Assembly: GCA_018436095.1 (NCBI GenBank)
Contig: JAHDMJ010000005.1
Coordinates: forward strand, 76,400-140,399
Length of the DNA: 64,000 nucleotides
Reading direction: 5' to 3'
Source of the DNA: Clostridia bacterium
GTDB taxonomy: Bacteria; Bacillota; Peptococcia; DRI-13; UBA5745
The notes below the pieces were generated by a model. The model made no database searches, was not told the DNA's origin, and saw only the letters and a list, made by a program, of their open reading frames with translations. This document shows positions 1 through 64,000 of the stretch, piece by piece. Within the stretch, counting starts at the first letter, position 1, and every line of letters starts with the position of its first letter. The position numbers were made by a program, and so were the translations under genes.

Positions 1-859
1 TATTGGCCATTAAATACTGGTGTCCATTCTGAATCAACATCTTTAAATGGCCCACCGAAGCCTCGCTCTTTTCAAATTCTTCGGCAAACAACTGGGCCAG
101 ACGGTTTAATAATGCACCCCAGTCCGCCTCCTTGCCCTTAAGCTGGAAGCTGCCGTTATACCAGCCAAGAACGGCTTCCCCTTCCGCATAGACATCATAA
201 TCTACATCCGCAAGGTGAGTTCCTGCCTCAGTGCTGCTTAAGACTTCCTCCAGCCAGCGGTCAAGCCCGTCGCCGGTTTTGGAGCTGGCGGCAAATACCT
301 TTGCCAAAGGCCACCGGACGGCTGCTTTCTGCTTCAATATCTCAATTTTATCCGGATCCGGCAAATCGCTTTTGCTGATCAAAATAATATCCGCTTCTTC
401 CAACTGTTTTCTTAAAATATAGGCGGCGCTTTCATGCAGCCCGGCGTTACCTCCCTCCAGGATCGCCGCAAGCCGGTCCGGATCAACCAATACCGTCAAA
501 GGAGCTATAAACAGACTGTCATTGAATTTCTCCTTTAGAGGCTGAAGGATCGTGGCCGATAGGTCCGTGCAGCTTCCCACAGGTTCGGCGATAATCAATT
601 CACAGGCTTCTTTCCCTGCGATTTCCGCAATCGCCTCAGAAAACCCCTTGAAATTGCAGCAAAAGCAACTCCCGTTCACTTCTTCGACAACGCCGTTTGC
701 ATACTCCAGAAAAGCTGTGTCAACTAACTCCGCCGCCTGATCGTTGGTAATCAGGCCGGTTTTCCTTCCTTGTGCACTTAATTTGCGAAGGCTCTCCCAC
801 AGCAAAGTCGTTTTGCCTGCTCCCAGAAATCCGCCGACGATAATCAGTCTCGCTTTCAT
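1..859 (-). CDS. CobW/HypB/UreG-type (G3E family) P-loop GTPase; C-terminal end lies beyond the window edge
   Basis: Absent from the ORF track because it runs off the window. My translation from the ATG at 859 gives MKARLIIVGGFLGAGKTTLLWESL (Walker A), NGSCFCCNF (CxCC motif typical of CobW-like GTPases) and ILISKSDL (NKxD-like). The frame is open down to position 2. The start overlaps the stop of the upstream MIP gene by 4 nt. Confidence 0.8.
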   Translation of the reverse strand, partial: MKARLIIVGGFLGAGKTTLLWESLRKLSAQGRKTGLITNDQAAELVDTAFLEYANGVVEEVNGSCFCCNFKGFSEAIAEIAGKEACELIIAEPVGSCTDLSATILQPLKEKFNDSLFIAPLTVLVDPDRLAAILEGGNAGLHESAAYILRKQLEEADIILISKSDLPDPDKIEILKQKAAVRWPLAKVFAASSKTGDGLDRWLEEVLSSTEAGTHLADVDYDVYAEGEAVLGWYNGSFQLKGKEADWGALLNRLAQLFAEEFEKSEASVGHLKMLIQNGHQYLMAN

Positions 860-1698
860 TTCCCTTCTCCTCCTTGCGTAATATCAGCATTACAGCTACA
901 GGTTTCTTTTGGCGCATTCATCAATGGCTCCAGGATTTTCGTAAAGAGCAAGCCTCCTGCTTGTCCTCCGATAATCGGACCCAATAGGTAAACAAACATA
1001 AAGCCCCCGCTGCGGTCCGGAAATGCCGCCCCACCCCAGCCAAAGAGCCAGGCCGCCAGCCGGGGTCCCAGATCTCTGGCCGGATTCAGCCCGGCCTGGG
1101 TTAAAGGGGCAAGCAAGCAAATAATCGATGTCACCGATAAACCAATAAGTATGGGCGCAGAATTATCGTGGGGCCGGCCTAGATTGCAGCCTTCTGTCAG
1201 GGAGAAAATCAAGAGGACCAGCAAAAAGGTGCCGAAGGCTTCCGCTGCCATTGCAAGGACCATGGATATTATGGGCGTGCTGCCTAGCGGAACATAAAAT
1301 TCGCCGAACATCCTTGCGGTTTGCACGGATTCAGGGGAACCGCGCGGGATTGCATTGGCAATCTCGTACTCGGCAATGGGAGTTCTGAAGATTAAATATA
1401 CTGCCACACCGGCGAAAAACGCGCCTATAAACTGGCCGCTAAGATAGGCCGGCATTTTTTTTGCCGCCATCCTCCGGCTGGTGACCATGGCCAGGGTTAC
1501 TGCGGGATTTAAATGAGCGCAGGATAAATGCCTTGTAACATAGATAGCCAGGCTAACACCAATCCCCCAAAGGATCCCAATCTGGAACAGGCCCTGGTGG
1601 GCGCCGAATAATACGGAAACAGCCACTGATCCGCAACCGAACAGCACTAGCAGAAATGTCCCAATCATCTCCCCTGCAAACTCTTGCTTATATTTCAT
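856..1698 (-). CDS. MIP-family channel (aquaglyceroporin-like)
   Basis: 280 aa with two NPA boxes (HLNPAVTLAM and GLNPARDLGPR; NPARD is typical of GlpF-type channels). Hydrophobic throughout. Confidence 0.85.
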   Translation of the reverse strand: MKYKQEFAGEMIGTFLLVLFGCGSVAVSVLFGAHQGLFQIGILWGIGVSLAIYVTRHLSCAHLNPAVTLAMVTSRRMAAKKMPAYLSGQFIGAFFAGVAVYLIFRTPIAEYEIANAIPRGSPESVQTARMFGEFYVPLGSTPIISMVLAMAAEAFGTFLLVLLIFSLTEGCNLGRPHDNSAPILIGLSVTSIICLLAPLTQAGLNPARDLGPRLAAWLFGWGGAAFPDRSGGFMFVYLLGPIIGGQAGGLLFTKILEPLMNAPKETCSCNADITQGGEGK

Positions 1699-1913
1699 AT
1701 TCTGCCTCCCTTATCATTAATTCCGTAAGCAAATAAGCTTCTGTCTCTTTTTCAGCCGCCTTTCCGCAAATTCCAGCCTCATTAAACTTCCTCTTATATT
1801 AGACAAAGTCCATTAGCATATGTTCATATTACTATAGGAAATAGGGAGTAACTATAAATATCTTTATATAATTTTGCAATATTATTAGCAGCCTTCTATT
1901 CTGCCATATACAC

Positions 1914-1960
1914 AAAGCCCAGCAAGCTGCGGCAGATATGCCGTCTTGCTGGGCTTGTTT
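1914..1960. terminator. Stem-loop downstream of the FNT gene, candidate terminator
   Basis: AAGCCCAGCAAG ... CTTGCTGGGCTT 12-bp perfect stem. The T-run GTTTTTG is on the plus side; the minus side has only TTTGTGT. Confidence 0.45.
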
Positions 1961-2008
1961 TTGTCTGATCGGCGCCCTTTTCGGGCCCCGGTCATTGTTT
2001 TATTTGTT

Positions 2009-2830
2009 TTATAGGGAAGGCAGATCGTCCTCAGGCTTTGTGATCTTGCCCGAGCCGGCAAACCAGTAAACCCAGCCTACGCACAGGCCGCCGCCTACCA
2101 GATTGCCCAAAGTGACAGGCACCAGATTGTGCAAGGCTCCCGCCAGACCGGCCGCCAGGGAAAGCCCCGCCCCGCCGGCCTGAGGGGCTAGCATAGCCAT
2201 GGTAAAAATACCGGCATTGGCTATGCTATGCTCGTAGCCAGGCCCGGCAAAGCCCAGCACCACCCAAAGCAGCACAATAAGCTTTGCCGTCTCTGATTTC
2301 ATTTTGGTTACGCACCAGATGCCCAGGCAAACCAAGGTATTGCACAATACGCCCCGAAAAAAGGCTTGAAAAAAAGGCAGCGTCATTTTAGTTATTGCCG
2401 AGGCCACCAGCAAATCGCCCATAGAGCCCTGCAAAAGTCCCGTTGCCGCTACCACGGCCCCCATAACTGCCGCCCCCAGGATATTGGCCAGGTAGCAGAA
2501 GGCCACCAGTTGGGCGCTGGCCGCCGGGGCCGTTTTTTTGCTCAGTACGGACACGGTAAAGACGAAGACATTGCCTGTAAAAAGCTCGGCGCCGGCAAAA
2601 ATGATCATCGTGAAGGACAGGGTAAAGGTACTGCCCAAGATCAGCTTATAGGCTCCCCGCAAAGCTTCCGAAGCGTAAAAGCTGCCCCCCATAGCATATG
2701 CCAGAGCCATACCCAGCGAGCAAAAGCAGCCGGCCATACAGGCATAGACAAAATAACGCCCCTGACTCTGAAAGAAGCTTAGTTTTTTTTCAGCCGATTG
2801 GCAAACGGCCGCAAGCCCTGTCTGTTCCAT
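2009..2830 (-). CDS. Formate/nitrite transporter (FNT) family channel
   Basis: 273 aa with FNT signatures AELFTGN and GYEHSIAN. Six hydrophobic segments. Confidence 0.85.
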   Translation of the reverse strand: MEQTGLAAVCQSAEKKLSFFQSQGRYFVYACMAGCFCSLGMALAYAMGGSFYASEALRGAYKLILGSTFTLSFTMIIFAGAELFTGNVFVFTVSVLSKKTAPAASAQLVAFCYLANILGAAVMGAVVAATGLLQGSMGDLLVASAITKMTLPFFQAFFRGVLCNTLVCLGIWCVTKMKSETAKLIVLLWVVLGFAGPGYEHSIANAGIFTMAMLAPQAGGAGLSLAAGLAGALHNLVPVTLGNLVGGGLCVGWVYWFAGSGKITKPEDDLPSL

Positions 2831-2846
2831 AATCGAAATCTCCCGC

Positions 2847-4253
2847 CTAGTAGCCGATCTTTATGGCAATGAACAAGAAGACGAAGGCCAGGACGAAGAA
2901 GATCAGCATTAAAGGAACGAAGAACTTGTACCACTTGTTCAAAGGTACTTTGCCGTAATTCAGGAAGATCAGCAGCGTCCCATAGCTGAACCAGAACATG
3001 TTGGTGATGCCGTCGCCGAACTGGTAAGCCAGCACCGCCGTCTGAGAAGTCAGACCCAGGGAAAGGGCGATAGGCACAATGATGGGACTCAGCAGAGCGC
3101 CCTTGGCGCTGCCGGAAGGAATCAGACCGTTAATGAAGCTTACGATAATGATGATGAAGATCGCGGCCACAAAAGGCGACAGCCCTTCCAGAAGCCTGGT
3201 GACGTTGTAAATAATGGTTGCGTTGATATTAGCCGTATTCATCACCCAGAAAACGCCCCGGGCTACGCCTACCACTAAAGCGCCGCCGATGGAGCCTTTA
3301 GCGCCGGCGATAAAAGCATCGGCAATGACGCCGGCTTTCATGCGGGTGATTACACCGGCGGCCAGGCCAGCCAGGAAAAACACGGCAGATACGTCATCGA
3401 TAACCCATTTCACACCATTGATACCGTACTTCATGCCGATGACCGTAAGGATCATAGCGACGAGAACCGTCAACAAAACGCAGGTCTGGGGCAGCGTTAG
3501 CTTTGTATTTTCCGTGTCAGTGGTTTCCAGCCGCAGATCCTTTACGTCCACGTCATAAACCAGGCTGGTTTCCGGGTTCTTGTGGGTTTTGGCCGCATAA
3601 ACCAGGATATAAATTACGCTGATTACTGTAATGGTGGCCCAGACCACCACCCGCAGGCCCAAGCCCACAAAAAGATCGCTGCCCTGAGGCAGTATGCCCA
3701 TTTGCTGCAAGATACCATTGGCAACGCCTACGGTATAAAGGTTGGTAGGACCGGCGATAAAGCCGCCCATGGAGCCTACGGTAACAACGGCTACCGCCGT
3801 CAGGCTGTCATAGCCCAAAGCCAAAGTCACCGCTACCACTAAAGGCACGAAAGGAATCAAAACCTCAATCCAGCCCAGGAAGCCGCCAACTGCCGAAAAG
3901 ACCACAATCAGGATGGTCAGCAGCATGGCTCTGGAGCTGCCGCCGAAACGGTGAACCATCTGGGTAATACCATTATCGATGGCGCCGCTGCGTTTAAAGA
4001 TTTCCAAAGCGCCGCCTACGGTAAGAATCAGGATGACGATATTGGCGGAGTCTTTAATGCCGTAAGGAATAGCCCGGAAAATATTAAATACATTATTAAA
4101 ATTAAAAACATTTCGGGGCAGGGCCTGGTAGACGCCGTCTTTTAACGTGCCCGGCGTCACCAAAAAGGTCATCAAGCCGCAAAAAACAACAACGCCGAAA
4201 ATGAGGACAAAAGGATTTATGGATAAGGGCTTTTTTTCTTTTTTACTATTCAT
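2847..4253 (-). CDS. YfcC / DcuC-like (C4-dicarboxylate anaerobic carrier family) permease
   Basis: 468 aa polytopic membrane protein. The N-terminus (KKPLSINPFVLIFGVVVFCGLMTFLVTPG) resembles YfcC-family proteins, which commonly sit next to M20 hydrolases. Confidence 0.6.
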   Translation of the reverse strand: MNSKKEKKPLSINPFVLIFGVVVFCGLMTFLVTPGTLKDGVYQALPRNVFNFNNVFNIFRAIPYGIKDSANIVILILTVGGALEIFKRSGAIDNGITQMVHRFGGSSRAMLLTILIVVFSAVGGFLGWIEVLIPFVPLVVAVTLALGYDSLTAVAVVTVGSMGGFIAGPTNLYTVGVANGILQQMGILPQGSDLFVGLGLRVVVWATITVISVIYILVYAAKTHKNPETSLVYDVDVKDLRLETTDTENTKLTLPQTCVLLTVLVAMILTVIGMKYGINGVKWVIDDVSAVFFLAGLAAGVITRMKAGVIADAFIAGAKGSIGGALVVGVARGVFWVMNTANINATIIYNVTRLLEGLSPFVAAIFIIIIVSFINGLIPSGSAKGALLSPIIVPIALSLGLTSQTAVLAYQFGDGITNMFWFSYGTLLIFLNYGKVPLNKWYKFFVPLMLIFFVLAFVFLFIAIKIGY

Positions 4254-4284
4254 ATTCTATAATCTCCTTTACGTTCTCGCCGGA

Positions 4285-5490
4285 TTATTTCTTGGCCAAA
4301 TCAGCCAGAGTTTTCGTCAGGGCAAGATAGCCGATGGTACCTTCCGCCATCATAGCAATATCAATATTGTCCTCGGTGGTATGGCAGCGCTTGATTTCTG
4401 CCGGTGAATAGCCTAAGCACTTAATGCCTTTGGCGGCAAATTGTCCCGTATCGGTGGCAAAGGCCCAGGGCTTGGCTTGTACAGGGCGGCCCACCACCTC
4501 TTCTAAAGTCTTGAGAGCCAGCTGAATATATTCCTCATTGGCGTCCACGCTGAAAGGAGGTTCGCCCTGGAAGGCTTGTCCCTCATAACCCGTATAAGTA
4601 GTTAGCGGAAAATATAGGGTTTTCAATTCCACGGTGATACCGTCTACGGCGCAGCGGTCTGCCACTGCCTGGATCTTTTTCAGCACGTTTTCTTCCGTAT
4701 CATCCCCTACCTGCCGGTAATCAAGGTAAAGCACCACCTCATTGGGAATAATGTTGGTACCCTTTTCGGAAGAAGAAATCGACGTGGCGGACATAGTGGA
4801 TTGGCCGAAAAGACTGTCCTTGGCCATTTCCACCGTGGGCAGCTCCAAGAGGAACTTACCCAAAAAATCAAAGGGGTTTTTGCCTTCATGGGGTATGGAG
4901 GCATGGCAGGATTTGCCCTTGATGGTCACCACTACGCAGCAGCGGCCCCGGCTGCCGATAGCAATGTCATTTTCCGTAGCCTCGCCTACGATGCAGTAAT
5001 CGGTAAGCTTAAAATTTTCCCGCATCTGCATCATAGCGCCGAAGCCGGCAATCTCTTCCGCCACAACACCAGCTACCACAATATCGCCTTTGGGCAGAAG
5101 GCCGGCCTTTTTTAACATCACCGGCGTATAGAGCTGAATAGCAAAGGTGCCTTTGGTATCCGAAGCCCCCCGGCCCCAGATCTTGCCCTCGGCTATAGCG
5201 CCGCTGAAAGGCGGATATTGCCATTTTTCCGGATCGCCCTCATGGACCACATCCAAATGGCAATTCAGGGTAACGGAGCTGCCGCCGCCGGTGCCATAGA
5301 CAGTGCCAAAAACACTGCCGTAAGGGTCCACCACTACCTCATCATAGCCCAACTCCCGCATTTTGGCTGCGGTGTATTCTGCCATAGCCTTCTCCTGGGT
5401 AGACTGGGAATTAATCTGAATCATTTCCGAGGCGGTTTTGATGATGTCCTGTTCGTACTCTTTTGCCAATTGAATAAGCGTTTCTTTCAA
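4285..5490 (-). CDS. M20-family metallohydrolase (ArgE/DapE/YgeY-like)
   Basis: 401 aa with the HLDVVHEGD metal-binding motif, WGRGASDTKG and GEATEN, as in ArgE/DapE/ACY1 peptidases. Confidence 0.8.
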   Translation of the reverse strand: MKETLIQLAKEYEQDIIKTASEMIQINSQSTQEKAMAEYTAAKMRELGYDEVVVDPYGSVFGTVYGTGGGSSVTLNCHLDVVHEGDPEKWQYPPFSGAIAEGKIWGRGASDTKGTFAIQLYTPVMLKKAGLLPKGDIVVAGVVAEEIAGFGAMMQMRENFKLTDYCIVGEATENDIAIGSRGRCCVVVTIKGKSCHASIPHEGKNPFDFLGKFLLELPTVEMAKDSLFGQSTMSATSISSSEKGTNIIPNEVVLYLDYRQVGDDTEENVLKKIQAVADRCAVDGITVELKTLYFPLTTYTGYEGQAFQGEPPFSVDANEEYIQLALKTLEEVVGRPVQAKPWAFATDTGQFAAKGIKCLGYSPAEIKRCHTTEDNIDIAMMAEGTIGYLALTKTLADLAKK

Positions 5491-5506
5491 GCTTGCTCCC
5501 TCCTTT

Positions 5507-6703
5507 TTATATACTTTTTAAGGCTTTATCCAACTCAGCCAGGATATCCTCGATATTTTCGAGACCCACTGAGAACCTTATCTGACCCATGGAAATACCG
5601 GCTCTGGCCATCTCCTCTTCCGTCAAGGCCCGGTGAGAGGTTTTGGCGGGATAAGAGGTGGTGGTGGTCACTCCGGCCAAGCTGGGCACCAGCTTAATGG
5701 TTTCACAGGCTTTCACAAAAGCGGAGGCGCCTTTTTCGCCGCCCATAATGTCGGCGCTGAGCATACCGCCGCAACGGCCTTCCGCAAAGGTCTTCTGAGT
5801 CCGTTCATAAAAAGGCGAGGAAGACAAGCCGGGATAATAGACTCTTTCGATTTTGGGGTTCTTTTCCAAAAACTCGGCTACCTTCAAAGCATTGGCGCTA
5901 TGAAGCTTCATGCGCATCTCCAGGGTCCGCAGGCTTCTGGATAAAAGCCAGGCGTCAAAAGGACTCATGATACTGCCGTATAAAGTATGGAAAGGCCGCA
6001 TATGTTCAATTTCCTCTGCGCTGGCCATCACGGCGCCGCCCACAATGTCGCTGTGGCCGCCCAGGTATTTGGTGGCGCTGTAAACGACAATATCGGCTCC
6101 CATTTCCATAGGCCTTGCCAAAGCAGGGGTGGCAAAGGTATTATCCACCACCAATTTGCAGCCGTGGCTATGAGCAATAGACGCCAGCTTGGGCAGGTCC
6201 ATCACTTCCATGAGAGGATTGGAGATGGTTTCCGTATAAATCAGCTTCGTATTGGGCTTGATATACTTCTCCACGTCCTCCTTGATCATATCTACGAAAT
6301 CCACTTCCACCCCAAAACGGGTAATCTCCGTTTTTAAGTAAGTGTAGACGCCGCCATACAATACGGGGTGGGACACGATATGGTCGCCGGCCTTGACATT
6401 GGCCAAAATGGTGGTAATAATGGCGGCCATGCCGGAGGAAAAGGCCAAAGCGCCGCCGCAGTTTTCCGCCGCCGCCAAAAGCTGGCAGAGGGCGTCGGTG
6501 CCGGGATTGGCCATCCGGGAATAAACGTAGCCCTCGGCCTCGTTCTCATAGACGGCGTCCAGGGAGGGTACATCGTCAAAAGAAAAAACCGAACTTAAAT
6601 AAATAGGGAGAACTTTGGGGGTGGAAACGCCGGCAGCCATTTTTTTGACGAACTCCGTTTCTCCTGCATGGGTAAGCCGGGTCATCATTCCTTTTTCTTT
6701 CAT
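5507..6703 (-). CDS. Cys/Met-metabolism PLP enzyme (methionine gamma-lyase / cystathionine gamma-synthase family)
   Basis: 398 aa with the PLP-lysine motif YSATKYLGGHSD and the conserved N-terminal block SVFSFDD...YSRMANP. Confidence 0.85.
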   Translation of the reverse strand: MKEKGMMTRLTHAGETEFVKKMAAGVSTPKVLPIYLSSVFSFDDVPSLDAVYENEAEGYVYSRMANPGTDALCQLLAAAENCGGALAFSSGMAAIITTILANVKAGDHIVSHPVLYGGVYTYLKTEITRFGVEVDFVDMIKEDVEKYIKPNTKLIYTETISNPLMEVMDLPKLASIAHSHGCKLVVDNTFATPALARPMEMGADIVVYSATKYLGGHSDIVGGAVMASAEEIEHMRPFHTLYGSIMSPFDAWLLSRSLRTLEMRMKLHSANALKVAEFLEKNPKIERVYYPGLSSSPFYERTQKTFAEGRCGGMLSADIMGGEKGASAFVKACETIKLVPSLAGVTTTTSYPAKTSHRALTEEEMARAGISMGQIRFSVGLENIEDILAELDKALKSI

Positions 6704-6850
6704 GGGATCTCCTTCTTTTCTAGTTTTTTTTTATAGCTAAATATGGATGTTGAGAAAAAAGTCTCTATCATGATAGGCAGATTAATATTGATCGTCTATA
6801 GATTATCATATAAAATAAAGTCTATACAAATATCAATAATCTATCTAAAT

Positions 6851-6869
6851 CCATAGAAAATTTCTATGG
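6851..6869. promoter_or_regulatory. Perfect 19-bp palindrome, candidate LysR-type operator in the divergent promoter region
   Basis: CCATAGAAA-A-TTTCTATGG (ATAG-N7-CTAT, compatible with T-N11-A). It lies 48 bp upstream of the LysR start. Related GTCTATA half sites occur at about 6793-6830. Confidence 0.45.
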
Positions 6870-6916
6870 CGTCTACAATAGTATGATGCCAGGAGCTTGA
6901 GTAAAAGGAGGCTTCC

Positions 6917-7852
6917 ATGAAATTACAACAGATGCGATATCTGATCGAAATCTCCAAAACCCGCTCCATCAGCAAAGCGGCCCAAAATCTTTATATGACG
7001 CAGCCCAGCTTAAGCAAGGCCATCAGCAACCTGGAGGAAGAGCTGCATATCGAAGTCTTCGAGCGGGGCAGCCGGGGCATCCAATTTACGCCGGAGGGAG
7101 CGGAGCTTCTGGTCTATGCCAAGCAGTTGCTGGAGCAGGTGGAAACCATCAAAAAACGGTTCTCCCAGATAAAAACCGAAGAGGCGGTGCGCTTTTCCGT
7201 TTCCACCCAGCATTATGCCTTTGCCGTTTATGCCTTTATCCTGCTTTTAAATAGCAAGGGCGGCAAAAGCTTTGACTTGCACTTGAGAGAGGGCAAAACC
7301 TCGGAGATCATCGACGATGTCTTCAGTCAAAAAAGCTCCCTTGGCGTCATCTTCTTGTCCTCTTCCACCGACCGGCTGATGCGGCGGATTCTCAATGAAA
7401 AAGGCATCGAATTCCATCCCCTGGCCTCTGCAGCCCCTCATGTTTTCGTCAATAGAAACCACCCTTTAAACGCCTATGAGAAAGTAAGCCTGTCTCAGTT
7501 GGAGCCTTATCCCTGCCTAACTTATGAGCAGGGCAGCGATTCTTTCAATTTTGCGGAAGAAGTGGTATCCATCAGCCAGCCCCGGCAGCGGGTCTTTGTC
7601 AAGGACCGGGCCTCCCTTATCAACCTGATCCTTCATTCCAACGCCTACAATATCGGCACCGGCTTCCTCCTGTCCGGCATCGTTGACGAAAACATGACCT
7701 CCATTCCCATCGCCGACTATTACGACAACATGCACCTTGGCTGGATCATGCTGAAAAACGCCGCCATGACGCCGGAAATTCAACAGTATGTGGGCTTTCT
7801 CCATGAAGCCTTGGCTAAATGCTATTTCGGCGAGGGCCAGTATCCCTTATAA
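6917..7852 (+). CDS. LysR-family transcriptional regulator
   Basis: 311 aa with an N-terminal wHTH (MKLQQMRYLIEISKTRSISKAAQNLYMTQPSLSKAISNLEEEL). Divergent from the PLP-enzyme operon. Confidence 0.9.
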   Translation: MKLQQMRYLIEISKTRSISKAAQNLYMTQPSLSKAISNLEEELHIEVFERGSRGIQFTPEGAELLVYAKQLLEQVETIKKRFSQIKTEEAVRFSVSTQHYAFAVYAFILLLNSKGGKSFDLHLREGKTSEIIDDVFSQKSSLGVIFLSSSTDRLMRRILNEKGIEFHPLASAAPHVFVNRNHPLNAYEKVSLSQLEPYPCLTYEQGSDSFNFAEEVVSISQPRQRVFVKDRASLINLILHSNAYNIGTGFLLSGIVDENMTSIPIADYYDNMHLGWIMLKNAAMTPEIQQYVGFLHEALAKCYFGEGQYPL

Positions 7853-7965
7853 ACAATTACATAATAAAAAAAGCCTGGGCGTTACCGCACAGGCTCAGGC
7901 TTATATAGGCTTTTGGTATAACTGCTATTGAGTTTGCAGATAAATCGACAAGAATGATATCTTAT

Positions 7966-8844
7966 TCATTTTCTTTGATTTTCATCTCCACTATCCGAAC
8001 CCTCAATTACGTTCGAAATAAGCCGGCTGAAATCAACTGCATTTTGTGCGGTAATTACGGGCCTGCCGGTATCGAATTCAATGGCTTTTCTCGCATCTCC
8101 CGCTACTTTGCCCCCGCGTTGGGCCACCGCTTGGTTTTCAGATAGCCCTTGGGCATCATGAACTTTGGCAAGCTCCGTCGTTGTAGCCTCGGCCAGCATA
8201 TTCAGCACCAATTCAAGGGTGGACATATTATCTCTGAGACTTTCTTTTTTAAGCCCCTTCAGATTTTTGTATTGCCGCGTTGTCATGCCTGACCAGGCTT
8301 TTGATATTTCATCAGTCAAAATGGCGTATTCCACACCCTTTTGAATATTTCTGCTATCCCATTCATCCGTCAGCTCTTTACGAACCTGAATGGCTTGCAG
8401 GCGCTGGTTAATCCACTCTCGGGAATACCCTTTTCTAAGATATGTTTCAAGTGCGCGGTCAATTGTCAGCTCCGGGTCGATGGTTTCTTCAATTCGCTCA
8501 CTCCCCACAGACGCAAGCCACATTTTGAACGGTTCAGCTTTAGGGGAAGGGATAGACTGGATGATGCGCAAAAGTTGCTCTGTGCTGGCGACATCGGTAT
8601 TATAACGTTTACCGTCAGCGGCTTTTAATTTCAGTTGCTTACTATTTGTAAGCAACTGATCTGCGCCTTCTTCAATAAGGCGTTTTTTCATAACTGCCCA
8701 ATATGTACTTGCACCGCGCTGCGTCGGCTGCTCTGTTAAAACACCAACCACATCAACAATAGAAAAAAGCCACTCCTCATTTTCCTCATCCCATGCCGTG
8801 CGTATTCGTTTATCTTCAAATAACTGGATTTCATTCCCACCCAT
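7966..8844 (-). CDS. Bro-N domain protein (DinD / phage antirepressor-like)
   Basis: 292 aa. The N-terminus (QLFEDKRIRTAWDEENEEWLFSIVDVVGVLT ... NTDVASTEQLLRIIQSIPSPKAEPFKMWLA) matches the Bro-N/DinD pattern. The gene is visibly AT-richer than its neighbours. Confidence 0.7.
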   Translation of the reverse strand: MGGNEIQLFEDKRIRTAWDEENEEWLFSIVDVVGVLTEQPTQRGASTYWAVMKKRLIEEGADQLLTNSKQLKLKAADGKRYNTDVASTEQLLRIIQSIPSPKAEPFKMWLASVGSERIEETIDPELTIDRALETYLRKGYSREWINQRLQAIQVRKELTDEWDSRNIQKGVEYAILTDEISKAWSGMTTRQYKNLKGLKKESLRDNMSTLELVLNMLAEATTTELAKVHDAQGLSENQAVAQRGGKVAGDARKAIEFDTGRPVITAQNAVDFSRLISNVIEGSDSGDENQRK

Positions 8845-9009
8845 TGATTACACCTCCATCCTGACCAACACAACTGACTTGTTCCTCTATATATAATTAT
8901 AAGTCAAGCTCTCCCCATTCTCAATAAAAGCATTTCTTGATAATAAATATAGATACGTATACAATTACGACAATTTATTTAAATCAGCAAACTGAACGGA
9001 GGATTGCTT

Positions 9010-9717
9010 ATGGACTTGTTCGATTCCATCAACAGGAGAAAGTCATGCAGAAACTACACGGGACAGCCTTTTGGCAAGGAGCAGCTTGAAGAAATTCGTG
9101 AGGCGATCAACGGATTTGAACTCCTTTACCCTGATGTGCCGCTGGAATACCGGCTTGCCGCCAAAACCAAGGGCATATTCAAAGTGCAGGCTCCTCATTA
9201 TCTGATTGTCAGCGGGCAAGGTAAAGCACAGGAAGCAGAAAATGCAGGATTTCTTTTTCAACAGCTCATCTTATGGTTTGACGCCCATGACATCGGCAGC
9301 GTTTGGCTCGGCAAGACAAAGGATATTGAGGCCACCAATGATAATGACATCATCGTCATTGCCTTCGGTCAAACCAGCGAGTCTGTGCACCGCAGTGAAA
9401 ACGAATTCAAGCGCAAGGCCATCAACGAAATAACCAATGCTCCGGAAAATCCCTGTATTCAAGCCGTACATTTGGCGCCTTCCGGCATGAACCTCCAGCC
9501 CTGGTACTTAGAAGAATCCGGTGATAAGGTTTTGCTTTATAAGCAGAGTCTTAAGCCGCCCCTTTCCTTGGTTTATAAAAAAACAGAGGTGGATATGGGT
9601 ATTGCGCTTTGCCATTATGCTCTGGCCTGCAAGCGTTTTGACAAATCCTTTATATTTAATCGCAAAGACGAAGAAGCTGGCAAAAAAGGGTACCGCCTCT
9701 TTGGCGAGTTAGGTTGA
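9010..9717 (+). CDS. Nitroreductase-family protein
   Basis: N-terminus MDLFDSINRRKSCRNYTGQP is typical of nitroreductases. A GGAGG lies 7 nt upstream of the ATG at 9010, so the track start at TTG 9004 is less likely. Confidence 0.75.
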   Translation: MDLFDSINRRKSCRNYTGQPFGKEQLEEIREAINGFELLYPDVPLEYRLAAKTKGIFKVQAPHYLIVSGQGKAQEAENAGFLFQQLILWFDAHDIGSVWLGKTKDIEATNDNDIIVIAFGQTSESVHRSENEFKRKAINEITNAPENPCIQAVHLAPSGMNLQPWYLEESGDKVLLYKQSLKPPLSLVYKKTEVDMGIALCHYALACKRFDKSFIFNRKDEEAGKKGYRLFGELG

Positions 9718-9813
9718 ATGGCACTGCCGGGGCGGCTGCGCACAACCGAAAATTTTGCTCCCTTTTCTCACGCCGTGATATAATAGCCCCATCAAATCAA
9801 AGGAGAGATTTCT

Positions 9814-10134
9814 ATGATTATAACAACAACCCCTTCCATTGAAGGCAAAGCCATCAAAGCGTACAAAGGCATCGTTGTGGGAGAAGTCATCAGCGGTGTT
9901 GATTTCGTCAAGGATTTTGCCGCAGGGCTTACCAATTTCTTTGGGGGACGTTCCGCAAGCTATGAGGGCGAATTGATAGAAGCCCGTGATAACGCCTTGC
10001 AGGAGATGCAGCAAAGGGCTGAGAAAATGGGCGCCAACGCCGTTGTGGGCGTTGATATCGATTATGAAGTCCTCGGCACAGGGAACAATATGCTGATGGT
10101 CACCGTTTCCGGCACGGCTGTAGTCGTCGAATAA
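9814..10134 (+). CDS. YbjQ/UPF0145 family protein
   Basis: 106 aa: [11 protein letters not shown]...[42 protein letters not shown], the standard YbjQ pattern. Confidence 0.85.
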
Positions 10135-10135
10135 A

Positions 10136-10182
10136 AAAAGCGGCAACAATCACCCTAATGGCTTTTGCTGCCGCTGTCTTTT
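10136..10182. terminator. Bidirectional rho-independent terminator
   Basis: An A-run, then AGCGGCAACAA ... TTGCTGCCGCT stem, then GTCTTTT. It sits between convergent genes. Confidence 0.6.
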
Positions 10183-10219
10183 CTTCAATCAACGTTAAAC
10201 CTTTTAATCTTCTTCCCCG

Positions 10220-11395
10220 CTACGACAACCGGCCTTTAAAATCCTCATAGCAAAACTGCCGCAGGATGCGGTGGCCGCCGCCCGCTTCTTGCAAAACGAT
10301 GGCCGGCAGGGCCATGCCGTTGAAGGTGTTGTTCTTGACCATGGTGTAATGGGCCATGTCGCAGAATACCAGCCTGTCCCCTTCCTGCAAAGGCTGGTCA
10401 AAGGAGTAATCGCCAATGATATCTCCCGCCAGGCAAGTAGGCCCGCTCAGGCGGTAGGTATAAGCCTTTTCCCCCGGCAAAGCGGCGCCGATGATTTCCG
10501 GCCGGTAGGGCATCTCCAACACATCCGGCATATGGCAGGCGGCGGAGCCATCCAAAATAGCATTGGTGATACCGCTGTTGTCCACCAGCTCCAGCACGGT
10601 GCTTACAAAGAAGCCGGCGTCCAATACCACGGCCTCCCCCGGTTCCAAGTAAATATCAAGGCCGTATTTATCCTGCAAGCCCTGAATACAACGGATCAGG
10701 GCTTCTCTGTCGTATCCCGCCCGGGTGATATGGTGGCCGCCCCCCAGGTTCAGCCATTTCATGCCTTTAAGCCAGGGGCCGAATTTTTCTTCCACTGCCG
10801 CCACCGTAGCAATCAGGGGCTCCGCCCCTTGCTCGCACAAGGTATGAAAATGCAAACCGCTGACGCCTTCCAGGTGTTGGGGCTGAAAAGCCTGCCGGGT
10901 AATGCCCAGCCGGGAGCCGGGGGAACAGGGATCGTAAATGGCATGACTGCCGGTGGAAAACTCCGGATTGATGCGGAGGCCGCATTCCTTGCCGGCTGCC
11001 AGGGCCTTGTCTTTAAATTTTAGCCATTGCCGGAAGGAGTTGAAGACAATGTGATCGCAGACCCTGAGAATCTCCTCAAATTCCCCCTCCAGATAAGCCG
11101 GCGAAAAAATGTGGTTTTCTTTGCCCATCTCTTCAAAGGCCAGCTTGGCCTCATAAAGGCCGCTGGCAGTGGCGCCATGAAGGTAGCGGCCAATTAAGGG
11201 ATAGAGGGCGAACATGGAGAAGGCTTTTTGGGCCAGCAAAATTTTCGCTCCTGTCCGCCGGCTGATATCCTGCAGAATCTCCAGATTGCGAATCAGCAGA
11301 GCCTCATCCACCACATAGCAAGGGCTAGGCAGCTTGCCCACCTGGTCTGTCAGCTTCAGCCCCCGCAGCCCCTCCGTTAGCTTCCGCTGCCCCAT
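10220..11395 (-). CDS. nspC: Carboxynorspermidine/carboxyspermidine decarboxylase
   Basis: 391 aa: PSPCYVVDEALLIRNLEILQ...KILLAQKAFSMFALYPLI...ATASGLYEAKLA, the NspC-type alanine-racemase-fold decarboxylase pattern. The start overlaps the upstream stop by 1 nt. Confidence 0.85.
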   Translation of the reverse strand: MGQRKLTEGLRGLKLTDQVGKLPSPCYVVDEALLIRNLEILQDISRRTGAKILLAQKAFSMFALYPLIGRYLHGATASGLYEAKLAFEEMGKENHIFSPAYLEGEFEEILRVCDHIVFNSFRQWLKFKDKALAAGKECGLRINPEFSTGSHAIYDPCSPGSRLGITRQAFQPQHLEGVSGLHFHTLCEQGAEPLIATVAAVEEKFGPWLKGMKWLNLGGGHHITRAGYDREALIRCIQGLQDKYGLDIYLEPGEAVVLDAGFFVSTVLELVDNSGITNAILDGSAACHMPDVLEMPYRPEIIGAALPGEKAYTYRLSGPTCLAGDIIGDYSFDQPLQEGDRLVFCDMAHYTMVKNNTFNGMALPAIVLQEAGGGHRILRQFCYEDFKGRLS

Positions 11396-12594
11396 TAATC
11401 CACCAGCTCAGGGGCAAAGCTTTCCTGCCAGGGCAGACCCCATTTATTGAGAGCCTCCATGAAGGGATCGGGATCAAATTCCTCTACATTATAGACGCCG
11501 GGCTTCTGCCACAGGCCCTGCATCACCAGCATGGCGCCGATCATAGCCGGTACGCCGGTGGTGTAGGAAATGGCCTGGGAGCCCACTTCCTTGTAGCACT
11601 CCTCATGGTCGCAAATGTTATATAGGTAATAGGTTTTCGGCTTGCCGTCTTTCACACCCTGGAAAATACAACCGATATTGGTTTTACCCTTCGTTCTGGG
11701 ACCTAAGCTGGCGGGATCTGGCAGCACGGCCTTGAGAAATTGCAGAGGAATGATCTGCTTGCCTTCAAATTCAATAGGCTCAATAGAAGTCATACCCACA
11801 TTCTCCAGGCATTTCAGATGGGTGAGATAGCTTTGGCCGAAGGTCATGAAAAAGCGGATGCGTTTGAGACCGGGCACATTTTGCACCAGGGACTCCAGCT
11901 CTTCATGGTAAAGCAGGTACATGTCCTTTTGGCCTACGGCTTCAAAGTCGTATTCCCGCTTGATCTCCATGGGCTGCGTCTCCACCCAGCGGCCTTCTTC
12001 CCAATAGCGGCCTTTAGAGGTAACCTCCCGGATATTGATCTCCGGGTTGAAGTTGGTGGCAAAGGGATAGCCGTGGTCGCCGCCGTTGCAGTCCAGAATA
12101 TCGATGTAATGAATTTCATCAAAATGATGCTTCAGAGCGTAAGCCGTAAAAACGCCGGTAACTCCGGGATCGAAGCCGCTGCCCAAGAGGGCGGTAATAC
12201 CGGCCTTTTCAAAACGCTCCCGGTAGGCCCATTGCCATTTGTACTCAAACTTCGCCGTATCCGGCGGCTCATAGTTAGCCGTATCCACATAGTGGACGCC
12301 GGTGGCCAGGCAAGCCTCCATAATGGTCAGATCTTGGTAAGGCAGGGCCAGATTGAGAACCACATCAGGTTTAAAAGCCTCAATAAGAGCCACCATCTCC
12401 TCCACATTATCGGCATCCACTTGAGCCGTGGTGACCTTGGTTTTGCCGCCCTCAAGCTGAGCCTTCAAAGCGTCACATTTGCTCTTCGTCCTGCTGGCAA
12501 TGCAAATCTCCTCAAAAACCTCGCTGTTTTGGCAGCATTTGTGGATAGCTACACCGGCTACGCCGCCGCAGCCCACGATCAACGCTTTTCCCAT
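11395..12594 (-). CDS. Carboxynorspermidine/carboxyspermidine dehydrogenase (saccharopine dehydrogenase family)
   Basis: 399 aa with a Rossmann N-terminus (MGKALIVGCGGVAGVAIHKC). Saccharopine-dehydrogenase-like and paired with nspC. Confidence 0.85.
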   Translation of the reverse strand: MGKALIVGCGGVAGVAIHKCCQNSEVFEEICIASRTKSKCDALKAQLEGGKTKVTTAQVDADNVEEMVALIEAFKPDVVLNLALPYQDLTIMEACLATGVHYVDTANYEPPDTAKFEYKWQWAYRERFEKAGITALLGSGFDPGVTGVFTAYALKHHFDEIHYIDILDCNGGDHGYPFATNFNPEINIREVTSKGRYWEEGRWVETQPMEIKREYDFEAVGQKDMYLLYHEELESLVQNVPGLKRIRFFMTFGQSYLTHLKCLENVGMTSIEPIEFEGKQIIPLQFLKAVLPDPASLGPRTKGKTNIGCIFQGVKDGKPKTYYLYNICDHEECYKEVGSQAISYTTGVPAMIGAMLVMQGLWQKPGVYNVEEFDPDPFMEALNKWGLPWQESFAPELVD

Positions 12595-12660
12595 GACAAA
12601 ACCCCTTTCTTAAAATATATTGTAATGCGAGGAAAATGCCTCAGCCAAAGGCTGGGTCGG

Positions 12661-12890
12661 GGGCACTGAAAAAGCTGCCTCAGTCTCAGCCGGGTGTACA
12701 AAATTTGAAGTATTATGTGGTTCGCTTTGTTGAAATAGGTATTTCAATCCTACTTAGACACTAAATGCAGGAAAAGGACGGTGCTCAGGGCGGCAAAACT
12801 TGAAATTCCGAGCAGTTAGCTGAGGCAAATACACATAATACCTGGTTTTTTGTACACACGGCTGGATAGGAAGCGACTTTTTCAGTGCCC
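12661..12890. mobile_element. 230-bp MITE-like non-autonomous element, copy A
   Basis: Imperfect terminal inverted repeats of about 60 bp: GGGCACTGAAAAAG..CAGCCGGGTGTACAAAA..GTATTATGTG at the left against the reverse complement at the right. No ORF. Flanked on both sides by TCGG / GGCTGGGTC. A full-length homologous copy lies in opposite orientation at 41389-41618. Confidence 0.7.
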
Positions 12891-12922
12891 TCGGCTGGGT
12901 CAGCCTTTTTGTGCTTTCTTCC

Positions 12923-13819
12923 TCAGCTTATCGCTAACAGCAACTCCCGCAGCAGCTTGCAAGCCGCTGCCGTGGAAACGCCGCTTTGATCATAAACCGG
13001 CGACAGCTCCACCAGATCGGCGCCAATCACCGTTAAATCCTTTAACTTGAATATAGCCTGCAAAAGCTCCATAAAGGACAGGCCGCCCGGTTCCGGCGTT
13101 CCTGTTCCGGGAAAAACGGCAGGGTCCAGCACATCCAGATCTAACGTGAAATAAACCGGCCGGCCCTTCAAGGCGGCGATGGTTTCCTCCAGGCCCTGCA
13201 AATCGAATTTATGCATGGCCACCCGGCCCGCCGCCGCCCAGCGGAACTCCTCCCGCTCCCCGGAGCGGATGCCGAACTGATGAATGCGGCCGTCGCCCAG
13301 GATGTCCCAAACCCGGCGGATTACCGTGGCATGGGAAAGGGTGGCTCCCAGGTACTCCTGGCGCAGATCGGCATGGGCGTCAAAGTGAATCACCGCCAGC
13401 TCCGGATAGGCTTTGGCCGCCGCCCGGACAGCGCCTAAGGTCACCAGATGCTCCCCGCCCAGCATCACCGGCCGTTTGCCCTCTGCCAGTACTTGGGCGG
13501 TATAGGCCTCGATGGCTTCCAGAGCCAGGTCAACCCGGCCGATGCTAAGCTCCAGGTCACCGCCGTCAAAAACGGCAATATCCTCCAGGTCCTTGTCCTG
13601 ATAGGGACTATAGGATTCCAGGCCATATGATTCCGCCCGGATGGCCCGGCTGCCGAAGCGGGTCCCCGGCCGGTAGGAGGTGGTGGAATCAAAAGGGGCT
13701 CCGAAGATTACCGTATCTGCCTCATGATAAGGCTTATCACAGCTTAGAAATGTCTCCACATTTTGCTTGATGCCGCTCTTTTGCATTATTACCTCTCTCT
13801 GATTGGTCATCATGCTCAC
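12923..13819 (-). CDS. speB: Agmatinase (arginase/ureohydrolase family)
   Basis: Ureohydrolase metal motifs (HFDAHADLR, TLDLDVLDPA) within a polyamine operon. The GTG at 13819 overlaps the speE stop (GTGA); an internal ATG start is also possible. Confidence 0.85.
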   Translation of the reverse strand: MSMMTNQREVIMQKSGIKQNVETFLSCDKPYHEADTVIFGAPFDSTTSYRPGTRFGSRAIRAESYGLESYSPYQDKDLEDIAVFDGGDLELSIGRVDLALEAIEAYTAQVLAEGKRPVMLGGEHLVTLGAVRAAAKAYPELAVIHFDAHADLRQEYLGATLSHATVIRRVWDILGDGRIHQFGIRSGEREEFRWAAAGRVAMHKFDLQGLEETIAALKGRPVYFTLDLDVLDPAVFPGTGTPEPGGLSFMELLQAIFKLKDLTVIGADLVELSPVYDQSGVSTAAACKLLRELLLAIS

Positions 13820-14667
13820 TCCACATCCCGCAGCAAGTCTTCCACATAAGTGGGCAGAGCAAAGGCGCCGGCATGAAGCCGGGTATTGTAGTATTTCGTT
13901 TTGATGCCTAAAGCATTCCAGCGGGCAGCTTTAATATCGTGAATGGGATGGAGCTTTTTTGAGGCAAAGCCAAAAAGCCAATGCCCCGACGGATAAGTGG
14001 GAATATGGGCCTGATAAACCTTGCTGATGGGGAAAGATTCCACAATCCGCTGGTGGGAGCGCTGCATAGCAATAGCGTCATTGGCATAAAAAGGGCTCTC
14101 ATGCTGATTGACCATGATGCCGTTGTCGGTAAGAGCCTTATAGCAATTACCGTAAAACTCTTTCGTAAACAGGCCCTCGCCGGGACCGAAGGGATCGGTG
14201 GAATCCACAATAATCAGATCGTACTTGTTCTCATAGCGGCGGATGTATTTTAAGCCGTCCTCAAAATAAAACTGGATTCTCTCATCATTGAAGCGGCAAG
14301 CCGTCTGAGGCAGATGCAATTTGCAAACCTCCACCACCAGCTCGTCGATTTCCACCAGATCGATGCTTTCTATGCCTTCGTAATAAGACAGCTCCCGGAT
14401 AACGCCGCCGTCGCCGGCGCCGATGACCAGCACATTTTTGATCTCCGGGCAAACGGCCATGGGCACATGAACCATCATCTCGTGGTAGATGAATTCATCT
14501 TTCTCCGTCAGCATCATGAAGCCGTCCAAAGTCAGAAAACGGCCGAATTCTTTGGATTCAAAGACGTCGATGCGCTGAAATTCGCTTTGACCGCTATAGA
14601 TCTGGCGGTCTACCTTAATGGAAAACTCCACATAGGGAGTATGGCGTTCCGTATACCATAACTGCAT
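13816..14667 (-). CDS. speE: Spermidine synthase (aminopropyltransferase)
   Basis: MQLWYTERHTPYVEFSIKV...VLVIGAGDGGVIREL...DLIIVDSTDP. I place the start at ATG 14667, which has an AAGGAGG RBS at about 14674-14684. The 40-codon N-terminal extension in the track is unlikely. Confidence 0.9.
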   Translation of the reverse strand: MQLWYTERHTPYVEFSIKVDRQIYSGQSEFQRIDVFESKEFGRFLTLDGFMMLTEKDEFIYHEMMVHVPMAVCPEIKNVLVIGAGDGGVIRELSYYEGIESIDLVEIDELVVEVCKLHLPQTACRFNDERIQFYFEDGLKYIRRYENKYDLIIVDSTDPFGPGEGLFTKEFYGNCYKALTDNGIMVNQHESPFYANDAIAMQRSHQRIVESFPISKVYQAHIPTYPSGHWLFGFASKKLHPIHDIKAARWNALGIKTKYYNTRLHAGAFALPTYVEDLLRDVE

Positions 14668-14704
14668 ACCTTCTTCGGCCTCCTTTACGCTCCTGCCGGC
14701 CTTC

Positions 14705-16153
14705 TTAACTGCCGCCAACACAAACATTGATGTAATTAATGTCCATATCCTCCGGCCCCGTAAGGGAACAGCCTTTTTCTTTGGCATAGCGGATATAGGT
14801 CAATATATCACCGGTGATTCTCTCTCCCGGGGCCAAAATGGGAATCCCCGGCGGATAGCACATGACAAACTCACTGCAGATTTGGCCGCCGCTTTCTTCT
14901 ATAGGCAAGGCCCGTTTTTCCGCATAAAAAGCTTCCTGGGGGGAAATGATCACCTGAGGCGTCAGATATTCCGTATTGAACATCCCGGTTTTATCCCGCT
15001 TTTTGCGGCGGCGAATCTCTGCTAAAGCGCTGACCAGCCGTTCCAGGTCCTGCCGCCGGTCCCCCACGGAAAGATAGGCCAGGAAATTGCCGATATCGCC
15101 AAACTCTACCTGGATATCGTATTCATCCCGCAAAATATCGTAAACCTCAATGCCGGCCAGGCCCACATCCAGGGTATATACCGACAGCTTAGTGATATCG
15201 TAATCATAGACCGCAGCGCCGTCGATAATCTCCCGGGAAAAAGCATAATAATCCCCTATTTTGTTGATTTCCTCCCGGGTATAATTGGCCATCTGGCAAA
15301 CCTTCTCAAAAATAGCCTCACCATTTAAAGCCATATTTTTGCGGGAAAGATCCAGGCTGGAAAGCAAAAGATAAGAACCGCTGGTGGTCTGGGTCAGATT
15401 GATAATCTGCCGGGTATAGCCGGCGCTTAATCCTCCTCCGATCAGGAGAAAGGAGCTTTGAGTCAGGGAACCGCCGGATTTGTGCATGCTTACGGCGGCC
15501 ATATCGGCGCCGGCAGCCATGCCGGAAACAGGCAAGCCCTTGCCGAAATAAAAATGGGTGCCGTGGGCCTCGTCCACTAAAGCCAGCATCCCGTGGCGGT
15601 GAGCCAAATCCACAATGGCCTTCAAATCCGAGCAGATACCGTAATAAGTAGGATTGTTGATCAGCACCGCCTTGGCGTCGGGGTGCTGCCGGATAGCCCG
15701 TTCCGCCTCCGCCGGGGCAATGCCTAAAGCAATGCCCAGCTTGGGGTTGACCTGGGGATTCATGTAAACGGGAATAGCGCCGCAAAGGATCATGGCATTG
15801 ATAACGCTGCGGTGGACATTGCGGGGCAAAATGATCTTATCCCCTTTTTTGCAGGCGGTAAGAATCATGCTTTGGACGGCGGAGGTGGTGCCATTAACCA
15901 TAAAAAAAGCATGTCTGGCCCCAAAGGCGTCGGCAGCCAAGGCTTCCGCTTCCTTGATGACGGAAACGGGATGGCAGAGGTTGTCCAAAGGCTTCATGGA
16001 ATTGACATCCAAGGAAAGGCAGCTTTCCCCAAGGAAATCCGTTAGTTCCCTGTTGCCCTTGCCTCTTTTGTGGCCCGGCACATCAAAAGGTACGATCCTC
16101 ATCTGCTTAAAACGAAGTAAGGCTTCGTAAATTGGGGCTCTTTCCTGGTTCAT
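14705..16153 (-). CDS. speA: Orn/Lys/Arg decarboxylase, fold-type I PLP (Bacillus SpeA-type arginine decarboxylase)
   Basis: MNQERAPIYEALLRFKQMRIVPFDVPGHKRGKG and SMHKSGGSLTQSS (PLP lysine). The ATG at 16153 has a GGAGGGA RBS. Confidence 0.8.
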   Translation of the reverse strand: MNQERAPIYEALLRFKQMRIVPFDVPGHKRGKGNRELTDFLGESCLSLDVNSMKPLDNLCHPVSVIKEAEALAADAFGARHAFFMVNGTTSAVQSMILTACKKGDKIILPRNVHRSVINAMILCGAIPVYMNPQVNPKLGIALGIAPAEAERAIRQHPDAKAVLINNPTYYGICSDLKAIVDLAHRHGMLALVDEAHGTHFYFGKGLPVSGMAAGADMAAVSMHKSGGSLTQSSFLLIGGGLSAGYTRQIINLTQTTSGSYLLLSSLDLSRKNMALNGEAIFEKVCQMANYTREEINKIGDYYAFSREIIDGAAVYDYDITKLSVYTLDVGLAGIEVYDILRDEYDIQVEFGDIGNFLAYLSVGDRRQDLERLVSALAEIRRRKKRDKTGMFNTEYLTPQVIISPQEAFYAEKRALPIEESGGQICSEFVMCYPPGIPILAPGERITGDILTYIRYAKEKGCSLTGPEDMDINYINVCVGGS

Positions 16154-16163
16154 GGATCCCTCC

Positions 16164-16928
16164 TTAAAATACATTGGTGCCGCTAAAAATCTCAATCATC
16201 TCCCGCCGCAGTGACTCGGTGATCTCCAGGCGGGTTTTCGGCGGCAGCTCATAAACGTCCTGATTAAACAGATAGTTTTGCAAATCAATCTCTTTGATCA
16301 GCATCTTTGTGTGAAAAAGGTTGTTCTGATAGACATTGACGTCGATGGCGTCATATTTCTTCAAGGTCTCATCCTCGATATAATCCTGGATGGATTTGAT
16401 ATCATGATCCATATAAAGCTTTTGGCCCTCTACGGTTCTGGTAAAGCCCCGCACCCGGTAATCCATGGTGATGATATCGGAATCGAAGCTGCCGATCAGA
16501 TAATCCAAGGTGCTGAGGGGAGTGATTTCGCCGCAGGTAGCTACGTCGATGTCTACCCGGAACGTAGCAATGGAGTTGTCGGGATGGTACTCAGGATAAG
16601 TATGGACGGTGGCGTGGCTTTTATCCAGGTGAGCCACAATGGTATCGCCGGCGGCCCGGGGCAGCATGGACTTCTCAGCGATCAAAAAGGTGGCGCTGGC
16701 TCCCTGGGGATCGTAATCCTGCTTGGATATGCTAAGCACCGTAGCACCGATCATCTCGGTAAGATGTTCCATGATTTTGGTAAGACGCTCGGAATTATAC
16801 TGCTCATCAATATATTTGATGTAATCCCGCTGCTCCCTCTCGCTTTTCGCATAACAGACATCGTAGATATTAAAACTCAGGGCTTTGGTCAGATTGTTAA
16901 AGCCATAAATTTTCAATTTATTTTCCAC
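16164..16928 (-). CDS. speD: S-adenosylmethionine decarboxylase proenzyme (E. coli SpeD type)
   Basis: 254 aa: KLKIYGFNNLTKALSFNIYDVCYAKSEREQRDYIKYIDEQYN...QDYDPQGASATFLIAEK, closely following the long-form SpeD pattern. Confidence 0.9.
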   Translation of the reverse strand: MENKLKIYGFNNLTKALSFNIYDVCYAKSEREQRDYIKYIDEQYNSERLTKIMEHLTEMIGATVLSISKQDYDPQGASATFLIAEKSMLPRAAGDTIVAHLDKSHATVHTYPEYHPDNSIATFRVDIDVATCGEITPLSTLDYLIGSFDSDIITMDYRVRGFTRTVEGQKLYMDHDIKSIQDYIEDETLKKYDAIDVNVYQNNLFHTKMLIKEIDLQNYLFNQDVYELPPKTRLEITESLRREMIEIFSGTNVF

Positions 16929-17031
16929 ACCCCATCTTCCTTTCCCCGTAAATTATGTAAACGAAAAACCCAAGCGGACGCCGGGTAGCTACTTTCTGCG
17001 AATCGCTTGAGTTGACACTACTTTTCGAGTT

Positions 17032-17060
17032 ATTTTACTTTATCTAAAAAAGAAATGCAA
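17032..17060 (-). promoter_or_regulatory. Sigma-A-type promoter for the polyamine operon
   Basis: On the minus strand: TTGCAT, 17 nt, TAAAAT. This leaves a leader of about 95 nt before the speD GTG. Confidence 0.5.
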
Positions 17061-17142
17061 TGATATATTTCAGATTTTTTACAGTGGTTCGCCGATCTGT
17101 CTTTTCCCGACAAAAAGCCGCTAAAAAAGCTGCGAAAAAAAC

Positions 17143-17183
17143 TGCAAAAAAAGGAGTCTGGCGGTAGTTGGCCGCCAAGCTCC
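17143..17183 (-). terminator. Rho-independent terminator of the permease gene
   Basis: Minus strand: GGAGCTTGGCGG-loop-CCGCCAGACTCC followed by TTTTTTT. Confidence 0.7.
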
Positions 17184-17225
17184 TCTCCTGCATTTGCGTA
17201 TAAGTTAAGATAAAATTTAACTTGC

Positions 17226-18557
17226 CTAGGCCAGTATCATAACACCCAGGAAGGACCAGATAACGATAAAGGCCAGGACGGTACCGGCAGAAATCCAGTT
17301 GGCTTCAAGGACTGCTCTTGTATTGGTGCAGCGGGCAATACCCAACTGGCCGGCCATATTGGAAGTGGGGTAAATGGAACCGGTGAGACGGGTAGCGGCA
17401 ATAATAGAAATGGCAAACATGCTCATGGGCAAACCGGCAGCTCTGGCGGTTTCGACGAACATTTCGGCAATGATCTTGATTTCCGCTACGGCTGCCGCCT
17501 CGATACCGAAGCCGCCCACTACGGCAGCAATCAGCATGACGGCTGTGGGGCTGTCGCCGGAAATGCCGCCCAGGAGGCCGGACAGAGCTTCAAAGCCGCC
17601 GCCTAAGGTAACGAGATTGAGCAGCACGTCAATAGTAACAAAGATAACGAACATATTGGCCTGAGAAGCAATACCTTTGACCAGAGAATCGATAACGTGA
17701 TCGATATTCATCCGGCTGACGATACCTACTACGGCAGACAGCAGAATCATAACGATAAGGGCGTAGTTGGTACCCTGCTTGGTCATGACGCCGTAAACCA
17801 CCAGCAGGATAAAGCTGACCAAAAAGGCAATGGTGGCCTGTTTGGCTTTTGGCTCAATAACGATGGAACCCAGGTCCTTCATATCATCGGTGATCTCGTA
17901 AGCTTCCTTGCCTTCAGTAAGCCTCTGGGTCCGCTTAACGGCAAACCAGGAGCCGCCCAGCCAGAAAAGAGCAAAGGGCAAAGCTGCGCCCAGCATCAAC
18001 TGGCCGTAGGACAACCCGGTAACCTCCATGGTAATCAGGGTGACGCCGGTCAGAGGCCCCAGAATCAGACCCACCTCACCGGATACTTTAAACAAGGTGC
18101 AGACAACGCTGGGCGTAATGCCGAGAGAAGCCATAACCGGAATAATAATAGGGGCAATAACGGCATTGCCGCCGCCTAAGGTGCCCAAAAGACCGCAAAT
18201 AAAAATCGAGCTGATGATCAGGGCAATCTTTGCTTTCGTCTGGGTATTAACACCAATCCGCTTGACGATCCAGTACACCAGCGTATGGGTAATCTTGGCT
18301 TCCGTCATCAGGACGCCCAAGCCGGCGCCGGTCATAATGATAGCGCCGATGAGGGCAGTGCTGGAGCCCAAACTGCCGGCAAACTGGGAAGCCAAAGCCT
18401 TAAGGTTTTGGCCCATCATCAGGGCGCCGACGGCAATACCGATAACGATACCGGCAGTATTGCTTTTGCCCCGGAACACGATAACAATAAAAATAACTAA
18501 CGGAATTAAAGCAAGCAAAGAAGGGGCTTGTATTAGAGACCAACTCCCTAGTTCCAT
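17226..18557 (-). CDS. Ion-transporter-superfamily permease (GntP/NhaC-like)
   Basis: 443 aa polytopic protein with glycine-rich hairpin-like segments resembling GntP-type carriers. Strong RBS (AAGGAGGAG). Probably co-transcribed with the upstream D-aminoacylase. Confidence 0.5.
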   Translation of the reverse strand: MELGSWSLIQAPSLLALIPLVIFIVIVFRGKSNTAGIVIGIAVGALMMGQNLKALASQFAGSLGSSTALIGAIIMTGAGLGVLMTEAKITHTLVYWIVKRIGVNTQTKAKIALIISSIFICGLLGTLGGGNAVIAPIIIPVMASLGITPSVVCTLFKVSGEVGLILGPLTGVTLITMEVTGLSYGQLMLGAALPFALFWLGGSWFAVKRTQRLTEGKEAYEITDDMKDLGSIVIEPKAKQATIAFLVSFILLVVYGVMTKQGTNYALIVMILLSAVVGIVSRMNIDHVIDSLVKGIASQANMFVIFVTIDVLLNLVTLGGGFEALSGLLGGISGDSPTAVMLIAAVVGGFGIEAAAVAEIKIIAEMFVETARAAGLPMSMFAISIIAATRLTGSIYPTSNMAGQLGIARCTNTRAVLEANWISAGTVLAFIVIWSFLGVMILA

Positions 18558-18621
18558 AATTTCTCCTCCTTAAATAATCTTAGCATATTTCTTAAATCAA
18601 TCTGGATAATGCTCTTAAAAC

Positions 18622-20214
18622 TCATCTGCGTTTTCTTAAGACCTGACCGCTGCGGGCTGCCGTCTGAAGGCCGTCCCGCAGAGCAAACTGGCCGCCTACA
18701 ATGACGTGCTCAATACCTGCCGGTTTGACCAGGGAATCGGTGAATTGAGAGCGGTCCTCAATCTTGTCGGCATCAAAAACCGTGATATCCGCTATATTTC
18801 CTTCCTTGATGGTCCCTCGGTCTTCAAGACCCAAAATAGCCGCCGGCAGGCTGGTGATCTTATAAATTGCGTCTTCTAAAGGCATAATCTGCTTTTCCCG
18901 GTTCATTTGCAAAAAGCGGGGAAAGGTTCCGAAGTTTCTGGGGTGGGGATTGGTCGTGGTAATGCTGCGGTCAAAGGAGAAGGAATAGCCGTCGCTGGCA
19001 ATGGCAATATTCATGTCGCGGAATATGGTGATCACGTCTTCTTCATTAAGAGAGAAATAAATAGCCGCCGCACCTCCTTCACAGCGAACCAAAACCTCAG
19101 CTACAGCTTCTTCCGCAGGAAGACCCAGCATCTCTGCAATTTCCTCTACGGTCTTGCCTTCGATCTCTTTCATATGGCCATGGGAAGAAGCTACCAGCAC
19201 CGTTTGAGGGCCGCCCCGGTCGTCCATTTCCCTGGAAATATCCTCCAACAGCTTCTTGTCTTTGGAAGCCAGGCGCTCCACCATTTTGGCAAAACCGCCG
19301 TCGTGAGCCCATTTGGGTACTAAGGCGCTGAGGCCCGTGGAGGTGGCATTGTAGGGATACTGGTCACAGGTTACATTTATACCTTGCTCTCTGGCCTGAT
19401 TAATTTTTGTCAGAAGCTCTTCTGCCCGGTACCACTGGGGTTTGCCCATAAGCTTAAGATGGGAAATCTGCAGATGAACACCGGAAAGTCTGGCAATTTC
19501 CAACATTTCGTCTACCGCTTCAAAGACCTTGGGGCCTTCGTTGCGCATATGAACGGCCAAAAGGGCGTCATGCTTGGCTAAAACCTTTGCCAATTCCACC
19601 AATTCTTCCTGTTTGCTGAAAGCGCTGGGCGGATAAATCAGGCCCAGAGACATACCGAAGGCTCCCCGGGAAAGTTCCTGGTCCAAAAGGGCCTTCAGCT
19701 CTTCCAGTTCTTCGGGGGAGGGTTCTTTATCCCCAAAACCCATGACACAGCCTCTGAGGGTGCCATGGCCAATCAGCACACCCATGTTAAGAGCGCTACC
19801 TTTTTTAGCCACCCTATCGGCATAATCGTCGATGGAATCCATATCTAGTTCCATCCCTGCCGGTAGTTCCAGCATACGTTCGAAATAATAGTTGATTTCC
19901 TGCCGCCGCTCCTTATTGTTTGGCACAACGGAGCAGCCGCAGTTGCCGGTGATTTCTGTAGTCACACCCTGATAAAGCTTGCTTTCGGCATTAAAAGGCG
20001 GCGGCACCAGAGGGGACACATCGGAATGAGTATGAATATCAATGAATCCTGGCGCAACAACTTTACCGTCGACGTCAACCACCTCTTTTGCCTGGCCCTC
20101 AAATTTGTCAAAAATGGCGGCGATTTTGCCATCGGCAATACAAACGTCTGCCTGACGGGGCGGCTTACGGGTACCCTCGATAAGCATACCGCCTTTTAAA
20201 ACCAAATCGTACAT
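18622..20214 (-). CDS. N-acyl-D-amino-acid deacylase (D-aminoacylase, amidohydrolase superfamily), paralog 1
   Basis: MYDLVLKGGMLIEG...ADVCIADGKIAAI...VAPGFIDIHTHSD. The ATG at 20214 lies 9 nt after AAGGAGGTG. The GTG at 20226 in the track sits inside the RBS. Confidence 0.85.
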   Translation of the reverse strand: MYDLVLKGGMLIEGTRKPPRQADVCIADGKIAAIFDKFEGQAKEVVDVDGKVVAPGFIDIHTHSDVSPLVPPPFNAESKLYQGVTTEITGNCGCSVVPNNKERRQEINYYFERMLELPAGMELDMDSIDDYADRVAKKGSALNMGVLIGHGTLRGCVMGFGDKEPSPEELEELKALLDQELSRGAFGMSLGLIYPPSAFSKQEELVELAKVLAKHDALLAVHMRNEGPKVFEAVDEMLEIARLSGVHLQISHLKLMGKPQWYRAEELLTKINQAREQGINVTCDQYPYNATSTGLSALVPKWAHDGGFAKMVERLASKDKKLLEDISREMDDRGGPQTVLVASSHGHMKEIEGKTVEEIAEMLGLPAEEAVAEVLVRCEGGAAAIYFSLNEEDVITIFRDMNIAIASDGYSFSFDRSITTTNPHPRNFGTFPRFLQMNREKQIMPLEDAIYKITSLPAAILGLEDRGTIKEGNIADITVFDADKIEDRSQFTDSLVKPAGIEHVIVGGQFALRDGLQTAARSGQVLRKRR

Positions 20215-20437
20215 AATTGATAGCACCTCCTTACTTTATAATTTTTGTGAAATATGACCATAATATCTTTGACAATAAATTGAATTCTCCTGCCGGGAAA
20301 ACAGCAGTTCAAGAAAAAATTGGGAGCGGGCTCTTGCGGTATTCTCCGGCACTTTCCCGCCGGACTGGAATTAACCAGGGCAATTGAAAACCGCCGGACT
20401 CCATGTTAAAATAAGAACAAGATCGGAGGTGTTGTTT

Positions 20438-20785
20438 ATGCATCCTAAAAATCAAGATGAGCATTATGATCAGGAGTGGCGGGCAGACGAATATGATGAC
20501 GAAGAAGATGAGGATGAGGACTGGGACCTTCATTTAGCCCCCAAGCCTGCAGCGAAGCCGGGGGTCAGGCCCCCTATCGCCAAGAAAGCGGCGGGCAATG
20601 AGCTTTCCCATGCAAAAATCACACCTTCCCATCATGACCATTATTTGCATCATGAGCACCATGTTACGGAGTATGCGCTGCAGGACGGCGGCCTTGATGA
20701 AGAAGACCCCGTAGACTACGACTTTGATGAAGACTATCCCTTTGATTTAAGCCCGGATACCGGCGATCTAAAAGGCCGGGATTAG
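20438..20785 (+). CDS. Hypothetical acidic, His-rich protein
   Basis: ATG 20438 lies after a GGAGGTG RBS. It has a D/E-rich N-terminus and an HHDHYLHHEHH cluster. No family recognised. Confidence 0.4.
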   Translation: MHPKNQDEHYDQEWRADEYDDEEDEDEDWDLHLAPKPAAKPGVRPPIAKKAAGNELSHAKITPSHHDHYLHHEHHVTEYALQDGGLDEEDPVDYDFDEDYPFDLSPDTGDLKGRD

Positions 20786-20851
20786 GAGCGGACAGCTTAC
20801 TAAGCCCCATAAGAAAACATGAAAACAAGGGTGCCTCGACCATTCCTGAAA

Positions 20852-20876
20852 AGGGTGCGGAAGAGGCGCCCTTTTT
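20852..20876 (+). terminator. Candidate rho-independent terminator
   Basis: GGGTGC-gaagag-GCGCCC followed by TTTTTT. Confidence 0.45.
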
Positions 20877-20900
20877 TGCAAAAAAAGCCCTTTCCCGTTC

Positions 20901-20928
20901 TTGAAAACCTGCCGTTTAAGAATATAAT
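20901..20928 (+). promoter_or_regulatory. Near-consensus sigma-A promoter
   Basis: TTGAAA, 16 nt, TATAAT, about 80 bp upstream of the frameshifted sensor-domain fragment. Confidence 0.55.
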
Positions 20929-21008
20929 AAAATCAATAAGCCAAGGCTCGCAAGCCATATTGGTTAACTGCCCGCCTAAACGCAAACGGCGAGAGGATGA
21001 CAGGGCCT

Positions 21009-21400
21009 ATGAATGAAAATATACAAATACAGCAGGCCGGCAGCTGCCTTCTTGACGGGGCTGGCGAGAGGCAAAACCACCTGTTCTCCGTCCTGGAGCT
21101 TTTCCCCATTCCCTGAAGGTATTTGCCGCAGACGGAACCAGCTTATTTGTTAACCAGGCTTTTGCAGATTCCTTCCATATCGGTGCACAGCAGCTTGCCG
21201 GCAAATTCAACGTTCTGCAAGACCCCTATCTGAATCACAAGATGGGCTTAACCGACTACCTGCGCCGGGTTTTTAGCGGTCAGATCCTTTCTCTACCCGA
21301 TGTCAAGGTACCCTTCGAAAAAATCGGCATCTATGACTCCCACCCAATACCGGAAAAGCTTCGAAAAATAAAAGAATTTGCGTGGTTCCCGGGCGCACCG
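21009..21400 (+). pseudogene. Frameshifted, truncated paralog of the N-terminal sensor domain of the 527-aa AraC regulator
   Basis: Frame 1 gives MNENIQ...HLFSVLELFPIP then TGA at 21114. The +1 frame continues LKVFAADGTSLFVNQAFADSFHIGAQQLAGKFNVLQDPYLNHKMGLTDYLRRVFSGQILSLPDVKVPFE. This is colinear with MLELFPLPMEVF...FNVLQDPYINQKLGLADYLQRVFAGEILSVYDIRAPLE of the gene at 27617-29200. No HTH follows. Confidence 0.7.
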
Positions 21401-21401
21401 C

Positions 21402-21444
21402 ATAAACAAGCCGGCAGGTCTTTTGAAACCTGCCGGCTTGTTTT
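21402..21444. terminator. Bidirectional rho-independent terminator
   Basis: ACAAGCCGGCAGGT-cttttgaa-ACCTGCCGGCTTGT, a 14-bp perfect stem with T-rich flanks on both strands. It lies between the fragment (+) and the SLH gene (-). Confidence 0.8.
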
Positions 21445-21460
21445 CCGTTTAATTTACGTA

Positions 21461-24400
21461 TTACCTTGTCAGCAAATGATAAAGCACCTGGGCCATCTCT
21501 GCCCTCGTGGCCGCGGCGGCTGGCTGCAGCCCTTCGCCTGAACCGCCGGCAATGCCGGTTTTCACCAACAGCTCCATAGGCTCCCGGGCCCAGGCAGCAA
21601 CCTGGCCGGCGTCGTTATAGCCGGCCAGGGTCTTGCCGGAGTTGCCGGTGGGCAGTTTGTCAAGCGCCTTGAGGGAGTTATACAGTAAAGCGTACATCTC
21701 CTGACGGGTAATCGCTCTGGCTGGAGCGTACATGTTATTGCCCACGCCTGCGGTAATTCCCAGCCCCTTCGCTGCCGCCAGATGGCCGGTGTACCAGGTG
21801 TTGCCTCCATCGGAGAAATTATCTGCAGCGTTTACATCGGCGGCGATTTCGTAGGCGCGCATCAGCATGACAATGAATTCGCCCCGGGTAAGCTTGGCGT
21901 CGGGACTGTATCTGCCATTGCCCGTGCCGCCGGTGATGCCTCTTGCTGCAATGAAGCTCACCGCATCGTGGTACCATGCCTCTGCAGCCACATCGTTAAA
22001 GCTCACTTGGCGATAGGCTACCCCATAGTAACTGAAGTGAGTAGTGGCAAAGGTCACTGTTCCCGTTGCTGCGTCGTAGCGGCCGTTAGGAATGGCTACC
22101 ACATTGCCGGCGCCGTCGATGTACCATATTACAATACTCTCAGGATTGGCCAACTCTGCTGCCGTCGGAGTGTAGGGGATGCTTACCGTTACCGCCGCGC
22201 CGGGATTGGACCAGTTGGTTTGCTGGCCGTCGATGGACAGGGTGAGCTGAATCAGCGGCCTGTCACCGATGGCGGCTTTGACCTCCTCCGGCAGAGCGTT
22301 CTTATCCCCCTTGCCGATGGAGACTTGAGCCTTGCTGCCGCTGATTTCCGGTACGCCCGTCAGCATATTTGAGGGCACGGTAATGCTGCCGTTACCCGTT
22401 TCGACAATCAGGCTGCCCTGAGCATCCGATGTTGACAGGTCGGGAACCGGTATACCAATGGTATAGGTATCCACTCCCGGAATCGAGGGCATCGTGACAA
22501 CCGTATTGCCTGAAGTAAGTTTCCCGGCCCCCGTATCGATGACTGCTGTTCCGCTTTCTGCATTGACCGTGACCGGAAGCTTTGTTTCGTTCCCGGTGCC
22601 TTCTTTTATATCTGCATTATAGGCCGGTGCAGATGGCGCCGCTGAACCGCCGCCACCCCCGCCGCCGCCGTTATAACTCCAATTGGCATGCAAGTCCACA
22701 TCGGCAGTGATAACGCTGGAGCTTGTGTACTGTGTTCCCCCACCGTTTTGACCGGTGAACCAGCCGCCGAAGCTATAGCCGCTTCGCGTTGGATTTGCCG
22801 GCCAGCTGCTATCAAGTGCAGAGCCGTTCATCACGCTTCTGCTTGTGTACAGCGCGCCGCTGCTGTAAAAGCTTACGGTAAAGCTGGTCTGGGCGGAATC
22901 TGACGGCATGGCCGCCGCGCTTGCCTCCGCGCCGTTGCCGGCGCTGTTGACCGCCCGCACCTTGAAGGTGTATTCCGTACCGTTTGTCAGTCCAGTGAAA
23001 GTATAGGCGGTGGTCAGGCCCACATTGGTCCAGCTTGTGCCGCCGTCCTTTGAGACCTGATAGCCTGTGATGGCGCTGCCGCCGGTGTCCGCGGGCGCCG
23101 TCCAGCTTAAGTCCACCCGGCCGCTGCCGGGGGTTGCGGTGAAGTCCTGGGGCGCCGTGGGGACATTGCCGCCAGGTGTGCCGCCATCCGGATCCTTCAC
23201 CTTGACCACGCTGCTATATTGCCCATTGTAAATCCAATATCCCCCCGTCTCGCTGTCCTTGGGATCCTTTGTCCGCACAACATTGTCGATCTTCAGGTAA
23301 TCCTCACCGGAAATCCTTCCGTCTACGATCACCAGACTTTTCGCAGGGTTATGACCGCTGCTGAAGCAGATAACGCCGGTGCTTTCGTCTCCGGTTGCGG
23401 CGGCGTCGCCTTTTACAAGCACCGTGCCGCCTGAGCCGGATTCCGCAACGCCTGCGTCAACACCCACGGCGTAGGCGCCCATTGCGGTTACCGCGCCGTT
23501 TACCGTGGCGGTACTTTCCCCCGCGGCGCTGACGCCGGTTGCGGATTCTCCCTTGACCGCAACATTCTGTGCGGTGACCGTTCCCTTTCCATCGTTAAAG
23601 CTTCCGGCGGACAGGCCGATGACGCTCTCTCCCTCCAGGAAAATATCGCCGCCCACCGTAACCTTCGATTCATGCCCCCCAAGGGCGCCGATGGCATAGT
23701 CACAGGGCTTTCCGCTCAGCGTTCGGATACCGCCGGTAACGGTGATTTGGCTGCCCTCACCCTCGCCGTTTTTATAACTGGCATAGGCGCCGTACACATA
23801 ATAATGCTTAGGGTAGGGACTCCCCGAATTTTTAATGAGGATTTCGCTCACCCGAGCCCTGCCGCCGTTTATCGCTTCAACGCCGCGCCTTTCGCCGCAG
23901 ACGGTGAACTTGCCCTCACCCCTATAGCTTACGCTGCCGTTATCCACCTTGAGGGCGGAGGCGGTGAGCCAATCATCTGTGATTGTTCCGCTGGTATCGA
24001 TGACCAGATTCTTTCCGTTCAGATCAAAGGTGAGGGTTTTCCCGGCCACCCCAACCGGCTCATCGTACCAGATGTCGGCCGCCAGCACGATGGTTTTGTT
24101 GTCCACCGTGGGTGCAAGCGCGTACTCAAGCGCCTTTTTCAGGCTCGGATACGCCACTCCGTCGATGGTGCAGTCATAGGTCGCCAGATTATCAAGCCGT
24201 ACGGTAAGCGGCGCGGCAAAGGGTGCCGTTTCTGCTGCAAACGCATCCTGAGTCGCCGTTATGGTCAGCGCATCGAGAGTGTTGATATCGTTCGTCAGTG
24301 TGATCTGAACCTCTGTGCTGCTGATATAGGAAACGCCGGCAATGGAGTTTCCGGATGCGCCGTCTCCCCCAAGGGTCCAGTAAGCTTTGTCCTGTACCGC

Positions 24401-25822
24401 CTTGAACCCGCCCTGGGTCAGCGTCACAAAAATGCTTTTTGTGTAAAGATTTGCCCTTGCAGAGCCCTCGGCGGGGATTGCTGCAACTGCATAGGTGTAG
24501 ACGCCGCTTAACGCCGCCGCACTGTCGGTATAGATGGCGCTCCCGCTGGGGGCCAGCGTCTTTACCGTAAAGGTGTAGCTGCCCCCGCCGGCGGTTTGGA
24601 GCGCGGCGGTGAAATCCCAGCTTGTCGCGTTGGTCTCCAATATGCCCTTCTGCCCCTCGCCTGCTTTATAAAGGCGCACCTCGTAGCCCCGTGCACCCGC
24701 CACTGCGTTCCACTTTGCCTGGATGGCCCCCGCCGTGGCGGTATCCCACTCAAGGCCGGTGGGCTTGTCAAGGGGCGTTGCGGCCTCGGTGACCGTCACC
24801 TCACTTCCCATATGGTAAGCTCCGTGCTTTTCTCCCGTATAAATCCCGATATATACCGTATAGAGCCGGTATTTACCGGCGTCACAGGGGATATCGCCCG
24901 CTGCCGTTATTTCCCTGACGCCGCTGTTGGTGATAGCCAGCGAGCCGCCACCTGTGGGATACAGGCTTTCCGGCACCAAAAACAATTTACAGTTATCAAC
25001 CGTCTGATAACTTGAAACCGTTACCTTGCCCCCGCCGCCGCTGATGCCGGCTGTGCCGGGGGTTGGCTGGAGCAGATGGCTATTGTCAATTTGTATGTGC
25101 CCCCGATTGACCAACTGGTTTGCCGTGTTGATCTCATAAAGCTCAATATAGCTGCCAATCCTTAACGCAAGAGGGAATTCAAAGCCGTTGCCCGCCGGCA
25201 CACCTATTTTGCTCATATCATGGCCTGCCGCATAGGAGGATGGGGCAAGGATGTTTGAAATTTTCAGCGTATTATTTACACTGTCATATGCCACGTCCTC
25301 AATGCTTAGTTTGGCCCGGGACGCGACGGCGCCGGGCGCCATGGTGAAGGCCAAGTCGGGGAAGGCCAGCAGCGCCGCCGGTCCGCCTGTATGCGTGGAC
25401 GGCTGCATAGCCTCTTCTACCGTTACGACGATCACCGGCCCTTTTGCGCCCCCGGTGATAATATAACCTTCCGGCAGAGTAGGGGTGAAGCTGTATGTAC
25501 CGGCCAAATCCGGCGCGTATTCCGGATCAGGCTGCCAGGTCACGCCGGGAATGACGCTTTCCTCTCCATCAACCGTAACAGTTAACTCATCCGGGAGGAT
25601 TAAGTCTTCCAGCGGCGTTCCAACCGGCACGGTTTGTTCCGTCACACTATGATCAAGGGCTGCGAATTCTGCGGCAGAATAGCCCGCCAGGTCAGTCCTG
25701 GACCAGCTTGCGCCAAGCTCCGCATCCTCCAGCGATAACGGCGTGTCATCGGCTGACACCGTCATGGGAAACATACCAAAGCACATCAAAAAAATTAAAA
25801 GCAGGGATAAAATCTTTTTCAT
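21461..25822 (-). CDS. Giant cell-surface protein: signal peptide, FN3 domain(s), Listeria/Bacteroides-type repeat, three C-terminal SLH domains
   Basis: 1453 aa. Signal peptide: MKKILSLLLIFLMCFGMFPMTVSA. FN3: PTAPQDFTATPGSGRVDLSWTAP...GYQVSKDGGTSW...NGTEYTFKVRAVNSAGNG. B-repeat: SGYSFGGWFTGQNGGGTQY. SLH modules: FNDVAAEAWYHDAVSFIAARGITGG, FSDGGNTWYTGHLAAAKGLGITAG and YNDAGQVAAWAREPMELLVKTGIAGG. Confidence 0.9.
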   Translation of the reverse strand: MKKILSLLLIFLMCFGMFPMTVSADDTPLSLEDAELGASWSRTDLAGYSAAEFAALDHSVTEQTVPVGTPLEDLILPDELTVTVDGEESVIPGVTWQPDPEYAPDLAGTYSFTPTLPEGYIITGGAKGPVIVVTVEEAMQPSTHTGGPAALLAFPDLAFTMAPGAVASRAKLSIEDVAYDSVNNTLKISNILAPSSYAAGHDMSKIGVPAGNGFEFPLALRIGSYIELYEINTANQLVNRGHIQIDNSHLLQPTPGTAGISGGGGKVTVSSYQTVDNCKLFLVPESLYPTGGGSLAITNSGVREITAAGDIPCDAGKYRLYTVYIGIYTGEKHGAYHMGSEVTVTEAATPLDKPTGLEWDTATAGAIQAKWNAVAGARGYEVRLYKAGEGQKGILETNATSWDFTAALQTAGGGSYTFTVKTLAPSGSAIYTDSAAALSGVYTYAVAAIPAEGSARANLYTKSIFVTLTQGGFKAVQDKAYWTLGGDGASGNSIAGVSYISSTEVQITLTNDINTLDALTITATQDAFAAETAPFAAPLTVRLDNLATYDCTIDGVAYPSLKKALEYALAPTVDNKTIVLAADIWYDEPVGVAGKTLTFDLNGKNLVIDTSGTITDDWLTASALKVDNGSVSYRGEGKFTVCGERRGVEAINGGRARVSEILIKNSGSPYPKHYYVYGAYASYKNGEGEGSQITVTGGIRTLSGKPCDYAIGALGGHESKVTVGGDIFLEGESVIGLSAGSFNDGKGTVTAQNVAVKGESATGVSAAGESTATVNGAVTAMGAYAVGVDAGVAESGSGGTVLVKGDAAATGDESTGVICFSSGHNPAKSLVIVDGRISGEDYLKIDNVVRTKDPKDSETGGYWIYNGQYSSVVKVKDPDGGTPGGNVPTAPQDFTATPGSGRVDLSWTAPADTGGSAITGYQVSKDGGTSWTNVGLTTAYTFTGLTNGTEYTFKVRAVNSAGNGAEASAAAMPSDSAQTSFTVSFYSSGALYTSRSVMNGSALDSSWPANPTRSGYSFGGWFTGQNGGGTQYTSSSVITADVDLHANWSYNGGGGGGGGSAAPSAPAYNADIKEGTGNETKLPVTVNAESGTAVIDTGAGKLTSGNTVVTMPSIPGVDTYTIGIPVPDLSTSDAQGSLIVETGNGSITVPSNMLTGVPEISGSKAQVSIGKGDKNALPEEVKAAIGDRPLIQLTLSIDGQQTNWSNPGAAVTVSIPYTPTAAELANPESIVIWYIDGAGNVVAIPNGRYDAATGTVTFATTHFSYYGVAYRQVSFNDVAAEAWYHDAVSFIAARGITGGTGNGRYSPDAKLTRGEFIVMLMRAYEIAADVNAADNFSDGGNTWYTGHLAAAKGLGITAGVGNNMYAPARAITRQEMYALLYNSLKALDKLPTGNSGKTLAGYNDAGQVAAWAREPMELLVKTGIAGGSGEGLQPAAAATRAEMAQVLYHLLTR

Positions 25823-25851
25823 GGGAAGGCTCCTTTCCTTGTTTTGGTTGC

Positions 25852-26943
25852 TCAGTTTTTCCGGCTGTATTTCATTGCGTTTTTCTTATCCTCAAGAGGC
25901 GGCTTCTCCCCCTCCTGGCCAAGCAGCAGATATGTCCCGCTATCATCCTTGCCGGCAGCAAAATAGGCCGACGCATCGGGCAGCGTTTCCGGCGCGCCCC
26001 AAGTCTTGCCGCCGTCCTTACTTTCCTCCACAGTCCGGCCGGTCAGCGTCAGCAGATCCCCCGCCACGCTGTAATTGCCGGTGAACCAAATGGTATCGCC
26101 AAAGACGACCAGCGCCGTGTAGTTTCCATCCGGTTTGAAGGTGTAGATTTGCCCCATGCCGGAGGCGCCGCCTTCATATTTTCCCGTACCGGCGTTAAAC
26201 TGCCCGCCCGACAGCATGCCAAGGGTCCAGGAGCCAACTACCGAAGCATCCGCGCCCTTGAGCGAATCCGTCCCCTCGGTTGAAGCCTTCGTTCCCTCGG
26301 TCGACGCCTCCGTACTCTCAGCTGAAGCCTCGGTTGCCTCGCTCGAAGCTTCCGTGCTTTCAGCCGATGCTTCCGTACCCTTGGTCGGAGCTGCGGGGGC
26401 AGTCTCAGTTTGGGCCGCCGGCAAAACCTCGACCTCGCCTACCAAAACGCCTGCCCCGGGCTCAGGCACAACGGGCGGGATTTTATCGGCAGGCCAGCTG
26501 CCGGCTTCCTCAGTATAAACATCGATTTGGAGGACGGCTTTATCCGCTCCCTGCAAAGCAAAGGTTGCCGAATGGAGACCCAGCAGCGCTTCGGCCTCGT
26601 CATCGTCGGAGACCACAGCCCAGCCGCTGCTTTGCAGCTTTCCTATGTAGGCATAAAGGTCGGCCTTGTTCGTATCCGTGATCTTAATGGTCAGCACGCC
26701 CTCGCTGTCCACCGCCGAGGCCGTGACCGTCCCCGCCGTATACTCCGGCAGCTCGGCGGGAGCAAGGTCGGCCGGCCAGCCTGCCTGCAACGGAGGATTG
26801 GGAAGGTCGGGAATACTTTGCGTTTCAGATGCAGGCTCTGACCCGGTTCCCTGGGAGCCCGTTTCTTCTGCGCTTTGGCCGCAGGCGGTTATGGTAAACA
26901 GCAGCAGCAGCAGAGGGATCAATTTAAAAAACCGGTAGTTCAT
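25852..26943 (-). CDS. Lipoprotein of unknown function with a T/E/A/S-rich tandem-repeat linker
   Basis: Lipobox LLLLFTITACGQ. Repeats: TEASAESTEASSEATEASAESTEASTEGTKASTEGT. Lies 29 bp upstream of the SLH gene. Confidence 0.7.
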   Translation of the reverse strand: MNYRFFKLIPLLLLLFTITACGQSAEETGSQGTGSEPASETQSIPDLPNPPLQAGWPADLAPAELPEYTAGTVTASAVDSEGVLTIKITDTNKADLYAYIGKLQSSGWAVVSDDDEAEALLGLHSATFALQGADKAVLQIDVYTEEAGSWPADKIPPVVPEPGAGVLVGEVEVLPAAQTETAPAAPTKGTEASAESTEASSEATEASAESTEASTEGTKASTEGTDSLKGADASVVGSWTLGMLSGGQFNAGTGKYEGGASGMGQIYTFKPDGNYTALVVFGDTIWFTGNYSVAGDLLTLTGRTVEESKDGGKTWGAPETLPDASAYFAAGKDDSGTYLLLGQEGEKPPLEDKKNAMKYSRKN

Positions 26944-26966
26944 CTATTTCATCTCCTCTTATTTCA

Positions 26967-27464
26967 TCATTCCAGCAGCATGACAACGCCCCGCAAAATC
27001 CGCCCTTCATTATCAGGCAAAGGAAAAAGCAAGGCACAGTGATAACTCTCGTCAACCGAATAATCCCAGTTCCTGCAAAACAGTGTAAGCAGATAAGAAA
27101 GGCGGCTTAAAAGGGCGGCTTTGCCATAAAACACACTTTCGGCAGCCTCCATAAGGGAATAATTTTCATCGGTGATGCGGTTCAAAAAGCTGATTTTTGC
27201 CCCGGCTATACCGGTCTGGGGCAAATCTGTTCTTGCAAGGAGCAAAGGGTTGGCCTTGCAGATAACGCCACCCCTTTCAAAAATAGCCGCCGGACAAGAA
27301 AGGTAATCGATAATCGGCAAATCCCCCCTATCCTTTTGGGCCAGGGCTTGAAACTGTTTGATGAAACTCTCTTGAGCTGCCAGCTCTTTTTTTACATCCC
27401 TTTCCATGGAAAGAAGCTGGTCAAAAAGCTGCTGCGTCGATTTTTCCTGTCTCAGAATCATCAC
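26967..27464 (-). CDS. Stand-alone PAS-like sensor-domain protein, related to the sensor modules of the adjacent AraC regulator
   Basis: 165 aa. The C-terminal ALLFPLPDNEGRILRGVVMLL resembles DIICFPLADEEGTLAYVVALF and ILNFPVFQDSGKLAYVVSVF of the 527-aa protein. Confidence 0.55.
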   Translation of the reverse strand: MMILRQEKSTQQLFDQLLSMERDVKKELAAQESFIKQFQALAQKDRGDLPIIDYLSCPAAIFERGGVICKANPLLLARTDLPQTGIAGAKISFLNRITDENYSLMEAAESVFYGKAALLSRLSYLLTLFCRNWDYSVDESYHCALLFPLPDNEGRILRGVVMLLE

Positions 27465-27555
27465 CGCCTCTCCTAAATTCTGGCTATCCTTATCTTATAA
27501 AAAATAAAAAAACTGCAATAGCGGCTGGTGGCTCAAATTCATTCAATGGTGAGCA

Positions 27556-27582
27556 TAAAAAAACTGCCGCAAACTGCGGCAG
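27556..27582 (-). terminator. Rho-independent terminator of the AraC gene
   Basis: Minus strand: CTGCCGC-agttt-GCGGCAG followed by TTTTTTT. Confidence 0.75.
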
Positions 27583-27616
27583 GTAAGGCTTCTTCTTGTT
27601 TGTTTCAGCATTTCTC

Positions 27617-29200
27617 TCAGGTATTCCCTGCTCTATTTTCCTCCACTTTATTTCCTTTGCTATTTCCCGCCCACTTGCGGTATTGGGAAGGGGTCATGCC
27701 TACCTTCTCCTTAAAAAACCTGGCGAAGTTGCCGGGATAATCAAAACCGCAGGCCACAAAGGCTTCGGCCACACTCAGGTTTTTATTGCGCAGAGCCTCT
27801 TTAAGCCGCTTTATCTTAATTCCCTGATAATAGCTGTAAGGGGTCATGCCGGTATGTTTTTTAAACAGCCGCACCAGGTGGGCGGGGCTTAAACAGACGG
27901 CGGCGGCCAAAGCAGCCATGTCGAACTCCTGACGCCAGCAGTTCTCAAGGTATTCCTTGGCTTTCGCCACATTTGGCTCCCCTTGGTAAATCCTGCTGGT
28001 AAAAAACACGCTGACCACATAAGCCAGCTTACCGCTGTCTTGGAAAACAGGAAAGTTTAAGATATCGGTATAGATTGCCTCCACATCGTAAACGGAGCTT
28101 CTTGACTTATACCATTGCCAAAAGCTCTCCAGAGGAACCCGTATATCCTGAATCAGAACGGTTTCCCCCTGAAAGGTTCTGCGGATATGGTCCCGCAGTC
28201 CGAACTCCTCATTGACCAGGGAGTCCTTAAGCAAATTATATTGGCCCAGAATCAGCGAAGGCTCCGCCACATTCCAGGCCTTAAGGACCGCTTCATTAAT
28301 GAAAATAATATCGCCCCTGGCATTGAATATCTGAATGGGCAGGGGAAAAAGCTGGAGAGTTTGAAAAAGCCGTTCTTCCTTTTCCCAGGCAAAACCGCCG
28401 GCAACAGAAGAATCATCTGCCGGCTGGCTGCCCCCGAAGCAAGAGGCGGCTGCCGCCCCTTGGGCTTTGCCGGTCTGGACCGGCAAGGTTTTGCGGTATT
28501 GGGAGGGCGTCATACCCAGCTTTTTTTTGAAAAGCTCAGCAAAATTGCCGCTGTAGTCGGCGCCGCAAAGGGCAAAGGCCTGGCTGATGCTATAGCGCCT
28601 ATCTTCTAAAGCTTCTTTAATCTTTTGGATTTTAAGCTCCTGATAATAGCTGTACGGCGTCATGCCCATATATTTTTTGAACAAGCGCACCAGATGGTAA
28701 CGGGAGAGGCCGCAATCCCTGCTGATCTTATCCGGATCAAAATTCTCCAGCCAATGAGCGTCAATATATTCCTTGGCTTTAATAATATCCAGTCTTGACT
28801 GGTAGATATGCTTCGTTTTAAATAAGGCCACCACATAAGCCAGGGTCCCTTCTTCATCGGCCAAGGGAAAGCAGATGATATCCTGATACATTTCATTTGC
28901 CGGTTCTCCGCCCTGGTCAATGGCATAACGGCTGCCCGCTTCTTCAAGAGGAGCTCTGATATCATACACGGAGAGGATCTCGCCGGCAAAGACCCGCTGC
29001 AAATAATCGGCTAAACCCAGCTTTTGATTAATATAAGGATCTTGCAGAACATTAAACCTGCCCACAATTGCCGAGGCATCAGGGAGGCGGAAAAATTCCA
29101 GGAAAGCCTTATTAATAAACAAGCTAAGCCCTGTGGGCAAAAAAACCTCCATAGGCAAAGGAAACAGCTCCAGCATAGCAAATAAATCAGCTTCCCTCAT
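27617..29200 (-). CDS. AraC/XylS-family regulator with an internally duplicated [sensor domain + AraC HTH] architecture
   Basis: 527 aa. Residues about 1-245 and about 285-515 are colinear copies: LELFPLPMEVF / LQLFPLPIQIF; KAKEYIDAHW..LSRYHLVRLFKKYMGMTPYSYYQELKIQKIKEAL..FKKKLGMTPSQYRK / KAKEYLENCW..LSPAHLVRLFKKHTGMTPYSYYQGIKIKRLKEAL..FKEKVGMTPSQYRK. Confidence 0.85.
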   Translation of the reverse strand: MREADLFAMLELFPLPMEVFLPTGLSLFINKAFLEFFRLPDASAIVGRFNVLQDPYINQKLGLADYLQRVFAGEILSVYDIRAPLEEAGSRYAIDQGGEPANEMYQDIICFPLADEEGTLAYVVALFKTKHIYQSRLDIIKAKEYIDAHWLENFDPDKISRDCGLSRYHLVRLFKKYMGMTPYSYYQELKIQKIKEALEDRRYSISQAFALCGADYSGNFAELFKKKLGMTPSQYRKTLPVQTGKAQGAAAASCFGGSQPADDSSVAGGFAWEKEERLFQTLQLFPLPIQIFNARGDIIFINEAVLKAWNVAEPSLILGQYNLLKDSLVNEEFGLRDHIRRTFQGETVLIQDIRVPLESFWQWYKSRSSVYDVEAIYTDILNFPVFQDSGKLAYVVSVFFTSRIYQGEPNVAKAKEYLENCWRQEFDMAALAAAVCLSPAHLVRLFKKHTGMTPYSYYQGIKIKRLKEALRNKNLSVAEAFVACGFDYPGNFARFFKEKVGMTPSQYRKWAGNSKGNKVEENRAGNT

Positions 29201-29343
29201 TGGCTCACCCTCCCTTGCCTGGGTAATATGCTCTATTGTATGACCCTATTGTACATTCTATAGATATTATATTTCTTGAATATACCAATAACAAGAGGCG
29301 TGCAGCCATAGCAGCACGCCCCGTTTTTATAACGCCTTGTTTA

Positions 29344-31008
29344 TTATAGCTTTTCCGTACCCTTCTCGCCGTGATGGAGATCCCGGCTGGCTTTGAAAAT
29401 ATGGTCGGATATCCGCTCCAGGAAATTGACCAGATCCATAAAATACACGCCGGCTTCCACGGTGCAAAGGCCTTTTTCCAGACGGACCACATGGCCGTCC
29501 ACCAATTCTTTGGCCTTGATATCTACCTCATCCTCCAGCTTTTTGATTCTCTCGTAATTGGGCTGGAGTTTATCGGGATCCACCAAAAGCTCCTCCAAAA
29601 GATCAAACATATCGACAACCAGGCCTTCTAATTCTTTTAAACCTACCATGGCCACATCGCTGAAGGTCAAATGCCTGTCCACTTTGATTTTGGCCAGCTT
29701 CACCAGGTCGTTGGCATGGTCGCCTGTACGCTCCACATGGTTCATACAGGTAATCAGAGCCGGAATAACGGAAGGCTGAATACCGCTCATGTTGCCTTTC
29801 GATAACTGCACGGCATAGCGGGTGAGATTTCTCTGCATAGCATTAAGCTTGGCTTCCTGGTCACTGACGTTTTCCAAAGAATCCAGATTACCGGTGTAAA
29901 TAAAATCCATGGTTTGTTTAAGCATATCTTTGGAACGCGTTACACTGGTATTGATCGCTTTTTTTGTGGCCCTAACGGCAGCTATGGGCGTATTGAGCAG
30001 CAGCTTGTCCATAACGTTGCTGTCATCATCGTCTTCCCAGTCCTTTTCTTTCTTCTGCTTAACAACAGACTCCAGAAAGCGGACAAAGTATTTGGTAAAG
30101 GGCATAAAGATAATCGCAGAGGCCACGTTGAAGATGGTATGAGTATTGGCGATCAATACATCCAGGCCGGCATCGCTGTAATACATGCCCGTAAACCATC
30201 TGACCATGCCTGCAAATTGGGGTACGAAGAAAAAGATGAGAACCACGCCGGCAAGGTTATAAAGGGTATGAGCCCAAGCTGTCCGCCGGGCATTGATATT
30301 GCCGCTCATGGAGGCCAACTGAGCCGTAATACAGGTGCCGATATTATCACCCAGGGTAAGATAAATAGCCGTGGGAAAATCAATAAGGCCGGTGGTGCCT
30401 AAAACCATAACGAGAGCTACAGTCGCCGTTGAACTATGGACCATGGCCGTGGCTACAATGCCCAACAGCACGCCCACCAGCGGTATAGAGGCATAGTTGG
30501 CAAAAAAGTAGCGCAAAGTCTCGCTGTTTTGCATGTAAGGAGCACCAGTATTAAGGATATAAAGGCCGTAGAACAGCATGCCGAAGCCCATTACAGCGCC
30601 GCCAAGATTTTTCCAGTGCTCTTTTTTGGCAAAATACGTCATAGCAAAGCCTATACCTAACACAGGCAGAGCAATTTCCGTCAGCTTAAATTTAAAACTC
30701 AGAGCCATCAACTGAGCCGTTACCGTAGTACCGATATTGGCTCCGTAAATAATACCTACGGCCTGGCTGAATTTCATAAGGCCTGCATTAACAAAGCCCA
30801 CCGTCAGCACAGTAACGGCGGTGCTGCTTTGAACCACGGCCGTAATTAAGATACCTACCAAAGTAGATTTAAATACATTGCCCGTCAAAGCTCCCAATAT
30901 TTTTTTCATTACGGGACCGGAGGCCTTCTCCAGTCCGTCGCCCATCATTTCAATGCCGTACATCAATAAAGCGGTGCCGCCGATCAATCCGAATATCAGC
31001 TCTCTCAT
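29344..31008 (-). CDS. Na/Pi cotransporter family protein with C-terminal PhoU-like domains
   Basis: 554 aa: GTALLMYGIEMMGDGLEKA...VQSSTAVTVLTVGFVNAGLM, with the second half-repeat VHSSTATVALVMVL. The C-terminal helical PhoU-like region has HVERTGDHANDL and FLERISDHIF. Confidence 0.85.
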   Translation of the reverse strand: MRELIFGLIGGTALLMYGIEMMGDGLEKASGPVMKKILGALTGNVFKSTLVGILITAVVQSSTAVTVLTVGFVNAGLMKFSQAVGIIYGANIGTTVTAQLMALSFKFKLTEIALPVLGIGFAMTYFAKKEHWKNLGGAVMGFGMLFYGLYILNTGAPYMQNSETLRYFFANYASIPLVGVLLGIVATAMVHSSTATVALVMVLGTTGLIDFPTAIYLTLGDNIGTCITAQLASMSGNINARRTAWAHTLYNLAGVVLIFFFVPQFAGMVRWFTGMYYSDAGLDVLIANTHTIFNVASAIIFMPFTKYFVRFLESVVKQKKEKDWEDDDDSNVMDKLLLNTPIAAVRATKKAINTSVTRSKDMLKQTMDFIYTGNLDSLENVSDQEAKLNAMQRNLTRYAVQLSKGNMSGIQPSVIPALITCMNHVERTGDHANDLVKLAKIKVDRHLTFSDVAMVGLKELEGLVVDMFDLLEELLVDPDKLQPNYERIKKLEDEVDIKAKELVDGHVVRLEKGLCTVEAGVYFMDLVNFLERISDHIFKASRDLHHGEKGTEKL

Positions 31009-31040
31009 TTTCTACTCCTTAAATGGGGTTTACTTCCCCT

Positions 31041-31958
31041 TTATTTTAAGAATCCCTGCAAAATGGTGGCTTCCGCTTCTTCCTCCGTCAGCCCTAAAGT
31101 CATTAGCTTGATAATCTGCTCACCGGCAATTTTGCCTATAGCAGCCTCGTGAATTAACTGAGCGTCGGGATGCTGGGCGTCAATCTCCGGTATGGAACGG
31201 ACTTGCGCATTATCCATAATGATGGAGTCGCACTGCAAATGAGCCCTGCATTTATTTTTGCCGATTACTCGGGGATAAAATACTTGTTTGGAGCGGTCCT
31301 TAGCTACTGTACGGGAAATTACCTGGACGCTGCCGTCTTCTCCGACTACCTCCACATCCATCCGGGTCTCCGCATACTGCTCTCCATGGGTCAATAAGCG
31401 CTCTTCCAGAATCAGACGGGCGCCGGCTCCCACAGTGCCTTTTGTGGTCCGCAAGGTAGAGTTTATCCCTTTTATCTGCACCATCTCCATTTCAGCATAT
31501 GACCCATCGGCCATTTCAATGATGGTTTCCGGGTTAAATATACGCTGGCCCTTGCCGTCACCTTGGCCGTAATGCTTCTCCACATAACGGACCTTGGCAT
31601 TTTTGCCGATGTGAAAGGTATGAATGCCGTCGTGGCGGCTTTCGCCGTCGCCGCCGTTATGAATGCCGCAGCCGGCTACGATCAAAACTTCCGCATTATC
31701 TCCGATAAAAAAGTCATTATATACCATATCCTGCATACCGGTTTCCGTCAGCAATACGGGAATATGGACGCTTTCGTTTTTTGTCCCCTCCTTGATAATG
31801 ATGTCGATGCCCGGTTTATCCTTTTTGGTGACGATGTCGATATTTGCCGTGGTATTTCTGGTCAATAACTGGCCGTTTTTGCGGATATTCATGGCTCCTT
31901 GCGGTATTTCGTGAAGATCCGCCACCGCCGCCAACAGTTCTTTATCTAATGCAAGCAT
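31041..31958 (-). CDS. SufB/SufD-family Fe-S cluster assembly protein
   Basis: Beta-helix-like SufBD pattern ending in HEAAIGKIAGEQIIKLMTLGLTEEEAEATILQGF. The ATG at 31958 has an AAGGGGAG RBS and overlaps the sufC end. Confidence 0.8.
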   Translation of the reverse strand: MLALDKELLAAVADLHEIPQGAMNIRKNGQLLTRNTTANIDIVTKKDKPGIDIIIKEGTKNESVHIPVLLTETGMQDMVYNDFFIGDNAEVLIVAGCGIHNGGDGESRHDGIHTFHIGKNAKVRYVEKHYGQGDGKGQRIFNPETIIEMADGSYAEMEMVQIKGINSTLRTTKGTVGAGARLILEERLLTHGEQYAETRMDVEVVGEDGSVQVISRTVAKDRSKQVFYPRVIGKNKCRAHLQCDSIIMDNAQVRSIPEIDAQHPDAQLIHEAAIGKIAGEQIIKLMTLGLTEEEAEATILQGFLK

Positions 31959-32688
31959 ATTTTTTCTCCCCTTTGCCCAATTCACAGCCTTCAGGGCTGC
32001 ACAGCAATCCCGGCAGGATTTTTTCTTTGGCGTCCTGGGCTGCTACCACGCCTTCCCGGATCATGATGATTTCGTCGGCCAATTCCAGGATTCTCTCCTG
32101 ATGGGAGATAATCACGATAGTGCCATCGCTGTCCTTATGCAAAGCTGAGAAGGTCTCCGTTAATTTAGCAAAGCTCCACAGATCAATACCGGCTTCCGGC
32201 TCATCAAAAACAGCCAGCTTCAGCTTGCGGTTTAATAAGGTGGCAATTTCGATACGTTTCAACTCGCCGCCGGACAGGCTGGCGTCCACATCCCGGTTGA
32301 TATAATCCTGGGTGCATAAGCCCACTTGCCGCAGGGCTGTCTCACAATAGGCCCTCTTCTTTCGGTCTTTATCCGCTGCCAAATTCAGCAGTTCGCCGAC
32401 TTTAATGCCCTTAAAACGGGGCGCTTGTTGAAAAGAATAGCCGATGCCCATTTTTGCCCTTTCCGTAATGGAAGCATCGGTTATATTTTTCCCTTCAAGC
32501 CAGATCTCACCGGAGGTGGGCTGAAGAATACCCATAATAATTTTAGCGAGAGTAGATTTGCCGCCGCCGTTAGGCCCGGTGATTACATAAAAGCGTCCCC
32601 TTTCCAAAGTCAAATTAATACCGTTTAAAATATCGTTTTTGCCCTTCTCATCCTGGGCAGCGTATGTAATATTTTTTAATTCTAACAT
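31942..32688 (-). CDS. sufC: SufC-type ABC ATPase
   Basis: 248 aa: Walker A GPNGGGKST, signature LSGGELKR, Walker B LAVFDEPEAGID, H-loop ISHQ. Confidence 0.85.
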   Translation of the reverse strand: MLELKNITYAAQDEKGKNDILNGINLTLERGRFYVITGPNGGGKSTLAKIIMGILQPTSGEIWLEGKNITDASITERAKMGIGYSFQQAPRFKGIKVGELLNLAADKDRKKRAYCETALRQVGLCTQDYINRDVDASLSGGELKRIEIATLLNRKLKLAVFDEPEAGIDLWSFAKLTETFSALHKDSDGTIVIISHQERILELADEIIMIREGVVAAQDAKEKILPGLLCSPEGCELGKGEKKYACIR

Positions 32689-32728
32689 TCGTTACGACCT
32701 TTCTGCCGTTTATAATCGATATGTTTTA

Positions 32729-32757
32729 ATACTACAAAAAACTCGCAAATACGTCAA
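32729..32757 (-). promoter_or_regulatory. Sigma-A-type promoter for sufCB
   Basis: Minus strand: TTGACG, 17 nt, TAGTAT, about 40 nt upstream of the sufC ATG. Confidence 0.5.
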
Positions 32758-32787
32758 GCTAAAGAATTGTTTATGTAAAGTTCTCGT

Positions 32788-32816
32788 AAAAAAAGAGGCA
32801 AGCCGGCTAGCTTACC
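32788..32816 (-). terminator. Candidate rho-independent terminator after the YhcN/YlaJ-like gene
   Basis: Minus strand: GGTAAGC-tagccg-GCTTGCC (one G-U pair) followed by TCTTTTTTT. Confidence 0.5.
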
Positions 32817-32846
32817 CCTAATCTCTTTCCATGGTTCGTTTTCCTT

Positions 32847-33527
32847 TTACATACCGGTGATGCGGCGGCCGATATCCTTCAGGTCATCCCAAACAGAATC
32901 TACAGTAGTTCTGCCGTTGTACAAATCATCCCGGATGCCGCGGATATCCGTTACGTTCTGCGTATCAGCAGTCACGTATACCGTGTTGACGCTGGGAACC
33001 TTGTCTTTAACCAGCCTGGTAATTTCCTCCTGCAAGCCGTTGGGTAAAGCTATGCTTTCGTTGACCAGATCCGTACCCATAGAAGTGCTGCCTGTGCCGG
33101 TAACATTAGCCCCATTGCCTACGCCGGTAGCGTTGCTTTCAGCAGCAGGAGCCGGGGTTACAGGGGTTTCCGTAACGGGAGGTGTGGTGGTAGCCGGAGG
33201 ATTTACCGCAGTATCAGGGTTATCATTCAAAGGATCCAGGGGCGCTTCCGCTCCGCCGTTATCCAGTTCTACGGCAACCCAGGCCGTATCCTGAGATAAA
33301 ACCACACTGGCTCTGCTGATACCGTTAAGATCGGCAATTTCCTTTTCCAAAGTATCCACCATGGCCGTATCATAGGTAGTATTCGTCTGAGCCGGCCCGC
33401 TGGGGTTAGTGGGGGTGGTGGTACCATCCGGCCTTCTGGAACCGCAGCCGGCCAATACTGTAAAGGACAATAAAAGTATAGCCACTGTTAATGCCAAAAA
33501 CCGAAAAAGCCCTTTTTTGCTTTTCAA
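32847..33527 (-). CDS. YhcN/YlaJ-family sporulation lipoprotein
   Basis: Lipobox TVLAGCGS. SRASVVLSQDTAWVAVEL ... VNTVYVTADTQNVTDIRGIRDDL is typical of the YhcN/YlaJ family. P/T-rich linker. Confidence 0.65.
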   Translation of the reverse strand: MKSKKGLFRFLALTVAILLLSFTVLAGCGSRRPDGTTTPTNPSGPAQTNTTYDTAMVDTLEKEIADLNGISRASVVLSQDTAWVAVELDNGGAEAPLDPLNDNPDTAVNPPATTTPPVTETPVTPAPAAESNATGVGNGANVTGTGSTSMGTDLVNESIALPNGLQEEITRLVKDKVPSVNTVYVTADTQNVTDIRGIRDDLYNGRTTVDSVWDDLKDIGRRITGM

Positions 33528-33619
33528 CGTGTTTCACTCCTTTTCAAATGGTTGGTTTTCAGCTATTATTATGTTCTGAGGTTTTTTTTTTATGTATTCG
33601 TAAAGAGGGGATCTTTTCT

Positions 33620-34270
33620 ATGGATAAAAATGGAATTTTTATTGTGTTGGAAGGGCTGGACGGCTGCGGTACCACTACCCAAACAGCTCTTTTAAAAGAT
33701 TGGTTTGCCGGCGAAGGCGGTAAATACGGCAAATGCGCCGCTACCTGCGAGCCTACGGCCGGTCCCGCCGGCAGCCTGGCCCGCATGGCCTTAAATCACC
33801 GGCTTCATCTGGACAAGCATACCCTGGCCCTGCTTTTTGCCGCCGACCGGACGGACCACGTTTTTAAAAAAAATGAGGGCGGCCAGGAGCCGGGCCTGGC
33901 CCAGCGGCTGGCCCAGGGAGTACATGTCATCAGCGACCGCTATCTCCTGTCCTCTTTGGCCTATCAATCCCTGGATTTGCCAATGGAATGGATCCTCCAG
34001 ATCAATAGCCGGGTAATCAAGCCGGATTTGACGATTTATATCGATATCGATCCGGAAACCGCTCAAAAAAGGTTAAGCCAGGGCCGCTTGCATCAAGACC
34101 TTTATGAAGCTTTGGAGACACAGCGGCGGGTAAGGCAGCAATATGAGGAAGCCATGGCCTTGCTGATTAAGGACGGTCACCGCATCAGCCGTGTCAACGG
34201 CGACCAGCCCATGAACGCTTTGCGGGATGATATCATCAAAGAGCTTTTACCTTTTTTAGAAAAATTATAA
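33620..34270 (+). CDS. Thymidylate-kinase-like protein with an atypical P-loop lacking the lysine
   Basis: 216 aa from ATG 33620 (RBS AGAGGGG). FIVLEGLDGCGTTTQ replaces the usual EGxDGxGK(S/T)T. The DRYLLSSLAYQ motif is conserved. Confidence 0.7.
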   Translation: MDKNGIFIVLEGLDGCGTTTQTALLKDWFAGEGGKYGKCAATCEPTAGPAGSLARMALNHRLHLDKHTLALLFAADRTDHVFKKNEGGQEPGLAQRLAQGVHVISDRYLLSSLAYQSLDLPMEWILQINSRVIKPDLTIYIDIDPETAQKRLSQGRLHQDLYEALETQRRVRQQYEEAMALLIKDGHRISRVNGDQPMNALRDDIIKELLPFLEKL

Positions 34271-34272
34271 GC

Positions 34273-34328
34273 AAAAAAAGTGTCTCAGAATAGTTTTTGC
34301 AAGCTGTTCTGAGACACTTATATTTTTA
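34273..34328. terminator. Bidirectional rho-independent terminator
   Basis: An A-run, then AAGTGTCTCAGAA ... TTCTGAGACACTT (13-bp perfect stem), then TATATTTTT. Confidence 0.8.
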
Positions 34329-34373
34329 AACGCATTCAATTTAAGGATGGCTTATTAAAGATAACTTGCTTCT

Positions 34374-34952
34374 CTAGTCAAGGGGTACAATGCCGTTGAG
34401 AGATTCGATGACCTTGGCCAGTTGCTGGCTTTTTTCGTCATATAAAGGGATGAGACTCTCCAAATACTCCCGGGAAGGCATGATTTCGTTGGTATTGCTT
34501 CCTGCCTTGGTCGTGCCCAGCACCTTCGGCTTCTCGGCGGTTCCGCCTTCCGCCTGCTTGCCGTCTTCCGCCGCCTCGGCAGTAGCGCTGATGATATCGG
34601 AAAGAATAGTAGTCAGTACCCGTTGCGCTTCCTTGATGGTTTCCAGATCTTTTTTCAATGCTTCCGCAGACTGGTTGCCGCCTTTACCGTTTTTTAAAAG
34701 CAACTCCTCCAACCGCTGCTTGGCTTCGTTGGCTTTCTTGACCACTTCCAGCCGGTTTTCCAGCAGCGTCTGCCTGGATTCCTTTACTTTATCATATAGC
34801 TCGGTAATGCTTAGCTGCGAATCATCGGCAGCTTCCGCCGCCGGCTTGGGCGTTGCCACTTGATTCGTCGCCAATAAAGGCATAGCCGTATACAACATAC
34901 ATAATGTCATAAGAAGGATAAACACCAAAAATCTTAATTTTTTTCCTTCCAT
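34374..34952 (-). CDS. Secreted coiled-coil protein of unknown function
   Basis: 192 aa with an N-terminal signal/anchor (FLVFILLMTLCMLYTAMPLLA). The remainder is E/K/L-rich and helical. Confidence 0.55.
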   Translation of the reverse strand: MEGKKLRFLVFILLMTLCMLYTAMPLLATNQVATPKPAAEAADDSQLSITELYDKVKESRQTLLENRLEVVKKANEAKQRLEELLLKNGKGGNQSAEALKKDLETIKEAQRVLTTILSDIISATAEAAEDGKQAEGGTAEKPKVLGTTKAGSNTNEIMPSREYLESLIPLYDEKSQQLAKVIESLNGIVPLD

Positions 34953-35029
34953 CAGGGGAGCGCCTCCTCTGCGCTAATTCTCTACTTTATTCCGGCCAAC
35001 AGCCAACGGCGCCGCCGGAGGTCAAATAA

Positions 35030-35368
35030 TCAATCCTTGCTCACCGTCTCTCCGGTAATAGCTTCGTCCAGCCTTCCCGCCAGCTCCACCAACCGGTCCA
35101 ACTCCTGGGCAATTTCCTCCAAAACCAAGCGGTCTTCTTCATTAGAAAGAGAATTTTTTGAACGGTAGATCAAACGTGCAGGTATAGGACCCTCCCCTTC
35201 TACAATCAAGCCTTCCAGCGATTCCACCATGGCGGGGCCTTCCCGAAAAGAGCTGCTGCCGCTTTCTTCAACTTGACCGCAACCTGTCCCGGCAAAGGCC
35301 AGAATCAAAACAGCCATGCCGCAGCTTGTCAAAAACCTGATTTTTCGGAAGTATCCACCTTTCGTCAT
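35030..35368 (-). CDS. Small lipoprotein of unknown function
   Basis: ATG 35368 has a GAGGAGAAG RBS. Lipobox LAFAGTGCGQ. The upstream extension in the track is unlikely. Confidence 0.55.
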   Translation of the reverse strand: MTKGGYFRKIRFLTSCGMAVLILAFAGTGCGQVEESGSSSFREGPAMVESLEGLIVEGEGPIPARLIYRSKNSLSNEEDRLVLEEIAQELDRLVELAGRLDEAITGETVSKD

Positions 35369-35516
35369 TTTCTTCTCCTCATTGAGTATTATACGCAATT
35401 CAACGTAAAAAGTCTTAAACAAACTTCAGTGAATTTGTAAACAATATTTGAAACTTTATTAGTGTATCGCCCCGCTCGTTTTTGAATAAATAGTGCAGGA
35501 TGAAGGGGACGCTGCA

Positions 35517-36977
35517 CTAGGCTTCTCCTTCTTCCCCTATTGGCATGGTGAACCAGGCTTTTGTTCCCTCCCCTACCTGGCTTTCCACCCAGATTTGGCC
35601 CCGGTGCTGCTCCACCATGGCCTTTGCAATGTTTAGCCCCAGGCCGGCGCCGCCGGTTCTGCTATGGCGGGATTTGTCGGTTCGGTAAAAACGTTCAAAG
35701 ATAAAAGGCAATTCCTCGGCGTCAATACCGATGCCGGTATCGATAACGCCAAATTTTACCCACTTGCCCTGACGCTCCACCTCCACCAGAATCTTGCCCG
35801 GCGGATCCGTATATTTGATGGCATTGCTGAGGAGGTTTAGCATGATCTGCCGGAAGCGGTCGCTGTCGGCAACAATGGATAAATCCTCGGGGCAAAGCAT
35901 TTCCACCTGCAGGCCCGGCTTTTTCTCCTTAATATTCAGGGAACCGATGATGAAGGTCAAGGCGTCGAAAACCCGGAACTTCTCCAGAAACAGCTCTTCA
36001 CCGCCGTTTTCCATTTTGACCAGGTCTAAAATTTCACCGGTGAGGCTGATCAGCCGCCGGGTTTCCTGCTGAATGATGGTTAACACCGCCGGTATTTCGT
36101 CTTTAGGCACCAATCCATCCTTCATGCCCTGGACAAATCCGGAAATGGACGTCAATGGCGTCCGCAATTCGTGGGATATACCGGCGATAAAATCCCGGCG
36201 CATGGTTTCAATATGCTCCAGCTTGCCTTTCATTTCATTGAAGACCCGGATTAGCTGGCTCAACTCATCATCGCCGGCGCTGGCAATATCCTCTACGGGA
36301 TTGCCGGCGGCAATCTGGGCAGCAGCCCGCTCCAATTCCCGCAAGGACCGGGAAGTTCTGGTGGAATAAAGATAAATTACCAGTATACCCATGATCCCCA
36401 TTACCGCACCCACAGACCAAATCTGAATGTAAATCTGGACTAAGCCGCTGCGGATCTGTTCTACGGGCGAGTATTGAAGAATAGCGCCTTTAACCACTCC
36501 ATCCACCACCAAGGGCAACCCATGATATACCATATAGGTGTCCTGTGCTACGGAATACTCTTCCTTTCTGAACACCTGGCCATTTTTCATGATATTGATG
36601 AGGTCCTCTATAATATAGCTGTCCTTAACGCCTTTATCGGTGTTATCCTCATAGTATTTGTTCAGTCCTTCCGCATCAACTTCCACCGCATAGATAACGG
36701 AATCCATGACTCTGCCGATGGCATCTGTAGATCGTTCAAAGCCCTCTCTGGAAATTTCACCGTTTAGCCAGGCCACATAATAATCATTGACCTGCTGGGC
36801 TCCATTGCCCAGACTGTGTTCTTTTTCCGAGAATACAAAGGCTTGGTAAATGAAAGTAATGGCCGCAGTGGATGCGGCCAGGGTAATAATAAAAATCGTC
36901 AAATATCCAATTAAAAGTTTGGCAAATAAAGATTTAAACACCCTCGGTCTCCCATCTGATGCAAAATCACAATTCAT
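35517..36977 (-). CDS. Sensor histidine kinase (TM-sensor-TM, HAMP, HisKA, HATPase_c)
   Basis: 486 aa: H-box FIAGISHELRTPLTSI, N-box LLSNAIKYT, G-boxes DTGIGI and GGAGLGLNIAK. Confidence 0.9.
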   Translation of the reverse strand: MNCDFASDGRPRVFKSLFAKLLIGYLTIFIITLAASTAAITFIYQAFVFSEKEHSLGNGAQQVNDYYVAWLNGEISREGFERSTDAIGRVMDSVIYAVEVDAEGLNKYYEDNTDKGVKDSYIIEDLINIMKNGQVFRKEEYSVAQDTYMVYHGLPLVVDGVVKGAILQYSPVEQIRSGLVQIYIQIWSVGAVMGIMGILVIYLYSTRTSRSLRELERAAAQIAAGNPVEDIASAGDDELSQLIRVFNEMKGKLEHIETMRRDFIAGISHELRTPLTSISGFVQGMKDGLVPKDEIPAVLTIIQQETRRLISLTGEILDLVKMENGGEELFLEKFRVFDALTFIIGSLNIKEKKPGLQVEMLCPEDLSIVADSDRFRQIMLNLLSNAIKYTDPPGKILVEVERQGKWVKFGVIDTGIGIDAEELPFIFERFYRTDKSRHSRTGGAGLGLNIAKAMVEQHRGQIWVESQVGEGTKAWFTMPIGEEGEA

Positions 36978-36988
36978 TCATCCACGGC

Positions 36989-37681
36989 TTATTCGCCTTC
37001 AAGCTTATAGCCCACACCCCAAACTGTTTTAATCTGCCAGGTGTTGGCCGGCTTTTCCAGCTTCTCCCGCAATCGCTTAACATGGACATCTACCGTCCGG
37101 GTATCTCCATAATAAGTGTAGCCCCAGACTTTTTCCAGCAACTGTTCCCGGGAAAAAACCGTGTTGCGGTGCAGCAGCAGAAAATGCAAAAGCTGAATCT
37201 CCTTAGGCTTTAAATCCACTACCGTCTGATCGAGAGTCACCTGATAGCGGCTTAAATCCACCACCAGATTGCCAATGGCTAAAGGAAGCTGGTCATCAGC
37301 CCCTGCTTCATCCTGCTTATCCCGCAGCCGGGCCTTGACTCTGGCCACCAACTCCTTCGTCTCAAAAGGCTTGACCATGTAGTCGTCGGCGCCGGATTCA
37401 AAGCCCTGAAGCTTATCGTCCAGCATATCTCTGGCTGTTAGCATGATGATAGGCACGGTGCTGACTTTCCGCACGGCCCGGCAAACATCCCAGCCGTCCA
37501 TCACCGGCATCATCACATCCAGAATAATCAGGTCAATTTTTTCTTTTTCCACGTATTCCAGAGCCTTGGAGCCGTCGTTGGCCACAAGGATCTGAAAGCC
37601 TTCATTGGCCAGATACATTTTTAATAAGCGGCAGATATTCTCGTCGTCATCAACTACTAATATGCGCTTTTCTTCCGTCAT
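36989..37681 (-). CDS. OmpR-family response regulator
   Basis: 230 aa: receiver domain (ILVVDDDENI...DLIILDVMMP) plus winged helix (LKPKEIQLLHFLLLHRNTVFSREQLL...VDVHVKRLREKL...TVWGVGYKL). Confidence 0.9.
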   Translation of the reverse strand: MTEEKRILVVDDDENICRLLKMYLANEGFQILVANDGSKALEYVEKEKIDLIILDVMMPVMDGWDVCRAVRKVSTVPIIMLTARDMLDDKLQGFESGADDYMVKPFETKELVARVKARLRDKQDEAGADDQLPLAIGNLVVDLSRYQVTLDQTVVDLKPKEIQLLHFLLLHRNTVFSREQLLEKVWGYTYYGDTRTVDVHVKRLREKLEKPANTWQIKTVWGVGYKLEGE

Positions 37682-37717
37682 GCTTCTTCCCCCTTATGCC
37701 CAAAACGGGCATCTGTG

Positions 37718-37762
37718 TCATCCTTCAATTGCCTGCTGAACAGCCTTGATCTTTGCCGGCGG
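37718..37762 (-). pseudogene. Vestigial diverged copy of the last 14 codons and stop of the aminotransferase gene
   Basis: Encodes PPAKIKAVQQAIEG*, against AAKIKAAQKAIEG* at the true gene end (38315). Nucleotide identity is about 70% by eye. Homology stops exactly where the repeat block begins. Confidence 0.6.
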
Positions 37763-37925
37763 ACATACGCACCCTAAGTTCTTAGGATAGCGGATTGTAT
37801 CCGTAGGACTGTATCCGTAGGACTGTATCCGTAGGACTGTATCCGTAGGATTGTATCCGCAGGAACATCCGCGCCCTAAGTGCTCAGGATAGCGGATTGT
37901 ATCCGTAGGATTGTGTCGTTCCGTA
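37763..37925. repeat. Higher-order tandem repeat: 32-33 nt unit plus 14-nt unit TGTATCCGTAGGAC x5, then the 32-33 nt unit again plus 1-2 further 14-mers
   Basis: 14-mers run from 37796 to 37865. ACATACGCACCCTAAGTTCTTAGGATAGCGGAT (37763) recurs as ACATCCGCGCCCTAAGTGCTCAGGATAGCGGAT (37865). Confidence 0.9.
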
Positions 37926-37973
37926 GTCCGCCTATGTTCTGAGCAATACCCCTCGGGCGATTCTGTACAATTT

Positions 37974-38240
37974 TTTCGGTTGTACGCGTTTTCCGGATTC
38001 GGCCTGTACAATTTTTACGTTTGTGGGTGAATTGCAGCGGCTTCCGAGGCCATTTTTAGCCAGTTTCAGCCAATTGCAGGCCGATTTGGGGCAATTTTTT
38101 CGTCCACGCCAGAATATCTCTCCTGCATTTCACATATAAACGCAATTTTTGTACACTTGACCTCTGACAGCGGCATACAAATGCAATTTTTGTACAAACT
38201 CGCCGCCAAGGGCCATCGCCGGCAGCGCCGGGAGTCATTG
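37974..38240. repeat. Degenerate member of the 41-bp-phased repeat family (TGTACA-type motifs) plus one GC-rich unit
   Basis: TGTACAATTTTT at 37974 and 38015 (41 bp apart). GCAATTTTTGTACA at 38152 and 38193 (41 bp apart). The GC unit CGCCGCCAAGGGCCATCGCCGGCAG at 38209-38240 resembles the 37-bp units at 52115-52198. Confidence 0.7.
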
Positions 38241-38314
38241 CCCTATTGCCGCAGCACCGGTCAATGCTCCATGAATTCGCCACCCTTTTTTCTTAACTAA
38301 ATTACATTGAGCTG

Positions 38315-39568
38315 TCAACCTTCGATAGCTTTTTGGGCCGCTTTAATCTTTGCCGCTAGCCCCGGCATTTTGCTTTTGGGCACGGCGCAGACCGCCAGGC
38401 GAACACCCTTGCCCATAGCTACCAGATAAATATTTTGCTCCATCAGTTTAGCGCAAAGAGCCTTGGGATCTTTGGCCGGAATAGTGATGAAAAAGCCGCC
38501 AAAATAAGGCAGAATCTTCAAATCCGCTTCATTTGCCTCATCCACAAAGATTTTGGCCCGCTCAATCAAAAGGTCAACTAAAGCCCCTCTTTCCGCGTCG
38601 GCTCTGGCTGAAAGCTGAGAGTCATTATTGATCTTGGCCAACAGCTCCTGGGCTCCGTGATTGCCGTTAGACCAGGCGCCCCGGGCGGAATAAGAATGTA
38701 TGTTGGTAAAATCCTTCATCACTGCCGCCGATTGATGGCAGCCCACAATAGCACCGCTGCGCATACCGTAAACGAAAAAGGATTTCGACATGCTAAAAGC
38801 GATAACTATCTGCATGTTTTCCGGCAGGTCCGTGAACATACTTAAAAAGCGGCGGGCTTCCTTGGGATCGCCGCAATAATCCACATAGGCCATATCCAGG
38901 CCGATAACGATTTTCTTGCCGCTTCCCATAGCCAGATTCTTGAAAAAGGGAATCAAATCCGCCCAGTCGGATTCTGACAAGCTGTAGCCTGTAGGGTTAT
39001 GGCCGGGGGTATTGAATATCATCAGCAACTGGCTTTGCTTTTCTAAATATGCCTGAGCCTTGGCTTTAATATCTTTGGTGGTAAACTGCAGTTTCTCGTC
39101 AAACATCTCATAAGTGGCATAGCCTCTTTGACATTCTTCAGCAATGGTTTTATAAGGAGCCCAAAACCAATCGGGGATCAAAACCGTCTCCCCTTCGTCC
39201 AGATAATTAAAGATCATCAGGCGGACAGCCCCGGTACCCCCTGGGGTAGCAACGGCTGCGGCAGTGGTGTCTGCCGGCTGAAAGCCCTGGAAAGTATAAT
39301 CAATGGCTGCCTGAATAAACTCCGGAGAGCCGCTGATGGTGGCATAATCCATCAAAGTCTCTGCCGGTAACCGGCGGAATTCTTCGTCCACTACCGGCAA
39401 TATGCTGAATTCGCCGTCCTCGCCCCGCATGGCGCCGATGGATCCATCTATAATATTCTCTGCCCCCGGCAGCTTTTTGGCTTCTCTGATTTTTGCCACC
39501 ACGGCAAATACGGAATCCGGTTCGCTGCCTTTACCTGCAGCATGCCTTGCAGCCATCGATTCTAACAT
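38315..39568 (-). CDS. Class I/II aminotransferase (aspartate/aromatic type)
   Basis: 417 aa with PLP lysine context AFSMSKSFFVYGMRSG and FNTPGHNPTGYS. Confidence 0.8.
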   Translation of the reverse strand: MLESMAARHAAGKGSEPDSVFAVVAKIREAKKLPGAENIIDGSIGAMRGEDGEFSILPVVDEEFRRLPAETLMDYATISGSPEFIQAAIDYTFQGFQPADTTAAAVATPGGTGAVRLMIFNYLDEGETVLIPDWFWAPYKTIAEECQRGYATYEMFDEKLQFTTKDIKAKAQAYLEKQSQLLMIFNTPGHNPTGYSLSESDWADLIPFFKNLAMGSGKKIVIGLDMAYVDYCGDPKEARRFLSMFTDLPENMQIVIAFSMSKSFFVYGMRSGAIVGCHQSAAVMKDFTNIHSYSARGAWSNGNHGAQELLAKINNDSQLSARADAERGALVDLLIERAKIFVDEANEADLKILPYFGGFFITIPAKDPKALCAKLMEQNIYLVAMGKGVRLAVCAVPKSKMPGLAAKIKAAQKAIEG

Positions 39569-39731
39569 GAAAAAAACCTCCTACAATTCACTCTTCAATT
39601 GTACAATATATCATATTTTGCGAATTTTATATAGGGGAACTTCTTCCTTTTGCTGTATACAAAGCCTTTTTCTTGGGATAATAACGAGACGATAGATATC
39701 CTCCGCCTCGTTGAAACGCTCATAGGTAAGG

Positions 39732-39754
39732 GAAATTTCTTCGATCGAAATTTC
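39732..39754. promoter_or_regulatory. Near-palindromic 23-mer upstream of the DUF421 gene, candidate operator
   Basis: GAAATTTC-TTCGATC-GAAATTTC, about 50 bp upstream of ATG 39803. Confidence 0.3.
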
Positions 39755-39802
39755 TACTGAGACGTTATAGGTGAAGATGCCCTGTAAGGAGAATATTGCC
39801 AT

Positions 39803-40501
39803 ATGTTTATTACATTTTTCCGAACGGTGTTTCTTTTTTTACTTGTGACCCTGATCATGCGGATCATGGGAAAAAGGCAAATCGGCGAACTCCAGCCCTA
39901 TGAGCTGGTGGTCACTCTTCTTATTTCCGAGTTGGCTGCCATTCCTATGGCCTCATCGGACCTGCCTCTATTATCCGGAATTATTCCCATGCTGATTCTC
40001 CTGCTTTCCCAACTGACAATTTCCTGGTGGGCTTTAAAAAGCAACCGGGCCAGGGAATTTATCTGCGGTAAGCCGGCGGTGCTCATTGAGCGGGGCCGTA
40101 TTATGGAAGAAGCCCTGCTTTCGACCCGTTTAAACCTTACTGACCTGTTGGAACTCTTGCGGATTAAAGGCTTTGCCGATCCCACCCAGGTGGAATTTGC
40201 TATCCTGGAAACCTGCGGCCAACTCAGCGTGATTCCTAAGTCTCTGTATAAGCCTGTCACCATAGAAGATATGGGGCTAACACCGCCGCCGGAAGAGGCG
40301 CCACCGGTCCTGATCGTCATGGATGGGCGGCTAATCGGCGGTAATCTTAAGATAGCGGGAATAACGCGGCCTATTTTGGATAACATGCTGGCAAAAGAAG
40401 GCATCAACGGCATAGAGGAATTGTTCTTTGCCGCCATAGACCAGACGGAAGGTTTGCTTTATCAGAAAAAAAGCAAGAAATCAAAAACAAAAAAGGAGTG
40501 A
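39803..40501 (+). CDS. DUF421 (YetF/YdfS-like) membrane protein
   Basis: 232 aa: MFITFFRTVFLFLLVTLIMRIMGKRQIGELQPYELVVTLLISELAA, the hallmark N-terminus of DUF421 spore-membrane proteins. Confidence 0.8.
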   Translation: MFITFFRTVFLFLLVTLIMRIMGKRQIGELQPYELVVTLLISELAAIPMASSDLPLLSGIIPMLILLLSQLTISWWALKSNRAREFICGKPAVLIERGRIMEEALLSTRLNLTDLLELLRIKGFADPTQVEFAILETCGQLSVIPKSLYKPVTIEDMGLTPPPEEAPPVLIVMDGRLIGGNLKIAGITRPILDNMLAKEGINGIEELFFAAIDQTEGLLYQKKSKKSKTKKE

Positions 40502-40506
40502 TAACA

Positions 40507-40896
40507 GTGAAACAGAACCTTACGCCTGCTATCATTATCTTTCTCCTTATCGCCTTGATTTCCTGCTGTTTTTACAGCGGCCATTTGTTGGATAAAGTCT
40601 CGCAGCAGCTTTTGACCGATGTCAATGCTTTAGAAATTCTGCTGGCAGACAAAAATTGGGAGGCTGCCCTGGATTTGCAGGAGCAACTGGCAAAACAATG
40701 GGAAAGGGAGCAAAAAACCTGGGCCCTTATGCTGGACCACCAGGAATTGGAGAAAATCACCGGGTCACTGGCCCGCTTGAAAAGCCGGCTAATCCAGCAA
40801 AACCACGAAGAAGCGGAGATGGAGCTTTCCTCTCTGGGTTACCTTATCAGCCACGTGCCGGAAAAAGAAAAGTTGACTTTGGAAAACTTTTTTTAG
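40507..40896 (+). CDS. DUF4363-like small membrane-anchored protein
   Basis: One TM then a helical domain. This type usually follows DUF421 genes. I prefer GTG 40507, which lies 8 nt after GGAG, over GTG 40498 in the track. Confidence 0.6.
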   Translation: MKQNLTPAIIIFLLIALISCCFYSGHLLDKVSQQLLTDVNALEILLADKNWEAALDLQEQLAKQWEREQKTWALMLDHQELEKITGSLARLKSRLIQQNHEEAEMELSSLGYLISHVPEKEKLTLENFF

Positions 40897-40942
40897 GAAA
40901 TTCGGTTTACCGCGCTCTAGCAGCAAAGCAGCCGCCATTGGT

Positions 40943-41136
40943 CTGAGGCGGTGAAGCAGTGGGTTGGCAAGCCGGCGAGGCAGTGAGGGGCAGCCTGAGG
41001 CAGTGGGTAGTAGCCTAAGGCAGTGAGTGGCAGCCTGAGGCAATGAGTGGCAACCTGAGGCAGTGAGTGGCAACCTGAGGCAGTGAGTGGCAACCTGAGG
41101 CAGTGGGTGGCAACCTGAGGCAGTGAGTGGTAAGTC
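40943..41136. repeat. Tandem 20-bp repeat GAGGCAGTGAGTGGCAACCT, 8 clear copies plus 1-2 degenerate
   Basis: Units start at 40977, 40997, 41017, 41037, 41057, 41077, 41097 and 41117. A single related unit occurs at about 52215-52236. Confidence 0.9.
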
Positions 41137-41142
41137 AACACT

Positions 41143-41388
41143 CAAAATTTCAACTTTGTACCCGACTGCCAGGCATTTTGTGCAAAATTGCAAGTTTGTA
41201 TCCCTTATTCATGCAATTTTTCGCTTAAAGTTTCAGATTTATGGTATAAATAAACTTTTTCCCTCATAATTTTAAATTCAAGGCATATTTTGGCTAGACA
41301 AACCTGCAATTTTGCACAGTTAGCCTAAGCGAACGGGAACAAACCTGCAATTTTGCACATTTGCCAGGGAAACGGGTTGACAAACTGA
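41143..41388. repeat. Opposed 41-bp-phased motif arrays around an AT-rich 88-bp core (copy 2 of the family)
   Basis: AAAATTTCAACTTTGT at 41154 and AAAATTGCAAGTTTGT at 41194. The reverse complement ACAAACCTGCAATTTT is at 41298 and 41339, with a truncated ACAAACTG at 41380 (spacing 41, 41). Confidence 0.8.
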
Positions 41389-41618
41389 GGACACTGAAAA
41401 AGTCGCTTTCCATCCAGCCAGGTGTACAAAAAATGAGGTTTTACGTTTGTTTGCCTTAGCTAACTGCCAATATTTCAAGTTTTGCCGTACTGATCACCGT
41501 CTTTTGCCTGGATTTAGTGTCTAAGGCGGATTAAGTGCCTATTTTAATAGCGCGAACCCCACAATACTTCAAAATTTGTACATCCGGCCATAACCACTAA
41601 GGCTCCTTTTTCACGGTC
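41389..41618. mobile_element. 230-bp MITE-like element, copy B, inverted relative to copy A
   Basis: Colinear over its whole length with the reverse complement of 12661-12890. Examples: GGACACTGAAAAAGTCGCTTTCCATCCAGCCAGGTGTACAAAAAA against GGGCACTGAAAAAGTCGCTTCCTATCCAGCCGTGTGTACAAAAAA, and ATTTAGTGTCTAAG shared internally. Its last 22 bp are the final codons and stop of the ABC gene. Confidence 0.7.
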
Positions 41619-43324
41619 AGAAGCCGGCCGCCCATGAGGGCCACCTCGTCCTGACTATGGGTCACCATCAGCGTGGTAATGCCTTGGCTGTATTGCCGGA
41701 TATAATTGGCGGTCATCTCTTTATTTTGCTCATCCAGCCCTTTGAGGGGCTCATCCAAAAACAACACCTGGCCTGCTGCCAGCACGGCCCGGCAAATAGC
41801 CACCCGGCGCCGCATACCGCCGGAAAGCTCCCGTACCGGCTGCTCCAGGCTGTCTCCCAGACCCAAGGCTGTCAAATGAGCGGTTATGGCAGCCGGGGCG
41901 GTTTTTTTGCCGCAGGCAAACCCGATATTGGCTATAGCATTAAAGCTTTCGCAAAGCCGGTCCTCTTGAAATACGGCGCTGATCTTCAGGCCTGCCAAGC
42001 CTGTGATGCTTCCGGCATCCGGCTGCTCCAGGCCCATTAAAATGTGGAGCAGCGTGGTCTTGCCTACGCCAGAATCCCCCATGATGCAGGTGCAGTTGCC
42101 CCCGGAAAAGGTGGCGCTGTAATCCTGCAATACTTTTTTATTGCCATATACTTTGGTAAGCCCTTGCACTTCAATATCCGGCAAAGGCTGGGAAAAGCCG
42201 GATCCTGCCGGCAGCACCGGGGTTTCAACGGCAGGCTTCGAAGCCTGGGCTACAGCAACCCCCGGCAACGACCTCTCGCTGACGGAAGGCTCTACCTCCG
42301 GCCCATCTTCCAGCCCCCCGGCTTCCTGTGTCCCGGCTTCCGGCATCCCGGCTTCCTGTGTCCCATCTTCCAGCCCCCCGGCTTCCTGTGTCCCGGCTTC
42401 CTGCATCCCAGCCCCCAGCGTTCCGGCCTCCAGTGCGCCGGCCTTCGGTGCGCCGGCCCAAAGCCCCCGGCCGGCGGCAACAGAACCGGCATTCACCGCT
42501 GGCTCATACCTGCCTATACCCTCCAATTTGCGGTAAGCTATTTTGATGAGGGCGATAAACAGCTTTTCAAAAGCCACACTGATCAAAATAATTACCGCGG
42601 TCCAGGCAAAAAGATCCTGGGCATTAAGATATATCTTGGCTTGATACAGCATCTCGCCGATAGAGCCGCCGGGAATACCAATGACTTCGGCGGCGATACC
42701 GGATTTCCAGGTCATGCCAAGAGATATGCTGCAGGCCGAAAGCAAATAGGGCTTTAACTGGGGCAGGTAGATATAGACCAGCCGCCGGCCCCAGCCGGCC
42801 CGAAAAACCGCCGCCATCTCCAGCAGATGCCGGTCGGTACTCCGTATGCCTTGCAGCATATTGGTATAAATAACGGGCAGCACCATCAAAAACGAAATGA
42901 TGATTGATAAATTGCGGGAACCCCACCAGATCAGGCAAAGAATGATGAAGGAAGCCACCGGCGTGGCTTTAATTACCGTGATGTAGGGCCAAAACAAAGT
43001 CTCCAGCAAAGGAAAACGGCCGGCAGCCGCAGCTAGCAGCGAACCAAGGGCTAAAGCGGCAAAAAAACCGGTGACAATCCGGCTGAAAGAAAACCAAACT
43101 GTCTGCCAAAAGCTCAACTGGCTCCATAAGGCTAAAAGCCTGCGGAATACCGCCGCAGGCGTAGCCACCAAAAAGCCGCCCAAAACTACGAAGTGCTCAA
43201 ACAGCATAGCCCCCAACTGCCACAGAATCAGAGCCAGCAATACGGAGAATAACAACGGGTATCTTCGTTGGTTCTTTAATCCTTCTTTATTTCTGGTAAT
43301 AGAAATCATCTCCCGGCAGAGCAC
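41597..43324 (-). CDS. Fused ABC transporter permease-ATPase (NitT/TauT family) with a repetitive A/G/E/Q-rich linker
   Basis: 575 aa. The N-terminal half is a BPD-type permease. The linker is EAGTLGAGMQEAGTQEAGGLEDGTQEAGMPEAGTQEAGGLEDG (DNA tandem repeat at about 42290-42420). The C-terminal ATPase has GDSGVGKTT, LSGGMRRR, LFLDEP and VTHS. The start may be ATG 43309 (MISITRNK). Confidence 0.8.
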   Translation of the reverse strand: MLCREMISITRNKEGLKNQRRYPLLFSVLLALILWQLGAMLFEHFVVLGGFLVATPAAVFRRLLALWSQLSFWQTVWFSFSRIVTGFFAALALGSLLAAAAGRFPLLETLFWPYITVIKATPVASFIILCLIWWGSRNLSIIISFLMVLPVIYTNMLQGIRSTDRHLLEMAAVFRAGWGRRLVYIYLPQLKPYLLSACSISLGMTWKSGIAAEVIGIPGGSIGEMLYQAKIYLNAQDLFAWTAVIILISVAFEKLFIALIKIAYRKLEGIGRYEPAVNAGSVAAGRGLWAGAPKAGALEAGTLGAGMQEAGTQEAGGLEDGTQEAGMPEAGTQEAGGLEDGPEVEPSVSERSLPGVAVAQASKPAVETPVLPAGSGFSQPLPDIEVQGLTKVYGNKKVLQDYSATFSGGNCTCIMGDSGVGKTTLLHILMGLEQPDAGSITGLAGLKISAVFQEDRLCESFNAIANIGFACGKKTAPAAITAHLTALGLGDSLEQPVRELSGGMRRRVAICRAVLAAGQVLFLDEPLKGLDEQNKEMTANYIRQYSQGITTLMVTHSQDEVALMGGRLLTVKKEP

Positions 43325-44339
43325 CGCCTACAGATTTAGGATTCTGATCAAAGAGCACTTGCAGATAACCGGCCATAGCCTGCTTCATGGTTTCGCCGTC
43401 CAAATAAATAATATTGCAATACGGTATAGCTTTTTCGGCAATAGCTGCCTTGACAATGTCGAACTTCTCCACCAGGGCAGCGGCTTCCTGGACATTGCTA
43501 TTGACGTATTCCGTGGAAGCTTTATACTCTTCCAGGAATTTAGCCACTTGCTCCGGATATTCCTCAGCAAAGGCGGTGCGTACCACCAGGACGCCGGTAA
43601 TCAGCATACTGCCGCTGTCCAAGGCATCCCATTCTTTCGTCATATCCAAGGCAACCCGAAGACTAGGCAAGGTGTTTTGAGCCACCGTTACGTAAGGCTG
43701 AGGCATCATGGCCACACCGCCGCTCTGGCCCAGAAGGGCCACAACCTCCGTAGGCTCCGATTTCCATTCTATGGTTACATCTTTATCAGGATCGACGCCA
43801 TTTTCCAGCAAGATATGGCGCAAGGCATACTCCGGCGTAGAACCTTTGCCGGTAGCATAGATAGTTTGACCTTTTAAGTCTTCGATAGTCCCGATATCCT
43901 CACCTGTCTCCACTATGTAGAGAACACCAAGGGTATTGACTGCCGCCAGCTTTATGGCACCTTTTGTATTATTATAGAGTACTGCCGCCAGATTGGCAGG
44001 TACCGCCGCAATATCCAGTTGGCCTTGCACCAGCTTAGGCGTCAATTCGTCGGCGGCGCCGGCAATGGTGAATTCATATTCATTGAAAGCACTGCCTTCT
44101 TCAGCATCTTGCAAAAGCTTTACCATGCCCATAGAAGTAGGCCCCTTCAAACCGCCCAGGCGGATAGTGGCGGGTTCAATCTCCGGCACCGGATTTGCAG
44201 GTTCCGCAGCCTCCCCAGTCCCAACAGCAGCCTGGGGCGAAGGGGCCCCGGGTTTTGAGCCCTCTCCCGCCGAACCGCAGCCGGCCAGCAGCCCTGCCGC
44301 TAATGTAACCATTAACAATACTGCTAATACTTTTTTCAT
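43287..44339 (-). CDS. ABC substrate-binding lipoprotein (NMT1/THI5-like, NitT/TauT family)
   Basis: 350 aa with lipobox LLAGCGS, periplasmic-binding-protein type 2 pattern, and a strong RBS (AGGAGGAG). Confidence 0.75.
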   Translation of the reverse strand: MKKVLAVLLMVTLAAGLLAGCGSAGEGSKPGAPSPQAAVGTGEAAEPANPVPEIEPATIRLGGLKGPTSMGMVKLLQDAEEGSAFNEYEFTIAGAADELTPKLVQGQLDIAAVPANLAAVLYNNTKGAIKLAAVNTLGVLYIVETGEDIGTIEDLKGQTIYATGKGSTPEYALRHILLENGVDPDKDVTIEWKSEPTEVVALLGQSGGVAMMPQPYVTVAQNTLPSLRVALDMTKEWDALDSGSMLITGVLVVRTAFAEEYPEQVAKFLEEYKASTEYVNSNVQEAAALVEKFDIVKAAIAEKAIPYCNIIYLDGETMKQAMAGYLQVLFDQNPKSVGGALPGDDFYYQK

Positions 44340-44381
44340 ACCTGTCTCCTCCTAATCTTTCTCTGTCTGATCTTTCTTAAT

Positions 44382-44406
44382 AAAAAAACCACGCCAAAAG
44401 GCGTGG
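44382..44406 (-). terminator. Rho-independent terminator in the leader, 45 nt upstream of the ABC operon start codon
   Basis: Minus strand: CCACGCC-tttt-GGCGTGG followed by TTTTTTT. It is either the terminator of the CBS gene or the expression platform of a leader or riboswitch. Confidence 0.7.
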
Positions 44407-44601
44407 CAAGATGAACATCCCTGTCTTTGCCGCCTTTTCATCGGGAATCCCCTTTGGTCAGTGCGTTTTTATCTCATTGTCCCACAAGGCTCTTTTACGG
44501 ACCCTGTAGCATTGTCTGCCATAGTCTTTTCCGGGCCGCAGAGGACTGGTCTTTCTCCAGCGCTCTTTGGTTTTGGATAATCTGTTCCCCTCAGCCGCTG
44601 C

Positions 44602-45030
44602 TTAAGCGGTATACGAACTCTCCAGGGGCCTTTCCCGCCTGTTTTTGAAATATTGGATCACATTGCGGCGGGTAACAATACCGATGAACATACCTCTGTC
44701 GTCTTCGACGGGGACAAAGTTTTGCTCCAGTGATTTGGTGATCAATTCGTCAATATCTGTAGATATAGTAACAGCTTTATTGTCGGAGTAGCGGGGTAAA
44801 TCAGATATAGGCAGATGCTCCGCCGCTTTTAAATTTAATTGATATTTATTTTTAATGGCCCACAGCAAATCCCCTTCGGTGAGGGTGCCGGCGTATTCTC
44901 CGGAGCGCTTTAATACCGGTATAGCCGTATAACGGTGATACTCCATTTTTTCTAATACTTGGCGCAAGGTGAAATCTTCATAAATGCAAGCCACCTCTTC
45001 TTTTGGCGTCAGGAAAAACAAGATATTCAT
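44602..45030 (-). CDS. CBS-domain pair protein
   Basis: 142 aa with two CBS motifs (YHRYTAIPVLKRSGEYAGTLTEGDLL and FVPVEDDRGMFIGIVTRRNVI). Confidence 0.8.
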   Translation of the reverse strand: MNILFFLTPKEEVACIYEDFTLRQVLEKMEYHRYTAIPVLKRSGEYAGTLTEGDLLWAIKNKYQLNLKAAEHLPISDLPRYSDNKAVTISTDIDELITKSLEQNFVPVEDDRGMFIGIVTRRNVIQYFKNRRERPLESSYTA

Positions 45031-45064
45031 CAGATGTCTCCTTCCTTATATGTCCTGCCAATCT

Positions 45065-46345
45065 TTATTCAGTATACCACTTTAAATCAATAACCGCTAC
45101 CTCGGAATTTGTGCCTACCCGAATGGGCGGCCCCCAGACGCCGGCGCCGGAACTTACGACCACATTGGTATTTTCCAGCTTCTTATGGCCGTAATCCACC
45201 AGGAACAGCCGTTGAGTCACCAGGTTGCCGGGAAAAACCTGACCTCGGTGAGTGTGGCCGGAAAGCAGCAAATCCACACCGCCGGCTACCGCTGCCGGAA
45301 TATCCCCGGGCTGATGATCCAATAGAATCAGAGGCAGACTTTTGTCCCTTGCCGCCGTCAGTTCATCCACAGTAAGCCGGGAGTGATTGAAAAGGCCGAT
45401 GGGGGAGGCGTCTTTCCTGCCGGCAATATAGAACATATCTTCTACCAATACCATTTCATCCAGGAGCAAGGTAATCCCTCCTGCCTCCAGAGTCTGGCTG
45501 ATCTTGGAAAACTGGGGCTCGTTAGAAGAAAGCTGGCCAGCGGCAGACCGGTCATTGCCTGAGCTTCCATCATCTTCAACAATGCTCACTTCGTCAGCAG
45601 GATCGCTTTGCCGGTCTCTGAAGGATATACCCTCCACATCATGGTTGCCCAAGCAGGCATAAGTACCATAAGGGGCCTCTATCTGGCGGAAGGCAGCAAT
45701 GATTCCCTCTACATCCTTCAGACTATCCAGGTTATTATCAAAAATATCGCCGGCTATGCAAACCACATCCGGCCGGGCCTCGTTGATTTTTGCCACAATC
45801 CTGGACAGCCAGGCGTTGTCTACGGCAGAGCCCAAATGAAGATCAGAGACCAAAGCTATCCGCAGCTGGCCGGGCGGGCCGGACTTAACGGACTCAGCCT
45901 GGTATTGCGTCAAACCTATCTGCCGGGCGTGATAAGCCCCATAAGAAACCATAGCCAGGGAGCCGCAAACTACTAAAGTCCCTACCAGCAACAAAGTAAA
46001 GGCCGGTAAGCTCCCGGCCAGGGAGGCCAAAAAGGGCAGCCGGCCCAAAAGCCGCAAGCCGTCCATCAGAATGAATCCTAAAAGCAGGTAAAGGAACATT
46101 ACCATCCAATAGCTGCCCACATAGCGGCAAGCTTTACCTATCAAGCTGCCGGGCAGCAGCATGCCGAATATATAAGAAAATGCCAAAAAGAAAAGAGCCA
46201 GCCAGAATAATCCTTGGAAAAAAGGAGAAAAAGAGAGCCGGAAATAAAACAATAGCCGGGAACCCAAATAAACATTGAGGCTGCTATATATGGCCAGCAT
46301 CAACAGCAACGTCACAACCATCTGCATTGAAAAAGCGCCTTCCAT
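45065..46345 (-). CDS. Membrane-anchored metallophosphoesterase (YkuE-like)
   Basis: 426 aa. N-terminal TM segments, then LVSDLHLG, IAGDIFDN, GNHD and SGHTHRGQ. It has a low-complexity insert after GNHD. Confidence 0.8.
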   Translation of the reverse strand: MEGAFSMQMVVTLLLMLAIYSSLNVYLGSRLLFYFRLSFSPFFQGLFWLALFFLAFSYIFGMLLPGSLIGKACRYVGSYWMVMFLYLLLGFILMDGLRLLGRLPFLASLAGSLPAFTLLLVGTLVVCGSLAMVSYGAYHARQIGLTQYQAESVKSGPPGQLRIALVSDLHLGSAVDNAWLSRIVAKINEARPDVVCIAGDIFDNNLDSLKDVEGIIAAFRQIEAPYGTYACLGNHDVEGISFRDRQSDPADEVSIVEDDGSSGNDRSAAGQLSSNEPQFSKISQTLEAGGITLLLDEMVLVEDMFYIAGRKDASPIGLFNHSRLTVDELTAARDKSLPLILLDHQPGDIPAAVAGGVDLLLSGHTHRGQVFPGNLVTQRLFLVDYGHKKLENTNVVVSSGAGVWGPPIRVGTNSEVAVIDLKWYTE

Positions 46346-46531
46346 TTCTTTATTGTAATCGGTTTAATGCTTATCCTATACCACCTATCTAATATTTTGC
46401 GCTAAACCATCCTATAATACAAGACCTGTTCTGTGAACTTTACATGAAGTCCGGCTAAACCGGTAAAACTCCAGCCTGATTTTTGGGTTTTTGTGGTATA
46501 CTATTATAACTACTTTGACGGGGGGAATCCG

Positions 46532-48277
46532 ATGGCCAATTTAACCGACAGAAAAAAGGCCGGCGGCAGCCGGTTGATGAGAAACCGCTATTTTCTTTAC
46601 ACCACCGCATTTTTTTCCGGCATGTCGGTGATGGCCATAGAACTGGGAGCCAGCCGCCTTTTGGCGCCTTATTTCAGCTCCTCCCAGATCGTCTGGACTG
46701 TTATCATCGGTACCATTATGATTGCTCTGGCTTTGGGCCATGTTATCGGCGGCCGCATGGTGGACAAGAACCCGGACCCCAGCCGGCTTTACCGGCGGCT
46801 TTTGCTGGCTGCCATCTGGACGGCAGCCATTCCTTTTGCAGGAAAGTATGTAATTGCCGGCGTTTCCTTAGTGTTGGCCATCTTTGTAAAAAGCAATTTT
46901 TTGATTTGGGCCTCCCTCTTGTCCTGTTTCTTGGTTTTTGTTTTCCCTCTGCTGCTTTTAGGTACTGTTTCCCCGGCTCTGATTAAGTTTTGTGTGCTGA
47001 ACCTGGAGGAAAACGGTAAGGTGGTAGGCGAATTAGAAGCCATCAGCACCATCGGCAGCATTATCGGCACGTTCTTACCCACTTTTGTCACCATTCCGGC
47101 AGTGGGAACGGCAGCCACCTTTCTGATTTTTGCCGGTATATTGGCAGCCATCAGCCTGGCTTACTTTTGGTCCATGAAAATATATGTGGCCAAAAGCCTG
47201 GCCGTATTCCTGATCATTTGCAGCCTGTTGGTTCTGCCGGTAAACAATACTTTTGCCTTTTGGGAGACCAACCTGCTTTATGAAGGGGAGTCCATCTATA
47301 ATTATCTGCAGGTGAAGGATACGCCCAGAAGCATTGTTTTATCCACCAACGTCCTTGAAGGCGTTCAGTCCATCATGATGAAAAACGAAGAGCTTACCGG
47401 TATGTACTACGACTATGCCCTGGCGGCTCCCATCATGGCAGGCATACCTCTGGGAGTCAAAGCCTTCGGCGGTGCAAGCAGTCCCGGCGGCAATGCCGAA
47501 GCCGCAGGCAGCCCCAATACCGCTGGCGCCGCCGCCGGGAACGCCGCCCAAAGCCCCAACCCTAACCCCAACCTCCTGATTCTAGGCCTGGGCACCGGCA
47601 CTTATGCCACCCAGTGCTTAAACTATTTTCCCGGCATCGAGGTAGAGGGCGTGGAAATCGATGAAAAGATCGTGGATCTGGCTAAAGAATATTTTCGCCT
47701 GCCGCCAGAAGTTAACGTCAGCGTCAACGATGGCCGGGCCCACCTGCAAAACAGCGGCATCTATGATGTTATCCTGGTGGATGCTTACCAGGACATCACC
47801 ATTCCCTTTCAAATGTCAAGCCTGGAATTCTTCGGCATGGTAAAGGACCACCTTAAAGAAAACGGCGTCATGGTAGTCAACATGAATATGCGCTCCAACA
47901 AAGAAGGCTCGATCAATGATTATCTTTGCGATACCATCGCCAGCCAGTTCCCTTATGTTTATACTATGGCCCTGCCGGACATTACCAATATGGTGCTTTT
48001 CGCTTCCCACGACCCATTAATCCTGGAGCGTCTGGACGCCCAGATCCAGGTTTTACCTCAAAACAGCCCTTTTAAAAATTTGATGCTAAATCTGCAGGCA
48101 GGCCTGCAGAAAAGAGAACCGGGTCCCTTGATCTTTACGGATGACAAGGCCCCGGTGGAATTGTTGGGTATGCAGGTTATCGACGAGTTGATTGCCGGCA
48201 ATCTCAAGTATTATCAGGATATTATGGAGCAAGAAGGGATAAAGGGCTTGCTGCGCAGCATGGGCGTTATATCCTGA
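46532..48277 (+). CDS. Membrane-fused spermidine-synthase-like protein (polytopic N-terminal domain plus SpeE-like methyltransferase fold)
   Basis: ATG 46532 lies after a GGGGGG RBS. About 8 TM segments, then LILGLGTGTYA...VEGVEIDEKIV...VILVDAY. A low-complexity insert (GGASSPGGNAEAAGSPNTAGAAAGNAAQSPNPNPN) is present. Confidence 0.7.
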   Translation: MANLTDRKKAGGSRLMRNRYFLYTTAFFSGMSVMAIELGASRLLAPYFSSSQIVWTVIIGTIMIALALGHVIGGRMVDKNPDPSRLYRRLLLAAIWTAAIPFAGKYVIAGVSLVLAIFVKSNFLIWASLLSCFLVFVFPLLLLGTVSPALIKFCVLNLEENGKVVGELEAISTIGSIIGTFLPTFVTIPAVGTAATFLIFAGILAAISLAYFWSMKIYVAKSLAVFLIICSLLVLPVNNTFAFWETNLLYEGESIYNYLQVKDTPRSIVLSTNVLEGVQSIMMKNEELTGMYYDYALAAPIMAGIPLGVKAFGGASSPGGNAEAAGSPNTAGAAAGNAAQSPNPNPNLLILGLGTGTYATQCLNYFPGIEVEGVEIDEKIVDLAKEYFRLPPEVNVSVNDGRAHLQNSGIYDVILVDAYQDITIPFQMSSLEFFGMVKDHLKENGVMVVNMNMRSNKEGSINDYLCDTIASQFPYVYTMALPDITNMVLFASHDPLILERLDAQIQVLPQNSPFKNLMLNLQAGLQKREPGPLIFTDDKAPVELLGMQVIDELIAGNLKYYQDIMEQEGIKGLLRSMGVIS

Positions 48278-48326
48278 CGCAACGGACTCACCATTTTAAA
48301 CCCGAAATATTTGAACCCAAAATAAA

Positions 48327-48376
48327 GGAATGCCGCCTTACGGCTTTGAGGCCGTTGGAGCGGCATTTCCTTTTGC
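48327..48376. terminator. Bidirectional rho-independent terminator
   Basis: GGAATGCCGC ... GCGGCATTTCC with an inner ACGGC/GCCGT stem. TTTT follows on the plus strand and an A-run precedes it. Confidence 0.7.
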
Positions 48377-48413
48377 TTCTAAGCAGCTAAGAGCACCGGC
48401 AGGCGCTCCTTAA

Positions 48414-49724
48414 TTATTCCGGCAAACCATTAAGGTAACGGTAGAAAGGCGCATCGCACCAGATAGGTACTTGCTCAATGTCGATGGCAGGATCAATGGC
48501 TTTGAATTTTGCCAGCACATCGGCTTTGGCTTCCGGCAGGCAGAAGGGATGCAGCGAGTAGTTGCCGTTGGTAATTACGTTATCATAAATCATATGATAG
48601 CCGTCGCCCATTTCTACGTGAGCGTAATACAAAGGCTGCCACCAGGAACCGGCCAGCAGGGCCTTGCCTTCCTCCCCGCTGTTTTTCTTGGCATAATCGA
48701 GGATTAAGCTATCCAGCTTGTCCATATCCTCTTGGCTGGCAAACTCCAGAACCATGTCGTATTCGGTGGCATAAGCTAGCATCAGGTCGTCGTTAACGGT
48801 TTTTACCGCATAAGTAGGCGTAGGCTCGCCGGGTTCGCCCCATTCCGGCAGGTATTGGTAAATGGAAACCTTTGGCTCAAACTGCACCTTGGCTGCAATG
48901 CCCTCGCTTTGCAAAAGGCCCAGCAACTGAGCGGCATGCTTAATATTGCTATGACCATAGATCAAGGTCAGCTCCGGCAGGAAACGGGCGTCATAATGGC
49001 CGGATTTTAAATTGTAACCGGTAGTGACTTGGTTAATGACGGCCTGGCTGCCGATTTCCGCAAGCCTGGCGTCGTCAAAAAGCTCGAAGCTTTCGTAGAC
49101 ATTGATAAATTTGGCATAAATATCGGGATCATCGGTATAACCCAGGAAATTGCGGCTGACGCCATTGACGTCGGCCACGGCCATCAGCAGGCTATTAAGA
49201 TAGGCAATATCCGCCTGATTGTTGGCCTTGGCCATCTTAGCCTGGGCCGGAGTAATCATCTGCAGATCCAATGCGCAGGCAACATAGGGAGCATAAGCTG
49301 CGTCGATGCCTTCAGCGCCGGCGGCTACTAAGGCAGCATTAATTTTTTCCGGACTGTAAACAAGAGCCAGTTCTTCCATATTGGCGGCGATTACCGCATA
49401 CTTTACCCCGTCCAAAGCCCCCACACCATAATCGGCCTGCTGGGGAACCAGTTCTTTTAGACCGTGGGCAGGCTGCAGCTTCAGCAAAGCTTCCGCATAA
49501 GCCGCCATGCTGACAAACTCTTTGTCCAACCTAATGTCAAAATAACGAGAAAGATAGGCAGCATCATCGTTCAGGCTGGCCCCGGTTATAGGGGCATTAA
49601 TAACTGCCGATTGGGAAACCGCCGCTACCGCACTGGCCGGCAATACAGAAAAGCACAGGCAGAGGGTGAGCATTACCGCAAGAATTGGCGCCATAACACG
49701 GTTTTTGAATACATTTGGTTTCAT
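48414..49724 (-). CDS. Secreted protein of unknown function
   Basis: 436 aa with a signal peptide (APILAVMLTLCLCFSVLPASAVA). No family recognised. Confidence 0.6.
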   Translation of the reverse strand: MKPNVFKNRVMAPILAVMLTLCLCFSVLPASAVAAVSQSAVINAPITGASLNDDAAYLSRYFDIRLDKEFVSMAAYAEALLKLQPAHGLKELVPQQADYGVGALDGVKYAVIAANMEELALVYSPEKINAALVAAGAEGIDAAYAPYVACALDLQMITPAQAKMAKANNQADIAYLNSLLMAVADVNGVSRNFLGYTDDPDIYAKFINVYESFELFDDARLAEIGSQAVINQVTTGYNLKSGHYDARFLPELTLIYGHSNIKHAAQLLGLLQSEGIAAKVQFEPKVSIYQYLPEWGEPGEPTPTYAVKTVNDDLMLAYATEYDMVLEFASQEDMDKLDSLILDYAKKNSGEEGKALLAGSWWQPLYYAHVEMGDGYHMIYDNVITNGNYSLHPFCLPEAKADVLAKFKAIDPAIDIEQVPIWCDAPFYRYLNGLPE

Positions 49725-49836
49725 TTGACATCCTCCTTCAGCATAATAGAATGTGCTATAAAGAAAGTACCGGATTTATCATATCATATAACAGTGGAAA
49801 TTGTCACCAATCTTGAGATTTCTATTAGAATGTGGT

Positions 49837-51111
49837 ATGATTCTTATATTTCCAGCGATTGGAGTAATTATTGTGGCGAAAAAAGAAAAACCCGAAAAAG
49901 ACCTGCAGAAAAAAGGCAGCAAAAAAACCATTTTGGTTATTGCTGTCTGTATATTTTTAATTGTTTCTATCGCTTTTAGTTTTTATATGCTTTTAAAAAG
50001 TGGAAAACTCTCCGCCGACGACGGCGATAAATATAATCCCGTGTTCTTACCCGGTGACATAAAGATTATCTGCGATACGGACGCCAATCCGGGAGCAGCC
50101 CCCTCTAAGGAAGCGGCGGATCAGGAAGCCGAGGCAGCCCTGGAAACCGGGGCAAGTCAGGAAAAACCGGGAAACCCGGAAAACCAGGAGGATACGGAGG
50201 ATTCCCCAGCCAAAACGAAAGACTGGTCCCAGGACCCCGCCGCCCGCTACGAGATTGCCGTTGACAGCGTCAAACAGCTATCGGAGGCAGAAAAAGAGTC
50301 TTACGGCCTATCAAAAGAAACCGGCCGCCTGGCCGCCCTGCAACTGGATATCCGCCTGCTGGATACCTCCTATGATTGGAGTTTTTATAACCGTAGAATT
50401 CAAGACGGCAAGGGCAACTGGCTGGACGAGATCAAAGCCGTAGCCAACCAGGAATTGCTGGATAGCGGTCAACAAGATAAGCAGACTTTGATTTTTCGGC
50501 TGCCGGCAACAGACCCCAAGGCTCAGGCCGATGAGTCGGTGACGCTCCATATCTATACCACCTCATGGAACACAAAAGAAAAAGTCGACGGTCAATGCCA
50601 GATTACAGTGGAACCGCCGCCGGCTCCCGGTTCAGAGCCGGTAATACACAACGCCGATACGGAATTTGGCCGTTGGACCGGCAACACCTATAGCAGCCCT
50701 GAGCTAAATATGTCGATTACCCTGCCGGAAAACTGGCGGCTCCAGCCGGAAACCCTCCAGGAAACCAATAGTAATAAATCCATCGAAGGCTCCGCCCTTC
50801 GCTCCGACAACCAGGCGGCTTTTCAGCTCTCCGTAAACAAAAGTGTCGGCAAAAACGATGAAAACGACCAGATCAACTTTTTTAAAAATTTATTAGGCAA
50901 AGCCGTCGGCCACTATACCATCAGCGAACCTTTTTCCTGCACCATTGCCGGCAGGGAATACCAGGGCCTCACCTATAGCTATGCCGATGTTTCCCACCAA
51001 ATTTATTTTTATAAAGACGGCAGCAATATTATCGAAGTGGCCTTGCGCTTCCCCTTTGTGGAAGAAAGCGGCTTCGAACAATTCCTGGCCGGCATGAAGT
51101 CTTTATCATGA
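49837..51111 (+). CDS. Membrane-anchored protein of unknown function
   Basis: Two N-terminal TM segments and an acidic linker. The start is uncertain: the track begins at TTG 49801 and the first ATG is at 49837. Confidence 0.5.
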   Translation: MILIFPAIGVIIVAKKEKPEKDLQKKGSKKTILVIAVCIFLIVSIAFSFYMLLKSGKLSADDGDKYNPVFLPGDIKIICDTDANPGAAPSKEAADQEAEAALETGASQEKPGNPENQEDTEDSPAKTKDWSQDPAARYEIAVDSVKQLSEAEKESYGLSKETGRLAALQLDIRLLDTSYDWSFYNRRIQDGKGNWLDEIKAVANQELLDSGQQDKQTLIFRLPATDPKAQADESVTLHIYTTSWNTKEKVDGQCQITVEPPPAPGSEPVIHNADTEFGRWTGNTYSSPELNMSITLPENWRLQPETLQETNSNKSIEGSALRSDNQAAFQLSVNKSVGKNDENDQINFFKNLLGKAVGHYTISEPFSCTIAGREYQGLTYSYADVSHQIYFYKDGSNIIEVALRFPFVEESGFEQFLAGMKSLS

Positions 51112-51156
51112 GCTTGCGTTTGGCTAAAACCTTATTATGAGCTTGTCCGGCTTCCT

Positions 51157-51936
51157 TCAAATGACCAACAATCTCAAAGATTTTACACAAGGCAGGTATA
51201 ACGGATAACCTGCAGCCGCCACCTCAGGCGGGCTGTCCAGCAGGTTTATGTCCAAATGGCTATCGATAGCTTTTTCCAGCTCCGGCGGCAAAAGGACCGG
51301 CAGGACAGTATCTTCGTGAGGATTGTCGCCGCAGACAGGGGACAGCAGCTCCCGGTTATAAAAACGCAAAAAACATCCGGCATCTTCCCGGTTTAAGAAA
51401 GGCTGCCCAAAAGAAAGGGTCAGCTTTTCTTCTTTATAGGCAATGTTTTCTCCTCGCAGATACATGGCGCTGTCTTCGGCAGAATGATTTTTCTTGCGGT
51501 TAGACACCCCAAAATTCTTTTGCCTGCTGTCCGAAGTAATGAAAATAATGGGGCCTTTAATCCATTGCCTCAGTCTGGGCAGCACTTGGGCAAGGCGTCC
51601 AAAAAAACAAAGGACAGCGGCGTCATACATCGCCGGCGGCGGCTCAAGCTTAGTGAAATCACCATTAACTGTCAAAACGTTGTTTACCTTGCGGCGCAAA
51701 ACCTCATTGTTCAGCCAATCTATAGCCTCGAGGCTGATATCCAGGGCCGTAACCTCTTTGGCATGAGGCGCCATAGCCAAAGAAAGATAACCAAGACCGG
51801 CGCCCAGATCAAAGATCCGGGCCCGGTCCCGGTTTGGGATATACGATAACACTTTTTCCGCCAATAACTGATGGTAATTATGGGTAGCCGCCGCCCGCCG
51901 GTACCATTCGATGCTTTCGCCGGTCCAAAAAATCAT
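51157..51936 (-). CDS. Class I SAM-dependent methyltransferase
   Basis: 259 aa with motif I RIFDLGAGLGYLSLAMA and motif II VTALDIS. Confidence 0.75.
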   Translation of the reverse strand: MIFWTGESIEWYRRAAATHNYHQLLAEKVLSYIPNRDRARIFDLGAGLGYLSLAMAPHAKEVTALDISLEAIDWLNNEVLRRKVNNVLTVNGDFTKLEPPPAMYDAAVLCFFGRLAQVLPRLRQWIKGPIIFITSDSRQKNFGVSNRKKNHSAEDSAMYLRGENIAYKEEKLTLSFGQPFLNREDAGCFLRFYNRELLSPVCGDNPHEDTVLPVLLPPELEKAIDSHLDINLLDSPPEVAAAGYPLYLPCVKSLRLLVI

Positions 51937-52114
51937 GAAATTCCTTTCGCCCTGCCTCTGGCAACAGATGATCCTACCGCCTGTCTCCGGCAGCAGATGA
52001 ACACCGTTCTTCTATCGAATTATTCGATGAAGCAATTTGTTTTCAGTAGTATAGCCCCGGCTAAGGTTTTTGTCAAATAAAAAACGGCGCCGAGGCTATA
52101 GGAGGCGGTCACGG

Positions 52115-52198
52115 CTGCCGCCGGGGGCATGGTTGCCGGCCAGGAATACGACTGCCGCCGAAGGGCATGGTTGCCGGCCAGGGGTACGGTTGCCGAGG
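52115..52198. repeat. GC-rich 37-bp tandem repeat, 2 copies plus a partial third
   Basis: CTGCCGCCGGGGGCATGGTTGCCGGCCAGG at 52115, CTGCCGCCGAAGGGCATGGTTGCCGGCCAGG at 52152, and partial GGTTGCCGAGG at 52188. Confidence 0.85.
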
Positions 52199-52205
52199 CA
52201 AACCC

Positions 52206-52524
52206 AAAATTGCAGGCATCAGTGGAGTAGGGAGTCATGGCTAACACTCAAAATTGCAGGTTTGTCGTTGTTCGCATAGTCTAACTGAGCAAAAATGCAG
52301 GTTTGTTGTCGTTCGCATAGGCTAACTGAGCAAAATTGCAGGTTTGTATACCTCTAAATCCCTGCTTTGGAACGGCTTTGGCCCGCAAATGGGGTAAAAA
52401 CCCTATTTCCAGGCCAAAATACCTTTTACAAACCTGCAATTTTGCTCAAAATGCCACGACCCTGGAAACAAACTTGCAATTTTGCACATTTCCAAGTACA
52501 TGCCGGCTACAAACCTGCAATTTT
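52206..52524. repeat. Opposed 41-bp-phased motif arrays around an ~80-bp core (best-preserved copy of the family)
   Basis: AAAATTGCAGGTTTGT at 52250, 52291 (one mismatch) and 52332, with a partial copy at 52206. ACAAACYTGCAATTTT at 52428, 52468 and 52509. Confidence 0.85.
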
Positions 52525-52544
52525 TGTACAAAAATTCGTTTCAC

Positions 52545-52573
52545 AAAAAAAGAGGGCGGTTGCGCCCTCTTTT
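52545..52573 (-). terminator. Rho-independent terminator after the DUF3298-like gene
   Basis: AGAGGGCG-gttg-CGCCCTCT. Seven T follow on the minus strand and TTT on the plus strand. Confidence 0.8.
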
Positions 52574-52590
52574 GCATTTTCCCTTCAGGC

Positions 52591-53493
52591 TTAGCCTAAA
52601 GGAAAAAGCTCTTCATCGGATTTCTGCTCTTGCAGGGTCTCATCCTTCGCATTTGTCTCATCAGCCGCATCAGACTCATCCGCTTGATCTGCCACACTTG
52701 CCGCACTTGCTTTATCAGCCGCATCAGCCTCGCTCATTTCCTCTGCCTCATCGGCGGCGGCAGCTTCCTCCGCTGCGGCAGACTCCTGCGAAGCCGCACC
52801 CTCGCCGTCGGCTGCTTGCTGCTCCTCAGCTTCTGCCGGCAGCGGGATCACAAAAGAAGGCCGCCCCATGTAGCCGGGGGCAATCTCATATTTGTCGAAA
52901 AGAATGGTAATGTCTGAGCCGTCCACATAAAATTTGGTCTTCTCGCTGACGCCTTTAAAACCTTCAAACCCATTTTCGCCATTGAAATACTGGCCGGGAT
53001 TAGCCTCAATGGCGTCACCGATGACTTTATCGGCGATGGCAAAGGCCTCGGCTCCCAGGATATCCTGCAAGTTCAGGAGCTTATTTTCATTTTTGTCCAA
53101 CACGAAGGTGGAAAGCTCCTCAAAACGGTTATTGCCGGAAATGGTCATGGCATGAAGGGCAACGGACATGTACCGGGAGTTGCCAAAGACATCATAAGAA
53201 AAAATGACGACCAAGTTTTCCTCTTCCATCTCCCCGGCTTTGACTAAAGCTTCATCGTAAAAAACATTTACTTTGTCGTTTACCTGCTGGGCAAAAAGCG
53301 GATCACTGACCTTAAATTCCGGCAGATGGCCGGTTACTACAATCTCCGCGCTGCCGAAAACCCTGTCGGCTATCGTCAAATTCTCATTGGATGTAATTAC
53401 CCGGTAACTGCCTTCGGCAAAAAGGGGTTGGGCGATTAAAAGGGCTCCCGTCAAGCAGGCAGCAGCTATCGTATGCATCATTCTCTTATTCAA
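52591..53493 (-). CDS. Secreted DUF3298/DUF4163-like (PdaC/RsiV-type) protein with an acidic A/E/D-rich tail
   Basis: 300 aa with a signal peptide. DGSDITILFDKYEIAPGYMGRPSFVIPL is typical of DUF3298. The C-terminal tail is low-complexity and acidic. Confidence 0.6.
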   Translation of the reverse strand: MNKRMMHTIAAACLTGALLIAQPLFAEGSYRVITSNENLTIADRVFGSAEIVVTGHLPEFKVSDPLFAQQVNDKVNVFYDEALVKAGEMEEENLVVIFSYDVFGNSRYMSVALHAMTISGNNRFEELSTFVLDKNENKLLNLQDILGAEAFAIADKVIGDAIEANPGQYFNGENGFEGFKGVSEKTKFYVDGSDITILFDKYEIAPGYMGRPSFVIPLPAEAEEQQAADGEGAASQESAAAEEAAAADEAEEMSEADAADKASAASVADQADESDAADETNAKDETLQEQKSDEELFPLG

Positions 53494-53663
53494 CTAAAAC
53501 TCACTCCTTATTATGGAATTATATATTATAAAATATAGCCAATTCTAACATAAGGAGAGGATTTTGTCGCTGGTAAGTAATTGGCAGGCAGGACAAGAGC
53601 ATGAGTAAACAACCGATGAGCATTGTTTGCTCATGCTCTTGCCGTAATTAGCAGAGCTTATGA

Positions 53664-54440
53664 TCAGCTTAAAGCCGCCCCGATTGCTCCGGCAAAACGG
53701 GATAACGGCGAAGTCTTCACCTGGCAGCCCAGTTGAACTGCCAATGCCTTTCTCAAGCCTTCCAGATCGGCCAAGCCGCCGGTAAGCAAAAGGGGCAGCC
53801 CCACTTCCACCCGGGCGGCTAAAGCAGCGGCTCTGCTGGCTACTGCATCAATGACGCCCCCTGCCACCTCCTGACGGCTTTTGCCCGCCGCCAAAAGAGA
53901 GACGATCTCCGAATCGGCAAATACGGCACACATACTGCTGAGACGGCAGCTTTCGCCGCTTTCCAGCAGGCCGTCAAGCTCCCTTAAGGTAACTCCCATG
54001 CGGGCAGCAGACATCTCCAGGAAACGGCCGGTGCCGGCGGCACATTTGTCATTCATCTGAAAGGCCAGGACTTTGCCGTTGTGCAGGCTGATAGCCTTGG
54101 AATCCTGGCCGCCGATGTCGATGACGGTACGCACCCCGGGCAGCAGATACTCGGCGCCCCGGCTGTGGCAGGTGATTTCCGTAACGGCGCGGGCAGCAAA
54201 AGGAATAGCTACCCGCCCGTAGCCTGTGGCAATCACCGTTATACCGCCAGGGATGCCCTCCGGCCCTGCTGCCGGGCCGCATTGCAGCAGCATCTCCCGC
54301 AGCAGCTCCTCTGCCGTCTCCCGGGGATTCCATCCCGTAGGCTTAACCGCCTTAGCTACGATGGCCCCGTCCTGCATCAAAACACCCTTGCAGGCGGCGG
54401 AACCGCAATCGATACCGGCCACAATAGCTGAGGCATTCAT
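53664..54440 (-). CDS. BadF/BadG/BcrA/BcrD-type ATPase (2-hydroxyacyl-CoA dehydratase activase-like)
   Basis: 258 aa: AGIDCGSAACKGVL...DIGGQDSKAI...NDKCAAGTGRFLE, the ASKHA-fold activase pattern with cluster-bridging Cys. Confidence 0.85.
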   Translation of the reverse strand: MNASAIVAGIDCGSAACKGVLMQDGAIVAKAVKPTGWNPRETAEELLREMLLQCGPAAGPEGIPGGITVIATGYGRVAIPFAARAVTEITCHSRGAEYLLPGVRTVIDIGGQDSKAISLHNGKVLAFQMNDKCAAGTGRFLEMSAARMGVTLRELDGLLESGESCRLSSMCAVFADSEIVSLLAAGKSRQEVAGGVIDAVASRAAALAARVEVGLPLLLTGGLADLEGLRKALAVQLGCQVKTSPLSRFAGAIGAALS

Positions 54441-55597
54441 TACAGCATCTCCAAAAAGGCGCCGGCTCTGGTGGCCAACTGCCCGATGTCGGCGGTGCTG
54501 TAATCCGTCTCCAGATGCAAGTAGGGTATACCCTTTTTCTGCAGATGAGTCTTAATGGTATAAGTCTCTATAGAATAAGGGTGGCAGGATTGCAGCGTCA
54601 TTTCCACAACGCCGTCCACTTTAAACTGCTGGCAAAGCCGGTCTAAAAGCTCCAGGCGGTTGGTATCCGGCGTCATTACCGCACAACCGATTTGCAAATA
54701 ATACCGGGCAATATTGGTAATAGGATCCCCCTCCTCCTGACATTGGCGGTCCATTTGCTTGGCGCCTGTGCAGTTTTCATAGACCACCACTACTGCGCCG
54801 GCCTCTTCAATGACCTTCACCACTTTTTCCGTAACGCCGCCCATGGGGCAACCGGTAATCAGAATGCGGGGAGCCTTCTCGGGAACCGGCCTTTCACCGG
54901 CGGCATAAGCGGCCTTGATGCTGTCGATAGCTTGCTGCAGCTCCGCCACTTTTTCATTCCAGTCAAATTTAAACTGAGAGCCAAAAAGAATCTGCAATTG
55001 TCTCAAGCCGCTGACAGGAGGCGGCGTCATCGCACTAAGCTCATAAATCTCCTTCAGAAGACGGCGTTCCACATTTCTTTTGCGAATGGCTTCCTTTAGC
55101 ATATCGTCGGTAATCGTGACGCCAAAATCCTTTTCCACCCGCTCTTTTAGGCGGACAATCTCCGCCCGCCACAAAGCAAAGGCCTCCTCCGTATTCTGCT
55201 TGCGGGGCAATTCCAAAATATGAAGATTCTTAATCTGACCCAGCAGCTCATACATTTTCACTTTACCGTCGCAGGTGGTCTCCCCTACCACCAGGTCAGA
55301 GAAGTACATGTAGGGACATTTATCGGTAATAGCAAAACCATAGCTGGATTTAATCAGGGGGCAAAGGTTCCCCGGCAGAACCTTTTCCGCCTCCGGTATA
55401 GTCTCGTCGCTGGTCGAGCACAGGCCCACGCTGACCAGGCCGGCAGCCATAAAAATTTCTAAAGGCGTATAGGTGCAGAACTGTCCCACCACACCTTTGC
55501 CTTCATCTTTAATTTCCTTCATGGCCAAAAAACCCTTTTGCCTTGCCTCGGCAAAGCTTTCAAAAATTTCCGGCAGTTCTTTTTTCATTTCCAGCAT
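54440..55597 (-). CDS. 2-hydroxyacyl-CoA dehydratase-family protein, single subunit (double-cubane-cluster-protein-like)
   Basis: 385 aa with many conserved-looking Cys (FCTYTP, GLCSTS, NLCPLIK, DKCPYMY, ETTCDGK, TGCPMGG, ENCTGAK, LQSCHPYS). Adjacent to the activase with a 1-nt overlap. No second dehydratase subunit is present. Confidence 0.75.
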   Translation of the reverse strand: MLEMKKELPEIFESFAEARQKGFLAMKEIKDEGKGVVGQFCTYTPLEIFMAAGLVSVGLCSTSDETIPEAEKVLPGNLCPLIKSSYGFAITDKCPYMYFSDLVVGETTCDGKVKMYELLGQIKNLHILELPRKQNTEEAFALWRAEIVRLKERVEKDFGVTITDDMLKEAIRKRNVERRLLKEIYELSAMTPPPVSGLRQLQILFGSQFKFDWNEKVAELQQAIDSIKAAYAAGERPVPEKAPRILITGCPMGGVTEKVVKVIEEAGAVVVVYENCTGAKQMDRQCQEEGDPITNIARYYLQIGCAVMTPDTNRLELLDRLCQQFKVDGVVEMTLQSCHPYSIETYTIKTHLQKKGIPYLHLETDYSTADIGQLATRAGAFLEML

Positions 55598-55783
55598 ATT
55601 TTTTCTCCCTCTCCCCTCTTACCCTTGTTCTCTTGTCATTCCGTACCGTTGTGCGAAAATATCATAACGATTTTAGTATAGCGGATAATCTTGTTATAAT
55701 CAACCGGTAACCTTGACCAAGCCTGGCAGCAATGGCTATACTAGGCTTTGAAGAGATAAACTTCAGACGGGAGGTCGGCAAAA

Positions 55784-56551
55784 ATGCTGGGTTATATGTT
55801 CAAAGACGATAAACGGTTCCATTACGCAGAAGAATATTTGCAGGATCAGGGTTACACTTTTGCCGGCGACTTATGGGCGCCGGAGAATCTGGATTTTATT
55901 GTTTTCCCTTTTTTCGGCAAAGTAGACGCCGCTGAATACGACAACCTTTTCTTTAACCGGCTGAAAAAGGAGGCCGTCCTGTTTTCCGGGGTTTTCAACG
56001 AGTACATAGCAGGCCAATGTCAGGCCGGAGGCTGGCCCTATTATCCGATCATGAATGATGAGGCCGTAAAAGCCAAAAACGCCATCCCCACTTCGGAAGG
56101 CGTTATTGCCCACTTAATCTATAATCGAAACAAAACCTTATTCGGCAGCTCCGTCCTGGTTGCCGGCTACGGTATTGTAGGCAGCAGCCTGGCGGAAAAG
56201 CTGCAGGCTTTAGGCGCTAAGGTGTATGCTTTGGTCCGCAACAGCGTAAAAGAAAGCTATGCTTACCGCCAAGGCCTAACGCCGGTTTATTTGCAGGATA
56301 TCGGCAAACTGCAGTTTGATGTAGTCGTCAACACCGTGCCGGCAGAAGTCTTTGACAAGAGTATGTTGGATCAGCTAAAAGGAGCGATGATGGTGGAAAT
56401 TGCTTCGCCGCCTTACGGCTTTTCTATGGAATATGCCAAAACTTTAAATCCCGATTCCGTTTTGCTGCCCGGTATTCCCGGCAAACTGGCCGTCAAATCA
56501 GCAGGACGGATCCTGGGCCAATATATTGACGAAAAACTTAAGTTGTATTAA
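55784..56551 (+). CDS. dpaA: Dipicolinate synthase subunit A-like NAD-binding protein
   Basis: 255 aa: AIPTSEGVIAHLI...SSVLVAGYGIVGSSLAEKLQALGAKVYALVRN...LLPGIPGKLAVKSAGRILGQYI, parallel to SpoVFA. No dpaB follows. Confidence 0.65.
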   Translation: MLGYMFKDDKRFHYAEEYLQDQGYTFAGDLWAPENLDFIVFPFFGKVDAAEYDNLFFNRLKKEAVLFSGVFNEYIAGQCQAGGWPYYPIMNDEAVKAKNAIPTSEGVIAHLIYNRNKTLFGSSVLVAGYGIVGSSLAEKLQALGAKVYALVRNSVKESYAYRQGLTPVYLQDIGKLQFDVVVNTVPAEVFDKSMLDQLKGAMMVEIASPPYGFSMEYAKTLNPDSVLLPGIPGKLAVKSAGRILGQYIDEKLKLY

Positions 56552-56645
56552 AAGCTTAAAATGAGAAATTGAGAAGACAAAACGATGCAAAAAATGTTAT
56601 AATAAGTTGAAAAAATACGAATAGCAGTTTGGAGGTCACCTGGCA

Positions 56646-57212
56646 ATGAAAAAATATCAATTAATTCGCAAGATTGACTTTTTAGGCCGGATCGTTATTC
56701 CTAAACAAATCCGGCGCAGCTTTAGAATTGTCATCGGTGACCCCTTGGAATTTTTCGTTAATCAAAAAGGCGAACTGATTTTGGAAAAATATTCACTGGT
56801 CAAAGGCTTAGGGTCTTTGCTTGACGATATAGCCAATCCTCTCCATGAAGCCACCGGCAGCATGGTCATCATTACCGACAGAGATAATACGGTATACGTA
56901 GCCGGCGCCTCCCCGGAAGAATACGGCCAACATCCTATCGGCGCCGGAGTGGACAAAGTCCTGGCCAGCCGGACCGGCGTGCTGGAAAACAAACCGGGCA
57001 CAGCTTTAGCCGCCGCTATTCTTGAAGATGATGAGCGCAAGGCCCAATATAGCGCCGTAATTATCGAGCCCATACTTTTGCCGGAAATGGCTGTCGGTAC
57101 CCTCTGCCTGGCCAGCCGGGAAAAAGGCCGCAGTTTTGGGGATCTGGAAGTAACGCTGGCCAAATTCGCAGCTACGCTTCTGGCCAAGAATATCTCGGCT
57201 TACGACGAATAA
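56646..57212 (+). CDS. spoVT: Stage V sporulation protein T (AbrB-type N-terminus plus GAF-like C-terminus)
   Basis: 188 aa: IRKIDFLGRIVIPKQIRRSFRIVIGDPLEFFVNQKGELILEKY, an AbrB/SpoVT SpoVT-AbrB domain. Confidence 0.85.
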   Translation: MKKYQLIRKIDFLGRIVIPKQIRRSFRIVIGDPLEFFVNQKGELILEKYSLVKGLGSLLDDIANPLHEATGSMVIITDRDNTVYVAGASPEEYGQHPIGAGVDKVLASRTGVLENKPGTALAAAILEDDERKAQYSAVIIEPILLPEMAVGTLCLASREKGRSFGDLEVTLAKFAATLLAKNISAYDE

Positions 57213-57282
57213 TCTTTTGGCGGCCAGTCATAAAGCTCTCCAGCTTCGGCATTCGGTATCCATACGATAGCAGCACCATTTC

Positions 57283-57308
57283 AAATACCTCCTTGCGAGG
57301 TATTTTTT
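57283..57308 (+). terminator. Rho-independent terminator of spoVT
   Basis: AAATACCTC-cttgc-GAGGTATTT followed by TTT. Confidence 0.75.
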
Positions 57309-57450
57309 GCGTTGGGCAGTAAATACCGACACCCGCAAATTACCTAAAATGTTTTATTTTTTTTTAGAATTTTAATGAGAGACTTTCTATAATAGTAGAC
57401 AAAGTCATATAGAGACACCACTCCAACAATAATGGAAAGCAGGAATATCA

Positions 57451-58446
57451 ATGCATGATTTAATAAGAATAATTGACGATGCAAAATATCGGGCCATTGC
57501 CGGCAACCCCCTTGACCATGGGACAATTGTTGCCTTATTGTCCATTCCGGAAGAATCGGAGCTCTGCGATTATCTGGGCGCCGCCGCCAGGGAGGCAGCC
57601 GCCGCGATTTGCGGCAACCATGCCTATTTATGGGGAGCTGTGGGCGTAGACGCCACGCCTTGCGAAATGAATTGCAAATATTGTTCGTTAGGAGAAGAGT
57701 GGGGTCTGATCAGCAAAAAAGAGCAACTGGAAGAAGGGGAGATTTTCCGGATTGTGCAAAACTATGAAAGAGGCAATGTCCGCTGGATTGTTCTGCGCAC
57801 CACCCAATTTTACCGCCTCGACAAGCTGAGCGGCCTCATTCAAAGAATACGCCGGGCTGTACCCGGCAAATACGAAATCGGCATCAATGCCGGCGAAATG
57901 GATGAGGCTCTGGCAGGGCAAGTAGCGGGGGCGGGAGCAGCCTTTGCCTACCATTCTCTGCGGCTGGGAGAAGGCCGGGATACCCTTTTCCGGCCCGCAG
58001 ACCGGGTGGCAACCCTGAAAGCCATCGGCGCCTCACCCTTGGATCTGGTCTACTTGGTGGAACCGGTAGGAAGGGAGCACTCCAATGAGGAAATCGCCGC
58101 TATCATGCAATCTGTTTTGGATTGCGGCGCCAACGTCTCCGGCGCCATGGCCAGAGTACCGGTGCCCGGCACGCCTTTAGGGCATATTCCGCAGATTTCG
58201 GAGCGCCGCCTGGCTCAAATCATCGCTGTCAGCCGTCTGGTTTGCGGCCGCGCTATTCCGGATATCTGTGTTCACCCATGCAATGATCTGGCCCTGGCTT
58301 GGGGAGCCAACGTGACGGTGGTGGAGTGCGGCTCCATCCCCAGGGATATCGGCCAGCACGGCCAGGCCTGGCATGGTTTTGACTGCCGCCAGGCTGATGA
58401 GGCTTTCCGCCGCAACGGCTATACCGTTCATCAAACCAAGCAATAA
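57451..58446 (+). CDS. Radical SAM enzyme, BioB/ThiH/HydE-like
   Basis: 331 aa with a CxxxCxxC motif (CEMNCKYCSLG) about 80 aa from the N-terminus. TIM-barrel-sized, with a C-terminal region containing further Cys. Confidence 0.75.
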   Translation: MHDLIRIIDDAKYRAIAGNPLDHGTIVALLSIPEESELCDYLGAAAREAAAAICGNHAYLWGAVGVDATPCEMNCKYCSLGEEWGLISKKEQLEEGEIFRIVQNYERGNVRWIVLRTTQFYRLDKLSGLIQRIRRAVPGKYEIGINAGEMDEALAGQVAGAGAAFAYHSLRLGEGRDTLFRPADRVATLKAIGASPLDLVYLVEPVGREHSNEEIAAIMQSVLDCGANVSGAMARVPVPGTPLGHIPQISERRLAQIIAVSRLVCGRAIPDICVHPCNDLALAWGANVTVVECGSIPRDIGQHGQAWHGFDCRQADEAFRRNGYTVHQTKQ

Positions 58447-58485
58447 GAATGCACATACAATACCCGGTAAGAATAGGAAAGGATA

Positions 58486-59508
58486 ATGGCAATGAAAAAA
58501 CCTACCGCCACTATAATTTTTTGTCTCTTATTAAGCTTAGCCTTAACCGGCTGCTCATCCTCAAACCCCCAGCCCCCTGCCGGCGCCACTCGGCCGGCTC
58601 AAAACAGCCCAAGCACCGCACCGGCTAATGACTCGGAGCCTTTGAAAGTCACTATCGGCACTTGGAAAACAGCCCAAACCATTACTCCCTATTTCTATCA
58701 GGACTTTTCCGAGGGCAAGCTGACAGCGGAAGTGCTGCCCTTTACCAATCCCGGCGACCAGAAAACAGCTTTGCTGGCCGGCAGCCTGGATATGTGCGGC
58801 ACTACTATCGTCAGCGCCATTCTGGCGGCAGCCAATGACGAGCCCGTTGTCATTGTAGCCGGCCTGTGCAACAAATGCTCCGCCCTGGTGGCGGCCAGCG
58901 GCTCCGGTATCGAAAGCGGCGCCGACCTCAAAGGCAAGCGGATTGCTTACGTGCCCGGCACCATGCACCATATCCTGCTGCTGGACGTGCTGCGGCAAAA
59001 TAATCTGGATCCCGACAAGGATGTTGCCTTGAAACGCATTGATTTCTTTGATATGGGAACCGCCCTGGCCGGCGGCGAAATCGACGCTTTCTGCAGCGGC
59101 GAGCCCTACCCTACCGTCGCCCAGTTGGAGGGCTACGGCAAGATTATCAGCTATCCCTATTTCGATGATTCCATCGGCGCCATCAACGCAGCCATGATCG
59201 TGACAAAAAAGATGGCGCAAGAGCAGCCGGAAAAGGTCCAGGCACTGGTCAATGCTCATGTGGCAGCCACCCATGGCCTGGGCGCCGACCCTAAGCTTTG
59301 GCTGGGCAAAGCCGCCGAATTTGGCAGCGATCCCGCTGTTTTGGAGGCTGCCGCCGACAATATCGAACTGTTTTACGATATTGATGAGGCATTTTTGGCC
59401 CATACTGCCAGGCTGGCCGAAGAAATGCTGGCTTTAGGCCTGATTGACAAAATCCCCGACATCGACACTATGTTTGATCTAACCTTTTTGAACAATGCTA
59501 AAAAGTAA
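58486..59508 (+). CDS. ABC substrate-binding lipoprotein (NMT1/THI5-like, NitT/TauT family)
   Basis: 340 aa with lipobox LALTGCSS and a type 2 binding-protein pattern. Confidence 0.75.
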   Translation: MAMKKPTATIIFCLLLSLALTGCSSSNPQPPAGATRPAQNSPSTAPANDSEPLKVTIGTWKTAQTITPYFYQDFSEGKLTAEVLPFTNPGDQKTALLAGSLDMCGTTIVSAILAAANDEPVVIVAGLCNKCSALVAASGSGIESGADLKGKRIAYVPGTMHHILLLDVLRQNNLDPDKDVALKRIDFFDMGTALAGGEIDAFCSGEPYPTVAQLEGYGKIISYPYFDDSIGAINAAMIVTKKMAQEQPEKVQALVNAHVAATHGLGADPKLWLGKAAEFGSDPAVLEAAADNIELFYDIDEAFLAHTARLAEEMLALGLIDKIPDIDTMFDLTFLNNAKK

Positions 59509-60316
59509 GCCCATACGCCAACGGGAGCCGGGGAAAAATCCCGGGCTCCCTTATCTGTTGCCTGCCCTGCTGCTGCTGGCCTGGTTTTTAACCACTCATT
59601 TTCAGCTTCTGCCCCCTTACCTTCTGCCCAAACCCACGGACACCCTGCGTGCTCTTGTCCGGTTTGCCGCTCCCGGGGCAACAGGCCCTTATGGCGGCAC
59701 CCTATGGGTTCATTTATGGCATAGCCTGGGCCGGGTCTGCCGGGGCTTCGGCCTGGCTGCCGGAGCCGGCCTGCTGCTGGGCTATCTTTGCGGGCGCCGG
59801 CAAGGGCTGAACCGAATCATCAGTCCCTTCGTCCATCTGATACGTTCCGTACCCGGTATCGGCTGGCTGCCTTTGGCTATCGTCTGGTTTGGCGTAGGGG
59901 AAAAAAACACTTTATTTCTGATATCCCTGGCTTCTTTTTTTCCCATCTTCACCAATACGGTTCATAGCGCCGCTTCCGTCAGCCAACAGATAATTCTGGC
60001 CGGCCAAATGCTGGGAGCAAAAAAAACAGCCTTGTTTACCTCAGTGATCCTGCCCGCCTCCTTTGCGGGGGTAGCCGTGGGACTGCGCTTGGGCTTGGGA
60101 ATCGCCTGGGCTTACCTGGTTCTTGGTGAAATGACCGGCGTTAACTATGGCCTGGGAGCAGTAATGACCGACGCCCGGATGCTGGGTAATACCGCTATGG
60201 TTATCGTTTGCATTGTGGTAATCGCCATTGCCGCCAAAATCACCGACAGCCTGCTGCTCTTAGGCTGCCGGCTTGCGGCGCCCATAGAGCAGGAAAAAGC
60301 GGGAGGAAATTCATGA
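59495..60316 (+). CDS. ABC transporter permease (NitT/TauT family)
   Basis: 273 aa with a BPD_transp_1-type EAA region (AGQMLGAKKTALFTSVILPASF). Overlaps the SBP stop. Confidence 0.8.
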   Translation: MLKSKPIRQREPGKNPGLPYLLPALLLLAWFLTTHFQLLPPYLLPKPTDTLRALVRFAAPGATGPYGGTLWVHLWHSLGRVCRGFGLAAGAGLLLGYLCGRRQGLNRIISPFVHLIRSVPGIGWLPLAIVWFGVGEKNTLFLISLASFFPIFTNTVHSAASVSQQIILAGQMLGAKKTALFTSVILPASFAGVAVGLRLGLGIAWAYLVLGEMTGVNYGLGAVMTDARMLGNTAMVIVCIVVIAIAAKITDSLLLLGCRLAAPIEQEKAGGNS

Positions 60317-61122
60317 GGAGTGATTTAAGGCAAAATAGTCCGGCGCCGGTGTCGCCAAAGCCGGCACCTTTAATACGGGCAGAGCATATAGGCAAATCCT
60401 ATACCGCCGCTGACGGCAATCTGCTGCCGGTATTGCAGGACATCTCCCTGGCCATTGAGCAAAATGCTTCCGTGGCCCTGTTGGGCCCCAGCGGCTGCGG
60501 CAAAACAACCTTGCTGCACCTGATGGCCGGCTTTCTGCAGCCTGACGGCGGCCAGCTTTACTATAAGGGAAAGCCCCTGGGGGAGCTCCATCCCCAAACC
60601 GGGGTGCTGTTTCAATCTCCCACCCTCTTTAATTGGCTGACTGTGGAGGATAATGTGGCCTTCGGCCTCAAGCGGGCCGGCCTGGCCAAGGCCGAGCGCC
60701 AGGCCCGCTGCGCCGGTTTTATCCGTCGGGTGGGACTGGCGGGCTTCGAAAAGGCTTATCCTGCCCAGCTTTCCGGCGGCATGCAGCAGCGGGCGGCTTT
60801 GGCCCGGATACTGGTTTTGGAACCGGAGGTTTTGCTGCTGGATGAGCCCTTCGGCGCTTTGGACGCCATGACCCGCCGCAACATGCATAAGCTGTTGTTT
60901 GAATTGCGCAAGGATATTCCCTTTACCACCGTCTTTATCACCCATGATGTGGAGGAGGCTGTGATTCTGGCGGAGCGGGTGGTGGTTCTTTCCCAGCGGC
61001 CGGCCCGAATCATTAAGGAGGTCACGGTGCCCTTTACGCCGGAAGAAAGCCTCGATGTGGACTCCCATGCATTTGCAGATATCAAAAAACAAATCCGCAC
61101 TTTGCTGGAGCAGACGGAATAG
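60313..61122 (+). CDS. ABC transporter ATP-binding protein (NitT/TauT family)
   Basis: ATG 60313 overlaps the permease stop (ATGA) and follows GGGAGGAAA. GPSGCGKTT, LSGGMQQR, LLLDEP and ITHD are present. The 60208 start in the track is an in-frame read-through of the permease gene. Confidence 0.85.
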   Translation: MRSDLRQNSPAPVSPKPAPLIRAEHIGKSYTAADGNLLPVLQDISLAIEQNASVALLGPSGCGKTTLLHLMAGFLQPDGGQLYYKGKPLGELHPQTGVLFQSPTLFNWLTVEDNVAFGLKRAGLAKAERQARCAGFIRRVGLAGFEKAYPAQLSGGMQQRAALARILVLEPEVLLLDEPFGALDAMTRRNMHKLLFELRKDIPFTTVFITHDVEEAVILAERVVVLSQRPARIIKEVTVPFTPEESLDVDSHAFADIKKQIRTLLEQTE

Positions 61123-61136
61123 AGCCGGCGGTGTAG

Positions 61137-62729
61137 CTAAACTTCTAAAACAGCTCCTTTTCTTACTCCCGTAGGTTTTCCTTCTGACATAGTTAAACCT
61201 CCATTTATAATTACCGTATCGATACCGGTGGAATACTGGTGAGGTTTTTCGAAGGTGGCTTTGTCTTTTATTTTATCTCTGTCAAAAACCAAAAGATCCG
61301 CTTTAAGTCCCACCTTCAATACTCCGCGATTGGTTAAGCCGATTTTCTGAGCAGGGTAGGAAGTCATCATTCGAACAGCATTTTCCAAAGCCATAATTTC
61401 TTTTTCCCGCACATAATGAGCAATAAGCCTGGGAAAAGCTCCATAGTTTCTTGGATGGGGTTTACCTCCGGATAAAACGCCCTCCGCAGCTAATATTTTG
61501 CCATCAGAGCACAGCATTGCCAAAGGGTGGTTAAGCGTCTTTTCAACATTCTCTTCACTTAAACAATTGCAAACGGCCATAACTCCGCATTTATCTTCAA
61601 TCATTAAATTAATAAACGCTTCTCCCTCACTAACTCCATGGCCTCTGGCTATTTCACTTATTGCAATCCCTTCGCACCAGGAGTTTTTATCCAACTGGCA
61701 GGAAGCTACGACAATATTATCCCAGCCTCCATATTTTAATGCTATAGCCTCTAACTCCAATAAGATTTTGGCCTTATTGTCAGGCTTCTGCAAATTCTGT
61801 ACTATTTCATCAATCCCGCCATTTTGGGACCAGCGAGGCAGCAAAGCCATTAATAATGTATTAAGTTTAGTATAGGGATACAAGTCATAAGTAACTTCAA
61901 CGCCCCTATTTCTTGCCATCTCAATTAATTCAAGGATCCTATCCATCTTGTGCCAATTTAATTTGCCTTGAGATTTAAGATGTGAAATATGGAGTTTAAC
62001 ACCGGTTTCTTCTCCTATTTCAAGAATTTCCTGTAAAGCTTCCTCCACAGTATCCCCTTCATCTCGAATATGGGCTGTTAGCAATTTATTACGTAATCTG
62101 ACCACTTCGGCTAAGGGTATCAGCTCTTTTTTTGTGGAGAAGCCGCCGGGCGAATAAGCAAGGCCCAAAGACATACCCGCCGCCCCTTGACCTAAGCAGG
62201 TGTCTAAAAGCTGAGCCATTTTTTCTATATCTTCTTTTTTTGCCTTTATTTGCTCAAAGCCCATGACTGCTATTCTGATTACTCCGTGGCCTACTAACGA
62301 CAGAAAATTCAAAGCTGGTTTGACTGCTCTGACCTCATCAAAAAAATCCGCCATGCTTTGCCAGTTCCACTTAAGTGTGCCGGGCATAAAGGCTGTGTAT
62401 TTTTTTAGTCCCTCTAAGAATTCATAATTTACCGGGGCTAATGAATAACCGCAATTACCGGCCAATTCTGTAGTAACGCCTTGATATAATTTGCTGCTGC
62501 CCCAAGGGTGCTGCAGCACTGTAAAATCCGAATGGGTATGTATATCGATAAAGCCAGGACTGACATATTTATTTTCCGCATCAATTACCAAGGTATCAGG
62601 CCTAATATCTTCCGGCTTTATAAAACCAATATATTTTATAATATCCCCGGTAATACCAATATCCCCGTAATACCATGGGTTTCCTGTCCCATCAATTATC
62701 TTGCCGTTTTTAACAATTATCTGATACAC
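61137..62729 (-). CDS. N-acyl-D-amino-acid deacylase (D-aminoacylase), paralog 2, AT-rich
   Basis: 530 aa: MYQIIVKNGKIIDGTG...VSPGFIDIHTHSD...LYQGVTTELAGNCG, colinear with the paralog at 18622-20214. Confidence 0.85.
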   Translation of the reverse strand: MYQIIVKNGKIIDGTGNPWYYGDIGITGDIIKYIGFIKPEDIRPDTLVIDAENKYVSPGFIDIHTHSDFTVLQHPWGSSKLYQGVTTELAGNCGYSLAPVNYEFLEGLKKYTAFMPGTLKWNWQSMADFFDEVRAVKPALNFLSLVGHGVIRIAVMGFEQIKAKKEDIEKMAQLLDTCLGQGAAGMSLGLAYSPGGFSTKKELIPLAEVVRLRNKLLTAHIRDEGDTVEEALQEILEIGEETGVKLHISHLKSQGKLNWHKMDRILELIEMARNRGVEVTYDLYPYTKLNTLLMALLPRWSQNGGIDEIVQNLQKPDNKAKILLELEAIALKYGGWDNIVVASCQLDKNSWCEGIAISEIARGHGVSEGEAFINLMIEDKCGVMAVCNCLSEENVEKTLNHPLAMLCSDGKILAAEGVLSGGKPHPRNYGAFPRLIAHYVREKEIMALENAVRMMTSYPAQKIGLTNRGVLKVGLKADLLVFDRDKIKDKATFEKPHQYSTGIDTVIINGGLTMSEGKPTGVRKGAVLEV

Positions 62730-62756
62730 TGCGCACCTCTCAGTCTTTAATTGAAC

Positions 62757-63734
62757 CTACGCGAAGTGACAAGAAACGAAATGTCCAGGCCCCGCTTCTT
62801 TCAAAGGCGGCTCAACTTGATTGCATATTTCTTTGCTTAGATTGCAACGGTTAGCAAACCTGCATATAGGTTTCGGGTTAATAGGATTTGTTACTTCACC
62901 TTTTATGGTATGTATCTCTTTCGACCTCATCGTAATATCAGGCATAGGTATAGAAGCCAAAAGCGCTTTGGTATAGGGATGTTTGGGGTTGGAAAACAAA
63001 TCCCTGGTTTTAGCTTTCTCCACGCATTTCCCTAAATACATCACTACTATTTCCTGAGAAATATGTTTAACAACCGATAAATCATGGGTAATGAAAATAT
63101 AGGCAAGACCCTTTTCTTCCTGCAAATCCATTAATAAGTTTAGGATTTGGGCCTGAATGGATACGTCCAAAGCTGAGACAGGTTCGTCGCAAACAATAAA
63201 CTCCGGTTGTAAAGATAAAGCCCGGGCAACCCCTATTCTTTGTCTTCTGCCTCCGTCCAGCTCGTGAGGATAAACGTTGGCACAACGCCTGGCTAAACCT
63301 ACTACATCCATTAACTGGGCAGCCTGATTTAAACAAGCCCTTTTACTGTCATAGGTATGGTTGACAATCATAAACTCAGCAATTATTTCTATAACAGACA
63401 TCCTGGGATTAATGCTTGAATATGGATCTTGAAAAATGATTTGCATTTTTTTACGCATTTCCTGCATTTCTTTTTTACTATAGTTCACGATACTTTGTCC
63501 TCTAAACCTAATATCGCCGCTTGTGGGCTCCACCAGCCTGAGGATGCTTCTGCCCAAGGTGCTTTTACCACACCCGGATTCCCCCACGATACCTAAAGTC
63601 TTTCCCTCATATACTTCCAGAGAAACACTATCTACTGCATGAAGGACACCGTCACGAACTTTAAAATATTTCTTAAGATCGACAGTTTCAACCAGAGGTT
63701 TATCTGCAGAAATTAAGCTTTCATCCCTATTCAT
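62757..63734 (-). CDS. oppF: Oligopeptide/dipeptide ABC transporter ATP-binding protein (OppF/DppF type)
   Basis: 325 aa: GESGCGKST, LDGGRRQR, IVCDEP, ITHD, and the C-terminal oligopeptide-type Cys motif (CRFANRC...C). Confidence 0.85.
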   Translation of the reverse strand: MNRDESLISADKPLVETVDLKKYFKVRDGVLHAVDSVSLEVYEGKTLGIVGESGCGKSTLGRSILRLVEPTSGDIRFRGQSIVNYSKKEMQEMRKKMQIIFQDPYSSINPRMSVIEIIAEFMIVNHTYDSKRACLNQAAQLMDVVGLARRCANVYPHELDGGRRQRIGVARALSLQPEFIVCDEPVSALDVSIQAQILNLLMDLQEEKGLAYIFITHDLSVVKHISQEIVVMYLGKCVEKAKTRDLFSNPKHPYTKALLASIPMPDITMRSKEIHTIKGEVTNPINPKPICRFANRCNLSKEICNQVEPPLKEAGPGHFVSCHFA

Positions 63735-64000
63735 CGGTATCCCTCCCCTTTTGAAATAGATGGCACTTAATTCTATGACTACCCCTTACAAACTCTTGGG
63801 GATGCACTTTAATACAGACGTCCATTGCCTTAGGGCAGCGCTGGGCAAATTTACAGCCCGGAACTATTATCGTTGGATCAGGCATTAAACCAGGTATAGG
63901 GTTTAACCTTCTGGCCTCTACCTTCAGGTTTGGAATTGAGCCAAACAAACCTTCTGTATAAGGATGATGTTGCTTACTGCAAAAAATATCCCCGGCTGTT
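63727..64000 (-). CDS. oppD: Oligopeptide/dipeptide ABC ATP-binding protein (OppD/DppD type), C-terminal part only
   Basis: The frame is open to the window edge. It contains KQHHPYTEGLFGSIP (HPYT motif) and the CKFAQRCPKAMDVC C-terminal domain. It overlaps the oppF start by 8 nt. Confidence 0.75.
   Translation of the reverse strand, partial: TAGDIFCSKQHHPYTEGLFGSIPNLKVEARRLNPIPGLMPDPTIIVPGCKFAQRCPKAMDVCIKVHPQEFVRGSHRIKCHLFQKGRDTDE

Follow-up and report, generated by a model that had tools for sequence, protein, structure and literature searches.

Opposed arrays of a phased motif between two convergent genes

In the 64-kb stretch of DNA analysed here (the window), a DUF4363 gene and an ABC-transporter gene run convergently on either side of two opposed arrays of a short directional motif, which enclose an AT-rich core and are followed by a MITE (locus 1, 40897–41618; Table 1). 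When the window was scanned with the 16-mer ACAAACCTGCAATTTT, allowing up to three mismatches, 10 matches were obtained, every one of them at either locus 1 or a second array pair at 52.3 kb (locus 2); 0.97 matches are expected by chance, and 10 were reached in 0 of 100 shuffles. The scan bears out the opposed arrays described in the first-pass annotation, with spacings of 40, 114 and 41 bp between units. It agrees on the right-hand units at 41298 and 41339 and on the sequences quoted, but places the left-hand 16-mers at 41144 and 41184 and not at 41154 and 41194, which are 10 too high. A third right-hand unit starts in phase at 41380 (ACAAAC) and is interrupted after 41386 by the MITE, as had been proposed, although the terminal repeat of the MITE, GAGGACACTGAAAAAG, starts at 41387 rather than 41389. 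At the corresponding place in the paralogues L027 and L019, this unit is uninterrupted and reads ACAAACCTG(C/T)AATTTTGAGCA.

The core of locus 1 had been described as much more AT-rich than that of locus 2, and it is (27.6% versus 45% GC); its measured length is 98 bp, not 88 bp. An invariant TGGTATAAAT at 41242–41251 resembles an extended -10 element, and the core also holds degenerate unit-like stretches. On its outward side, the inner unit of the left arm has an AAATGCC-type (S2) spacer. The inter-motif spacer GCACAGTTAGCCTAAGCGAACGGGA approximates the reverse complement of a spacer at locus 2 (21 of 25 positions, counted by eye) and, with the motif and both arm types in common, the two loci are true homologues, as previously suggested. 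The interval between them (41.3–52.3 kb) was considered as a transposon bounded by the two loci; this candidate was rejected, as the interval consists of ordinary metabolic genes and each locus is a self-contained opposed array, like at least 60 others described below. A tRNA search found none.

Table 1. Features of locus 1, locus 2 and the adjoining sequences, in window coordinates
Feature	Position	Strand	Remarks
Locus 1, leftmost 60 bp of the inserted block	40897–40956		Absent from empty sites L064 and L066
Locus 1, GC-rich 20-bp tandem repeat GAGGCAGTGAGTGGCAACCT, about 9 copies, flanking the left arm	40957–41140	+	61% GC
Locus 1, left-arm outer unit, degenerate 21-bp motif, ACAAAGTTGAAATTTTGAGTG	41139–41159	-	16-mer at 41144–41159, 3 mismatches
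Locus 1, left-arm inner unit ACAAACTTGCAATTTTGCACA	41179–41199	-	T at position 7; 16-mer at 41184–41199
Locus 1, family D core, 98 bp, 27.6% GC	41200–41297		Paralogues L027 (1520–1617) and L019
Locus 1, right-arm inner unit ACAAACCTGCAATTTTGCACA	41298–41318	+	C at position 7, then GTTAGCC..GCGAACG (S1) spacer
Locus 1, right-arm second unit	41339–41359	+	Motif scan
Locus 1, TGACAAACT, third-unit end (ACAAAC) and left-hand copy of the 9-bp MITE target	41378–41386	+	
MITE, 232 bp, IS1182-type terminal repeats (GAGGACACTGAAAAAGTCGC...)	41387–41618	+	82% identity to L012 2389–2612
Locus 2, sequence beyond the left arm, with GC-rich imperfect repeats and part of a fourth unit (AAAATTGCAGG, 52205)	52100–52244		
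Locus 2, left arm, three units (52245–65, 52286–306, 52327–47)	52245–52347	-	S1 spacers, 41-bp period
Locus 2, family A core, 80 bp	52348–52427	-	Hairpin GGCCYGRAAATRGGG / CCCYATTTYCRGGCC
Locus 2, right arm, three units (52428, 52468, 52509)	52428–52529	+	S2/S3 spacers, 40–41-bp period

A high-copy repeat family restricted to one lineage

We scanned a two-unit pattern against one genome per species. Among the matches listed, at least 60 loci were found, all of them in one MAG, Clostridiales bacterium concoct.bin.65. Over 8 kb, identity between the window and this sister MAG is about 94%; the MAG locus orthologous to locus 2 is L011. JGI metagenomes gave only two matches, both of the same lineage, and viral contigs, phage records and plasmid records gave no match to the elements. 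The family is lineage-restricted and high-copy. Nearly all of the MAG loci have one layout, namely two to five minus-strand units, a core and two to five plus-strand units, at a spacing of 40–41 bp that corresponds to about four helical turns. The elements are 200–500 bp long and non-coding, with arms 69–153 bp apart and no gene between them.

About 300 units in this 40–41-bp phase have ACAAACYTGCAWTTTTGMNCA in common. Across 303 units, the directional 21-bp motif reads ACAAAC(C/T)TGCA(A/T)TTTTG(C/A)NCA; positions 1–21 carry 1–2 bits each and the other 20 bp less than 0.45 bits per position. Positions 20 and 21 are CA in 92% and 89% of these units, respectively, which is TG when read from outside. 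The motif contains inverted half-sites 2 bp apart (TGCAA-NN-TTGCA), and a perfectly palindromic variant of 26 bp occurs in L019, L051 and L059. Sigma-54, Rex, CodY, IHF and attC motifs matched it poorly.

Within homologous spacer clusters, spacers have diverged three to four times as much as the motif (for example, 0.42 versus 0.12), a gap that unit detection with up to three mismatches in 16 bp may partly inflate; no array at the MAG loci lacks a unit in its interior, which counters this concern. In core family A, pairwise identity is 0.87–0.92 for the motif, 0.76 for the core and 0.57–0.72 for the spacers. This pattern of divergence indicates that the copies are old and that the motif has been specifically maintained.

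Two distinct arms enclose exchangeable cores

Comparison of about 60 copies revealed at least six core families between homologous arms: family A (78–80 bp, about 21 copies including that of locus 2, plus 69-bp and 90-bp variants), family B (151–152 bp), family C (about 118–122 bp), family D (98 bp, well conserved among its three copies at locus 1, L027 and L019) and several others. When family A copies are oriented by their core, 25 of 26 have the same two arms. One arm type combines the inner unit ACAAACTTG with spacers of the AAAWGCC type at a 40-bp period; in the second, the inner unit is ACAAACCTG, the spacers read GTTAGCC..GCGAACGRYG and the period is 41 bp. The base at position 7 of the motif (T or C) is linked to the spacer class in all core families (Fisher p = 4e-8), and both window loci obey this rule. 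Locus 1 encloses another core between these two arm types, so the idea of conserved arms around a variable core, which the first-pass annotation had put forward, is correct. AT-richness belongs to this one core family and not to the element type.

Between copies with different cores, homology stops exactly at the motif edge. The arm spacers of L023 are swapped relative to its paralogue L043 and the position-7 variants stay with the core, which points to a single inversion that broke within the inner motif. The sequence CCTGAGTTCCCGCAAAATTAAACC was considered as a general terminus and set aside; it is confined to the surroundings of core family B, plus single copies beside family-A L027 and L043.

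The elements are insertions in intergenic regions

Two relatives have an orthologue of the DUF4363 gene that adjoins locus 1. The stop codons of the DUF4363 and ABC-transporter genes overlap in L064 (91% amino-acid identity) and are 7 bp apart in L066 (77% identity), whereas about 700 bp separate them in the window; neither relative has a 21-bp motif at this locus. Presence or absence in related strains had been named earlier as a check on the locus, and these orthologous sites are empty: the whole block 40897–41618 is an insertion, although the truncated MITE obscures its right junction. Within the block, the leftmost 60 bp have no similarity to other copies (BLAST against 60 MAG loci). The adjoining 20-bp tandem repeat is likewise part of the insertion, being missing at the empty sites; it has GGCA every 10 bp, its unit is similar to the tip of an IS1182-type terminal repeat (CTGAGGGCACTGA), and no counterpart was found at these 60 MAG loci.

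Locus 2 is present in the relatives of about 94% identity (L011 and L077) and absent from a 74% relative, in which the intergenic region (L072) measures 207 bp and has no motif, and the site of the MAG locus L010 is empty in L080 (62 bp); at both sites the relative is too diverged for exact insertion boundaries. In a relative of about 75% amino-acid identity, three of three orthologous sites are empty. All of the elements listed are intergenic, and gaps between convergent genes hold 16 of 46 elements, whereas such gaps make up 16% of adjacent ORF pairs (p = 0.0012). The element has arrived at new intergenic sites.

An IS1182-family element and its MITEs target the motif

A 1.6-kb IS (L003 and L038) has the terminal repeat GAGGGCACTGAAAAAG, which also occurs in short derivatives; the transposase of this IS belongs to the IS1182 family (NF033551, 360 bits). 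Exact 9-bp duplications (AGTTTATAG and GGTTTGTAA) flank the full-length copies and are the ACAAAC end of a unit, and 18 of the 44 terminal-repeat tips in the sequence examined abut a unit end. The ACAAAC end of the motif is the preferred target of the IS and its MITEs. In the metagenome contig L078, the orthologue of locus 2 has the IS inserted at its inner unit; this polymorphic insertion indicates that the IS is active. We considered GAGGGCACTGAAAAAG as the general terminus of the array elements and rejected it, as this tip belongs to the IS and its MITEs, with their exact 9-bp duplications.

The insertion into the third unit at locus 1 had been recognized as MITE-like, with an estimated length of 230 bp against the 232 bp found here. 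Consistent with that assignment, it shares its terminal repeats with the IS1182-family IS and has no transposase gene; its interior did not arise from the IS by deletion, and includes stretches that weakly resemble a unit (7 of 21 mismatches). Read outward, its target TGACAAACT is AGTTTGTCA, which fits RGTTTGYNN, the preferred target of this MITE/IS family. An intact MITE copy at 12659–12892 is flanked by a 9-bp duplication, GGCTGGGTC, and alignment to it shows that the locus-1 MITE keeps only its left junction, the right tip having been deleted. The right terminal repeat ends after CTTTTTCA, where it joins the 3′ terminus of the ABC-transporter ORF; the final codons of this ORF and its stop (41597–41599) fall within the MITE. 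The loss of the repeat after CTTTTTCA argues for a deletion that fused the MITE to the ABC gene; this assignment is slightly ambiguous, as the tail resembles that of L066.

Some array elements (L005, L031 and L037) are bracketed by IS1182-type terminal repeats in the correct orientation, and a decayed duplication (GATTTGTCT / GGTTGTCT) flanks L037, the sole case in this bracketed subfamily. Oriented GGCASTG motifs are enriched 14-fold in the outer flanks of the family. However, most elements are without recognizable IS1182-type terminal repeats and the full-length IS is without any 21-bp motif of its own, so repeats adjacent to arrays could be targeted insertions rather than the element's own ends.

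Array elements as probable non-autonomous mobile DNA

No target-site duplication was found at the outermost unit edges or within 60 bp of them in 59 elements, for which the distribution equalled that of shuffled pairings. Clustering proteins by similarity across 480 kb of MAG loci revealed no recurrent gene beside the arrays, and neither a RAYT-type nor a recurrent cas-like gene was seen among these proteins; no autonomous element with arrays at its ends was present in 60 x 8 kb of MAG loci, and no rep or par gene was seen near arrays among the window neighbours or at the MAG loci. An IS3-family gene between the arrays of L026 was considered as an autonomous partner and rejected, because removing it restores the 41-bp period and identifies it as a secondary insertion into a spacer.

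We favour the interpretation, with a probability of about 0.6, that 41139–41386 is a copy of a lineage-restricted, non-coding, non-autonomous mosaic mobile element and that the motif is a putative protein-binding site. The motif would be the site for a trans-acting transposase or recombinase that we infer to be encoded elsewhere in the genome. Such a protein would assemble on the phased sites of both arms, and the assembly would both propagate the element and keep the motif intact, the element itself encoding nothing. At locus 1, the MITE cut the third unit and later lost its outer tip through a deletion reaching the ABC gene. The best available candidate mobilizer is the IS1182 transposase, because its terminal repeats bracket a subset of the elements, and it may act in this role; for the host, the element would probably be neutral or mildly regulatory. 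Further observations count against this reading: there is no target duplication at the outermost unit edges, and the outer flanks, among them the 20-bp repeat at 40957–41140, are locus-specific, which is unusual for a cut-and-paste element. An improbable variant treats the arrays as dedicated landing pads and synapsis platforms for a lineage-specific DNA-binding protein, which would steer IS and MITEs into harmless copies and allow core exchange or inversion; the protein could be the IS1182-family transposase or its partner, and the insertions would gain a safe haven.

The conservation of the motif could instead reflect a host function. In copies that are 25–40% diverged, the motif is kept well above the level of core and spacers; strict 40–41-bp phasing puts the sites on one helix face; and the TGCAA-NN-TTGCA half-sites, with their 26-bp palindromic variant, are typical of dimeric binders. 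These features are what a domesticated platform would have, on which a chromosomal protein (nucleoid-associated, ParB/SopB-like or regulatory) occupies phased arrays for chromosome organization or for the regulation or insulation of adjacent genes, with spread being secondary. A precedent for such an organization is the F-plasmid centromere sopC, in which each 43-bp repeat includes a short palindrome bound by SopB. We nevertheless consider a host platform unlikely: the family is confined to one lineage (three of three orthologous sites empty, two JGI matches only), cores are unrelated between copies, many copies have IS insertions, and a bias towards gene 3′ ends is typical of tolerated selfish DNA. 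We know of no candidate protein for this role. Quite unlikely, too, is a function at the RNA level, in which read-through transcripts fold the arms into an interrupted hairpin for termination, stability or processing, or in which the core encodes a small RNA. Whole elements do fold far better than shuffles (z = -5.3 and -11.8), but any inverted repeat brings low folding energy and, as the arm spacers are not complementary, only 21-bp stems would form. The family A core hairpin prefers one strand (-11 versus -2.5 kcal/mol on the opposite strand) and has many G-U pairs, yet no pair in it shows a compensatory double change. Enrichment between convergent genes is in keeping with an RNA-level role, as is L010, in which the element occupies the position of a relative's terminator hairpin; however, promoter and terminator scans gave no excess at the elements, and Rfam gave no match above the gathering thresholds and none better than noise at E values up to 1. 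The invariant TGGTATAAAT of the family D core, a putative promoter lead, would also fit an RNA-level role. Protein binding better explains a directional 21-bp motif with strict DNA phasing.

Two further explanations take the arrays for DNA-processing sites. If the arms were res- or six-like, a recombinase could invert or exchange the core as a cassette switch. The palindromic form ACAAACCTGCAA-TT-TTGCAGGTTTGT, represented by the 26-bp variant of L019, L051 and L059, has the 12-2-12 geometry of hix and gix sites, unrelated cores sit between homologous arms with a homology break at the motif edge, and L023 versus L043 is one clear inversion with breakpoints in the inner motif. Yet the usual unit is non-palindromic, with conserved CA at positions 20–21 where a palindrome needs GG; inverted copies amount to only 1 of 26 in family A; the locus-2 orthologues (window, L011 and L077) all have one orientation; occasional inversions should arise anyway when inverted repeats of 21 bp undergo ordinary recombination; and no recombinase gene is associated with the arrays. 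Such a module is very unlikely. The first-pass annotation had drawn an analogy with iteron-type replication origins, which would make the locus an origin or a plasmid remnant, and the directional 21-bp motif, the phased repeats and the 28% GC core of this copy do recall that layout. We give it almost no credence: there are at least 60 copies per genome with a bias towards gene 3′ ends, the arrays are inverted rather than direct, other cores are not AT-rich (45% GC in family A), no rep or par gene lies nearby, no plasmid or phage record matched, and the block, inserted here between convergent genes, is absent in relatives.

Comparison with known repeat families

In organization, the elements are closest to the NIMEs of Neisseria and to MITEs with multi-site ends, and more loosely to STAR elements, while by sequence and defining features they belong to none of these. 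In NIMEs, a conserved repeat of about 20 bp (dRS3) brackets many unrelated families of 50–150 bp (RS elements), the arrays are intergenic and dynamic in repeat number, other repeats and IS accumulate in them, and the repeat is the target of a mobile-element recombinase (PMC1797815). The present family is similar in having a short repeat around unrelated sequences, in its intergenic and dynamic arrays, in the accumulation of IS and in a repeat that may serve as a recombinase target. The likeness is one of organization only, as the repeat here is a directional 21-mer and not the palindrome ATTCCC-N8-GGGAAT, and a strict 40–41-bp phase with two opposed arms and a single core replaces long alternating arrays. 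The present elements occur in a Clostridia lineage, and no associated phage or recombinase was found. In the STAR elements of Staphylococcus aureus, the function and propagation of which are unknown, a GC-rich motif of 14 bp is repeated directly (PMC3532100). They resemble the present elements in combining a short intergenic motif with at least 40 bp of less conserved sequence between motifs, and in loci that expand and contract, but they have no opposed arms or central core and their motif is unrelated.

Like MITEs, the elements are small, non-coding, dispersed (at least 60 MAG loci and two in the window) and intergenic; their opposed arms are putative terminal inverted repeats, and presence/absence polymorphism is seen for locus 1 (L064 and L066), locus 2 (L072) and L010 (L080). 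Unlike MITEs, they have no flanking target-site duplication; as for an autonomous partner, 480 kb contained no array-flanked gene, and the IS1182-family IS shares repeats with a subset. Each end of Tn7 and Mu has several directional transposase sites of about 22 bp; the two ends are unlike each other and have 5′-TG at the outer edge, and these elements make a 5-bp target duplication and encode the cognate transposase operon between their ends. The two to five directional units per arm, the two arm types and the outer 5′-TG edge give the present elements a structural resemblance to such ends. They differ in that no duplication was found at the arm edges, no transposase operon lies between the arms and the MAG loci yielded no autonomous partner with the same arms, and in having a variable number of units, locus-specific outer flanks and several unrelated cores.

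REP/BIME sequences are targets of IS, as in IS1397-type insertion into REPs, and BOX elements (boxA-boxB(n)-boxC) are modular, their tandem subunits of about 45 bp varying in number. The elements described here are likewise interspersed, intergenic, specifically targeted by an IS and modular with variable subunit number. They differ from REP/BIME sequences in having two opposed arrays around a core and a unit with only 5-bp half-sites; as these are 2 bp apart, the unit forms no hairpin, in contrast to REP/BIME (REPIN) repeats, which are imperfect palindromes accompanied by a RAYT gene. CRISPR arrays combine a one-sided leader and cas genes with unique spacers between direct repeats no shorter than 23 bp; they are distinguished by the short conserved part here (21 bp), the 20-bp spacers that fall into recurrent families and the opposed arrangement. 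Iteron origins, which have direct iterons beside a rep gene and an AT-rich unwinding element and number one or a few per replicon, are distinguished by inverted arrays at no fewer than 60 loci with an AT-rich core in one core family only.

Implications for genome plasticity

REP/BIME, NIME, BOX and STAR elements shape genome plasticity and, to our knowledge, the means of propagation is unknown for most of them. Among interspersed mosaic repeats and MITEs, the architecture described here is unusually regular and has a clear link to an IS. The family is easy to read, with a delimited 21-bp motif at a fixed helical phase, distinguishable arms and exchangeable cores, and a co-resident and evidently active IS1182-family element targets the motif and brackets some copies. 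This readable architecture, combined with the IS link, makes the partner protein and the propagation mechanism directly testable. If the arrays did prove to be landing pads, they would constitute a previously undescribed bacterial system of cassette exchange and self-targeting repeats. When these Clostridia genomes are annotated, the family accounts for contig breaks, for large insertions between genes and for an altered 3′ end of a gene, and it would provide a defined example of an IS homing into a repeat family.

Mobile elements inserted in and around the array elements

The full-length IS1182-family insertion sequence, which encodes a transposase of 486–531 aa, inserts at the ACAAAC end of the array units and is flanked by exact 9-bp duplications. 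In L078, at the orthologue of the 52.3-kb array element of the window, the insertion sequence is polymorphic, indicating that it is active. An intact IS1182-type MITE with perfect target duplications lies outside any array in the window, and the truncated MITE copy at 41387 was compared against it. The IS1182-type terminal-repeat core GGCACTGAAAAAGTC has further weak matches in the window (around 2425, 30606, 42131, 56657 and 58503; three or fewer mismatches), some of which are probably due to chance.

Core family B, a 151–152-bp core type, was found inside a larger MITE with its own terminal repeats (CCTGAGTTCCCGCAAAATTAAACC) and duplications of 6–7 bp (GTGGAT, AAACAA), which indicates that the array element is nested in, and co-amplified with, another MITE. 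An IS3-family insertion sequence sits within an array spacer, and the 41-bp period returns once it is removed.

Coordinates of the features described (L001–L060, loci of the sister MAG; L061 and higher, loci of relatives or metagenome contigs)
Feature	Location	Details
IS1182-family insertion sequence, full-length, 1.6 kb	L003 1846–3475; L038 319–1947; L060 from 2584; L078 up to 1321	
IS1182-type MITE, intact, 234 bp	window 12659–12892 (region 12650–12901)	flanked on either side by the target duplication GGCTGGGTC (9 bp)
Larger MITE, 600–800 bp, enclosing core family B	L014 1661–2450; L017 5475–6086; L016; L050; L079	
IS3-family insertion sequence	L026 ~343–1800	single 507-aa ORF; NF033516, 377 bits
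Palindromic unit variant, 26 bp	L019 ~5810; L051 ~352; L059 ~1461	perfect; ACAAACCTGCAA-TT-TTGCAGGTTTGT
Variable 3′ end of ABC-transporter gene	window 41597–41620; L064 1784–1830; L063 5390–5440; L066 5398–5420	
GC-rich outer-flank tandem repeats (examples)	window 40957–41140 and 52100–52200; L018; L045; L043; L053	

Variation in array units and flanking sequence

The palindromic unit variant has a 12-2-12 geometry, as in the hix/gix sites of invertases. Close relatives vary at the 3′ end of the ABC-transporter gene: in the window, the final codons and stop lie inside the MITE terminal repeat, and a 16-bp tandem duplication is present in L063 but absent from L064.

Most array elements have outer flanks with short, GC-rich tandem repeats that are locus-specific, with periods of 10–22 bp. 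Inside these repeats are oriented GGCA(C/G)TG motifs similar to the terminal-repeat tip of IS1182-type elements. L061, a contig assembled from short reads of the same strain (Logan SRR13787010), ends at 3065, inside the 20-bp tandem repeat adjoining the element. Tandem repeats beside array elements break up assemblies of this Clostridia lineage.

Follow-up and report, generated by a model that had tools for sequence, protein, structure and literature searches.

A 64,000-nt stretch of DNA from a Clostridia bacterium (hereafter the window) carries, between the genes for a methyltransferase and a DUF3298 protein, a non-coding element at 52245–52529 built from two opposed arrays of a short motif round a core. 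An initial annotation had read this locus as three forward and three reverse-complement 16-mers, spaced by 41 and 41 bp and by 40 and 41 bp, with ~80 bp between the two sets, and the reading was borne out by a scan with AAAATTGCAGGTTTGT: allowing up to two mismatches, the window holds 9 matches where 0.06 are expected, and 9 or more were reached in 0 of 100 shuffles. The forward matches lie at 52250, 52291 and 52332 and the reverse-strand matches at 52428, 52468 and 52509, with exactly those spacings, and the remaining three fall in a second element (41184 on the plus strand, 41298 and 41339 on the minus strand). TRF reports a 41-nt unit repeated 2.4 times over 52249–52347. As had been stated, no credible ORF crosses the element, the only ones there being 87-aa and 142-aa TTG ORFs.

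The left arm comprises three units on the plus strand. The outermost (52245–52265) is a CAC-TCAAAATTGCAGGTTTGT variant, at whose place the MAG orthologue has TGAGCAAAATTGCAGGTTTGT; the second (52286–52306, TGAGCAAAAATGCAGGTTTGT), placed by motif matches and TRF, is followed by an ‘a’-type spacer; and the innermost (52327–52347) is the left half of a perfect 22-nt inverted repeat formed by the innermost units of both arms (52327–52348 and 52427–52448, with 78 nt between them). The class I core (52348–52427, plus strand, 80 nt), which keeps one orientation with respect to the arms, has an imperfect hairpin of its own at about 52377–52418 (TTTGGCC...GGCCAAA). The right arm, on the minus strand, consists of an innermost unit (52428–52448) defined by its motif match as well as by the inverted repeat, a second unit with a CAAG variant (52468–52488) and an outermost one with the TGTACAAAAATTGCAGGTTTGT variant (52509–52529). 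Further out on the left, at 52206–52244 of the plus strand, lies a decayed fourth unit, consisting of a AAAATTGCAGG remnant, which the MAG orthologue keeps, and a spacer tail ending in GGCTAAC. A truncated copy had been reported at 52206 and was recovered as this remnant, and the segment forms the left arm's ragged outer edge. Beside that arm TRF finds a GC-rich tandem array of 38-nt units (52110–52195) whose copy number, in alignment, differs from that of the MAG orthologue; such GC-rich tandem arrays lie no more than 120 bp from an element in 16 cases, where 1.4 would be expected. At 52552–52569 a canonical terminator hairpin, distinct from the element, stands next to it.

The window holds five elements in its 64 kb, and the family makes up roughly 2% of it, among chromosomal, housekeeping genes (those for the methyltransferase and the DUF3298 protein, an ABC transporter and an aminotransferase). 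The second member (41139–41359), whose architecture the initial annotation had already seen near 41154–41387, has two plus-strand units, a class IV AT-rich core (41200–41297) containing TGGTATAAAT, and two minus-strand units. The TGGTATAAAT sequence of this core is extended -10-like. A GC-rich tandem array of 20-nt units, repeated 7.7 times according to TRF, abuts the second member at 40977–41130 and has about three copies in the sister lineage. A degenerate recurrence noted near 37974–38206 likewise proved genuine: the third member (37964–38196) has the same layout of two plus units, core and two minus units (37964–37984, 38005–38025, 38136–38155 and 38175–38196), with a spacing of ~41 and a diverged motif, TGTACAAAAATTGC(A/G)TTTGT.

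Beside the second member, a MITE ‘B’ (41389–41590) has inserted at AGTTTGT; it has the IS1182-type terminal repeat GAGGACACTGAAAAAG, then an A-like unit and an ‘a’-type spacer. The right end of this copy is degenerate. Another copy of MITE ‘B’, at 12659–12892, is complete: it is bounded by a 9-bp target duplication (GGCTGGGTC, at 12650–12658 and 12893–12901) and has an interior related to the family of phased 21-mers described below. Insertions of an IS1182-family IS recur at the end of the 21-mer motif, the putative target of this IS being RGTTTRTNN, and the repeat family is a hotspot for this IS1182-family element. Transposases of the IS1182 and IS3 families were seen at sampled loci, and neither is present in the window.

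Anatomy and helical phasing of the family

The anatomy of the family was drawn from 53 copies in ~0.49 Mb, a sample that covers part of the genome and is biased towards elements. The conserved unit is the 21-mer TGnGCAAAATTGCARGTTTGT, in which conservation sets in sharply at the TG and which holds a small internal dyad, GCAA-AA-TTGC (4+4). The 25-nt sequence cgttgttcgcatag.ctaactgagc, which the initial annotation had counted into the repeat unit, turned out to be just one of ~20 spacer clusters: each unit consists of a 21-bp site and a variable spacer of ~20 bp, the spacers form about 20–21 sequence clusters, and some of them are common to different loci. All 53 of the 53 elements run from plus to minus, with two opposed arms round a core, over a span of ~110–520 bp that includes a core of 69–153 bp. 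Each arm has one to five units, its end ragged and its outer units decayed, and some neighbouring units match each other exactly, a sign of duplication in place. The same arms flank at least ten unrelated clusters of core sequence. Within class I, which has 17 related cores, identity amounts to 0.90 in the motif, 0.76 in the core and 0.45–0.66 in the spacers, and these elements are polar, with differing left and right arms. A CRISPR array was considered and rejected. Such arrays have repeats of 23–55 nt, unique spacers of 26–72 nt, a single direction and cas genes; the repeats here are 21 nt long, stand in opposed arrays and are separated by spacers of ~20 nt that are shared between loci.

Could the inverted repeats belong to an invertible, phase-variable promoter switch, in which a site-specific recombinase would flip a short core lying between inverted repeats of 21–22 bp? 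A perfect 22-nt inverted repeat round 80 bp matches known clostridial switches, and the class IV core with its extended -10-like sequence would be in keeping with a promoter. However, core and arms keep one relative polarity in all 16 aligned class I copies and also in three orthologues, most copies sit at gene 3′ ends, and dozens of copies with repeated units would be unexpected of a switch, so that this explanation is very improbable.

The helical phasing is stronger than the initial annotation had seen. Same-strand spacings are 40 or 41 bp in 120 of 126 cases (95%), although the spacer sequences are unrelated, and the combination of 41-bp phasing with opposed arrays, which that annotation had suggested looking for elsewhere in the genome, is conserved across the 53 copies. 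Across the cores, whose lengths are quantised at ~10.4 bp, the distances between the arms form eight length classes that fit a 10.4-bp lattice (R = 0.94; 8 of 20,000 random sets as good by Monte Carlo); when each of 10 unrelated core clusters contributes a single value, R is 0.865, with 35 of 50,000 random sets as good. In a post hoc comparison, the centres of the GCAA-AA-TTGC dyads of the innermost units were 10.0–17.0 whole turns apart. All copies of the 21-bp motif keep one rotational position on the helix. As a precedent for dependence on phase, Goryshin and colleagues reportedly found, in 1994, that both length and helical twist govern how short IS50 derivatives transpose.

Distribution and behaviour in the genome

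The family is spread almost only in one Clostridiales MAG, JBCFAO01, where it occupies at least 49 loci, and in the window's close relative. A scan of 185,579 species representatives listed 69 loci, 49 of them in that one MAG and the other 20 being single matches in unrelated taxa; among the matches listed, the motif family occurs in one species representative. JGI metagenomes, searched with a two-unit pattern, contributed two contigs only, both from the same lineage, for which one source's label gives a bioreactor metagenome. The metagenomes SRR13787010, SRR28122454, SRR18006931 and SRR31893356 contain this lineage. Short-read assemblies break inside the elements. Nothing similar occurs among 72,556 plasmid records or 50,697 phages, the viral contigs yielded one chance 18-mer match only, and Rfam gave no gathering-score match over the elements of the window or of 8 loci, with sub-threshold noise only at E up to 10. 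The description of the repeats as an unrecognised family stands: they match nothing in Rfam, plasmids or phages, and a single MAG has 49 loci or more.

The initial annotation had offered three geometries, namely iterons, centromere-like partition sites and multi-site transposon ends, and of these only the last still agrees with the arrays. The F-plasmid sopC site has tandem 43-bp units with one short protein-binding site each and the R1 parC site has two repeat clusters round a core, and the phased direct repeats resemble both. Iterons, however, belong to replication origins beside a rep gene on a plasmid or phage, and these partition sites are single loci per replicon, on plasmids and next to parAB-type genes, whereas the family here has dozens of chromosomal copies in a housekeeping context; no rep or par genes lie nearby (the annotation was right that no Rep or ParB gene is adjacent), plasmids and phages hold nothing similar, and the insertions are polymorphic at ordinary intergenic sites. 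Plasmid-type iterons or a partition centromere are effectively refuted.

All elements lie between genes, and solo sites are no commoner than chance predicts. Their flanking gene pairs are tandem in 20, convergent in 11 and divergent in 3 cases (n = 34), which amounts to a bias towards gene 3′ ends and an under-representation of the promoter-rich divergent gaps (3/34). No orientation bias relative to the flanking genes was seen, with five elements in tandem contexts opposite to the genes and three in the same direction. For the three window copies, the orthologous sites are empty or much shorter in relatives, and one is polymorphic between strains. The DUF4363|ABC gap measures 700 bp in the window, compared with 169 bp in the sister lineage; the 91% and 76% relatives have 0–8 bp there. 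The second member (41139–41359) is absent from both of these relatives and is down to a single unit in the sister lineage. The response-regulator|aminotransferase gap, 633 bp here, is 36 bp in strains L082 and L086; the third member (37964–38196) is present in strain L083 (93% identity) and absent from L082, L086, L074, L077 and L078. At the locus described first, 654 bp separate the DUF3298 and methyltransferase genes, versus 207 bp in the outgroup. Fifty complete elements, scanned over all left/right offset pairs 0–29 with words of 3–9 and over matched offsets 0–11 with words of 2–5, show no direct repeat of 2–9 bp enriched at any offset, and the three comparisons of filled with empty sites show no clear target duplication.

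These data bear on the possibility that the arrays are platforms for a host protein (nucleoid-organising, chromosome-segregating or globally regulatory) that were distributed by a mobile carrier and have since come to work for the cell. Phasing on one face, both inside the arms and over the cores, implies a complex of protein with double-stranded DNA, the GCAA-AA-TTGC dyad resembles the sites of HTH dimers, the whole-turn distances between innermost dyads, though post hoc, point the same way, and in one orthologous pair the motif has diverged less (2/59) than the rest (17/127). When orthologous copies are pooled, however, there is no detectable difference between motif (17/185) and rest (32/286; p = 0.54), a result that would fit a selfish element and gives no positive sign of binding. 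A host role is further opposed by a family confined, among the matches listed, to one of the 185,579 species representatives and the window's close relative, by whole elements that come and go between strains and are missing from the 91% relative, and by the lack of solo sites upstream of genes together with the scarcity of divergent gaps; we consider it unlikely. By-eye comparison with the motifs for sigma-54, Spo0A, CodY, Rex, LexA and TnrA gave no convincing match.

As to a partner gene, the initial annotation had suggested looking for a copy in which the arrays bracket a protein gene, and none was found in ~0.49 Mb, a part of the genome biased towards elements; nor was an autonomous IS sharing the element's ends found in that same portion. 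No neighbour gene recurs in an all-against-all BLASTP of the ORFs of 50 loci, in which the only recurrences were ABC transporters, spurious ORFs across repeats and the IS1182 transposase, and no RAYT (Y1 HUH) gene flanked by units was seen among the sampled loci. Half-arrays at three loci (L013, L042 and L067) were tried as transposon ends and rejected, the arrays there being split by IS1182- or IS3-family insertions, which account for all half-arrays.

Folding is strong: the fold potential is −71.6 kcal/mol as DNA (z = −10.2) and −121.8 kcal/mol as RNA (z = −8.8), and the folds include the class I core hairpin, with a few compensatory changes. It is conceivable, then, that the elements act as single-stranded DNA or RNA hairpins of the REP/BIME or IS200/IS605 kind, which an HUH enzyme (RAYT/TnpA-Y1-type) would move without target duplication and which may stabilise or terminate upstream mRNAs. 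The missing target-site duplication in the 50 complete elements and the extragenic, 3′-biased location accord with this. REP/BIME with RAYT share with the family a high copy number, a place outside genes, clusters of varying size, a tendency to attract IS insertions and the lack of a target duplication. REP units differ in being imperfect palindromes of 20–40 nt in alternating orientation; the unit here has only the 4+4 dyad and stands in direct repeats within an arm. The initial annotation's verdict that these are not REPs thus holds for the units, which are not REP-type palindromes, but was too quick for the genome ecology, which is extragenic, high-copy and 3′-biased. Against hairpins as the working form, neither the 10.4-bp quantisation of the cores nor the fixed period of 40–41 bp has a rationale in a loop, and the two arms usually carry unrelated spacers and unequal unit numbers, so that most of an arm cannot pair. 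The RNAalifold covariation term is about zero (−0.06), one motif position has a G.T mismatch in 12 of 18 elements, and the ‘a’-type spacer stem GTTNGC/GCTAAC usually has a central mismatch. Tandem contexts show no orientation bias (5 versus 3), a canonical terminator already adjoins the element at 52552–52569, and Rfam has no matching family. We regard the hairpin explanation as improbable.

Relation to known systems and a candidate mechanism

The ends of Tn7 (TnsB sites), Mu (attL/attR), Tn402/Tn5053 and the IS21 family each carry several direct transposase sites of ~20 bp, the two ends being mutually inverted; such termini start with 5′-TG and end with CA-3′, and left and right ends differ. 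The family here shares the repeated sites, the inverted ends, the 5′-TG and CA-3′ termini and the unlike left and right ends. In these transposons the sites are fixed in number and spacing and the target duplications are of 4–8 bp, whereas the arms here have 1–5 sites in a strict 40–41 bp period and no duplication was found. Staphylococcus aureus STAR elements likewise set a short conserved motif every ~40 bp, with variable spacers, between genes, but their motif is GC-rich, 14 nt long and in one direction only, and to our knowledge no opposed arms, core or phasing lattice have been described for them. Pneumococcal BOX (boxA-boxB(n)-boxC) and Porphyromonas BrickBuilt are similar in being short, non-coding, species-restricted, always intergenic and variable in module number, with inverted-repeat ends. 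Their module, however, is unidirectional and contiguous (BrickBuilt has 23-nt repeats without spacers; PMC4596501), whereas the family here sets two opposed arrays of sites and variable spacers round interchangeable cores.

A similar architecture is that of Drosophila Foldback (FB) and Galileo, which also have long inverted arms of tandem sub-repeats, an arm length that varies by copy and a middle part that is short or variable. The tandem repeats of Galileo hold multiple binding sites for the transposase (THAP), which are proposed to build a higher-order synaptic complex (PMC3688188). Foldback and Galileo differ in being eukaryotic, with arms of hundreds to thousands of bp, target duplications and known autonomous copies; in the family here each unit has a variable spacer, the whole element is phase-locked, and neither duplication nor partner was found.

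We consider it somewhat probable (roughly 55%) that the element is a copy of a lineage-specific, non-coding, foldback-type MITE-like family whose arms are phased arrays of putative binding sites for a trans-acting protein. The elements are, as MITEs are, short (below ~600 bp), non-coding, multi-copy and dispersed; the 21-mer, inverted between the two arms, supplies terminal inverted repeats; presence/absence polymorphism is seen against relatives at the three window loci; and the inverted arms of tandem sub-repeats, of copy-variable length, are those of a foldback element. The family has spread recently between genes in one narrow, uncultured Clostridia lineage. The 21-bp sites are predicted to be bound, as double-stranded DNA, by a protein acting in trans from a gene located elsewhere; it would probably be multimeric and is most likely a transposase- or recombinase-like enzyme. 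That the sub-repeats contain transposase binding sites is suggested by motif conservation and phasing. With sites ~4 helical turns apart within an arm and the arms an integral number of ~10.4-bp turns from each other, such a protein could sit on a single face of the helix and join the arms over a core whose shortness prevents free twisting. Copying would then be limited to elements with motif and phase intact, which may be why these are conserved and spacers and cores are not. Of this picture, the anatomy, copy number, lattice of phased distances, position between genes, restriction to one lineage and presence/absence polymorphism are observed; protein binding, synapsis of the arms and the way in which the elements move are inferred. 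Set against this foldback-type reading are the lack of a target duplication at any fixed offset, together with the ragged arm ends; the absence of an autonomous partner in the ~0.49 Mb, element-biased part of the genome; and the 1–5 units per arm as compared with the fixed number in Tn7 and Mu.

More tentatively, the family may belong to an undescribed bacterial foldback-type mobile system, in which a multimeric enzyme would read phased 21-bp arrays, synapse the arms over a torsionally stiff core and then relocate or copy the element with no target duplication, or the arrays may, after domestication, serve this lineage as a platform for organising its chromosome. If such a mobile system exists, its mechanism would lie outside every catalogued IS family. 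That unrelated cores are trimmed to whole turns and spacers fixed in length suggests that DNA twist may limit the spread of very short repeats, a limit previously known mainly from engineered mini-transposons. The 41-bp unit offers a precise bait for the protein, and activity is predicted to oscillate with core length at ~10.4 bp. For the lineage itself, the family breaks short-read assemblies and drives intergenic variation at the level of strains.

Architecture and distribution of the repeat

The 16-mer AAAATTGCAGGTTTGT occurs nine times in the 64-kb window, against 0.06 copies expected by chance (up to two mismatches). A motif search places three copies on the plus strand (52250, 52291, 52332) and three on the minus strand (52428, 52468, 52509) of one element at 52245-52529, on either side of an 80-nt core (52348-52427). 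A 41-nt tandem unit is called by TRF 2.4 times at 52249-52347, the two innermost units make up a perfect inverted repeat of 22 nt with 78 nt in between, and a truncated motif copy lies at 52206, all in agreement with the opposed arrays described in the initial annotation. The flanking genes, encoding a methyltransferase (51157-51936, minus strand) and a DUF3298 protein (52591-53493, minus strand), are ordinary Clostridia-type genes. The remaining copies, at 41184 (+), 41298 (-) and 41339 (-), belong to a second element of the same layout (41139-41359), and the layout recurs, as had also been claimed, at 37964-38196 with the diverged motif TGTACAAAAATTGC(A/G)TTTGT.

Across 53 elements, the conserved portion of the unit is the 21-mer TGnGCAAAATTGCARGTTTGT, and because, in the outermost units, information content jumps at precisely this TG from about 0 to above 1.3 bits, the elements start with 5'-TG and finish with CA-3'. 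The rest of the unit, about 20 bp, is a spacer belonging to one of about 21 sequence clusters, many mutually unrelated; the 25-nt sequence singled out earlier, cgttgttcgcatag.ctaactgagc, is present but is simply the commonest spacer type. Each arm holds one to five units, and adjacent units at times carry identical spacers, a likeness that indicates local tandem duplication. A CRISPR-like array was considered and rejected, the repeat and spacer lengths being wrong and spacers being common to several loci. The cores likewise cluster into unrelated classes: class I (77-80 nt; 17 copies, including the element at 52245-52529), class II (88-153 nt; 12 copies), class III (151 nt; 9 copies), class IV (98 nt, AT-rich; 3 copies, including 41200-41297 in the window) and several singletons. 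Class I elements are polar, with 'a'-type spacers and a CAGG motif variant confined to one arm, and other spacers and a CAAG variant in the opposite arm; their core orientation is constant (16/16 copies), an invariance that contradicts the reading of the element as an invertible promoter. Mean pairwise identity within class I is highest in the motif (0.90), against 0.76 in the core and 0.45-0.66 in the spacers.

All class III copies sit within a larger element of about 610 bp (5475-6086 of locus L028, with about nine paralogues at L009, L012, L018, L020, L026, L035, L049, L068 and L071), which is sharply bounded on the left, carries 24-nt terminal inverted repeats (CCTGAGTTCCCGCAAAATTAAACC) and includes a second sub-element whose units end in GTTTAA, not GTTTGT; only L028 shows a possible 6-bp duplication, GTGGAT. 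At 3929-3986 of locus L061, a minimal derivative joins a plus unit head-to-head to a minus unit as a perfect palindrome (GCAAAATTGCAATTTTGC), the core apparently having been deleted between inverted units.

An exact scan of one genome per species (185,579 species) found at least 69 loci matching GCAAAATTGCARGTTTGT. Among the 69 matches listed, 49 fall in one MAG, 'Clostridiales bacterium concoct.bin.65' (JBCFAO01), where most loci hold several matches each in the same +,+...-,- layout; the remaining 20 lie in unrelated taxa, as 19 single matches and one locus with two, and about 35 chance matches of this kind were estimated. The window derives from a close relative distinct from this MAG (94% identity over 6.7 kb), and a two-unit pattern retrieved only two contigs from JGI metagenomes, both of the window's lineage. 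The viral contigs searched gave a single match, attributed to chance; the plasmid and phage collections searched held nothing similar to the family, and Rfam held no match. Iterons or a partition centromere, both proposed in the initial annotation, are excluded by the copy number (at least 49 loci in one MAG), the chromosomal context, and the lack of neighbouring rep or par genes and of any similarity to the plasmids searched.

Helical phase of units and arms

Despite the roughly 21 spacer clusters, same-strand neighbours lie 40 or 41 bp apart in 120 of 126 pairs, a period of 3.85-3.94 turns. The distance between the innermost plus and minus units falls into eight narrow classes (87, 97, 107, 117, 128, 137, 160 and 169 bp), and in a Rayleigh scan these arm-to-arm distances fit a period of 10.40 bp best (R = 0.94; periods of 9.5-11.5 bp scanned), a fit equalled by only 8 of 20,000 random sets. 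Restricting the set to a single distance from each of the 10 core clusters that are unrelated in sequence gives 10.45 bp as the best period (R = 0.865), equalled by 35 of 50,000 random sets. Together, the core lattice and the unit period give every motif copy a fixed rotational setting within its element. The dyad (GCAA-AA-TTGC) centres of the innermost units lie near whole-turn distances, a post hoc observation to be taken with caution. The helical-phasing argument of the initial annotation thus gains support from the unit spacings and from a lattice of about 10.4 bp across cores, as does, through the phasing, its suggestion of protein binding, which is predicted from sequence. The lattice and fixed period are the strongest argument that a protein likely recognises the motif in double-stranded DNA, and the lattice further suggests that the arms would have to interact over a core whose shortness hinders free twisting.

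Alternatively, the family could be a REP/RAYT-like or other hairpin-based element, a reading favoured by very stable folds (z of about -9 to -10), by a bias of copies towards gene 3' ends and by the absence of a target-site duplication at any offset around the elements. However, it supplies no rationale for the lattice and the fixed period, and a hairpin loop or RNA is disfavoured because neither has a reason for helical-turn quantisation; moreover, the arms are unequal and mostly non-complementary, covariation is close to zero with a G.T mismatch recurring in 12 of 18 copies, and there is no orientation bias.

Gain and loss among relatives, and neighbouring repeats

Orthologous loci of relatives were fetched via neighbouring proteins, and, judged from the sequences of three orthologous gaps, the elements are insertions that have been gained and lost between relatives. 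The gap between the DUF4363 and ABC transporter genes is 700 bp in the window, where a GC-rich tandem array, the class IV element and a MITE occupy it; the sister lineage has 169 bp, with a few GC-rich repeats and one terminal unit, and relatives with a DUF4363 protein 91% or 76% identical have 0-8 bp. Between the response regulator and aminotransferase genes (633 bp in the window), strain L083 carries the element (93% identity), which is absent from the relatives L074, L077 and L078, and in L082 and L086 the gap is 36 bp with the entire block missing. The block lies between two copies of a direct repeat of about 45 nt (37727-37770 and 38316-38360) that comes from the aminotransferase 3' end; the repeat also occurs in L074, the 91% relative, and as one copy in L082 and L086, such that recombination between the repeats can explain block loss. 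The methyltransferase/DUF3298 gap is 654 bp in the window, the MAG and a metagenome contig, with the element syntenic in all three, and 207 bp in the outgroup (DUF3298 protein 65% identical), which has no element and conserves the methyltransferase promoter TTGACA-17-TATACT. Every element is intergenic; the flanking genes are tandem 20 times, convergent 11 times and divergent only 3 times, and short-read assemblies break within the elements.

Between the element at 52245-52529 and the DUF3298 stop codon lies a bidirectional-terminator-like GC-rich hairpin (GAGGGCGgttgCGCCCTC, 52552-52569) with an A-run upstream and a T-run downstream, not called by a simple terminator scan; found in three close genomes and absent from the outgroup L081, it may have arrived together with the insertion. 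The methyltransferase orthologue of the MAG (L015, 2247-3128) is two adjacent ORFs, which could reflect a frameshift, a pseudogene or an assembly error.

A domesticated platform for a host protein is unlikely, given the extreme lineage restriction and the strain-level presence and absence. No significant protection of the motif after insertion was detected in orthologous copies (differences at 17/185 motif versus 32/286 non-motif positions, p = 0.54), a pattern that would match the decay of a selfish element and offers no independent evidence for host function. Like the target-site duplication, other features of a textbook MITE are missing: outer ends are ragged, with decayed units (e.g., 52206-52244), and the 0.49 Mb examined held neither a protein gene lying between opposed arrays nor a gene family repeatedly adjacent to elements. 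Three half-arrays that seemed promising as transposon ends were rejected, as they are arrays split by other insertion sequences.

All five observed copies of a 1.6-kb IS1182-family insertion sequence (L002 1849-3472; L057 322-1945; L070 1-1321; contig ends of L013 and L067) are inserted where a repeat unit has its 3' end. The insertion sequence encodes a 486-aa transposase (360 bits versus NF033551) and has the terminal repeat GAGGGCACTGAAAAAG; RGTTTRT opens its 9-bp target duplication (AGTTTATAG in L002, GGTTTGTAA in L057), with GGTTTGTAG at the sole visible IS-array junction of L070, which suggests target specificity for the motif in a sample biased towards motif-containing loci, the only ones fetched. 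An IS3-family element (L042 339-1797; 377.7 bits versus NF033516; rve and HTH domains) interrupts a spacer between two units and so divides an array. MITE 'B' (12659-12892, with the target-site duplication GGCTGGGTC at 12650-12658 and 12893-12901; also 41389-41590, and L043 7215-7452) has IS1182-type terminal repeats and a 9-bp duplication, and its interior is homologous to the opposed-array family (unit GTGTACAAAAAATGAGGTTTTA, then an 'a'-type spacer ...GCTAACTG); by these similarities it is apparently chimeric, combining IS ends with an array element that was captured. There are also mini-versions of 70-80 bp (e.g., L037 460-530).

Unrelated tandem arrays of short period (11-53 nt), mostly GC-rich, neighbour the elements at 52110-52195, 40977-41130 and 37792-37864 in the window and in 16 further cases at other loci (e.g., L063 1742-1943, L049 7177-7280 and L065 6425-6525); a distance of 120 bp or less from an element was counted 16 times versus 1.4 expected. 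Many hold CACTGCC/GGCAGTG, and their copy number varies among close relatives (7.7 versus about 3 units; one extra 38-nt unit). Since a repeat related to 37792-37864 occurs in element-less outgroups, such arrays do not in every case belong to the insertion. The coding region of the fused permease-ATPase, the ABC transporter ORF at 41597-43324 (minus strand), contains a 15/30/60-nt tandem repeat (CTTCCTGTGTCCCGG..., 42292-42458); this ORF has 575 aa in the window versus 494-547 aa in relatives.

A proposed phase-reading enzyme

With a probability of about 85%, in our estimate, the repeats form a non-coding family that is restricted to one lineage and polymorphic for insertion; by type it is a foldback or MITE-like intergenic repeat. 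For its propagation we lean, by a little over even odds, towards a trans-acting enzyme that reads helical phase. Such an enzyme, encoded elsewhere and probably multimeric, would bind the 21-bp sites cooperatively on one helix face, bring the arms together over the short core, and copy or move the element. Selection during propagation would preserve the motif, the unit spacing of 40-41 bp and core lengths of whole turns, leaving all other parts to drift, duplicate or be exchanged. Multi-site ends are known from Tn7, Mu and IS21, and short IS50 derivatives reportedly show helical-twist dependence. The arms of Galileo and Foldback-like elements carry multiple transposase-binding sites in tandem repeats (PMC3688188), and BrickBuilt, a Porphyromonas MITE, has a modular structure containing repeats (PMC4596501). 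What endures of the initial interpretation is its phasing, its putative protein binding and its transposon-end-like character, with the iteron and the centromere set aside. The unusual and well-supported property of the family is helical phase-locking over unrelated cores and spacers.
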